The notes under the pieces are model-generated. The model had not been told where the DNA came from and made no database searches. It saw nothing but the letters and a program-made list of their open reading frames with translations. A program made the position numbers and the translations under genes. 32,000 bases of DNA from contig NZ_LN831039.1 of NCBI RefSeq assembly GCF_001457595.1, positions 3,810,001 through 3,842,000 of the forward strand, read 5' to 3'. Within the stretch, counting starts at the first letter, position 1. Each line of letters opens with the position of its first letter. This DNA comes from Mycolicibacterium smegmatis. GTDB lineage: Bacteria; Actinomycetota; Actinomycetes; Mycobacteriales; Mycobacteriaceae. Of the stretch, positions 1 through 32,000 are shown one piece after another.

Positions 1-246
1 GAGACCACGGGCGAGAAGGGCGACGGGGTGTGGGCGATCTACACCGTCGACGACGAGGGCGGCGCTCACATCGAGCAGGTGTTCCCCACCGAGCTCGACG
101 CGTTGCGGGCCAACGCGAGCAACACCGACCCCTCACGCCGTGTGCGGTTCCTGCCGTACGGCATCGCGGTGAGCGTGCTCGACACGACACCACGATCCTC
201 TGGTTCGGCCACCGACGCGGATTCGGGTGCCGCCACAGACGACTGA
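1..246 (+). CDS. 3' end of a hypothetical protein (open at left window edge)
   Basis: Frame 1 is open from nt 1 to TGA 244-246 with strong third-position G/C. The listed 28..246 ORF (GTG) is in the same frame, so the true start may lie upstream of the window. No recognisable motif. Confidence 0.45.
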   Translation, partial: ETTGEKGDGVWAIYTVDDEGGAHIEQVFPTELDALRANASNTDPSRRVRFLPYGIAVSVLDTTPRSSGSATDADSGAATDD

Positions 247-347
247 TCGGGGCGCAAAAGGCGACGGGTCGGCGCGGACACCGGTTACGCTTCTGCCCCA
301 AGGGGCCCGCCTGCGTTCAGGCCGGCCGGCAGAGCTGAGGGTGGAGC

Positions 348-773
348 ATGATTCGCGAACTTCTCGTGGCGACGGCGGTCGCCGGTGCCGCGCTGGCAAC
401 GGCATCCGCGGCGGCGGCCGACGACGACAGCAACATGTACTTCGACGAGCCCGGTCGCTATTCGACGGACGTGCCCGGCATGAGCTACGAGGCGCACATG
501 GGCGCGCCGTGCTTCAGCTGGGACCGCAACGTGTTCGGCCGGGGTCCAGGCGGAGTGGCCATGCAGTGCAAGTGGATCCCCAACCAGTGGCCGCCCGTCT
601 CCACCGGGTTCTGGACGTATTCGTACCCGCTGCACGGCGTGCAGGACATCGGCGCGCCGTGCCCCGGCCCGCAGGCCGCGGCCCAGTCACCTGACGGCAG
701 GCCCATGCTGTGCCTCGGCGAGCGCGGCTGGCAGCCGGGCGTGTTCACGGGGGACGGCTTCTTCCCGGTGTGA
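348..773 (+). CDS. small secreted protein (signal peptide, four Cys), unknown function
   Basis: ATG 348 is preceded by GAGGGTGGAG. The N-terminus MIRELLVATAVAGAALATASAAAADDD looks like a Sec signal with an ASA|A cleavage site. The mature part has 4 Cys, two of them in repeated GAPC motifs. Confidence 0.7.
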   Translation: MIRELLVATAVAGAALATASAAAADDDSNMYFDEPGRYSTDVPGMSYEAHMGAPCFSWDRNVFGRGPGGVAMQCKWIPNQWPPVSTGFWTYSYPLHGVQDIGAPCPGPQAAAQSPDGRPMLCLGERGWQPGVFTGDGFFPV

Positions 774-781
774 TCCCGGCC

Positions 782-825
782 GTCCCAGGCCATACGCACA
801 GGCGCTTGTCGTATGGTCTTGGGAC
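782..825. promoter_or_regulatory. imperfect long hairpin between the secreted-protein stop and the acyl-CoA synthetase start (terminator or operator)
   Basis: GTCCCA(782-787)-GG-CCATACG(790-796), 13-nt loop, CGTATGG(810-816)-TCT-TGGGAC(820-825). That is 13 paired bases with one small internal bulge. Confidence 0.3.
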
Positions 826-845
826 CCACGTCACACAGGAGTGCC

Positions 846-2501
846 ATGAGCGTTTCTTTCGATCTGTCCACGGTGTTTTCCACGGTGGCCGCGGCGGTGC
901 CCGACCAGACCTTCGTGGTGTGGCGTGACCGCCGGTTGACCTACGCCCAGTTCGACGCGCACGTCGACGGTTTCGCACACTTCCTCGTCTCGGCGGGCCT
1001 CGGCGTGCACACCGAACGCGCCGCGCTCGCCGGCCACGAGTCGGGCCAGGACCATCTCGGCATCTACCTGCGCAACGGCAACGAGTACCTCGAGGCGATG
1101 ATCGGCAGTTACCGCGCGCGGGTCGCCCCGTTCAACGTCAGCTACCGCTACGTCGAGGAGGAGCTGCTCTACCTGCTCACCGATTCCAACGCCCGCGCCC
1201 TGGTCTACAACGCCGAGTTCGCACCACGCGTCGCCGCGATCCGCGACCGGTTGCCCAATCTCGCGGTGCTCATCCAGGTCGCCGACGATTCCGGAAACGA
1301 ATTGCTGTCCGGCGCAGTCGATTACGAGGCGATCCTGGGCACCCCTGAACCCGAGGGCGGGATGCCGGTGCCGTCGGGTGACGACCTCTACATCCTCTAC
1401 ACGGGCGGCACCACCGGCATGCCCAAGGGCGTGCTGTGGCGTCAGCACGACATCTTCCTGTCGTCGATGGGCGGACGTCCGTTCGGCGCCGAGAACTTCC
1501 TGAGCTCATACGAGGAACTGGCCGACAAGGCCCGCGCGTCGGCGGGCGCGATGTCGATGCTGATGATCCCGCCGTTCATGCACGGCGCCGCGCAGTGGGC
1601 CTCCTACACCGCGATCACGATGGGCGGAAAACTCGTGATCCCCGACGATGTGGTGCGCCTGCGCCCGGACGCGGCGTTGCGACTCGCCGAACGTGAACGC
1701 GTGATGAGCATTCCGGTTGTCGGCGACGCCATCGCCCGCCCGTTGATCGACGAGATCGAGGGCGGGAACTACGACCTGTCCGGGCTGGTCACCATCAGCA
1801 ACGGCGGCGCACCGCTGTCCCCGACCGTGCGGTCGCGCATTTTGGCGGCCCTGCCGCACCTGCTGCTGCTCGACGCGGTGGGCGCCTCGGAATCGGGCGC
1901 CCAGATGAGTGCGTACACCACCAGTGGCGCCGAGACCCAGCCCGCGACGTTCACGCCGCAACCCGACACCGCCGTGGTGTCCGAGGACCTCACCCGCGTG
2001 CTCGGCCCCGGCGAAGGTGGCGGCTGGCTGGCCCGGCGCGATCTGATCCCCCTGGGTTACCTCGGCGACGCCGAGAAGACCGCGCGCACCTTCCCCACCG
2101 TCGACGGCGTGCGTTGGTCGGTGCCCGGCGACCGCGCAAACGTCTTGCCGGACGGGCGCATTCAGCTGCTGGGCCGCGACTCGGTCACCATCAACTCCGG
2201 CGGCGAGAAGATCTTCGTCGAGGAGGTCGAACGTGCCATCGCCGCACACCCGGCGGTCTACGACGTCGTCGTTGTGGGTCGGCCGTCGGAACGCTGGGGC
2301 AGCGAGGTCGTCGCGATCGTCCAGTTCGCCGAAGGCGCGTCAGCCACTGACGACGAACTCGTCGAGGTGTGCGAGCGCTCGATCGCGCGCTACAAGATCC
2401 CCAAGGCGTTCATCCGGTCACCCGAGATCGTGCGTTCGCCGGCAGGCAAGGCCGACTACCGCTGGGCCAAGCAGATCGCGGCGGAGGCCGTCTCGACGTG
2501 A
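846..2501 (+). CDS. AMP-dependent acyl-CoA synthetase/ligase (FadD-like)
   Basis: ORF 813..2501. I prefer the internal ATG 846 because AGGAG lies at 836-840. Contains the AMP-binding motif YILYTGGTTGMPKGVLW, the C-terminal GRPSERWGSEVVA and KIPK motifs, and ends with TGA. Confidence 0.85.
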   Translation: MSVSFDLSTVFSTVAAAVPDQTFVVWRDRRLTYAQFDAHVDGFAHFLVSAGLGVHTERAALAGHESGQDHLGIYLRNGNEYLEAMIGSYRARVAPFNVSYRYVEEELLYLLTDSNARALVYNAEFAPRVAAIRDRLPNLAVLIQVADDSGNELLSGAVDYEAILGTPEPEGGMPVPSGDDLYILYTGGTTGMPKGVLWRQHDIFLSSMGGRPFGAENFLSSYEELADKARASAGAMSMLMIPPFMHGAAQWASYTAITMGGKLVIPDDVVRLRPDAALRLAERERVMSIPVVGDAIARPLIDEIEGGNYDLSGLVTISNGGAPLSPTVRSRILAALPHLLLLDAVGASESGAQMSAYTTSGAETQPATFTPQPDTAVVSEDLTRVLGPGEGGGWLARRDLIPLGYLGDAEKTARTFPTVDGVRWSVPGDRANVLPDGRIQLLGRDSVTINSGGEKIFVEEVERAIAAHPAVYDVVVVGRPSERWGSEVVAIVQFAEGASATDDELVEVCERSIARYKIPKAFIRSPEIVRSPAGKADYRWAKQIAAEAVST

Positions 2502-2502
2502 A

Positions 2503-2814
2503 TCAGCTTGCGGCGCTGCCGTTTTCCTGATCGTCGTCGGCGACGGCGATCGGCCGCAGGTACGTCCACACGAAGAAGATCGCGGCGACGGCGATCAGTG
2601 CGACGCCCACCCACCAGTTCGCGTCGGTGCCGACGTAGAGGTCGACGCGATTGTCGGCGGGCCCGCTTTCGCGCTCGGCCAGCAGCCCGGGAGCCAGGCC
2701 GGCGATGACCAGCACCACGCCGTAGATCGCCATGAGCGCGCCGATGATGCTGCGGATGTCGAACAGGCGGAACCTGCGCTGTGCGTTGGCGTTACCGGGG
2801 GTTTTGTCGGACAT
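2503..2814 (-). CDS. small two-TM membrane protein co-transcribed with the SSS transporter
   Basis: ATG 2814 lies 13 nt after the transporter stop (2828-2830), with GGAG in the gap. Two hydrophobic helices: IIGALMAIYGVVLVIAGL and WWVGVALIAVAAIFFVW. Confidence 0.7.
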   Translation of the reverse strand: MSDKTPGNANAQRRFRLFDIRSIIGALMAIYGVVLVIAGLAPGLLAERESGPADNRVDLYVGTDANWWVGVALIAVAAIFFVWTYLRPIAVADDDQENGSAAS

Positions 2815-2827
2815 TCGGACTCCAGGT

Positions 2828-4552
2828 TCAGTGGAAGACGATGTTGAGCACGACGGCGAGACCCAGCGCGACGGCAGCCAGCGGGGTTGCCCTCAGATAC
2901 CAGGGTCTCCCGGCACTCTCGGGGTCGTGGAAGATCTCGCGCGGGGTCTCCGAGTACACCAGGCCCGCGAGTTCGTGCGCGGGCTTGGGTGTGGTCACCA
3001 GGCTCACCACGACGCTGACCGCGATGTCGACGACGAACGCGGCAGCGGCCGCCACGAACGGCACACCCTGGCCGGGCAGGTTGATGACGCCGCTCTCCCC
3101 CAGCAGGAAAACCGTGACGGCCGAGAGCGTTCCGGCCACCAGGCCGGTCCAGCCGGCGGTCGAGGTCATCCGGCGCCAGAACATGCCGAGGATGAACGTC
3201 GCGAACAGCGGCGCGTTGAAGAACCCGAACAGCGTCTGCAGATAGTCCATCAGGTTCGAGTAGCCCGCCGCGATCAGCGCGGTGAAGATCGCGAGGATGG
3301 TCGCGGCCACCGTCGCGATCCGGCCGACGCCGATGTAGTAGTTGTCCGGCCGGTCCTTGACCACGTACTGCTGCCAGATGTCGTAGCTGAACACCGTGTT
3401 GAACGCCGAGATGTTGGCGGCCATACCCGCCATGAACGATGCCAGAAGACCCGTGATGGCCACGCCGATCAGACCGTTGGGCAGGATGTCGCGGATCATC
3501 ACGAGCATGGCGTCGTTGTAGGTGACCTCGCCGGAGCCCGTCGACTTGAGATGGACGACGTCGCCGATCACCGCACCGGCGATCATGCCGGGGATGACCA
3601 CGACGAACGGGATGAACATCTTGGGGAACGCCGCGATGATCGGCGACCGTCGTGCCGAGGAGATCGAGTCCGACGCCATCGCGCGCTGCACCTCGACGAA
3701 GTTCGTCGTCCAGTACCCGAAGGACAGCACGAAACCGAGGCCGAACACGATGCCGATCACCGACCACACCGGGCTGGAGAAACCCGACAGCGCCTGACCG
3801 GGCCACGTGGTGAGCTGTTCGTCGACCGACGCGGTGACCGCGCCGTCGGACATGGTGTCGATCACCTTGTCCTTCAGGCCACTCCAGCCGCCGACCTTGA
3901 TCAGGCCGAAGATCGTCAGCGGCACCAGGAAGGCGAGGATGACGAAGAACTGCAGCACCTCGTTGTAGATGGCCGCCGAGAGTCCGCCCAGCGCGGTGTA
4001 GGTGAGCACGATGAGCGCCGCGACGATCAGCGACAGCCACTGGTTCCAGCCCAGCAGCACGTTGATCACGGTCGCGAGCAGAAACAGGTTGACGCCCGCG
4101 ATGAGCACCTGCGCGACGGCGAAGCTGATGGCGTTCACCAGGTGCGCGCCCGGCCCGAACCGCCTGCGCATGAACTCGGGCACGCTGCGGACCTTGGAGC
4201 CGTAGTAGAACGGCATCATCACGATGCCGAGGAACACCATGGCCGGGACGGCGCCGATCCAGTAGTAGTGCATGGTCGACAGGCCGATCTCGGCGCCGTT
4301 GGCCGACATGCCCATGATCTCGATGGCGCCCAGGTTGGCCGAGACGAACGCCAGGCCCGTCACCCACGCGGGCATGCGCCGCCCGGACAGGAAGAAGTCC
4401 AGGCTCGTCGAGATCTGGCTGCGCGCGACGTAGCCGATGCCCAGGACGAAGACGAAGTAAATCGCGATCAGCAGGTAGTCGATCGCACCGACCGAGAGGC
4501 GCAGGACGTTCTCCGCTGCCAGGTCTGCAGCCAGTGTTGTGGTCGTGGTCAT
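2828..4552 (-). CDS. sodium:solute symporter (SSS) family transporter
   Basis: The 581-aa ORF 2828..4573 starts with TTG. I prefer ATG 4552 (MTTTTTLAAD...), which is preceded by GAGGTG. About 13 hydrophobic segments and an SSS-like overall pattern (GRRMPAWVTGLAFVSANLGA, YWIGA). The long ORFs in other frames here are Arg-rich artefacts. Confidence 0.85.
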   Translation of the reverse strand: MTTTTTLAADLAAENVLRLSVGAIDYLLIAIYFVFVLGIGYVARSQISTSLDFFLSGRRMPAWVTGLAFVSANLGAIEIMGMSANGAEIGLSTMHYYWIGAVPAMVFLGIVMMPFYYGSKVRSVPEFMRRRFGPGAHLVNAISFAVAQVLIAGVNLFLLATVINVLLGWNQWLSLIVAALIVLTYTALGGLSAAIYNEVLQFFVILAFLVPLTIFGLIKVGGWSGLKDKVIDTMSDGAVTASVDEQLTTWPGQALSGFSSPVWSVIGIVFGLGFVLSFGYWTTNFVEVQRAMASDSISSARRSPIIAAFPKMFIPFVVVIPGMIAGAVIGDVVHLKSTGSGEVTYNDAMLVMIRDILPNGLIGVAITGLLASFMAGMAANISAFNTVFSYDIWQQYVVKDRPDNYYIGVGRIATVAATILAIFTALIAAGYSNLMDYLQTLFGFFNAPLFATFILGMFWRRMTSTAGWTGLVAGTLSAVTVFLLGESGVINLPGQGVPFVAAAAAFVVDIAVSVVVSLVTTPKPAHELAGLVYSETPREIFHDPESAGRPWYLRATPLAAVALGLAVVLNIVFH

Positions 4553-4611
4553 CCACACCTCTGAGTGGTTCAAGATTCGACAAAAACAATCAGAAGGTAA
4601 CAGCTTGATCG

Positions 4612-4658
4612 CCAGGGTATGTCACCCTGGGTTCGATTTTGTTTGTTATTGTTCGATT
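4612..4658. promoter_or_regulatory. candidate operator cluster in the divergent transporter / deoR-galTK intergenic region
   Basis: Perfect inverted repeat CCAGGGT(4612-4618)-5 nt-ACCCTGG(4624-4630), followed immediately by the direct repeat GTTCGATT at 4631-4638 and 4651-4658 (20-bp spacing). Sits in an AT-richer stretch. Confidence 0.35.
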
Positions 4659-4711
4659 CCCCACGTCAGCAATACCCAAACCCGCCGCGTCCGAGGAGGT
4701 GTTCCGCGATC

Positions 4712-5518
4712 ATGCTTGCCGCCGAACGCCGCCGGGCGATCCTGCGGGCCCTCGACGAGGGCGGCGGGGCCGTGCGGGTCGCCGACCTCGCTTCCCGGCT
4801 GCGTGTCTCCGAGATGACGGTGCGGCGCGACCTCGACGCCATGGATGCCGACGAACTGCTGCGCAAGGTGCACGGCGGCGCGGTCAGCCGGCACCACCGC
4901 GGCGAGGAACCCGGCTCCTCGGTCAAGGCCGCCCAGCAGCGCGCCGAGAAGGCCGCGATCGCCGAACTGGCGGCCTCGACCATCGACGACGGGGTCACGA
5001 TCGCACTCAGCGCGGGCACCACGACCACCGAGCTGGCCCGACGGCTGCGCCGGCGCCCGTCGATCACCGTGGTCACCAATTCGCTGTCGGTGTTCGACGT
5101 GCTCACCGGCCGTACCGCCGATACCGCCGACGACGGCACCGAGGGACCGACGGTCCATCTGTGCGGGGGCACCCGCACACCGTCGGATGCCCTGGTGGGT
5201 CCGGTCGCCGAGACGGCGATCGCGTCGTTCCGGGTCGACGCCACCTATGTGGGCGTCCACGGCATCGATCCGGACGCCGGGCTCACCTCACCCAACATCG
5301 CTGAGGCACATACCAACCGGGCGCTGATCGCCATCGGCGCCAAGCTCGTCGTGCTGGCCGACCACACCAAGTACGGCGAGACCGGCACCAATGTCTTCGC
5401 CGACCTCAGGCAGGTCGACACGCTCATCACCGACGACAGACTGGCGGACGCGGATCGCGCGACGCTGGCCGGGCTCGTCGGCACCGTCATGACCGCCGAG
5501 GTGACCACACAACCATGA
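4712..5518 (+). CDS. DeoR-family transcriptional regulator
   Basis: Within ORF 4619..5518, ATG 4712 is preceded by GAGGAGG (4693-4699). The N-terminal HTH region is LAAERRRAILRALDEGGGAVRVADLASRLRVSEMTVRRDLDAMD, followed by a DeoR-type C-terminal effector domain. The stop overlaps the galT start (ATGA). Confidence 0.85.
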   Translation: MLAAERRRAILRALDEGGGAVRVADLASRLRVSEMTVRRDLDAMDADELLRKVHGGAVSRHHRGEEPGSSVKAAQQRAEKAAIAELAASTIDDGVTIALSAGTTTTELARRLRRRPSITVVTNSLSVFDVLTGRTADTADDGTEGPTVHLCGGTRTPSDALVGPVAETAIASFRVDATYVGVHGIDPDAGLTSPNIAEAHTNRALIAIGAKLVVLADHTKYGETGTNVFADLRQVDTLITDDRLADADRATLAGLVGTVMTAEVTTQP

Positions 5519-6597
5519 CCCAACCACTGCGCTGGACGCTCGCCGACGGCCGCGAACAGCTGTACTTCTCGTTGCCCGGGCACACGCCCGCCCCGGTCGG
5601 CGACCGCAGACCCCTGCCGCCACGCGGAAACCAGCAGTCCGAACTGCGTTTCGACCGCCAGACCGGTCAGTGGGTGGTCATCGCCGCGCTGCGCCAGGAC
5701 CGCACCTATCTGCCCGCGGCCGATCAGTGCCCGCTGTGCCCCGGCCCCACCGGTGAGACCAGCGAGGTGCCCGCACCCGACTACGACGTCGTGGTGTTCG
5801 AGAACCGCTTCCCCAGCCTGTCCGGCGGCGGGGAGTTCACGTTGCCCGACACCGCGGGCGCGGAGTTCCTGTCGGCACCGGGGCACGGTCGCTGCGAGGT
5901 GATCTGCTTCTCCAGCGACCACACCGGCGCCTTCTCGCAACTGCCGCTCCCCCACGCCCGCCTCGTGGTGTCGGCGTGGCGACACCGCACCGCGGATTTG
6001 TTGAGCCGCAACGGAATCGAGCAGGTGTTCTGCTTCGAGAACCGCGGCGAGGCCATCGGCGTCACGCTCAACCACCCGCACGGGCAGATCTACGGCTACC
6101 CGTACCTGACGCCGCGCACCGAGCAGATGCTGCGCGTCGCCGGGGAACACCGCGCCCGCAACGGCACCAACCTGTTCGCGGATCTGCTGGCACGCGAACG
6201 TGCCGACAGTGTGCGTGTGGTCGCGCAGACCGATTCGTTCACGGCGTTCGTGCCGTTCGCGGCGCGCTGGCCGGTCGAGGTGCACATCTACCCGAACCGG
6301 TTCGCGCACAGCCTGCTCGATCTCGACGACTCCGAACTCGACGAGTTCACCGAGATCTATCGTGACGTGCTGCAGCGGTTCGATCGCATGTATCCCACGG
6401 AGCTGCCGTACATCTCGGCGCTGCACCAGTACCGCGACAGCGAACGGCAGCGCGAGGGGTACTTCCACGTCGAGTTGATGTCGGTGCGGCGCAGCGAGAA
6501 CAAACTCAAATACCTCGCCGGAAGCGAATCGGCGATGGATGCTTTCATCAGCGATGTGACGCCCGAGAGCGTCGCACAGCGACTTCGAGAGGTGTGA
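5515..6597 (+). CDS. galT: galactose-1-phosphate uridylyltransferase
   Basis: Zn-site CPLCPG, active-site HPHGQ (6073-6087) and overall HIT-family GalT layout. ATGA overlap with deoR and GTGA overlap with galK. Confidence 0.9.
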
Positions 6598-7688
6598 CGG
6601 TGGGCGATACGGTCACCTACGCCGCCCCAGGGCGGATCAATCTGATCGGCGAGCACACCGATTACAACCTGGGTCTCGCACTACCCATCGCACTTCCCCA
6701 ACGCGTCGTGGTGCGCTACCAACCAGACGACTCCGAGGCCATCACGGTGTCCAGCGCGCAGGAGTCCGGCGATGTCGTGGTCCCGCTCGACACCACACCC
6801 GGTGACATCACCGGATGGGCGGCCTACATCGCGGGCGTGGTGTGGGCGCTGCGCGACCGGGGCCACCGGGTCGAGGGCGGACGCATGTCGATCACCAGCG
6901 ACGTCGAGATGGGGTCCGGTCTGGCGTCGTCGGCCGCGCTGGAGTGCGCCGTGCTGTCGGCGCTGACCCACGGGTCCGACATGGACCGCGTCGAGCAGGC
7001 CCGCATCGCGCAGTGCGCAGAGAACGTCTATGTCGGCGCCCCGACAGGCCTCATGGACCAACTCGCGTCGTTGTTCGGCGAACCCGGCCGCGCGATGCTG
7101 ATCGACTTCCGCGAACTCTCGGTGCACCAGGTCCCGTTCACCCCCGAGACCGCGGGTCTGACGCTGCTGGTGATGAATTCGCGTGCGCCGCACCGTCATG
7201 CCGGCGGTGAATACGCCGCGCGACGGGCGTCGTGTGAGCGGGTCGCGGCGGCACTGGGCGTCGAGTCGTTGCGCGAGGTGCAGGACCGTGGCCTGGACGC
7301 GCTCGATGCGGTGACCGACGACGAGGATTTCCGCCGCGCGCGCCACATCCTCACCGAGAACCAGCGTGTGCTCGATGTCGTTGCGGCCCTGGAACAGTCC
7401 GATTTCGCCACGGCGGGCGAGATCCTGACGGCATCGCACGCGTCGATGCGTGACGACTTCGAGATCACCACCGCGCACATCGATCTGATCGCCGACACCG
7501 CCGTGCGGGCCGGAGCGCTCGGCGCCCGGCTGACCGGCGGCGGCTTCGGCGGCTGCGTGATCGCCCTCGTGCCCGAAGATCTCGCCGACTCCGTCGCCGA
7601 GACCGTGCGCTCGACGGTCGTCGCGGCCGGTCATCCCGAGCCCACGATCAGCCGGGCGCAGGCCGCGCCGGGGGCGGGCATCGTCTGA
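6594..7688 (+). CDS. galK: galactokinase
   Basis: Galactokinase signature [13 protein letters not shown] near the N-terminus and the GHMP kinase motif GSGLASSAA. The GTG start overlaps the galT stop. Confidence 0.9.
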
Positions 7689-7763
7689 ACATCTGCCGCC
7701 GCGCGTAACGCCACGGCGGAAAATCGCGCTCGGCACCGCCGTCACGTCACGAACGGCGAGCGC

Positions 7764-8987
7764 TCAGCCCACCAAGACGTCGAGGCGTTCCCATCCACGC
7801 ACCGTCGACGTCGGCGCCAACCGTGCGGTCGAGTAGTCGATGTCCCACTCCGGAAAGCGGTTGAGCAGTTCGTCGAGGGCGACCCGCCCCTCCAGACGCG
7901 CGAGATTCGCGCCAAGGCAGTAATGCAGGCCCTTGCCGAAGGTCAGGTGGCTGATGTTGTCGCGGTGGATGTCGAACACGTCGGGGTCGGTGTACCTGCG
8001 CGGATCCCGGTTGGCCGCACCGAACAACAGCAACATCGCACTGCCCGCGGGCACGGTCTGCCCGTAGGCCTCGAAATCGCGCGCGACCCAACGGGCCACG
8101 TGCGGCCCGGTCGGCTCGAACCGCAGGGTCTCGTCGACGGCGCGGGTCAGCAATGAGCGGTCCTGCTCGATCTGCCGTCGCTGATCGGGATGCTCGGCGA
8201 GCACCTTGGCCAGCCAACCGATGAGCCGGCCGGTGGTCTCGTTGCCCGCCCCGGCCACCACCTGCGTGTAGTGCAGCACCTCTTTGCGCGTGAGCTTGCG
8301 GGTGACGCCGTGCTCGTCGGTGAACTCAACACCCAGCAGCGCGGTCATCAGATCGTCGGACGGGTTCTTCGACCGCCATTCGACGTAGTCGGCGTAGATC
8401 CGGCCGTCGGCGATCTTGTCGGCCTGCGCCACCTTCATCGGGGCACCGGGCTTGGTGCGCAGGTTGGCGTCGTTGGCGTCGCGCACCCCGATCTGCTCGG
8501 ATTCCGGGATGCCCAGCAGCATCCCGATGACGCGCATCGGCATCGTCGACGCCAGCTCGGCGATGATGTCGAATCGGTCGGATCCCACCAGCGGGTCCAG
8601 GCACCGCACGCAGTACCGCCGAATCTGGTCTTCGATCTCGGCCATCCGCCGCGGCGTGAACACCCGCGACATCAGCCCGCGCAGCATCGTGTGCATGGGC
8701 GGGTCGGTGAACATCATGACCCCGGGCGGCATGTCGAAGTCCGACTTCACCAGCTCGAGGATGTCGCTGCGACTGTTGGAGAACGTCTCCCAGTTCGCCA
8801 GGGCGCTTTCGACGTCGGCGTGGCGTGACAGCGCCCAGAAGCCGTAGCGTTCGTTGTGGTAGAGCGGGGCCTCGTCGCGCAACCGGGCGTACACCGGGTA
8901 GGGGTCGGCGACGATACCCACGTCGTAGGGGTCGTAGTAGGGCCCCGCCACGTCCGTGACCACGACACCGCTGTCGTCGACCGTCAT
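7764..8987 (-). CDS. cytochrome P450 monooxygenase
   Basis: Heme-binding loop FGKGLHYCLGANLAR (Cys codon at 7917-7919), I-helix-like VVAGAGNETT and ETLR (ExxR) motif. ATG 8987 is preceded by GAGGTG. Confidence 0.9.
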   Translation of the reverse strand: MTVDDSGVVVTDVAGPYYDPYDVGIVADPYPVYARLRDEAPLYHNERYGFWALSRHADVESALANWETFSNSRSDILELVKSDFDMPPGVMMFTDPPMHTMLRGLMSRVFTPRRMAEIEDQIRRYCVRCLDPLVGSDRFDIIAELASTMPMRVIGMLLGIPESEQIGVRDANDANLRTKPGAPMKVAQADKIADGRIYADYVEWRSKNPSDDLMTALLGVEFTDEHGVTRKLTRKEVLHYTQVVAGAGNETTGRLIGWLAKVLAEHPDQRRQIEQDRSLLTRAVDETLRFEPTGPHVARWVARDFEAYGQTVPAGSAMLLLFGAANRDPRRYTDPDVFDIHRDNISHLTFGKGLHYCLGANLARLEGRVALDELLNRFPEWDIDYSTARLAPTSTVRGWERLDVLVG

Positions 8988-9012
8988 CGCTCACCTCTGT
9001 CACGCGCCGAAT

Positions 9013-9052
9013 TTGGGCGATCGCCCAATATCTAGACTGAGGCCATGTCTAG
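9013..9052. promoter_or_regulatory. two adjacent palindromic candidate operators between the divergent P450 and acyl-CoA synthetase genes
   Basis: Perfect 16-bp palindrome TTGGGCGATCGCCCAA (9013-9028), then CTAGAC(9032-9037)-9 nt-GTCTAG(9047-9052). Both lie in a 95-bp intergenic region. Confidence 0.35.
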
Positions 9053-9082
9053 CAGTCGCCGAGTTGCACGGTCAAGGATCCG

Positions 9083-10582
9083 ATGAGCCTCCTGCACCAG
9101 CTGATCTCGTCCGTCGCGGCGGCCGCACCGCACCGTCCGGCGATCATCGCCGACGACGGTTCGACGATCGGCTATGCCGAGTTCGACCACCAGATCCGCG
9201 CTGTCGCACGCTGGATCGCGAGCCGCACCGAGCCCGGCGACCGGGTGGCGGTGATCGCCGACAACAGCCCGGCGTACGCCGTGCTCTACTACGCCGTGCC
9301 GCTCGGCGGACGCGTCCTCACGCTGATCAACCAGCGCCTCAGCCCCGCCGAGCAGGCCGCGCAACTGGAGACGACGCGTCCCGCGCTGGTCCTCGGCGAC
9401 ACCGTGTACCTCGACGCGCTGCCGCAGATCGACTCCGTCGCGTTCGGCTCGCCGGCCTGGCGGGACGCCGTGAGCACCACCGCAGCCGCGCCCGAGGTTG
9501 ATCACGCCGAAGCGCAACCCGGCGACCCGGCCTGGCTGCTGTTCACCAGCGGATCCACCGGTGTACCGAAAGGTGTTGTGCACAGCCATCGTTCGATTCT
9601 CGCGGCGGTACACGGGACGGTCGACGGCCGGTCGGTGACGCCGGCCGGTGTGTACCTGCTGCCCTTCCCCATGTGCCACATCGCGGGCTACAACATGCTG
9701 GTGCAGCACGCCGTCGGCGCCACGGTGGTGCTCATGTCACGGTTCCGGCCCGAGTCGTTCGCCGCTCAGGTACGCGCCCACGGTGTGCGGTCGTGTTCGT
9801 TGGCGCCGACGATGCTGCACGCCCTGCTCGCCCATGTGGAGAGCACCGGTACGACACTGCCGACCCTGGAGGCCGTCGCCTACGGATCCGCCGCGATGCC
9901 GCTGGACCTGCTGCGCCGCGCGATCGAGGCCCTCGGGGTGGAGTTCCACCAGGGGTACGGCATGACCGAAACCGGCGGCAATGTCACATTTCTCGGCCCG
10001 GACGACCACCGCGCCGGCGCGGCGGGCCACCCCGAGGTGCTCGTGAGCGCCGGGCACCCGCACAGCGGGGTCGAGATCGGCATCGTCGACGCCGACGGGG
10101 CGCCGCTGCCGCCGGGCGGGATCGGCGAGATCGTGGTGCGCGGAGCGCAGGTGGCGCGCGGGTATTGGCCCGACCGCCCCAGCACGGTCGACGGTTGGTT
10201 GCACACCGGCGACATCGGACGACTCGACCACACGGGCCGGTTGTTCGTGGTGGACCGCCTCAAGGACATCATCGTGACCGGTGGTGAGAACGTCTCGTCC
10301 AGGGAGGTCGAGGACGTGCTGTCCGGGCATCCCGACGTCGACATGGTCGCTGTGGTGGGTGTGCCCGACGACTACTGGGGCGAGGCCGTATGTGCCGTGG
10401 TCGTCCCGGTGCCGGGACGCAACCCGCGCCCGGACGACCTGATCGACCATGTGCGCTCGGCCATCGCCGCATTCAAGCGACCCAGAGAGGTGCTGTTCGT
10501 CGACGAGTTGCCACTCACCGGCAACGGCAAGATCGCCAAGGACCGCGTGCGGGACATCGCGCGCACCGCCCTCACCGCCTGA
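9083..10582 (+). CDS. AMP-dependent acyl-CoA synthetase/ligase (FadD-like)
   Basis: AMP-binding motifs LLFTSGSTGVPKGV, GYGMTETGG, HTGDIGRLD and the C-terminal NGKIAKD. Confidence 0.85.
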   Translation: MSLLHQLISSVAAAAPHRPAIIADDGSTIGYAEFDHQIRAVARWIASRTEPGDRVAVIADNSPAYAVLYYAVPLGGRVLTLINQRLSPAEQAAQLETTRPALVLGDTVYLDALPQIDSVAFGSPAWRDAVSTTAAAPEVDHAEAQPGDPAWLLFTSGSTGVPKGVVHSHRSILAAVHGTVDGRSVTPAGVYLLPFPMCHIAGYNMLVQHAVGATVVLMSRFRPESFAAQVRAHGVRSCSLAPTMLHALLAHVESTGTTLPTLEAVAYGSAAMPLDLLRRAIEALGVEFHQGYGMTETGGNVTFLGPDDHRAGAAGHPEVLVSAGHPHSGVEIGIVDADGAPLPPGGIGEIVVRGAQVARGYWPDRPSTVDGWLHTGDIGRLDHTGRLFVVDRLKDIIVTGGENVSSREVEDVLSGHPDVDMVAVVGVPDDYWGEAVCAVVVPVPGRNPRPDDLIDHVRSAIAAFKRPREVLFVDELPLTGNGKIAKDRVRDIARTALTA

Positions 10583-10594
10583 CCGTCCGCGAGC

Positions 10595-10640
10595 GTGAAA
10601 CCTCAGCGAGAAAACTCGCAAAGAATCGCAGAGGTTTCAC
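10595..10640 (+). terminator. nested stem-loop just after the acyl-CoA synthetase stop (possible U-tract-less terminator or regulatory RNA)
   Basis: Outer perfect 10-bp stem GTGAAACCTC(10595-10604)/GAGGTTTCAC(10631-10640). Inner hairpin GCGAG-AAAA-CTCGC (10606-10619). Direct repeat AATCGCAG at 10624-10631 and 10641-10648. Confidence 0.4.
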
Positions 10641-10729
10641 AATCGCAGGGCGCCGATTCGCCGTTCGGGCAACCGCGCAACTGAAGGGTGCTAAATTCGC
10701 CGCACCACTTTCGAAGAGGGAGGCAGAAA

Positions 10730-11290
10730 ATGACTGCCACCGACCCCGACTGGATCACACCCGCCGCCATGGCGATACCGCCGGACGGATACTTCGAACT
10801 CGAACGGGGCCGTTACGGACCCGTCTTCCCGAGAACGCCCGCATGCCACGGATTCTCCATCATCGCGAAGGTCAAAGAGGGTCGCGAAGAGGCCGTACGC
10901 GCATACGGCAAACAGATCCAAGACGCAGTCGCGGACACACCCGAAGTCCTCGCACCACTGCGACTGCATTATCTGCGCTGGCTGCTGTTCGACGTCGGGT
11001 CGGGATTGCATTTCCAATATCAAGGAATCTTCGATACGGACTTCGACAAGTACACCGAAGACGCCGTACAACTGTTCAGCGCCACCGGGATTACTACCGT
11101 TTTCACAAATCTCGAAGGATTTCCGGCGGATTGGAAAGAGAATCCGGATGCGTTCATCCGGTTCGTCCGGGAGCATCAGGTGCCGAGTTTCCTCGAGTAC
11201 GGCGAGTATCCCTACGTGACGGCTGACGAGATCAAGAAGGCGTTGCGCCTCAAGTCGGCGTTCTCGACCATGCTCGACCAGATGCAGTGA
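10730..11290 (+). CDS. hypothetical protein (186 aa), first gene of the DyP-like cassette
   Basis: Within ORF 10688..11290, ATG 10730 is preceded by AGGGAGG (10716-10722). No motif I can assign. The stop overlaps the next start (GTGA). Visibly lower G+C than its neighbours. Confidence 0.7.
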   Translation: MTATDPDWITPAAMAIPPDGYFELERGRYGPVFPRTPACHGFSIIAKVKEGREEAVRAYGKQIQDAVADTPEVLAPLRLHYLRWLLFDVGSGLHFQYQGIFDTDFDKYTEDAVQLFSATGITTVFTNLEGFPADWKENPDAFIRFVREHQVPSFLEYGEYPYVTADEIKKALRLKSAFSTMLDQMQ

Positions 11291-12624
11291 CAGTGCTCGA
11301 CCTCGACGACATCCAGCACATCCTGCTGACCCGCACACCGGCCATCACCGGGCGATACGAATTCCTGACATTTGACACCCCCGCCGGTGGGCGTGCCTGG
11401 CTCACCGCGCTTCTGGACAAGGTGCAGTCCGCGGCCGATGTCCGGGCATCGATGGACACCTCTGACCGTTGGGTCACTTTGGCGTTCACATGGACCGGGC
11501 TGCGGGCGCTCGGCGTGCCCGAGGAGTCCCTGTCGACATTTCCGGACGAGTTCCGCGAGGGTATGGCCGCGCGCGCGAGCATCCTCGGCGACACCGGCGC
11601 CAACGCACCCGAGCACTGGCCGGGCGGACTGGCGGGAACCGACCTGCATGCGATCGCGATCCTGTTCTCCCGCAACGAAGAACAATGCCGGAAGTCCATC
11701 AGCGAACACGACCGCCTGCTGAGCCGCACCAACGGTGTGCGCAGCCTGTCGCACCTCGATCTCAACGCATCACCGCCGTTCGACCACGCGCACGATCACT
11801 TCGGCTTCCGCGATCGCCTGTCGCAACCCGTGATGAAGTATTCGGGTGAGGAACCGACCCCGGGTTCGGGCGACGCCCTCGAACCCGGCGAGTTCATCCT
11901 GGGCTATCCCGACGAATCGGGTCCGGTCGCACATCTCCCCCAGCCCGTGGTGTTGTCCCGCAACGGCAGTTTCATGGCCTACCGGCGGCTGCAGGAACAC
12001 GTCGGAGTGTTTCGCGAGTACCTGCGCGAACATTCCGACGATCCCGCCGGCGAGGCACTGCTGGCCGCGAAGTTCATGGGCCGGTGGCGCAGCGGTGCGC
12101 CGCTGGTACTCGCGCCCGAGTGTGACGATCCAGCACTCGGAGCAGATCCCATGCGCAACAACAATTTCAACTACAAGGACATGGACCCGTTCGGTTACGC
12201 ATGCCCGCTGGGATCGCATGCGCGCCGACTCAACCCGCGTGACACCGCGCACTACATGAACCGGCGACGCATGATCCGGCGCGGCGCCACCTACGGTCCC
12301 GCCCTGCCGGAGGGGGCGCCCGACGACGGCGTGGAGCGCGGTATCGCCGCGTTCATCATCTGCGCGGACCTCGTCCGCCAATTCGAGTTCGCCCAGAATG
12401 TGTGGATCAACGACAAGACGTTCCACGAGTTGGGCAACGAGCACGACCCGATCTGCGGGACCCAGGACGGGACCATGGATTTCACCGTGCCCAAGCGGCC
12501 GATCCGTAAGGTCCACAAGGGACTTCCTGCGTTCACCTCGGTCAGAGGCGGCGCGTACTTCTTCCTTCCCGGTATCTCGGCGTTGCGATACCTCGCTGCG
12601 CTGAAAGACGAGGTGACGGCATGA
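11287..12624 (+). CDS. DyP-type (dye-decolorizing) peroxidase family protein
   Basis: HFGFRDR (variant GXXDG, Asp codon 11812-11814), proximal-His motif GSHARRLNPRD (His 12217-12219), distal-Arg motif IRRGATYG (12274-12297) and an N-terminal LDDIQHILL segment. No signal or Tat peptide. Confidence 0.8.
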   Translation: MTVLDLDDIQHILLTRTPAITGRYEFLTFDTPAGGRAWLTALLDKVQSAADVRASMDTSDRWVTLAFTWTGLRALGVPEESLSTFPDEFREGMAARASILGDTGANAPEHWPGGLAGTDLHAIAILFSRNEEQCRKSISEHDRLLSRTNGVRSLSHLDLNASPPFDHAHDHFGFRDRLSQPVMKYSGEEPTPGSGDALEPGEFILGYPDESGPVAHLPQPVVLSRNGSFMAYRRLQEHVGVFREYLREHSDDPAGEALLAAKFMGRWRSGAPLVLAPECDDPALGADPMRNNNFNYKDMDPFGYACPLGSHARRLNPRDTAHYMNRRRMIRRGATYGPALPEGAPDDGVERGIAAFIICADLVRQFEFAQNVWINDKTFHELGNEHDPICGTQDGTMDFTVPKRPIRKVHKGLPAFTSVRGGAYFFLPGISALRYLAALKDEVTA

Positions 12625-13631
12625 CGGGCGGACCGGCGCGCACGTACAACCAGGCCCACATACCGCGTATGCGCAACGGCCGCAGACGCATCAGCATCTA
12701 CTGGACCTGGAGCTACCCCTGGGAGTCACAGCGAGACCCGGCCGCGATGGAGAACCGGTTTTCGACGATGACCGAGGTGCGCAACGTGTTGTGGCCGTCG
12801 TATGAGACAACCGAGTACGACTCCGCCCACTTCCTGCAGGGTATCGCGGGAACCCTTGAGCTGTTCCATCGTTCGACGCTGGCGTTCCAAACCCTGGTCG
12901 GCGACGTCACCGGTCATCCGGTCGCGGTGTTCCAGCGCATCGATCAGGCCGGGTACCGACTGCCGATCGACGAGCGCATCCTGGCCGACTGCGACACCCT
13001 CATGGTGTTCGGCCTCGACCACGTGCTCTCCGAGCAGGAGGCCGACACCGGAGAGGTCGAGGCGATCCGTGGGTGGCTACGTCGCGAAGGAACGTGTCTG
13101 CTGCTGGCTCCACACCATGACGTGGGCGACACCGCCGACTTCGGCCGGCGGCAGGTCGAGTATCTGCACCACGGCGATGCGCTGGTCCCCCGGCAACAAC
13201 GCTTCGGCCAGTACACGCGATCGTTGATGCGCGCGCTCGGCGTGCCGGTGCACAACATGTGGGGTCTGCGACCGGCTACGGTCGCCGGCACCTCCGAGAT
13301 CGCCCCGCTGACCGCGGTACGGGATCTTGACGGACCGGGACTGCTGGCAGACGTACCGACCTTCAACTTCCATCCGCACCTGCCGCACTACCAGCTCACG
13401 GCGCCCGAGAGCGACACGCTGCGGGTCCTCGGCCGTCAGCGTGTGGACCTGACTCGGCCACACCCGTTCACCGAGGCGGGCAACACCGAGTTCAACGCAC
13501 TGATCTGGATGCCGCCGGACGGCGAACGCGCCGGGGACATCGTGCTCGTCGACTCCACCAATTTCACGACGTTGTTCGGCGGTACCGACAGCCTGAAGCG
13601 CCTGTGGCACAACCTCGCCACCATGGCGTGA
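12621..13631 (+). CDS. hypothetical protein (336 aa), third gene of the DyP-like cassette
   Basis: ATG 12621 overlaps the DyP-like stop (ATGA). Good third-position G/C. No assignable motif. The His-rich stretch LLLAPHHDVGDTADFGRRQVEYLHHGD is notable. Confidence 0.65.
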   Translation: MTGGPARTYNQAHIPRMRNGRRRISIYWTWSYPWESQRDPAAMENRFSTMTEVRNVLWPSYETTEYDSAHFLQGIAGTLELFHRSTLAFQTLVGDVTGHPVAVFQRIDQAGYRLPIDERILADCDTLMVFGLDHVLSEQEADTGEVEAIRGWLRREGTCLLLAPHHDVGDTADFGRRQVEYLHHGDALVPRQQRFGQYTRSLMRALGVPVHNMWGLRPATVAGTSEIAPLTAVRDLDGPGLLADVPTFNFHPHLPHYQLTAPESDTLRVLGRQRVDLTRPHPFTEAGNTEFNALIWMPPDGERAGDIVLVDSTNFTTLFGGTDSLKRLWHNLATMA

Positions 13632-13634
13632 GGA

Positions 13635-14714
13635 TCACGGCAGACCGGAAACCAGCGGGTTCAGCGATACCGGGCGCGGTGCGAGAACCAGTCCGGGCAG
13701 CGGCGCCTCGGCCGGCGGCGCCGATGCCTCCGCGGGCCCGGGTAGCGCCTCGGCCGCCTGCGGGATGATCACTTGCGAATCTGGTTGTATTTCTGGGGTT
13801 TCCGGTGCGTTCACGGGGCCGGGCAACACACCGGGAACCGGCATCGCTCCCGCGGGCATGCCTTCGGGCAGGTGCGGCATGGGAGGTGCGAATTCGGGTG
13901 CGCCGACCGGGTTCTGCAGGTGTTGCACGCCGAGTGCCGGCGTGACCTCGGGAGCGGCCTGCTGCACAGGCTGCACCGCGGCCGGTTGCGGTTGCGGGCG
14001 CGCGAAGAGCACCTGCGGCTCTGACGCCCTCTGTGTGACCGACCCGGAAGCTGTCGATGACGCCTTCGACGTGGACTGCCGCACAGGTTTTGTCACCGTC
14101 CGCACGGTGTCTGGTTGCGGAATGTGGGGAACTGCGGCGGTGACGATCTGGATGGGGCCGCCTGCGGTCAGCGCCTGATCCTCTGGTTCGGTCTCGCCGG
14201 CGATGAACGTCGACCCGACGGCGGACAGCGCTACCACCGCCGCGGCGGCCGCGGTGCCTGCGATGCGCAGCGCCGTGCTCCGGTGCCGGCACGGCGGCAG
14301 CAGACACCTCACCCGCGCGGCCGGGACCGCGTCGGTGGCCACGGCCTGCGCGGCGGCGAGTGCCGTCGCCTCGAGCTCACCCGCGTCGCCGTCGTCGAGA
14401 AACTCCCGCGGCACGGTCCGTACATCGTCGAAACCGGCGGACTTCAGCGCTGCGACGATCGCCTCGGCGTGGACGCCGACGTCGTCGCTGCAGATCAGGC
14501 CAATGGCCCCGATGTCGTCACCGCTCGACGCGGCGATCCCCCGGGCACCGCGCGCCGCGGCGGCACAGCGCTCGGCCAGCACGTCGTCGGCGTCCACCTC
14601 GAAGGCGTCGTCGTCCAGAACTGCGGCGTCGGTGTCGGGGTATCCGGCCCGTTCATCGATCAGGACCCAGCCGACGCCCGCGGACGTCGCCGACAATCCC
14701 AATACCGTCTTCAC
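13635..14714 (-). CDS. mycobacterial-type membrane protein: conserved N-terminal domain, single TM helix, Pro/Ala-rich C-terminal tail
   Basis: The N-terminus MKTVLGLSATSAGVGWVLIDE is typical of a repeated mycobacterial family. TM segment ALRIAGTAAAAAVVALSAVGSTFIAG, followed by a P/A/Q/V-rich low-complexity tail. Confidence 0.75.
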   Translation of the reverse strand: MKTVLGLSATSAGVGWVLIDERAGYPDTDAAVLDDDAFEVDADDVLAERCAAAARGARGIAASSGDDIGAIGLICSDDVGVHAEAIVAALKSAGFDDVRTVPREFLDDGDAGELEATALAAAQAVATDAVPAARVRCLLPPCRHRSTALRIAGTAAAAAVVALSAVGSTFIAGETEPEDQALTAGGPIQIVTAAVPHIPQPDTVRTVTKPVRQSTSKASSTASGSVTQRASEPQVLFARPQPQPAAVQPVQQAAPEVTPALGVQHLQNPVGAPEFAPPMPHLPEGMPAGAMPVPGVLPGPVNAPETPEIQPDSQVIIPQAAEALPGPAEASAPPAEAPLPGLVLAPRPVSLNPLVSGLP

Positions 14715-14886
14715 CCGTATGGCCCCAATTCAGTCGCAGTGCCGGCGTGATCGGCGACGAGCCTATTTCGGTCGTTGCCGGACGGCATCCCGAGATCGAC
14801 CGCCAATTGCACAACGATCACGTCAGAACACCGCCTTGCCGCATCTATCGACGTCCACCCCGAGCGCGTTACCCGCGCGTTGACCT

Positions 14887-14910
14887 CGATCTATACGCCG
14901 ATCTATACGC
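14887..14910. repeat. perfect tandem duplication of a 12-mer (CGATCTATACGC x2) in a divergent promoter region
   Basis: Read directly: 14887-14898 is identical to 14899-14910. Nearby, TCATCAA occurs at 14949-14955 and 14960-14966, and GCGCGTT occurs three times between about 14863 and 14926. Confidence 0.6.
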
Positions 14911-15049
14911 CGCCGCCGGGGCGCGTTCACGGCGAATCCGCAAGATTTTCATCAAGTCCTCATCAAATGAGAATCCGGTTAATGCGGGCACGCGGTTCGC
15001 CTGCGGCGTCCCGCCAGGTGCAACCGCTGCTCGGACACGGTGACGGCGT

Positions 15050-15952
15050 ATGCCACAGTTTCTGTCGACGTTTTCTGTCGGCGGCTGTCCAGGAGGAATC
15101 ATCGGCACGTACGCGGTCACCGGAGCGGCATCCGGAATGGGATACCAGGCGGCCCAGAAGCTGCGGGAACAAGGCCACACCGTCATCGGTGTCGACCTCA
15201 AAGAGGGTGAGGTGGTCTCCGATCTGTCGACTCCGGAGGGCCGCCGCCGTGCGGCCGACGAGGTCATGAGGCTCTCCGGTGGCAGGCTCGACGGCGCGGT
15301 GCTCGCCGCGGGCCTCGGGCCCGGGCCCGGCGCAGAGCGCCCGAGGCTCATCGCCGAGGTCAACTTCCTCGGCGTGGTCGAACTGTTGGAGGCGTGGCGT
15401 CCCGCGCTCGCTGCCGCCGACCGGGCGAAGGTCGTCGTGCTGAGCAGCAACTCCACCACCACGACGCCCGCCGTCCCGGCACGCGCGATCCGGGCCCTGC
15501 TGGCCCGCGACACCGACAAGGCGGTCCGCACGGTACGGGTGCTGGGCCGGGCAGGCACGCCGATCATGTACGCGGCGTCCAAGATCGCGGTCAGCCGCTG
15601 GGTGCGGCGTACTGCCGTGAGTGCGGCGTGGGCCGGTGCCGGCATCCGCCTGAACGCGCTGGCGCCGGGCGCGATCATGACTCCGCTGCTGCAGAGCCAG
15701 CTCGCAGAACCACTCGAATCCAAGGCCGTACGCGCATTCCCGGTGCCCATCGGAGGTTTCGGCGACGCGGGGCAGCTGGCCGACTGGATCTGCTTCATGC
15801 TCTCGGATTCCGCGGATTTCCTGTGCGGCAGCGTCGTCTTCGTCGACGGTGGGTCCGACGCGTACTTCCGCGCCACCTCCTGGCCGCGCGCGGTCCCGGT
15901 GCGCGGGCTCGCGCAGTACCTGTGGCGATTCAAACGCGGCGCTGGGCGCTGA
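15050..15952 (+). CDS. short-chain dehydrogenase/reductase (SDR)
   Basis: Rossmann motif VTGAASGMG and catalytic YAASK (YxxxK). ATG 15050 is the only canonical in-frame start but leaves an unusually long N-terminal extension, so the start is uncertain. Confidence 0.8.
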   Translation: MPQFLSTFSVGGCPGGIIGTYAVTGAASGMGYQAAQKLREQGHTVIGVDLKEGEVVSDLSTPEGRRRAADEVMRLSGGRLDGAVLAAGLGPGPGAERPRLIAEVNFLGVVELLEAWRPALAAADRAKVVVLSSNSTTTTPAVPARAIRALLARDTDKAVRTVRVLGRAGTPIMYAASKIAVSRWVRRTAVSAAWAGAGIRLNALAPGAIMTPLLQSQLAEPLESKAVRAFPVPIGGFGDAGQLADWICFMLSDSADFLCGSVVFVDGGSDAYFRATSWPRAVPVRGLAQYLWRFKRGAGR

Positions 15953-15971
15953 TCCCGACGAGGAGACGCTG

Positions 15972-17261
15972 ATGTCAGCACCACAGGCGGCGATCGACAC
16001 CGATCACGCGGACCGCCACGGCCCTCGGCGGGCGTGGGCCGCTGTCGGCGTGCTCGCGCTGGTCGGCACCCTGAACTATGTCGACCGGTTCCTGCCGTCG
16101 GTGCTGGCCGAGCCGATCAAGCACGATCTTGAATTGTCCGACACCGCAATCGGTGTCATCAACGGGTTCGGATTCCTCATCGTGTACGCCGTGATGGGCA
16201 TCGCGGTCGCGCGCGTCGCCGACCGTGGCGCGTTCGGCGCCGTGGTCGCCGGGTGCCTCACGTTGTGGGGCACCATGACGATGCTCGGCGGCGCGGTGCA
16301 GTCGGGGTTCCAGTTGGCCCTCACCCGCGTGGGCGTCGCGATCGGTGAAGCCGGCAGCACCCCGGCCGCCCACGCCTACGTCGCACGCAACTTCGTGCCG
16401 CAGCGGCGTTCGGCCCCGCTCGCGGTGATCACCATCGCCATACCGCTGGCCAGCACGGCCAGCCTGCTCGGCGGCGGTCTGCTGGCCCAAAGCCTGGGCT
16501 GGCGTACGGCATTCGTGATCATGGGTGCGGTGAGCGTGGTGCTCGCGCCGCTCGTGCTGCTGGTGGTCGGGGTGCGCCAGTCGTTGCCCGCGGCGCCTGC
16601 GGTGGTGGACAAGACCGCAGGCGGGTGGTGGAACCTGCTGCGCAAGCCCAGCTTCCTCATCGTCGTGGCGGGCACTGCGTTCATCTCGGCAGCCGGATAT
16701 TCGCTCACCACGTTCTCCCCCGCGTTTCTCATGCGCACACGCGGAATGTCGCTCGGTGAGGTCGGCGTCGAGTACGGCCTGGCCACCGGTGCGATCGGGG
16801 TGCTCGGGCTGCTCATCGTCGGACGCCTCGCCGATCGGTTGGCCGAACGGGACCCGCGCTGGCTGCTGTGGATCGTGGTGACGCTGACGCTGGTGCTGCT
16901 GCCTGCCTCGGTGCTGGCGTTCGTCGTCGAGGACAGGATGCTGTGCGTACTTTTCCTGGCGCTGAGCTACGCGATCGGCACGTCGTATCTGGCGCCTTCG
17001 ATCGCGGCCATCCAGCGCCTGGTGCTGCCCGAGCAGCGCGCGACGGCCTCGGCGATGTTCCTGTTCTTCAACGCGGTGTTCGGATCGGTCGGCCCGTTCG
17101 TGGTCGGGATGCTCAGCGACTCGCTGACCGACGACCTGGGCGCGCAGGCGCTCGGTCGGGCCCTGCTCCTGCTGGTGGCCGCGATGCAGCTGGTCGGGGC
17201 GATCTGCTACTGGCTGGCCTCGGCGCGCTACCGTCGCGACATCATCGAAGAGGCTCGCTGA
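15972..17261 (+). CDS. MFS transporter
   Basis: Within ORF 15849..17261, ATG 15972 is preceded by GAGGAG (15958-15963) and lies 19 nt after the SDR stop. About 12 hydrophobic segments and MFS-like loop motifs (VARVADRG, VGRLADRLAERDPR). Confidence 0.85.
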   Translation: MSAPQAAIDTDHADRHGPRRAWAAVGVLALVGTLNYVDRFLPSVLAEPIKHDLELSDTAIGVINGFGFLIVYAVMGIAVARVADRGAFGAVVAGCLTLWGTMTMLGGAVQSGFQLALTRVGVAIGEAGSTPAAHAYVARNFVPQRRSAPLAVITIAIPLASTASLLGGGLLAQSLGWRTAFVIMGAVSVVLAPLVLLVVGVRQSLPAAPAVVDKTAGGWWNLLRKPSFLIVVAGTAFISAAGYSLTTFSPAFLMRTRGMSLGEVGVEYGLATGAIGVLGLLIVGRLADRLAERDPRWLLWIVVTLTLVLLPASVLAFVVEDRMLCVLFLALSYAIGTSYLAPSIAAIQRLVLPEQRATASAMFLFFNAVFGSVGPFVVGMLSDSLTDDLGAQALGRALLLLVAAMQLVGAICYWLASARYRRDIIEEAR

Positions 17262-17434
17262 GTTCTGCGCTCGCGGCGAGGCAAACCTGGTGGTGCCCGC
17301 CGCCAACGCCGCGCGGTCGACCCACCATAGGGTTCCTGCCCGCCCTGCGGTGAAGGTCCTGGAAAAACTCTGAACCCGGCCCCGTCACGCCGATTCGAGG
17401 CAATGATTGGGGTACCCGAGTCAGGAGCGGACAT

Positions 17435-19744
17435 ATGGCAACAATCGAAGCCAACGCACACAACCTGTCGTCATCGGCAAAGGACTTCGACAGTGAGGTG
17501 GCTGCCACGCAGGCCTACTTCGACAGTCCACGGTTCGAGGGCATCACCCGGCTGTACTCGGCCCGTCAGGTCGTCGAGCAACGCGGCACGATCGCCACCG
17601 ACCACACCGTGGCCCGTGAGGCCGCGGAGGCGTTCCACCCCTACCTGCGCGAGTTGTTCGCCCAGAAGAAGAGCATCACGACGTTCGGCCCGTACTCCCC
17701 GGGACAGGCCGTGGTGATGAAACGCATGGGTATCGGCGGCATCTACCTCGGTGGGTGGGCGACCTCGGCGAAGGGCTCGATCAGTGAGGATCCGGGTCCG
17801 GACCTCGCGAGCTACCCGCTGAGTCAGGTTCCCGACGAGGCCGCAGGCCTGGTGCGGGCGCTGCTCACCGCCGACCGCAACCAGCACTACCTGCGCCTGC
17901 AGATGACGCCCGAACAGCGCGAGGCCCAGCCGCCCGTCGACTACCGGCCCTTCATCATCGCCGACGCCGACACCGGCCACGGCGGAGATCCGCACGTACG
18001 CAACCTGATCCGTCGCTTCGTTGAATCCGGAGTGCCCGGCTACCACATCGAGGACCAGCGGCCCGGCACCAAGAAGTGCGGCCATCAGGGCGGCAAGGTG
18101 CTCGTGCCGTCGGACGAGCAGATCAAACGGCTCAACACCGCACGCTTCCAGCTCGACATCATGCGGGTGCCGGGAATCATCGTGGCGCGCACCGACGCCG
18201 AGGCCGCGAACCTGATCGACAGCCGCGCCGACGAGCGGGATCAGCCGTTCCTGCTCGGCGTCACCAACCTCAAGATCCCGTCGTACAAGTCGTGTTTCCT
18301 GGCGATGATGCGGCGGTTCTACGACCAGGGCCTGACCGAGATCAACGGTCACCTGCTCTACGACCTGCCCGAAGGCCAGTACGAAGCTGCCGAGGCGTGG
18401 CTGACCGGCGCGGGCATCATGGACGAGATCGCCGCGGCGGTCGAGTCGTGGACGTCCGGCGCCGCATCCTCGGTCGACGCCCTGTACGACGCGGTCGAGT
18501 CGAAGTTCGTCGACGCCTGGCAGGACGACGCGGGCCTCAACACCTACGGCGAGGCGGTCGCCGAGGTCATCGAGTTCCGTGAACGTGAGGGTGAATCCGT
18601 CGCGATGAGCGCCGCCGAGTGGCGCGAGTTCGCCACCAGAGCGCCGTTGTACACGGCCACCAACAAGGCGAGAGAACTCGGCGTCGACGTCGCGTGGGAC
18701 TGCGAACCGGCCAAGACCCCGGAAGGCTACTACCAGGTGCGCGGCGGAATTCCGTACGCCATCGCCAAATCGCTGGCCGCCGCGCCGTTCGCGGACATCC
18801 TGTGGATGGAGACCAAGACCGCCGATCTGGCCGACGCCAAGCAGTTCGCCGACGCGATCCACGCCGTGTACCCCGATCAGATGCTGGCCTACAACCTGTC
18901 GCCGTCGTTCAACTGGGACACCACGGGCATGACCGACGACGAGATGCGGGCGTTCCCCGAGGAACTCGGCAAGATGGGGTTCGTCTTCAACTTCATCACC
19001 TACGGCGGTCACCAGGTGGACGGCGTGGCGTGCGAGGAGTTCGCGACCTCACTGCGCCAGGAGGGCATGCTGGCGCTGGCCCGGCTGCAGCGCAAGATGC
19101 GCCTGGTCGAATCCCCCTATCGCACACCGCAAACGCTCGTCGGCGGGCCACGCAGCGACGCGGCCCTGGCGGCGTCCTCCGGACGGACAGCGACCACCAA
19201 GGCCATGGGCAAGGGCTCCACGCAGCACCAGCACCTGGTGCAAACCGAGGTGCCCAAGAAGCTGCTCGAGGAATGGCTCGCGATGTGGAGCGAGCACTAC
19301 GGGTTGCCCGAAAAACTCCACGTGCAACTGCGCCCGCGGCGCGCGGGTTCCGACGTGCTGGACCTGCAGATCCTGGGCGAGGGCGGCGACGGCACAGACC
19401 CGCTGGCCAACGTGGTCGTCGACCCCATCAAGGATCGCCACGGCCGCAGCATCCTCACGGTGCGTGACCAGAACACGTTCGCTGAGCAGATGCGCAAGAA
19501 ACGCCTGATGGACCTGATCCACCTGTGGCTGATCCACCGTTTCAAGGCCGAGATCGTGTATTACGTGACGCCCACCGAGGACAACATCTACCAGACCGAG
19601 AAGATGAAAGCGCACGGCATCTTCAGCGATGTCTACCAGGAGGTCGGCGAGATCATCGTGGCCGACGTCAACAAGCCCCGTATCGAGGAACTGCTGGCCT
19701 CCGACCGTGAGGCACTGGGTCGGCTGATCCGCAAGGAGGACTGA
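17435..19744 (+). CDS. aceA: isocitrate lyase, long form (Icl2/AceA type, 769 aa)
   Basis: ICL signature KKCGHQGGK (18071-18097), [11 protein letters not shown], and the extra C-terminal domain typical of mycobacterial long ICL. ATG is preceded by AGGAG. Confidence 0.9.
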
Positions 19745-19752
19745 AAAGCGGC

Positions 19753-20364
19753 ATGCCGCTGCAGAACCGTGTCGCCCCGACCGGCGCCGTCATCGCCGCG
19801 GCGGGGCGCGGCACCTTCATGGGCAACCGCGGCATCCTGCACGACGACACCGGGCGCATCGTGCGCGCGTCACGAAACCGGGCGTGGCTGATCTGCCGTC
19901 TCGATTTCAAGGGCCGCAGACGTGAGTTGATGCGCCCGGGCACATACACCGAGTTGTTCTTCCTCGACGAAGCGGTGGCACTCGCCGCCGGGCACCGGCC
20001 CTGCGGCGAATGCCGACGCGAGTTCTACCGTGCGTACATCGATGCGGTCAGTGCGCAGAACCCCGAGCCGATCCGGGGCGCACAGGAACTGGACAGGAAA
20101 GTCAACGCATCCCGTCAGCTTCCGCGCACCACATCGCACCTCGACGCACTGCCCGACGGTACGTTTCTCCTCATGGGCGACAACGACTTTCGGCTCCTCT
20201 GGCAGGGCGGGTTGCACCGCTGGTCGCCGCAGGGTTACACCGGCGTGATTCCTGCCGCGTACGGCCCGGAATTCGCAGCGGTGCTCACGCCGGAATTGTC
20301 AATTCACGCGCTGCGCAAGGGATATCCTGTTCAGGTCCACCCCACCGCGCGCCAAAGACCTTGA
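19753..20364 (+). CDS. conserved hypothetical protein (203 aa)
   Basis: Starts 8 nt after the aceA stop. AGGAGGA (19734-19740) lies inside the last aceA codons. Has good codon bias and the motif AAGHRPCGECRREFY. No function assignable. Confidence 0.7.
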   Translation: MPLQNRVAPTGAVIAAAGRGTFMGNRGILHDDTGRIVRASRNRAWLICRLDFKGRRRELMRPGTYTELFFLDEAVALAAGHRPCGECRREFYRAYIDAVSAQNPEPIRGAQELDRKVNASRQLPRTTSHLDALPDGTFLLMGDNDFRLLWQGGLHRWSPQGYTGVIPAAYGPEFAAVLTPELSIHALRKGYPVQVHPTARQRP

Positions 20365-20424
20365 GCACCCGTCACACTTCGGTAATCACTTTCGGGCAGT
20401 CGTCGGCCGCCGACCTGTGGCTTA

Positions 20425-21513
20425 ATGAATGCCGTGCCCGATAATCCCAAGCCGGTCCTGAACCGGCGCAGAGTCCTGCTGGGAGCGGCGGCGATCGGCG
20501 GCTTCTTGGCCGTGGACCTCGGAGCGTTGCTGTTCGCCACCAACACCCTTGGGACGCAACGACTCACCCCGAGAGCAATTCTCGAGGCGCTCGCCCCACC
20601 CGGCGGCCGACCCCGCGGCTACCGCGCCAACCATGCCAAAGGCGTCGCGGTATCCGGCTATTTCGACAGCAATGGCAACGGCCAGGAGATCTCCCGCGCC
20701 GCCGGGTTGGCGCCCGGGCGAACACCGGTCATCGGCCGGTTCTCGTTCGGTGGCAGCGACCCGCATGTGGCCGACGATCCGTCGCTGGCCCGTGGCCTGG
20801 GCCTGGCGTTCGGCTTTCCCTCCGGTCAGCAGTGGCGGACGGCCATGCTGAGTCTGCCGGTTTTCCCCGACAAGACACCAGAGGGTTTCTACGAACGCAC
20901 ACTGGCCGGAAAACCCTTGCCCTCCACGGGTAAACCGGATCCCGATGCGATGCCGAAGTACCTTGCCGCACATCCGGAGACCAAAGCCGCGTTGGACATC
21001 ATCAAAGCCACGAAACCGAGTCCCGGCTTCGCCGACAGCACCTTCCGCAGCCTGATGGCGTTCTACTTCGTCGACGACAAGGGAGTGCGCACCCCGGTGC
21101 GCTGGTCGTTGGAGCCCATGCAGGCAGCGCTGCCCGCAGGCACCGGGGACGACCGCCTGTTCGACGCACTGGTCCGGCAGATACGCAGCGGTCCCGTGCG
21201 GTGGAGGCTGCTGCTCACCGTCGGTGAGCAGCAGGACCCGGTCACCGACGCCACCGTGCCCTGGCCCGCCGATCGGCGCGTCATCGACGCAGGGACGCTG
21301 ACCCTGGACACTGTCGAGACCGACGGTCCGGGCAACGGACGCGACGTCAACTTCGATCCGCTGGTGCTGCCCGACGGTATCGAGCCGTCCGAGGACCCGA
21401 TGCTCAGTGCGCGGTCGGCGGCCTACGCCGCGTCCTACCGGCTGCGCACGAGTGAGACTCCGTCGATCCCGCCCGAGGTACAGGTCGACAAGGTCGAGGA
21501 GGTGGCGCAGTGA
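20425..21513 (+). CDS. catalase-related heme protein with Tat-type signal
   Basis: N-terminal NRRRVLLGAAAIGGFLAV (twin-arginine signal) and a catalase-core-like motif YRANHAKGVAVSGYF. About 360 aa, much shorter than a canonical catalase. GTGA overlap with the downstream cytochrome b. Confidence 0.7.
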   Translation: MNAVPDNPKPVLNRRRVLLGAAAIGGFLAVDLGALLFATNTLGTQRLTPRAILEALAPPGGRPRGYRANHAKGVAVSGYFDSNGNGQEISRAAGLAPGRTPVIGRFSFGGSDPHVADDPSLARGLGLAFGFPSGQQWRTAMLSLPVFPDKTPEGFYERTLAGKPLPSTGKPDPDAMPKYLAAHPETKAALDIIKATKPSPGFADSTFRSLMAFYFVDDKGVRTPVRWSLEPMQAALPAGTGDDRLFDALVRQIRSGPVRWRLLLTVGEQQDPVTDATVPWPADRRVIDAGTLTLDTVETDGPGNGRDVNFDPLVLPDGIEPSEDPMLSARSAAYAASYRLRTSETPSIPPEVQVDKVEEVAQ

Positions 21514-22088
21514 CGGCCACCGGCACCGACGAGACCATCGCACCGACCACCACACAGGCACGGCACGCGGTATCGACCAGGGTGTTCCACTGGCTCACCG
21601 CGATTCTCGTTTTCGCCGCGCTGTTCATCGGCTTCGTGATGGTGAATTCGGTGGCCAGTTATGCCCAGCTGCTGGTCATCCACAAGGCACTGGGTGTCAC
21701 GATCCTGGTGGTCGTGGTGATCCGCATCGGCAACCGGCTCTTTCACCGCGGCCCGCCGCTTCCGTCGACCGTCGGCGCACTCGAGCGCAAAGCCGTTGTG
21801 CTGTCCGAGGTTTCGATGTACGCCCTGCTGGTCGCCCAGCCGCTGATCGGGTGGGCGATGCTGTCGGCCGCGGGAAATCACGTCGCGGTGTTCAACCTCG
21901 TGCGGCTTCCCCGTATCGCACCGTTCAGCGCCGATCTCTACGGCGTGCTGCGCCAGGCGCACACGGTGGCGGCGTTCCTGTTGGTCGCGGCGATCGCAGC
22001 ACACGTCTGCGCGGTGCTGCTGCACAGCGTCACGCTGCGTGACGGGATGCTGCGCCGAATGACCTTCGGGTCATCCACGCGCGGCTGA
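21510..22088 (+). CDS. cytochrome b561-family membrane protein
   Basis: Four hydrophobic helices with conserved His residues (VFHWLTAILVFAALFIGF; VIHKALG; AHTVAAFLLVAAIAAH). The size and layout match bacterial cytochrome b561. Confidence 0.8.
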   Translation: MTATGTDETIAPTTTQARHAVSTRVFHWLTAILVFAALFIGFVMVNSVASYAQLLVIHKALGVTILVVVVIRIGNRLFHRGPPLPSTVGALERKAVVLSEVSMYALLVAQPLIGWAMLSAAGNHVAVFNLVRLPRIAPFSADLYGVLRQAHTVAAFLLVAAIAAHVCAVLLHSVTLRDGMLRRMTFGSSTRG

Positions 22089-23399
22089 GCCGGTCCCGGC
22101 CGGACCTGTCCGGCCCGCGCACAGCCTGGCCGCGGCCGTCGACGCCACGAAACCGGCGAGTGCCGACCATCCCACGACGCCGTCGAGACCGTTCTTGGCC
22201 ATGAGCGTCAGCACCGCGCCGGCCACGCAGATCAGCGCGCCGGCGACGATCGACCGGGCGCCGGTCGCCTGCACCTGGTCATCCCACCAGGGCAGCGGCC
22301 GGTGCTCGATCGGCGACAACAAACGAAACGCGATGGCCATCAGCACGGCGAACACCACGGCGCGCAGGGCCAGTAGCCCCCAGAATTCCGGGGCGTGCGG
22401 GTCGAACGCGTCGAGACCGAGCGCGTGCAGACCCAACGCCGCCGCGGCGATCACGGGGATGTGCCACAGGTACAACGTCATCGCTCCCCCGTTGCCGACG
22501 GCGACCACGTGCCACACGCGGGGCCGGTGCGCCCAGCGGCCGACGGCGCGGGCGCATGCGACGAACAGGCACGACACCCACGTGCAGTGCAGGGCGAGCA
22601 GCATCGTGGGCGGAGACACGTTGGACACGCGCTCGGCGCCGGTCACCACGAGTGACACGTCGTACGGCCCGACCAGCGCGAGCATGATCTGCCCGGCGAG
22701 GGTGCACACCGCGACGGCCAAGGCGATGCGCGGGCGGATGAGCCTGCGCGCGTAGGCCACGCCGATCACCACGGGAATGAGCCACACGACCACCAGGTTG
22801 GCGGTGCCCGCCGCAGGGGTGCCCACGGCGAAGCGCAGGCCGTCGAATACGGCGGCGAGCGCCACAAGAGCGGTCACCAACGCGCCCACCGCACGCCCCG
22901 AGGACATACGGGTGAGTGCCGGCACGAACGCCAACACCACGAGGTACACGCCCAGGAACCACAGCAGCGCCACACACTCGCGTCCCAGCGCCGCGGTCGA
23001 ATCGGCCCCCAGCGTGAGGTGCACGGCGACCAGGGCGACCACCCACGCCGCGAGATAGGCGAACACCGGCCGGCACAGGCGCTGGGCACGGGTGAACAGC
23101 CACGTCCCCCACGGTGTTCCCGCATGCCGGCTGTAGGTCCCTGCCGCTCCGCCCGCGAGGAAGAACAGCGGCATCACCTGCAGGATCCACGTGATGGGCG
23201 CCAGTGCGGGCAGCGCGCCGAGGATGTTGCCGACGCGCACGCCGGTGGAGTCGATCGTCGCGAGCAGCAGGGCACAGTGCCCGAACATCACCGCGACCAG
23301 CGCCGCGAGGCGCGCGACGTCGACCGCACGGTCGCGGTCGGGCCGCGTGGCACGGTCGACGTCTGATGCCCGGGTCGGCACGGCTTCAGGTGTCGGCAT
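22071..23399 (-). CDS. acyltransferase family 3 integral membrane protein
   Basis: ORF 22071..23456 begins with TTG and there is an internal ATG at 23399, so the start is uncertain. N-terminal AT3-like motif RDRAVDVARLAALVAVMFGHC followed by about 10 TM segments. The 3' end overlaps the cytochrome b561 gene convergently by 18 nt. Confidence 0.75.
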   Translation of the reverse strand: MPTPEAVPTRASDVDRATRPDRDRAVDVARLAALVAVMFGHCALLLATIDSTGVRVGNILGALPALAPITWILQVMPLFFLAGGAAGTYSRHAGTPWGTWLFTRAQRLCRPVFAYLAAWVVALVAVHLTLGADSTAALGRECVALLWFLGVYLVVLAFVPALTRMSSGRAVGALVTALVALAAVFDGLRFAVGTPAAGTANLVVVWLIPVVIGVAYARRLIRPRIALAVAVCTLAGQIMLALVGPYDVSLVVTGAERVSNVSPPTMLLALHCTWVSCLFVACARAVGRWAHRPRVWHVVAVGNGGAMTLYLWHIPVIAAAALGLHALGLDAFDPHAPEFWGLLALRAVVFAVLMAIAFRLLSPIEHRPLPWWDDQVQATGARSIVAGALICVAGAVLTLMAKNGLDGVVGWSALAGFVASTAAARLCAGRTGPAGTGSAARG

Positions 23400-23474
23400 G
23401 CGTTTCAGTGTGCCCGCAGCGGGGCCCCGGGATATGCGTAGTACTACTCGATCCAAGCTTCGATTCGGCGGGTC

Positions 23475-23594
23475 TCACACGAACCCGATCTGACACACAT
23501 CGGTGAGCGGGGACGTGACGAGCTCCTCGTCGCTGAGGAACTCGCGCCGCGACAGCGTGTACCCCGTTGGCGCACTTGGTATTACAACGGTCAC
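23475..23594 (-). CDS. candidate 39-aa small ORF/uORF upstream of the acyltransferase (below the ORF-track size cutoff)
   Basis: GTG 23594 is preceded by a perfect AGGAGG (complement of 23601-23606) with a 6-nt spacer. It translates to MTVVIPSAPTGYTLSRREFLSDEELVTSPLTDVCQIGFV and stops at TGA (23475-23477). No alternative in-frame start lies upstream before a stop. Confidence 0.35.
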   Translation of the reverse strand: MTVVIPSAPTGYTLSRREFLSDEELVTSPLTDVCQIGFV

Positions 23595-23829
23595 CGCGAA
23601 CCTCCTGTGCCGATGATCGAGACTCGTACGTACTCAGCATTCGCACCGGGCGCACCGCAGGTCACGGGTAGCGCACTTCTTCATATCCCGCCTCGCCCGC
23701 TTCTGGTTCACTGTGCGGACTCGAATGCGCTGCACCGCACCGGATTTCGGTGGCATCGACGCGTGAAGCAACAATCACGTCGGCGGTAACAGGCCCGACA
23801 TCCCCCGGCGATCAGGTAGGCTGGACCCA

Positions 23830-23894
23830 TTCCACCGATCCACCACCGGGTCGGTGACACCCTCGGGAATTCCACCGCATCCCTGCTTCCACCG
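23830..23894. repeat. three direct copies of the octamer TTCCACCG upstream of the 148-aa hypothetical gene (candidate regulator binding sites)
   Basis: Exact copies at 23830-23837, 23870-23877 and 23887-23894. The first two extend to ATTCCACCG..ATCC. Confidence 0.4.
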
Positions 23895-23956
23895 GTTGCC
23901 TGCGCGTTCTCGTCTACCCATGCCGCGTTGCCGGCAGCGTTTGGAGGCGCCACCAC

Positions 23957-24403
23957 ATGCACCATCGTCGATACCGGCCGACGAGCAGGCCCACGCCCCT
24001 GGCGTGGTTCTACCGACTCGACCGTCGGATGCAGGCGGACCTGCTCGCCAATCCGCACGGGTATCTTCCCGATGGCGTGGCGGCCGAGATCGCCTCCCAC
24101 ACGGTGCGTAGCTATCGGGACGAGAAACCGCAGGAGTCTCGTCTGTGGCAGCTGCGCTCGGCGGAAGCCAATCTGCTCGAAGACGAGCGTCTGCGCCTCG
24201 ACAGGTGGTGGCGTGAGCTGCCGGATGAGGCCAGGGCCGCCCTCGTCACCTGCAGGGACGGCTCGGTGCCGCGCGCATGGCGCGCCACCGTGCTCGACCT
24301 GCATCCGGACGGGCTGGGGCCGGGAACAGACCTGGAAGCCGAGTTCAGGATGTCGGGCATCGCGGCCGCCTACATAGAGATGGTCGCGACATGCTGCCTT
24401 TGA
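23957..24403 (+). CDS. hypothetical protein (148 aa)
   Basis: ATG 23957 is preceded by GGAGG (23941-23945, 11-nt spacer). Moderate third-position G/C. Charged, Trp/Arg-rich sequence with no assignable motif. Confidence 0.55.
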   Translation: MHHRRYRPTSRPTPLAWFYRLDRRMQADLLANPHGYLPDGVAAEIASHTVRSYRDEKPQESRLWQLRSAEANLLEDERLRLDRWWRELPDEARAALVTCRDGSVPRAWRATVLDLHPDGLGPGTDLEAEFRMSGIAAAYIEMVATCCL

Positions 24404-24439
24404 GGCAGCCCTGACACGGCCTGGAGACAACCCTGCGAA

Positions 24440-24455
24440 GTTCGCCATGGCGAAC
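24440..24455. promoter_or_regulatory. perfect 16-bp palindrome GTTCGCCATGGCGAAC between the hypothetical gene and the LAS-like gene
   Basis: Read directly. CGAAGTTC also recurs at 24437-24444 and 24476-24483. Confidence 0.35.
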
Positions 24456-24495
24456 ACGCGCGAAGAGCACCCTCTCGAAGTTCCGCCGCAGTAGA

Positions 24496-25155
24496 TTGCT
24501 GGCCGTGGGTGGTATCCGGTTGGCAAATGGTCGTGGACGATGGCTGGCGTTCGGCGTTTCGATCAGCGTCGCCGCCGCGATGTTCTATGCGCAGGGCACC
24601 GATACGTCGTGCTGCGGGCCGACGGCGGCGGCCTCCCAACCGGATCAACCGGCGGCGGCGTCCGCGCCTGCGCCCGCCCACGCCGAGTTGCTGGCTGCCG
24701 CCGCACCCGCGGCCGCTCGCGATTTCCAGTTCGCGCTGCCGCCGGGCGCCGCACCCGAGTCCGGTCTGCAGGTCAACACGATCTGGACGGCACGGGCCAT
24801 CAGCGTGATGTTCCCCGAGATCAAGACCATCGGCGGATACCGTCAGGATCCGCTGAAGTGGCATCCCAACGGTTTGGCGATCGATGTGATGATCCCGGAT
24901 CACCAGTCCGAGAAGGGCATCGAGTTGGGCAACCAGATCGCCGGTTTCGCGTTGGCCAACGCGAAACGCTGGGGCGTGCTGCACGTGATCTGGCGGCAGG
25001 GTCTCTATCCGGGCATCGGCGCGCCGAGCTGGACGGCCGATTACGGCAACGAGACCGCCAATCATTTCGATCACGTCCACATCGCCACAAATGGCGGCGG
25101 TTACCCTACCGGCAAAGAAATGTATTTTCTGAATTCAAAGACTTTGGCGAACTGA
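24496..25155 (+). CDS. membrane-anchored/secreted protein with a LAS (peptidase M15-like) zinc-peptidase motif set
   Basis: N-terminal hydrophobic segment WLAFGVSISVAAAMFYA, then an Ala/Pro linker. The C-terminal domain has WHPNGLAID (HxxGxAxD, 24862-24885) and HFDHVH (25063-25080). Start uncertain (TTG 24496, GTG 24505 or TTG 24520). Confidence 0.65.
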   Translation: MLAVGGIRLANGRGRWLAFGVSISVAAAMFYAQGTDTSCCGPTAAASQPDQPAAASAPAPAHAELLAAAAPAAARDFQFALPPGAAPESGLQVNTIWTARAISVMFPEIKTIGGYRQDPLKWHPNGLAIDVMIPDHQSEKGIELGNQIAGFALANAKRWGVLHVIWRQGLYPGIGAPSWTADYGNETANHFDHVHIATNGGGYPTGKEMYFLNSKTLAN

Positions 25156-25541
25156 TCGCACCGTTTTCGATTCGTCGCGACCATCAAGATCTCTTGGAGT
25201 CAATCCAGACTGGACAATTCATGCGCTTTTCAAGATCGGACAGACGGCGCATCCAATCCGTCTCACCAGTTGGTTCACGGTTCGACAACCAGTATCACCT
25301 GCGCTGGACCGCACCCGGAAAGCGACAACAGGCAGACAAAGGTTCGTGACATTTCAATGAGCGCATGAACTCGAACTTCACGGATCTCCGATGAGCGTGA
25401 AGTTTGCCCGCTACTCTGAATTCCATTGAGTCTCGCCGATGAAATAGCCAGCGGCGACTCTATTTCGGTGCGTCCAAGGGGGGACGGCTGATCGGAGGTT
25501 CGAGGTACCGGACGCGATGACCACAATCCTGGGGTGAGTTC
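25156..25541 (+). promoter_or_regulatory. low-GC, structured intergenic leader upstream of the NRPS
   Basis: My hand count of 25161-25280 gives about 52% G+C. Hairpin AACTTCACG(25374-25382)-13 nt-CGTGAAGTT(25396-25404). Imperfect hairpin GAGTCTCGCCG(25428-25438)...CGGCGACTC(25452-25460). Confidence 0.3.
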
Positions 25542-28500
25542 ATGGTTGGTGACCCGACACGGCGGTTGTTGTCCATCGATCTGCTCGATGACGACGAGCA
25601 TGACAGACTCGACGACTGGGGCAACCGGTCCGCCCTGACGAGGCCGGCCGCCCAGCAGAAAACGATCCCGCAACTCTTCTCCGCCCAGGTCACCCGGACG
25701 CCGACCGCCCACGCACTGGTGTGTGGCGAACGCGTCTTCACCTACCGCGAATTGGATGAGGCCACCGATCGTCTCGCGATGCGATTGACGCGTAGTGGGT
25801 CCGGACCGGGCCAATGTGTGGCGCTCCTGCTGCCCCGCTCAGCCGAAGCCATCATCGCGATTCTCGCCGTGCTCAAGTCAGGGGCGGCGTATCTGCCCAT
25901 GGATACGGCTCATCCGGATGCACGGCTGCGCTTCATGCTCCATGACGCCAAACCCGTCGCGGCCGTGACGACGTCCGCACTTCATACGCGATTGACCGGG
26001 ACGGGCATACCTCTCCTCGATATCGACGCATGCGACACCGGCGCAAGCGCGCCCATCCGCCCGCCCGTACCCGACGATCTCGCATACCTGACGTACACGT
26101 CGGGCACCACCGGTGTACCCAAAGCTGTCGCGGTGACCCACCGGAACGTCACACAGTTGCTGGAATGTCCACACCCAGAGCTTCCCGCAAGTCCGGGACA
26201 GGTTTGGTCGCAATGGCATTCGCTGGTCTTCGATGTGTCGGTATGGGAGATCTGCGGTGCGCTGCTCCACGGCAACCGGCTCGTGGTGGTGCCTGAATCC
26301 ATCGCGAGTTCGCCACACGAGCTCAATGCACTGCTGGTCCGGGAACGTGTGACCGTGCTGTGCCAGACTCCCTCGTCTGCGGGCATGCTCTCAGCCGAGG
26401 GTCTGGACCGGACCGCGCTGGTGGTGGCCGGTGAAGCCTGCCCGGCTGATCTGGTGCAAAGATGGGCGCCCGGGCGCGTGATGCTCAATGCCTATGGCCC
26501 GACGGAGGCCACCGTGTACGCCGCGATGAGTTCTCCGCTTTCATCGGATGCCGATCCGGTCCCCATCGGACGGCCGGTCCCCCACGCCGCCGCCTTCGTC
26601 CTGGACAAGTTCCTGCGACCGGTTCTCGACGGCGTAATCGGCGAGTTGTACATCGCGGGAGCCGGGGTCGCGGTCGGCTACGCACGCCGCTCCGCTTTGA
26701 CCGCATCACGATTTGTCGCCTGTCCATTCGGGACCCCCGGGCAGCGGATGTACCGTACCGGCGACCTGGTGCGCTGGGACGACGACGGACACCTGGTGTA
26801 TCTGGGTCGCTGCGACGAGCAGGTGAAGATACACGGCTACCGCATCGAGCTGGGCGAGGTGCAGGCCGCATTGGCCGGCCTCGACGGCGTGGACCAAGCG
26901 GTGGTGACGGTCCGCGAGGACCGCCCTGGCGACCAGCGGCTGGTCGGCTACATCATCGGTGCCGCCGATCCCAGCGCGTCACGCCGCGCACTGGCAGAGC
27001 GGCTCCCGGCGTACATGGTTCCCGCCGCGGTGGTGGTGCTCGACTCGCTGCCACTGACGGTGAACGGCAAGCTGGACAAGCGCGCGCTGCCTGCCCCGGA
27101 CTACCGCGGCGATGCCGGATCGTTTCGCGCCCCCACCTCAGACGTCGAGCGGATCCTCACAGACATTTATTCCGAAGTACTCGGTGTGGACCGGGTGGGC
27201 GTCGACGATTCGTTCTTCGCACTCGGCGGCGACAGCATTCTGTCGATGCGGGTCGTCGCGCAGGCCCGTATGCAGGGTCTGCGGCTCCGGCCTCGCGATG
27301 TGTTCGTCGAGCAGACGGTTGCAAGGTTGGCTGCAACGGCCACCCTCGTGAGTGGTCAGCGCGAGCCCGGTGAGGACGTTACCGCGCCCGTCACGGCGAC
27401 GCCGATGATGCGCTGGCTGCAAACCGTGGACGGCCAGGTGGATCAGTTCCACCAAGCAATGGTGTTGCAGGCACCCGCCGACGCTGCAGGCTGTGAGTTC
27501 GCCGATGTGGTGGACGTGCTGCAGGACCTGCTGGATCACCACGCCGCGTTGCGGCTCTGCGCGAGTGGGGATGGTCCATCGGCACCGGTACTTGAGGTGG
27601 GCGCCGTGCGCGCAGCCGATTGTGTGCAGTCGGTCGACACCCTGTGCGCCGAAACGTTGGCGAAGGCGCGCTCTCGCCTGAATCCGGCTGAGGGCCGCCT
27701 GCTCTCGGCGCTGTGGGTACCACATACACACCAGTTGGTCTTGATGATCCACCACATCGGCGTCGATGGGGTGTCCTGGCGAATCCTTCTGGAGGACCTC
27801 AACATCGCGTGGGCTCAACGTCGCGCTCACCAGCGGGTGGAGCTGCCCGCCGAGGGGACGTCGTTGGCTCACTGGTCTGCTCTGCTGCAAAAGCACGCAT
27901 ATTCGCCCGAGGTCGTTGCCCAGGCGGGTGCCTGGCAGAAGGTGCTGTCCATCGCGACCCCTCTGCCGGAGACACAACCGGCCGTGGACACCTACGCGAC
28001 CGCGGGTCATCTGTCTGTGTCGTTGGACTCCGAGACCACCCGGCAGTTGCTCGGCGACGTACCCGCAGCATTCCATGCCGGGGTCGGCGACATCATGCTC
28101 ATCGCATACGCCCTGGCGTGGAACGAATTTCGAGGTGGTGGCAGCGCCTCGATCACCATCGACGTCGAAGGTCACGGCCGCGACGAAGAACTGGGTGACG
28201 TCTTCGGTGAAGACATCGACCTGTCCCGCACCGTGGGCTGGTTCACCACGAAGTATCCCGTGGCCATCACCGTCGCCCCTCTCCGTTGGGACCTCGTACG
28301 AGACGGCGCCCCTGCCCTCGGCGCCATGATCAAGTCAGCCAAAGAACAATTGCACAGCCTTCCGGGCACATCGACGTACGGATTGCTGCGTCACCTGAAT
28401 ACCGACGTCGACCTGTCGGGCCCCGAACCCACCATCGGTTTCAACTATCTGGGCCGTGTCGGCGCGGATCACCTGGGCGACCGACTCTGGCGAATCGACC

Positions 28501-31500
28501 CCGACGGACTGGCCCTCGCCGAGGTCGCTTCCGCGGTGCCGATGCCGCTGATGCACACACTCGAGCTCAACGCAGGCACGCTGCAAGTCGATTCGCCGGC
28601 CGGCACGCCGGAGCCGGCACTCCAGGCAGCATGGACGTGGGCACCCTCGGCCGTGGACGAAGCGCAGGTGAAGCGGTTGAGCCAGCTGTGGTTCGAAGCA
28701 CTCACCGGCATCTGCGCACACGTGAGATCCGGTGGCGGCGGATGGACGCCTTCCGACATCGCACCGGCCGTCCTGACCCAGTCGCAGATCGATCAAATCG
28801 CCGAACAGTACCGCGTCGCCGACATCCTCCCCCTGACCCCGCTGCAGCAGGGGCTGTTCTTCCACTCGTTGATCGGCCCGGGTGAGGCTTCGACCGATGT
28901 GTACGCGGTGCAGTTGGACATCACGGTGACCGGCCTCCTCGACGCTGATCGCCTGCACGACGCCCTGCTGACCGTGCTGCGACGCCATCCCAACCTCGTG
29001 GCACGTTTCTGTGGCGACTTCGACCCGCCGGTTCAGATCATCCCGGACGACCCGGTCATGGCCTGGCGTTACATGGATCTGCGCGAAGACGACCGGCCGC
29101 CCGAGGTAGAGATCGAAAAACTCTGCACCGCCGAGCGCGTCGCTGTTTGTCACCTCACTGATCGGCCGGCCTTCCGCGCAGCGTTGATCCGCACCGCGGG
29201 CAACCAACACCGATTCGTGATGACGTTCCACCACATCGTTGTCGATGGGTGGTCTCTTCCGATACTCCTCAAGGAGATCTTCGGCGCGTACTTCGAACAC
29301 CGGCTGCCTGCCCCGAGGCCCTATCGTGACTTCGTTGGCTGGCTTTCCGCTCAGGACCACGACGCTGCGCGTGCAGCATGGCACGAGGTGATGGGCGGAT
29401 TCGCCAGCCCGACGGTGCTCACTCACCCGGGGCCCCCAGGGCCACGCCGCGCGCACACCTACCATGTGCCCGCCGAAACGACGCGTGCAGTCGGCGATTT
29501 GGCCCGCTCCTGCCGCACCACGGTCAACACGGTCCTGCAGGCCGCGTGGGCGCAACTCCTGATGGCGCTCACCGGGCAGCATGACGTCGCGTTCGGAACC
29601 GCTGTCTCCGGTCGGCCTGCCGAACTGGCGGGATCAGATTCGCTTGTCGGGCTGTTGATCAACACCATTCCTGTGCGGGCCAATGTCCCACCGACGGCAT
29701 CTGTCTCAGACCTGCTGGACCAACTGCAGCGCACGCACAACGCCACTGTCGACCATGAATATATGTCACTCAACGAGATTCATCGGATCACCGGTCATGA
29801 CCAGTTGTTCGACACCCTGTTCGTGTACGAAAGCTACCCCTTCGACGCAGGTGCTTTCGCCGGCACACACGAGTTGGCGATCACCGACTTCACCACCCGG
29901 GAACACAACCATTATCCATTGTCGGTCATCGCGATACCCGGTCACGAGTTGGGTCTGCGTGCGGAGTTCGACAGTGTCCGATTCACCGACGACGATATCG
30001 AGGAGCTGATCGAACGATTCCTGCGTGTGCTCGCGGCCATGATCGACGATCCGGAACGGAGAGTATCGACGATCGACGTGCTCGGCACCTCCGAGCGTGA
30101 GCGGCTCGACAGCTGGTGCCGGCGAGAGCGGCTACGTGGAAAGGGTTCTGGTTCCTCATCGATTCCGGAACGATTCTCCGCACAGGTCGTTCGGACCCCG
30201 GATTCGGTTGCGGTCACGTGCGGCGGAGAGTCGCTGACCTATGCAGAGCTCGACGAGACCGCCGATCGATTGGCAAACCTGTTGACCTTGCATGGCGCAG
30301 GGCCGGGCACCTACGTCGCCATCATGTTGCCCCGATGCGCACAAGCGATTGTGGCGATCCTCGCCGTGCTCAAGACCGGTGCGGCATATCTGCCCATCGA
30401 CCCGGTCCTGCCGGACGCACGTGTGCAGTTCATGCTCGATGACACCGCGCCGATCGCCGCGGTCACCAACGATGAGCTGCGCTCCCGGTTCGACGGGTTC
30501 GCCGGGGTGGTCGTGGAGGCCGACGATCCGGCCATGTCCCTTCACCCCACCACCGCACTGCTGGCCCCCGCCGCCGATGACATCGCCTACGTCATCTACA
30601 CGTCGGGCACCACCGGACGACCCAAAGGCGTGGCTGTCACCCATCACAACGTCACTCGGCTCTTCGACGCGCCCTATCCCGGTCTCACGTTCGGGTCTGG
30701 CCAGGTCTGGACCCAATGCCACTCGACGGGATTCGACTTCTCGGTGTGGGAGATATGGAGCGCGCTGCTCCACGGAGGGCGGCTCGTGGTGGTGCCCGAG
30801 TCCGTCACCAGCTCACCGAGCGACCTCCATGAACTTCTCGTCACCGAACACGTCACCATGTTCAGCCAGACACCGGCCGCTGCTGCGGCTCTGTCGCACA
30901 CCGGCTTGGAGGATCTGACGCTGGTGGTCGGCGGAGAAGCGTGCCCGAGTGAGGTGGTTCAGCGCTGGGCGCCCAAGCGCACGATGATCAACGGGTACGG
31001 ACCAACCGAGACCACCGTATTCGCCTCCACCAGTGAGCCTTTGAATCCGTCCTCCCCGGGTGATGTTCCAATCGGCGCACCGGTACCCGGCGCCGCCGTG
31101 TTCGTCCTGGACTCGTGGCTGCGTCCGGTCCCACCGGGCGTCGCGGGTGAGGTCTACGTCGCCGGCGGCGGTGTGACCGTCGGCTACGTGCACCGGCCTG
31201 GTATGACCGCGTCGCGCTTCGTGGCTTGTCCGTTCGCGGCGGACGGCAGCCGGATGTATCGCACCGGTGACCTCGCTCGCTGGGGAACCGACGGCCAGCT
31301 GCGTTATCTCGGGCGTGCCGACGATCAAGTGAAGATCCGCGGCTTCCGGATCGAACTCGGCGAGATCCAATGTGCGCTCGCCGACCTCGACGGGGTCGAC
31401 CAAGCGGCCGTCGTCGTGCGCGAGGACCAGCCCGGTGACAAGCGACTGGTCGGCTACATCACCGGCACCATGGACCCGGCCGTGGCACGTGAAATGCTTG

Positions 31501-32000
31501 CCGATCACCTGCCGCCCTACATGGTTCCGGCGGCCGTCCTGCGGTTGGACACGCTACCTGTGACCGTCAACGGCAAACTCGATCAGCGCGCGCTCCCCGT
31601 GCCCGGGTACGGCAACACCCGGATTCATCGCCCGCCTGTGACCCGGACCGAGAAGGTGGTCGCGGGCGTCTTCGGCCAGGTGCTCGGTGTAGAGCAGGTC
31701 GGCATCGACGACTCGTTCTTCGATCTGGGCGGCGACTCCATCTCAGCCATGCGGTGCGTCGCCGCAATCAACACCGCACTGGATGTCGGAGTCGGAGTGC
31801 AGGATTTACTGCAGGCACCGCAGGTTCGCCTGTTGAGCAGGCAGATTGAGGGCGTCGGCGAAACCGACACGTTGGCCGCAGGCGGCGCAACCGTGGAGTC
31901 GGTGCACGGATCAGCCGACGTCACCGAGATCCGTGCCGCCGATCTGACACTGGACAAGTTCATCGACGACGCGGCATTGTCCGCGGCGCGGAACTTACCC
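25542..32000 (+). CDS. non-ribosomal peptide synthetase, 5' portion (A-T-E-C-A-T and the start of a reductase domain); continues beyond the window
   Basis: Not in the ORF track because it has no stop in the window. I translated the frame with codons starting at positions divisible by 3. In-frame stop at 25518-25520, then ATG 25542. The frame was checked at 26091, 27234, 27750, 28167, 29229, 30597, 31737 and 31941, and is open to nt 32000. Confidence 0.9.
25656..27095 (+). other. NRPS adenylation domain 1
   Basis: [14 protein letters not shown] (A1), [11 protein letters not shown] (26091-26123), [35 protein letters not shown] and [10 protein letters not shown] (about 27062-27092). Confidence 0.85.
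27141..27345 (+). other. NRPS thiolation (PCP) domain 1
   Basis: [17 protein letters not shown], with the phosphopantetheine-attachment Ser codon at 27234-27236. Confidence 0.85.
27385..28800 (+). other. NRPS epimerization (E) domain
   Basis: [13 protein letters not shown] (HHxxxDG at 27750-27770), the E-domain hallmark EGHGRD (28167-28184), and a terminal GGWTPSDI linker. Confidence 0.75.
28815..30060 (+). other. NRPS condensation domain (position implies DCL type)
   Basis: N-terminal [14 protein letters not shown] and active site [10 protein letters not shown] (29229-29249). It follows an E domain. Confidence 0.8.
30160..31600 (+). other. NRPS adenylation domain 2
   Basis: [24 protein letters not shown] (30597-30626), [35 protein letters not shown] and [10 protein letters not shown] (31569-31598). 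Confidence 0.85.
31640..31850 (+). other. NRPS thiolation (PCP) domain 2
   Basis: [16 protein letters not shown], with the Ser codon at 31737-31739. Confidence 0.85.
31900..32000 (+). other. probable start of a terminal thioester reductase (R) domain (truncated by the window)
   Basis: [24 protein letters not shown] resembles the segment preceding the NAD(P)H Rossmann motif in NRPS and carboxylic-acid-reductase R domains. The GxxGxxG motif itself would lie beyond nt 32000. Confidence 0.5.

Follow-up and report, generated by a model that had tools for sequence, protein, structure and literature searches.

The closest solved relative of the peroxidase described here is DrDyP, a class C/V DyP of Deinococcus radiodurans (PDB 8RE2/8RE3). 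Purified alone, DrDyP binds heme, is six-coordinate low-spin and is inactive at pH 7.5; it was studied on its own, and its neighbouring genes are not discussed in the paper describing it (PMC10820274). Class-I DyPs are known to act in metal oxidation and trafficking (reviewed in PMC8197335). The class-I iron systems EfeUOB and FepABC are conserved three-gene operons in which the DyP is accompanied by non-peroxidase partners, a permease and a cupredoxin/M75 protein, and in their periplasmic versions Tat export is used, EfeB having its own Tat signal. In DyP-encapsulin systems, e.g. the Enc-DyP of M. smegmatis, a class P DyP works solely in company with a dedicated protein partner, the HK97-fold shell, encoded adjacently. 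Class-V DyP domains also occur in the subclass V4 P450-TM-DyP fusion proteins, which are single membrane-anchored polypeptides (Yoshida & Sugano 2022, PMC9719856).

The window analysed here is a 32,000-nucleotide stretch of the Mycolicibacterium smegmatis genome (contig NZ_LN831039.1, positions 3,810,001 to 3,842,000), and the region of interest presumably carries the locus tags MSMEG_3698-3703. Three plus-strand open reading frames, P1, P2 and P3, were confirmed within it (Table 1), the middle one encoding a DyP. Like EfeUOB and FepABC the trio is a conserved operon of three genes, two of which encode partners that are not peroxidases, and like the encapsulin systems it places a DyP beside a dedicated partner. 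However, P2 is a cytoplasmic class-V protein, no encapsulin family occurs within 10 kb on either side of the trio, permease and EfeO-type genes are absent from the vicinity, and the C-terminus of P2 (LAALKDEVTA) is, by inspection, unlike a cargo-loading peptide. The context is thus neither of the two established ones, as a first, sequence-only reading of this DNA had proposed.

Table 1. Features of the three-gene cassette and its upstream region, in window coordinates.
Feature	Position	Strand	Description
Imperfect inverted repeat (hairpin)	10589..10646	+	arms 10589-10609 and 10626-10646
Putative cassette promoter and 5' UTR	10647..10729	+	holds Shine-Dalgarno sequence GAGGGAGG at 10716-10723
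P1 gene	10730..11290	+	186-aa DyP-associated protein, predicted ferredoxin-like (dimeric alpha+beta barrel) fold
P2 gene	11287..12624	+	predicted class-V (C-type) DyP heme peroxidase, 445 aa; start more likely GTG 11293
P3 gene	12621..13631	+	336 aa, predicted class-I glutamine-amidotransferase/ThuA-like alpha/beta fold

Co-expression of the three genes, as originally proposed, is predicted from their tight linkage and conserved order. Of the start/stop overlaps on which the proposal had drawn, the ATGA joining P2 and P3 is real; the GTGA joining P1 and P2 is present, but the P2 start is likelier at the second GTG, since the N-termini of homologs (MLE[FL][DE]DIQ) match that codon better than the GTG of the overlap. 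With this start a 2-nt gap replaces the P1/P2 overlap, and the linkage is tight in both cases. Junctions in other loci range from -10 to +24 nt, and the exact 4-nt overlaps are lineage-specific. The strong Shine-Dalgarno sequence lies 6 nt 5' of the P1 ATG. No sigma-70 consensus was found upstream of P1 by the promoter scan, and both this and the terminator scan were uninformative; we infer a promoter in the interval between hairpin and P1. Another M. smegmatis strain (CP027541.1) carries an ISL3 element inserted within the hairpin, at 10638-10645, with an 8-bp duplication, CACAATCG, and retains solely 10647-10729 5' of P1. The structured, lower-GC region previously noted ahead of the cassette does contain a hairpin (folding z-score -2.66), but this begins directly 3' of the stop codon of the upstream acyl-CoA-synthetase-like gene and is more likely the terminator of that gene, which would place it outside the cassette. 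A riboswitch or known RNA upstream was rejected, as Rfam gave no match anywhere in the window, and a defence system was rejected for want of PADLOC matches.

P2 is, judged by its sequence, a class-V (C-type) DyP with the catalytic Asp, His and Arg intact. It matches DrDyP (PDB 8RE2) with E = 2.8e-111 over residues 4-440 at about 43% identity, and fungal D-type DyPs at E about 1e-45; Pfam DyP_N scores 34.1 bits (cutoff 27.5) and TIGR01413 scores 95.1 bits, just below its cutoff of 100.5. The motifs HFGFRDR (Asp176), GSHARRLNPRD (His311) and IRRGATYG (Arg331/332) align with D189, H324 and R348 of DrDyP and are kept in about 140 homologs, bearing out the catalytic set first assigned by eye. So, too, does the altered GXXDG motif stand, its fifth position being Arg (GFRDR). 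G[FY]RDR occurs in 131 of the 144 DyPs of the fetched loci and is a clade signature in place of GXXDG; DrDyP, a structurally confirmed DyP, likewise lacks the fifth Gly (GYKDM), so that loss of the canonical motif does not rule out DyP membership. No signal peptide was found on P2, in agreement with the lack of an export signal reported earlier. The DrDyP gene also resembles P2 in its setting, with a P1-family gene before it and a third gene after it. It differs in that the third gene encodes a catalase-family protein instead of P3, Met and not Arg fills the fifth motif position, and the cassette lies beside fatty-acid metabolism genes. A catalase-like gene within the window (20425-21510) is unrelated to this third gene (E = 0.068).

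Neither P1 nor P3 belongs to a named family, as had been suspected, since searches of Pfam, NCBIfam and PDB sequences returned no match for either, including none to IsdG/ABM families for P1 and none to any known metal-binding family for P3. Conserved residues of P1 comprise His80, Arg83, an acidic run, FDTDFDKYTEDA (101-112), that recurs as YDGDWDxYIxDF in distant partners, EGFP (129-132) and a C-terminal MLDQMQ. Its AlphaFold model, built on a shallow alignment (pLDDT 73.6), has a beta-alpha-beta-beta-alpha core. The top 20 or so Foldseek matches are nearly all dimeric alpha+beta-barrel proteins, the best being TcmI cyclase, mutarotases and ABM monooxygenases, at weak E-values (best 2.1e-3) and target TM-scores of 0.4-0.58. 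For P1 and P3 alike all Foldseek E-values exceed 1e-3 and the models are of moderate quality. The earlier suggestion that P1 recalls a ferredoxin-like half-domain of the DyP fold agrees with this predicted fold, at weak E-values; any relation to a DyP half-domain would be one of fold alone, hhalign of the P1 profile against P2 having found nothing.

Relatives of P1 are present in at least 587 species genomes. P1 is homologous to the hypothetical proteins encoded upstream of DrDyP and of the Shinella, Acinetobacter and Rhodococcus DyPs (hhalign probability 99.3%, E = 3e-20), and an adjacent P1 or P1-like open reading frame accompanies 41 of the 45 plasmid DyPs that are at least 38% identical to P2. 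A 1423-aa Pararhizobium P450-DyP fusion has a P1-like domain immediately N-terminal to its class-V DyP domain, a module that the paper on the V4 proteins (PMC9719856) does not describe; unlike the trio, these fusions carry a P450 domain and no P3. Four apparent direct P1-DyP fusions among the long representative hits (P0346, P0337, P0250 and P0361) were rejected as frameshifted metagenomic reads. The first gene had also been called compositionally odd. The dip is real, with a G+C of 0.54 over 10850-11300 against 0.63-0.74 nearby, but a foreign origin was rejected because low G+C is a property of the whole family (mean 0.60 vs 0.65) while GC3 is normal (0.81 vs 0.82-0.83); the low value arises from a conserved amino-acid composition rich in F, Y, K, D and E.

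The His-rich core described for P3 is invariant across phyla. Invariant residues include His83, Cys159, PHHD (164-167), HHGD (183-186), FHPHLPHY (250-257) and RPHPF (279-283), and may form a metal or cofactor site. The AlphaFold model of P3 (pLDDT 69.0, pTM 0.77), also from a shallow alignment, gave as top Foldseek matches the CTP synthase GATase domain, Agd3, IFT52-GIFT, gamma-glutamyl peptidase and FGAM synthetase, all at E 4e-3 or weaker; for neither partner did the profile and structure searches yield a confident hit to a characterised family. By eye, Cys159 and FHPH loosely recall the GICLG and FHPE amidotransferase signatures. A single UniRef record, for the P3 homolog P0164, bears the name 'ThuA-like domain-containing protein'.

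A survey of gene neighbourhoods showed that the trio co-occurs with conserved synteny. P2 follows P1 in 84 of 84 fetched loci and P3 is present in 80, a linkage that is not due to chance. The trio recurs across four or more phyla with its proteins 57-74% identical, e.g. in Nocardia, on plasmids of Nostoc and Streptomyces, in Terriglobales and in soil metagenomes. When the same genomes are compared, its proteins are 82-90% identical, against 70-73% for the adjacent acyl-CoA synthetase gene. Flanking genes vary widely (302 neighbour proteins fall into 177 clusters) and were rejected as a functional clue because of this diversity. A haemophore-family gene (PF16525) is the most frequent neighbour in mycobacterial loci, occurring in 13 of about 80 loci, a Phenol_MetA_deg outer-membrane channel gene adjoins the trio in five diderm loci (L085, L087, L094, L095 and L156), and a SnoaL-like gene is inserted in 8 loci. 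Genes for a permease, a metallochaperone or a Fur-type regulator show no consistent linkage to the trio. P3 is missing from L006-L008, and P1 is followed by an FAD/NAD(P) oxidoreductase in place of the DyP in L155-L157 and in L095, L095 retaining a DyP-like fragment past its Phenol_MetA_deg gene. The three-way partnership is therefore not obligatory.

Among relatives predicted to be periplasmic, RR signals are found on P1 and on P3 (18 of 18) and on none of 26 DyPs; these signal-less DyPs represent about 10 distinct lineages, and the frame upstream of the DyP is closed. That the partners are Tat-tagged and the DyP never is implies co-export as a complex, with the DyP hitchhiking on the signals of P1 and P3. 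A single Tat cargo with signals on two of its subunits would be unusual, and the DyP of this clade could simply remain cytoplasmic. In M. smegmatis none of the three proteins carries a signal, and this copy of the trio is cytoplasmic. Tat 'hitchhiker' complexes such as hydrogenase-2 HybO/HybC and DmsA/DmsB are assembled before export. The Tat-clade loci resemble them in that a signal-less cofactor subunit is encoded beside signal-bearing partners, and differ in having predicted signals on two of the three subunits.

The near-constant pairing of P1-type genes with class-V DyPs, on plasmids and in the fetched loci, the fusion and the Tat asymmetry together lead to a testable hypothesis, that the functional unit is a complex. 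The reading favoured here, by a modest degree of confidence, is that the operon encodes a multi-subunit DyP system, in which P2 would be the heme-containing catalytic subunit, P1 would belong to a previously undescribed family of dedicated partners of bacterial class-V DyPs, and P3 would be an accessory protein with a probable metal or cofactor cluster. Most likely P1, P2 and P3 would assemble in the cytoplasm, and in diderm relatives the assembled complex would cross the membrane by means of the Tat signals of P1 and P3. P1 could present substrate or cofactor or activate heme; P3 would be the other accessory protein, restricted to this form of the system, its His/Asp cluster probably holding the metal or cofactor. 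Observed directly are the co-inheritance, the tight linkage, the intact catalytic set, the P1-DyP pairing, the fusion and the Tat asymmetry; we infer the physical complex, the role of P1 and metal binding by P3. The inactivity of DrDyP purified alone would be consistent with a missing partner. The substrate, more speculatively, might be a small molecule, hydrophobic or aromatic, that is oxidised with peroxide, a guess suggested by the Phenol_MetA_deg gene of diderms and the optional SnoaL-like gene, neighbours present in some lineages only.

A more specific version of this arrangement is doubtful: a new kind of three-subunit heme-metalloenzyme in which the DyP, no longer a free-standing 'dye' peroxidase, would activate an oxidant for a substrate that P1 and P3 hold, or would modify P1 or P3 themselves (by a cross-link, a quinone-type cofactor or a metal site), in the manner of MauG or MbnH. 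In the pairs MauG/pre-MADH and MbnH/MbnP a di-heme c-type peroxidase modifies a partner protein. The trio shares with these a heme peroxidase and a dedicated partner with many conserved aromatic or His residues. It differs in that the di-heme enzymes are unrelated to DyPs.

It is also possible, although rather unlikely, that the operon is a metabolic one, its three products being soluble enzymes that act separately and form no stable complex. P1 would then be a barrel enzyme that needs no cofactor (a cyclase, isomerase or monooxygenase like TcmI or the ABM proteins), P3 a hydrolase or amidotransferase-like enzyme, and the DyP would act on an intermediate, oxidising it as aromatic or lipid compounds are broken down or detoxified. 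The nearest folds of P1 are small-molecule enzymes, P3 resembles GATase1 and gamma-glutamyl peptidase folds, a SnoaL-like gene or Phenol_MetA_deg channel has been added in some loci, the Deinococcus-type cassette adjoins fatty-acid metabolism genes, and the third gene, even the DyP, is exchangeable between loci. However, the full-length identity shared by all three proteins across phyla is unusual for pathway enzymes, one DyP has a P1-like domain joined directly to it, and a DyP without its own Tat signal where its partners have one is hard to square with separate action in the same compartment.

The invariant His/Asp clusters of P3 (PHHD, HHGD, HPHLPH and RPHPF) and the acidic run of P1, a DxDxD type, could alternatively bind metal in a system for its oxidation or trafficking, comparable to EfeUOB or DtpA, with the DyP oxidising Fe2+, Mn2+ or Cu+ with peroxide as class-I DyPs do (PMC8197335). 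This is improbable: the transport and regulatory genes expected of such a system are not consistently linked, P3 has no sequence match to known metal-binding families, and a cytoplasmic location in mycobacteria is unfit for an uptake role. Slimmer still is the chance of a heme-handling module in which P1 would serve the DyP by binding, chaperoning or degrading heme, in the way of the alpha+beta-barrel proteins IsdG and MhuD. The barrel fold with its invariant His80 and Arg83, the company that P1-type domains keep with heme enzymes (DyP, P450 and catalase-family proteins) and the haemophore-family neighbour in 13 mycobacterial loci all agree with such a role; yet that neighbour is limited to those 13, P1 also pairs with a flavoprotein replacing the heme enzyme, and it lacks sequence similarity to IsdG/ABM families.

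What DyPs do in the cell and which substrates they truly act on is a long-standing question, and bacterial class C/V enzymes are the least explored; a literature search found nothing on the P1 and P3 partners, on this gene region or on DyP hitchhiking. P1 and P3 would be two new protein families. Should the three-subunit heme-metalloenzyme prove true, it would account for the near-inactivity of C-type DyPs in isolation, DrDyP among them, and would assign a physiological function to the bacterial class-V enzymes. The hypothesis of a complex is amenable to testing in M. smegmatis, a genetically tractable organism.

The 186-aa protein (P1), the DyP-type peroxidase (P2) and the 336-aa His-rich protein (P3) are best read, with moderate confidence, as a heteromeric class-V (C/D-type) DyP system whose two accessory proteins represent undescribed families. 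The three ORFs lie on one strand as the sequence-only reading had placed them, with a strong ribosome-binding site, GAGGGAGG, 6 nt upstream of the P1 ATG. The ATGA overlap it described between P2 and P3 is present. The GTGA overlap of P1 and P2 stands if the first GTG is used, but the second GTG, at 11293, fits homologs better (N-termini MLEFDDIQ, MLELEDIQ) and leaves a 2-nt gap; packing of P1 and P2 is tight with either start. The intergenic hairpin folds better than shuffled controls (z = -2.66). In M. smegmatis CP027541.1, an ISL3-family transposase has inserted in the hairpin's 3' arm with an 8-bp target duplication, CACAATCG, cutting the cassette off from the gene before it; only about 85 bp of the native sequence upstream remains. 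At the other end, P3 and the convergent DUF7159 gene end only 3 nt apart (13631-13635), too close for each to have its own terminator.

Coordinates of the cassette and of compared features (L numbers, homologous loci fetched for comparison; other positions, the window)
Feature	Location	Strand	Description
P1	10730-11290	+	186-aa ORF
P2	11287-12624	+	445-aa ORF, DyP
P3	12621-13631	+	336-aa ORF
Imperfect hairpin	arms 10589-10609 and 10626-10646		just 3' of upstream gene's stop codon
ISL3-family insertion	L003 6572-7939; window site 10638-10645		CP027541.1
DUF7159 gene	13635-14714	-	convergent with P3
Catalase-family and cytochrome-b genes	20425-22100		7 kb downstream of trio
Deinococcus-type cassette	L096 4187-7420; L097; L098; L091		P1-like, DyP, catalase-family protein
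Pararhizobium fusion	L090 2652-6923		1423 aa
SnoaL-like (NTF2-fold) gene	L044 8562-8962		~134 aa; PF13474, E = 8.5e-9
Variant module	L156 4504-8632		P1, oxidoreductase-like protein, P3, Phenol_MetA_deg outer-membrane protein
Haemophore-family gene	L072 7014-7358	opposite to trio	PF16525, heme-binding
Tandem P1 paralogs	L088 972-2332		before frameshifted DyP
Lone Tat-signal P1	L086 8001-8726		96-kb contig

This is a genuine, autonomous cassette, widely distributed and strongly constrained. The synteny of the trio holds across genomes: P2 follows P1 in 84/84 loci, P3 is present in 80 of these, and junctions within the trio span -10 to +24 nt in nearly all loci. Flanks vary, 302 neighbouring genes falling into 177 clusters, the commonest being a haemophore-family gene and an SDR (13 loci each). 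Identity to the window is 82-90% for the trio, against 70-73% for the neighbouring acyl-CoA synthetase gene of the same genomes. Nostoc conjugative plasmids carry the trio beside an IS1 element (about 70/70/67% identity), Streptomyces plasmids carry it in the order P1-P3-DyP, and it also occurs in a Terriglobales MAG and soil metagenomes. The haemophore-family gene is found upstream of the trio at all but one of its 13 loci, and on the opposite strand at the one locus inspected (L072).

P2 scores above the Pfam DyP_N cutoff and slightly under that of TIGR01413. Its nearest solved structure is the class C/V DyP of Deinococcus radiodurans, DrDyP (PDB 8RE2/8RE3, E = 2.8e-111); fungal D-type DyPs rank next. 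The predicted catalytic set is borne out, with Asp176, His311 and Arg331/332 aligning with DrDyP D189, H324 and R348. The canonical GXXDG fingerprint is indeed altered, its fifth residue being Arg in P2 whereas DrDyP has Met; G[FY]RDR, found in 131 of 144 DyPs of the fetched loci, is a clade signature. DrDyP binds heme, which is six-coordinate and low-spin; purified alone it is inactive at pH 7.5, and its physiological substrate is not known (PMC10820274).

Searches against Pfam, NCBIfam and PDB sequences, with profiles as well, gave no match for P1 or P3, so the sequence-only reading's failure to place them in named families is upheld. In a 5.8-billion-protein set P1 yields 7095 homologs (1077 clusters at 50% identity), and at least 587 species genomes carry P1 relatives. 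For P3 the homologs number at least 5853, with 100%-identical hits in M. smegmatis. Gene 1 was called compositionally odd, and its G+C does dip to 0.54 across 10850-11300, but its third-position G+C is normal (0.81, vs 0.82 for P2 and 0.83 for P3) and the dip is family-wide (mean 0.60, vs 0.654 and 0.644; n=78 loci). The dip therefore reflects a conserved F/Y/K/D/E-rich amino-acid composition and is no sign that gene 1 was acquired recently. The AlphaFold model of P1 (pLDDT 73.6, 15-sequence alignment) has a beta-alpha-beta-beta-alpha core. Its top PDB matches, weak at best (E = 2e-3), are nearly all dimeric alpha+beta-barrel proteins, including TcmI cyclase, mutarotases, NIPSNAP and ABM monooxygenases. 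DyP domains are made from this superfold, so the earlier suggestion of a DyP-like, ferredoxin-like half-domain is plausible at fold level, but sequence similarity between P1 and P2 is undetectable. The P3 model (alpha/beta, pLDDT 69, pTM 0.77) weakly matches class-I glutamine-amidotransferase-like domains (CTP synthase, FGAM synthetase, gamma-glutamyl peptidase, IFT52-GIFT), in agreement with a 'ThuA-like' label on one UniRef record.

P1-type genes also accompany other class-V DyPs. In D. radiodurans a 243-aa hypothetical gene precedes DrDyP and a catalase-family gene follows, an arrangement shared by Shinella, Acinetobacter lwoffii and Rhodococcus koreensis. By hhalign the hypothetical proteins encoded before these DyPs are P1 homologs (probability 99.3%, E = 3e-20), sharing G-T-x-H-x-x-R-[FW]-x-x-F-D, [FY]-D-G-x-W-D-x-Y-I-x-D-F, E-G-[FW]-P, H-Q and Y-P. 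A P1 or P1-like ORF sits directly next to 41 of the 45 plasmid DyPs that share at least 38% identity with P2 (matching coordinates across three plasmid searches). A Pararhizobium protein joins a P450, a membrane segment, a P1-like domain (BLASTP E = 2e-12 to P1) and a DyP; it seems to belong to Yoshida and Sugano's V4 subclass, for which a P1-like module was not reported (PMC9719856). Annotated 'cytochrome P450', it possibly has a second, degenerate P1-like segment (~460-650, by eye), and a Sulfitobacter 'cytochrome P450' (H108) also has a P1-like segment. P1 is probably a general partner of class-V bacterial DyPs; a P1-type partner is not mentioned in a 2021 review, a 2026 review or targeted full-text literature searches. 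The window has a small catalase-family gene of its own (PF00199, E = 1e-17), with a cytochrome-b (Ni_hydr_CYTB) gene after it; this catalase-like gene is not kin to that of the Deinococcus-type cassette (E = 0.068).

The trio varies in content. A SnoaL-like gene lies between P1 and P2 in eight actinobacterial loci (L044, L005, L012, L029, L043, L047, L048, L053), and in diderms the trio is often accompanied by a Phenol_MetA_deg gene for an outer-membrane channel. P3 is missing from L006-L008 (M. peregrinum and related Mycobacterium sp.), which retain P1 and DyP at 85-90% identity. In L155-L157 an FAD/NAD(P) oxidoreductase, pyridine-nucleotide-disulfide-oxidoreductase-like and lacking redox-active cysteines, replaces DyP between P1 and P3; the L156-type module has no DyP within 9.6 kb. 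At L095, where no P3 was detected, such an oxidoreductase follows P1 and a DyP-like fragment is located past the Phenol_MetA_deg gene. Given these losses and replacements, P1 is the constant element and its redox-enzyme partner varies; the third component comes in at least two alternatives, of which P3 is one. At L088, P3 lies upstream of tandem P1 paralogs (50% and 74% identical to the window's).

A divergent clade ordered P3-P1-DyP has Tat signals on P1 and P3 and is predicted to be periplasmic. Across 77 metagenomic loci plus earlier ones, wherever P1 has a Tat signal and the P3 N-terminus is visible, P3 is also Tat-signalled (18/18 loci); the DyP never is (0/26, about 10 distinct lineages), its upstream frame closing in a few codons. 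For a signal-less heme protein encoded between two Tat substrates, cytoplasmic assembly and then co-export is the simplest explanation: P1, DyP and P3 would assemble in the cytoplasm, and the Tat clade would export the assembly. In the cytoplasmic clade, which includes the window, none of the three has a signal (16 loci). A lone Tat-signal P1, without DyP or P3, lies amid phage-type integrase genes (L086).

That the trio members co-function is near certain, and a physical P1-P2-P3 complex is probable. Several chemistries are possible for such a heteromeric system. The substrate may be a hydrophobic or aromatic compound; a hint of lipid or hydroperoxide chemistry comes from the 3-hydroxyacyl-CoA dehydrogenase, oleate hydratase, thioesterase and TetR genes that often adjoin Deinococcus-type cassettes. 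The chemistry may also be metal-directed; invariant P3 residues, among them His83, Cys159, PHHD, HHGD, FHPHLPHY and RPHPF, suggest a putative metal or cofactor site. Heme handling and protein modification are likewise possible. The cassette offers an experimental way into the physiology of bacterial C-type DyPs.

Follow-up and report, generated by a model that had tools for sequence, protein, structure and literature searches.

The NRPS gene at the right end of the window (the whole stretch of 32,000 nucleotides that was analysed) is a full-length, intact and diverged paralogue of Mps2, the second subunit of the mycobacterial peptide synthetase for cell-surface glycopeptidolipids (GPL), and it stands alone in a variable slot outside the GPL locus. 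It is a real two-module peptide synthetase of M. smegmatis, annotated yet unstudied. As judged from homology over all seven domains and from the intact catalytic residues of the A, T, E, C and R domains, the encoded protein is an Mps2-like bimodular reductive NRPS.

Reading Frame and Annotation

We followed the frame on the plus strand from ATG 25542 to base 32000, where it reaches the window end after 2153 stop-free codons. The nearest in-frame stop on its 5′ side is TGA 25518-25520, and reading of the sequence between this stop and the ATG revealed no other start codon. The translation was identical at 2153 of 2153 residues to protein P0121 (ABK69800.1/AFP40090.1, 2574 aa) of M. smegmatis mc2 155. 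Pfam analysis of the frame found two AMP-binding (2.6e-153), two Condensation-type (2.1e-98), two PP-binding (4.8e-26) and two AMP-binding_C domains. These results confirm the single open frame that was proposed in the initial annotation. The frame is absent from the supplied ORF list because ORFs that run off the source end go unlisted, which agrees with the earlier explanation that it has no stop in the window. The gene was not overlooked, since GenBank already annotates the mc2 155 copy as an NRPS. The features of this region are as follows.

25156..25541, no strand: AT-rich intergenic region of 386 nt, presumed promoter and left edge of the variable slot (GC content, comparison with strain L001)
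25542..32000, +: 5′ 6459 nt of the NRPS gene, residues 1-2153 of 2574 (stop-free frame, Pfam, 100% identity to P0121, colinearity with M. goodii Mps2)
25542..25661, +: N-terminal 40 residues, C-A linker-like (65% identity to the Mps2 N-terminus, 69% to an internal C-A linker of Mps1)
25662..27116, +: adenylation domain 1, code DVWCVAAVYK, predicted Ala (codes; 70% identity to Mps2 A3)
27117..27356, +: carrier (T) domain 1, GGDSI, Ser at residue 565 (PF00550; motif at residue 562)
27357..28796, +: epimerisation domain with HHIGVDG, EGHGR, TVGWF and FNYLG (motifs; 62% identity to Mps2 E)
28797..30086, +: condensation domain of the post-E (D-donor) kind, HHIVVDG (identity to GPL C domains; tblastn match 28797-30050)
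30087..31631, +: adenylation domain 2, code DFWSVGGVFK (codes; backbone 65% identical to Mps2 A4)
31632..31871, +: carrier (T) domain 2, GGDSI at residue 2063 (Pfam; motif)
31872..32000, +: linker and start of the thioester reductase (R) domain, 43 residues, the other 421 lying beyond the window (P0121, TGATGFLG/YGNSK, PF07993, 4dqv and 5mso)

We searched the literature for the gene under the tags MSMEG_3712-3717 and MSMEG_371x and under its protein accessions, and no paper was found. Matches to MSMEG_372x were rejected, being PqqCD, katG and the old-numbering MSMEG3721. From the gene order, our guess is that the tag is MSMEG_3715. An NRPS-type protein, MSMEI_3627, has been quantified by proteomics (PMC10747050). 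The numbering fits (MSMEI_3620 is a catalase), and MSMEI_3627 is probably the product of this gene, which would thus be detected and regulated. An apparent co-regulation with the mycobactin enzymes prompted a search for an IdeR box near the gene, in which no site with ≤6 mismatches was found.

Domain Organization

The full 2574-aa protein has the order A-T-E-C-A-T-R, as had been read from the frame in the window, and every catalytic motif checked is intact. The A3 motif YTSGTTG lies at residues 185 and 1686, GGDSI of the T domains at 562 and 2063, and HHIVVDG of the C domain at 1230. The E domain (residues 606-1085) carries all its signature motifs, namely HHIGVDG (737), EGHGR (876), TVGWF (897) and FNYLG (967). 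The terminal R domain, which had been called probable from its first residues, is borne out by TGATGFLG (2165) and YGNSK (2337), by precomputed PF07993/PF01370 matches, and by matches in the PDB to the R domains of M. tuberculosis Nrp (4dqv, 604 bits) and of a CAR (5mso, 615 bits). Beyond the window, the protein ends after this R domain, with no TE and no further module.

The internal C domain is 66% identical to the internal C domain of Mps2 and 58-59% identical to C2 and C3 of Mps1, but only 25% identical to the starter C domain of Mps1. Its likeness to the post-E C domains of the GPL synthetases supports the earlier proposal that a D-donor type of C domain comes after the E domain.

The NRPS has no N-terminal starter C domain, and its start is the equivalent of residue 416 of Mps1. 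Its N-terminal segment is 50% identical to the internal linker of Mps2 and 69% identical to that of Mps1, and it is conserved among 15 Mps2-like proteins. The resemblance to a C-A linker noted in the initial annotation therefore stands. However, the private loss of a C domain that was deduced from it does not, since Mps2 starts at the same residue. In M. goodii, mps1 and mps2 overlap by 4 bp and the upstream Mps1 ends in a C domain, and at least 15 canonical loci have an Mps1 C-terminal C domain directly upstream of mps2. Because Mps2 has the same start residue, with its cognate C domain at the Mps1 C-terminus, the C-less start was inherited from Mps2.

Relationship to Mps2

A single BLASTP alignment joined residues 1-2563 of the NRPS to residues 1-2556 of M. 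goodii Mps2 (locus L082; A-T-E-C-A-T-R, 2556 aa), with 64.6% identity and the same start position. The R domain is 64% identical to that of Mps2. In a neighbour-joining tree without bootstrap, the NRPS branched with the M. peregrinum DSM 43271 protein L003, outside canonical Mps2 and on a long branch. No identity to an already characterised cluster appeared, and the gene is distinct from the GPL cluster itself, being paralogous to GPL Mps2 at 65% identity. The architecture fits an Mps2 orthologue, but the operon, the A2 code and the sequence grouping do not.

In the parent Mps2, the first module is not a starter, and the chain arrives via the C domain of another protein. A partner in trans is therefore possible, and the NRPS could be an alternative terminal GPL subunit. 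It would dock on the C-terminal C domain of Mps1, take fatty-acyl-D-Phe-D-alloThr and add D-Ala and another last residue, giving GPL variants that end in an amino alcohol other than alaninol. This is the main rival to the stand-alone reading, and we consider it unlikely. It is consistent with the retained Mps2 architecture and start residue, with an A1 code identical to that of the D-Ala module, and with N-terminal 30 residues, continuing the Mps1 C domain, whose conservation equals that seen in true Mps2 proteins. Mps1 itself is present in M. smegmatis (PMC1885439; PMC11978893 Data S1i). However, the NRPS shares 59-66% identity with Mps2 proteins, whereas canonical Mps2 proteins mostly share 70-81% among themselves, and the gene lies outside the mbtH-mps1-mps2-gap operon. 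Moreover, the N-terminal segment occurs in every internal C-A linker, and stand-alone initiation A domains have it too; its conservation therefore does not point specifically to docking. In a 2025 survey of GPL-like loci (PMC11978893), M. smegmatis is listed without a second locus of this kind, and the NRPS gene was left uncounted.

Specificity of the Adenylation Domains

The specificity codes were extracted by alignment to GrsA, and both codes given in the initial annotation, DVWCVAAVYK for A1 and DFWSVGGVFK for A2, were reproduced. A1 had been described as Phe-like, which does not hold. Its code is identical at 10/10 positions to that of the first A domain of the canonical Mps2 L041, and I/V exchanges at two positions are all that separate it from the code of module 3 of M. 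goodii Mps2, which supplies the D-Ala of GPL. The GPL Phe code, in contrast, is DAWTVVGICK. A1 is thus predicted to activate Ala.

The A2 code shares 7/10 positions with the GPL Thr code DYWSVGMVHK. However, it has G and F where the Thr code has M322 and H331, and an outright assignment to Thr was therefore rejected. No exact counterpart was found in the comparison set of A-domain codes. A2 also differs at 5/10 positions from the Ala-type code DVWYVAAIYK, so that A1 alone is Ala-type. From the pocket residues, our guess is that A2 takes a Thr/Val-sized residue.

The initial annotation had proposed reductive release of a dipeptide aldehyde or alcohol of a type that cyclises in other systems to pyrazinone- or imine-type products. 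In this reading, the enzyme would be an AusA-like dipeptide-aldehyde synthetase with a Phe-like first and a Thr-like second residue, and its free-amine product would cyclise and oxidise to a pyrazinone or cyclic imine. The protein does begin with an A domain and end in R, and its R domain is as close to the aldehyde-forming CAR R domain as to that of M. tuberculosis Nrp. The NCBIfam AusA equivalog model (NF047350) was the second-best match, although its 864.6 bits are far under the cut-off of 2500 bits. A1 carries the GPL Ala code rather than a Phe code. The E domain is conserved, and chemical considerations suggest that the stereocentre it sets would be lost on aromatisation to a pyrazinone. 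[quoted passage not shown] Because aromatisation would erase the stereocentre and the paralogous R domain makes an alcohol, the pyrazinone or imine route is possible but not favoured, and we regard the AusA-like reading as quite improbable.

Genomic Context

The NRPS gene is flanked by a peptidoglycan-hydrolase gene upstream and by an mmpS-mmpL pair downstream. Neither Mps1, a C-domain relic nor MbtH was found within 25.5 kb on the upstream side or 10 kb on the downstream side, and no homologues of Mps1, MbtH or Gap were found in the window or in L001. A tblastn search for a C-domain or Mps1 remnant upstream of ATG 25542 (E up to 10) returned only the FadD-type ligases at 864-2462 and 9080-10540, which were rejected as relics, being unrelated to the NRPS. 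No FadD, ACP or isonitrile-type genes were found in the immediate neighbourhood; galTK and icl2 separate the NRPS gene from the closest AMP-binding ligases, which are 15-25 kb upstream.

The intergenic region 25156..25541 is identical in strain L001. It lies within the GC minimum of the window (0.59 at 25001-26000 vs 0.667 overall). In 24400-25700, neither a sigma-70-like promoter nor a terminator matched. There were no tRNA genes as island markers and no direct or inverted repeats flanking the gene, the only repeat being the internal similarity of A1 and A2. The GC3 of the NRPS gene is 0.77 vs 0.81-0.89 in most neighbouring genes, which fits a foreign or weakly expressed gene.

MmpS/MmpL was first accepted as a partner of the cluster and then downgraded. 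The pair is 81-86% conserved in many species without an adjoining NRPS. MmpL orthologues of 84-86% identity occur in L085, L086 and L087 with no NRPS nearby, so that the NRPS and the pair do not co-occur across these genomes. In L085, the same frame of peptidoglycan hydrolase and mmpS-mmpL holds four other genes in place of the NRPS. Because the pair is conserved without the NRPS, and mmpS keeps its own conserved upstream region (~85 nt), it lends the cluster little support, and the adjacency looks accidental.

Distribution and Selection

The 90% cluster of the NRPS contains 21 sequences, and the 15 members listed are all 2574 aa long except one of 2142 aa. Comparison with another strain gave a dN/dS of 0.34 (28 non-synonymous and 29 synonymous changes), which within a species indicates only moderate constraint. 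No orthologue of ≥~75% identity outside the M. smegmatis 90% cluster was found among the matches listed. A protein search with T2-R returned only fragments of ≤923 aa, its own cluster being absent, and was not used for distribution. We also scanned genomes with the NRPS, where the listed matches omit M. smegmatis itself. The scan matches L050-L081 were rejected as NRPSs, being carboxylic acid reductases (A-T-R, ~1170 aa).

Free-standing Mps2-like genes without an adjoining Mps1 occur in M. peregrinum DSM 43271 (L003), M. lehmannii (L022) and a MAG (L039). L003 lies near LysR and GNAT genes, with no transporter found nearby; L022 near Gap, HSP90 and two ABC transporters; and L039 near an MFS transporter. 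Loci L083 and L084 look decayed, with half a C domain, split genes and IS elements.

The gene could also be a horizontally acquired or duplicated passenger, that is, a slowly decaying copy without Mps1 whose product is silent or useless. The single gene in a variable slot, the AT-rich flanks and low GC3, the lack of an orthologue among the matches listed, and the decayed look of the comparable loci L083 and L084 are all consistent with this. However, the 7.7-kb frame is intact in the cluster members listed apart from the one shorter protein, the catalytic motifs are all kept despite ~35% divergence from Mps2, dN/dS is below one half, and the protein was probably detected and regulated in proteomics (PMC10747050). 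We thus think it improbable that the gene is a mere passenger.

Putative Function

Our leading, though tentative, reading is that the NRPS is a self-contained assembly line that gives D-Ala-Xaa-ol or the corresponding aldehyde. The end-to-end paralogy with Mps2, the intact motifs, the constraint, the D-Ala-module code of A1, the likeness of the R domain to that of Mps2, the absence of a partner in cis, the stand-alone precedents and the probable detection by proteomics support it. C-less A-T-E initiation modules are classical, as in GrsA and TycA.

In such a two-module line, A1 would load L-Ala onto T1, and the E domain would convert it to D-Ala. The post-E C domain would then join D-Ala to the L-amino acid that A2 loads on T2, for which Thr/Val size is a guess from the pocket. 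The R domain would release the dipeptide with NAD(P)H. Since the R domain of the NRPS is about as similar to a CAR R domain, where reduction stops at the aldehyde, as to that of Nrp (615 vs 604 bits), alcohol and aldehyde are both possible; by analogy with Mps2, D-Ala-Xaa-ol is likely and the aldehyde less so. Phosphopantetheinylation, and probably also an MbtH-like helper, would be provided by genes at other loci. Export of the product may fall to the adjacent MmpS/MmpL4-5-type pump, although it seems to be a neighbour by accident.

Among mycobacteria, M. smegmatis mc2 155 is the standard model, and its NRPS products (mycobactin, exochelin and GPL) are regarded as known. This gene is its fourth NRPS, and no product or paper was found attached to it in the searchable literature. 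If it works alone, the mycobacterial metabolome would gain a small D-Ala-containing amino alcohol or aldehyde. Joint action with Mps1 would instead make it a natural case of subunit exchange at a C|A split, of use to NRPS engineers, and a hidden source of diversity among GPLs. More broadly, spare Mps2-type subunits of M. smegmatis, M. peregrinum, M. lehmannii and others might be swapped onto the C-terminal C domain of Mps1, changing the last residue of the GPL core and giving condition-dependent variants of the surface lipopeptide, or the NRPS might make a new free D-Ala-Xaa-ol metabolite co-regulated with mycobactin synthesis; we regard this as a rather doubtful proposal. If neither the stand-alone nor the Mps1 reading is true, the gene is an ordinary orphan paralogue.

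Comparison with Known Systems

The GPL peptide is D-Phe-D-alloThr-D-Ala-L-alaninol (PMC3537567). Mps2 and the NRPS have the same A-T-E-C-A-T-R order and similar lengths (2556 vs 2574 aa), and they share the D-Ala-type first A code, the post-E C domain, the terminal R domain and a start residue inside the C-A linker. However, the second A codes of Mps2 are DVW[Y/G]VAAIYK or DVHSVAAVYK, in contrast to DFWSVGGVFK here. Mps2 also sits in the mbtH-mps1-mps2-gap operon, whereas the NRPS gene has no Mps1 upstream and no Gap downstream.

L003, L022 and L039 are likewise A-T-E-C-A-T-R proteins without a C domain in cis. L003, the nearest neighbour in the tree, is 66% identical to the NRPS; L003 and L022 also have an Ala-type first code, and the second code varies. 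The A2 codes of the three (DYWSMAGIYK, DVWTAVAMCK and DVWHVAAIYK, respectively) are unlike that of the NRPS, none of them is a close orthologue, and their contexts are unrelated.

AusA, the aureusimine/pyrazinone synthetase (A-T-C-A-T-R), resembles the NRPS in its two modules, its A start and its R end, but the stretch best matched by the AusA model covers only residues 19-599. AusA-type enzymes are not known to contain an E domain, which the NRPS does have at residues 606-1085. M. tuberculosis Nrp (Rv0101, C-A-T-C-A-T-R) is another bimodular NRPS from mycobacteria, and its R domain is closely related to that of the NRPS, but it begins with a starter C domain and is not known to contain an E domain. 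GrsA and TycA are C-less A-T-E first modules that pass their D-aminoacyl group on to the C domain further down the line. In those systems, a second protein carries the next module and a TE frees the product, whereas the NRPS described here fuses both modules and an R domain in one protein.

An Intact Reductive Peptide Synthetase

The frame that starts at ATG 25542 runs for 2153 codons without a stop to the end of the window, as the initial annotation had described. The closest upstream in-frame stop is TGA 25518–25520, and no alternative start codon was read between this stop and ATG 25542. Absence of the gene from the ORF track was rightly attributed to the lack of a stop in the window, because frames running off the end of the source are omitted there. 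The translation is identical at 2153/2153 residues to a 2574-aa protein of M. smegmatis mc2 155 (ABK69800.1 / AFP40090.1), which is named non-ribosomal peptide synthetase (NRPS) in its source records; thus, the gene is already annotated and was not overlooked. The 421 residues beyond the window were read from this identical full protein and from locus L001 of a strain with 99% identity. Pfam searches of the window frame detected two copies each of AMP-binding (E-value 2.6e-153), Condensation-type (2.1e-98), PP-binding (4.8e-26) and AMP-binding_C.

The adenylation (A), carrier (T), epimerisation (E), condensation (C) and thioester reductase (R) domains were located by their motifs.

Motifs by residue of the full protein
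A1: YTSGTTG at 185, FDVS at 230, NAYGPTE at 316
T1: GGDSI at 562
E: HHIGVDG at 737, EGHGR at 876, TVGWF at 897, FNYLG at 967
C: HHIVVDG at 1230
A2: YTSGTTG at 1686, FDFS at 1731, NGYGPTE at 1817
T2: GGDSI at 2063
R: TGATGFLG at 2165, YGNSK at 2337

These positions bear out the order A-T-E-C-A-T-R that had been read from the window. The reductive release domain, previously called probable, is confirmed by its two motifs and by matches to the R structures of M. tuberculosis Nrp (4dqv, 604 bits) and of a carboxylic acid reductase (5mso, 615 bits), which are about level. R is the last domain, and the gene ends right after it.

Relationship to the Glycopeptidolipid Synthetase Mps2

Above 62% identity, the full-length protein search returned the M. 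smegmatis 90% cluster alone (21 members; 14 of the 15 listed have 2574 aa). Judging from the bit-score ranking, any orthologue of about 75% identity or higher would be expected among the hits. The best full-length matches beyond this cluster were glycopeptidolipid (GPL) biosynthesis proteins of about 3400 aa, namely Mps1, in which about residue 416 aligns with query residue 1.

In the M. goodii GPL locus, the gene order is mbtH, mps1, mps2 and gap. Self-similarity showed that the 3426-aa mps1 product is C-A-T-E-C-A-T-E-C and so has a terminal C domain; the 2556-aa mps2 product begins with an A domain and ends with a reductase, and the start of mps2 and the stop of mps1 share 4 bp. Residues 1–2563 of the window protein align with residues 1–2556 of M. 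goodii Mps2 in one alignment at 64.6% identity (A1 70%, T1 72%, E 62%, C 66%, A2 65%, T2 63%, R 64%), and the two N-termini match (M. goodii Mps2, MTAEPTTRTLLSFDLLDEDEHDQIDVWGNR). The internal C domain is 58–66% identical to the three post-E GPL C domains and shares only 25% identity with the Mps1 starter C. The NRPS is an intact paralogue of Mps2, complete with E, post-E C and R domains, and occurs as a solitary gene. The starter had been considered an elongation module that lost its C domain; colinearity and matching N-termini with Mps2 indicate instead that the C-less start is inherited from Mps2.

A genome scan with T2-R gave at least 80 loci, M. smegmatis itself not being among the matches listed. 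About 30 of them (L050–L081) are carboxylic acid reductases (A-T-R, about 1170 aa), and their R domains are 56–61% identical to that of the NRPS. Loci L002–L049 are Mps2-like, and at least 15 are directly preceded by an Mps1 C-terminal C domain. Three Mps2-like copies, in M. peregrinum (L003; codes DVWCVAAIYK / DYWSMAGIYK), M. lehmannii (L022; DVWCIAAIYK / DVWTAVAMCK) and a MAG (L039), lack both a C domain in cis and an adjoining Mps1. The three sit in unrelated contexts: the M. lehmannii copy neighbours Gap, HSP90 and two ABC transporters, and an MFS transporter lies alongside the MAG copy. In a neighbour-joining tree built without bootstrapping, the M. peregrinum copy is the partner of the window protein (66% identity); the pair has long branches and lies outside the canonical Mps2 group, within which identity is mostly 70–81%.

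Two other arrangements were observed. M. triplex carries, in addition to its canonical locus L043, a second Mps2-related locus (L036, 2714–11548), whose 2944-aa product is a C-A-T-E-C-A-T-R fusion in which both A codes are DAEHVAALCK. In two soil-metagenome mycobacterial contigs (L083 4064–12409; L084 3891–12343), the Mps2-like gene is split in two and abuts an Mps1 starter C reduced to its C-terminal half (Mps1 residues 210–419), amid GPL tailoring genes, two gap genes and IS elements. The arrangement has the appearance either of an mps1/mps2 deletion-fusion, similar to the one described for pstA of M. avium subsp. paratuberculosis (PMC3537567), or of assembly frameshifts.

Specificity Codes and Proposed Product

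Codes were extracted by aligning the A domains to GrsA from residue 234 onward. GrsA itself, as control, returned DAWTIAAICK. Both codes proposed in the initial annotation were reproduced. The GPL peptide is D-Phe-D-alloThr-D-Ala-L-alaninol (PMC3537567).

Codes of the M. goodii GPL modules
Phe: DAWTVVGICK
Thr: DYWSVGMVHK
Ala (to D-Ala): DVWCIAAIYK
Ala (to alaninol): DVWYVAAIYK

The A1 code, DVWCVAAVYK, is the same at 10/10 positions as that of the first A domain of a canonical Mps2 (L041), and differs from M. goodii DVWCIAAIYK by two I/V exchanges only. A1 is therefore of the GPL Ala type and is predicted to activate Ala, not the Phe-like residue first suggested. The A2 code, DFWSVGGVFK, had no match among about 60 codes from 33 mycobacterial proteins. 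Its partly Thr-like reading stands for 7/10 positions of the GPL Thr code and fails at M322 and H331, where A2 has G and F, respectively. At positions 301 and 322, Gly takes the place of the Ala found in the Ala codes, so the pocket would be larger; our guess is a Thr/Val-sized substrate.

C-less A-T-E modules are classical initiators, as in GrsA and TycA. We tentatively propose that the NRPS is a self-contained assembly line for a D-Ala + L-residue dipeptide with reductive release. Ala would be loaded first and turned to D-Ala on T1, D-Ala would be condensed with the L-residue held on T2, and the dipeptide would be released by reduction, probably as an alcohol. The aldehyde/pyrazinone route suggested earlier seems improbable, because a free-amine aldehyde would cyclise and aromatise, erasing the centre set by the conserved E domain, and because reduction by the GPL R domain is a four-electron process (PMC2835699). 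That free-standing copies recur in other species, in some cases next to transporters, fits a self-sufficient enzyme. Alternatively, the NRPS may be a trans partner of Mps1 that makes GPL variants, which we consider rather unlikely.

Genomic Neighbourhood

The 25.5 kb upstream hold ordinary genes, including two acyl-CoA-type ligases, a Na/solute symporter, DeoR-galT-galK, a P450, an MFS/Spns transporter and the isocitrate lyase Icl2, then an acyltransferase-3 among the genes nearer the NRPS. No Mps1, MbtH, Gap, PKS or C-domain relic was found there, even at E-value 10.

Features near the NRPS
17435–19744, 769-aa long-form isocitrate lyase
20425–22088 (+), 362-aa catalase-family protein and 192-aa cytochrome b561
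24505–25155 (+), 216-aa peptidoglycan hydrolase, directly upstream of the NRPS
25156–25541, upstream spacer
L001 17726–18017, NRPS–mmpS spacer
L001 18018–18098 (beyond the window end), about 85 nt 5' of mmpS
L001 21452–21940 (+), gene of about 160 aa right after mmpL

The catalase-family and cytochrome b561 genes overlap by 4 bp (21510–21513), which suggests a coupled haem-protein pair. The 216-aa ORF, which matches PF26571 in L001, fits MSMEG3721, a 216-aa Rv1728c homologue with a peptidoglycan-hydrolase motif common to the phage TM4 tape measure protein (Piuri & Hatfull 2006; PMC1796659).

Downstream lie mmpS (148 aa), mmpL (964 aa) and small ORFs. MmpL falls in the MmpL4/MmpL5 siderophore-exporter family (9syj, 1243 bits) and has orthologues with 81–86% identity in many rapid growers. 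We first assumed mmpS-mmpL to be the export partner; none of the three orthologue loci inspected (L085, L086, L087) has an NRPS nearby, and the link is weak. L085 keeps the acyltransferase-3, peptidoglycan hydrolase and mmpS-mmpL frame, with four unrelated genes replacing the NRPS between hydrolase and mmpS (MpaB-like oxygenase, TetR, a 61-aa ORF and another hydrolase); this hydrolase gene type is present in two copies in L085. The homologue of the gene that follows mmpL is on the − strand in all three loci and aligns by blastn as reverse complement, which suggests a small local inversion.

The 85 nt before mmpS, with a GTCAAC..GTTGA palindrome, separate it from the NRPS. This region is conserved in M. 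smegmatis, Mycobacterium sp. TNTM28, M. neoaurum and Mycobacteroides franklinii; it carries the palindrome-like element GTCAACnnnGTTGATTAG and the start region GAAAGGGTCACGnATG, and the element could be an operator for some regulator.

The flanks are AT-rich: GC is 0.59 in 25001–26000, which holds the upstream spacer, and 0.536 in the NRPS–mmpS spacer. GC3 of the NRPS is 0.77–0.78, against 0.81–0.89 for most neighbours and 0.85–0.87 for the M. goodii mps genes. No tRNA genes or flanking repeats were found around it. The best description of the NRPS is that of one gene inserted into a variable slot.

Conservation and Expression

The gene could be a silent passenger, a reading to which we give little weight. 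The listed strains have the 7.7-kb frame intact, and all catalytic motifs are kept although the protein has diverged from Mps2 by about 35%. Comparison with strain L001 gave 57 substitutions (28 non-synonymous, 29 synonymous) and a dN/dS of 0.34. No IdeR box was found near the NRPS.

A catalase-like gene lies seven genes upstream, and we know of no other NRPS in that part of the M. smegmatis genome. MSMEI_3627 (I7FF39), labelled "phenyloxazoline synthase homologue", was detected by proteomics and on L-lactate was among the proteins down more than three-fold logFC, alongside mycobactin synthetases (PMC10747050). Since MSMEI_3620 is a catalase (PMC5071874), the numbering fits, and together with the lack of another NRPS there it makes MSMEI_3627 very probably the window NRPS.

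Comparison with Known Systems

No paper naming the gene was found under the locus tags and accessions tried, and a 2025 survey of GPL-like loci gives for M. smegmatis mc2 155 "2nd GPL locus: Not identified" (PMC11978893, Data S1i). Natural exchange of subunits on Mps1 would be the most interesting possibility. The NRPS is an uncharacterised Mps2-type bimodular reductive NRPS, not a new kind of system; in Mps2 itself, the missing first C domain belongs to the preceding subunit.
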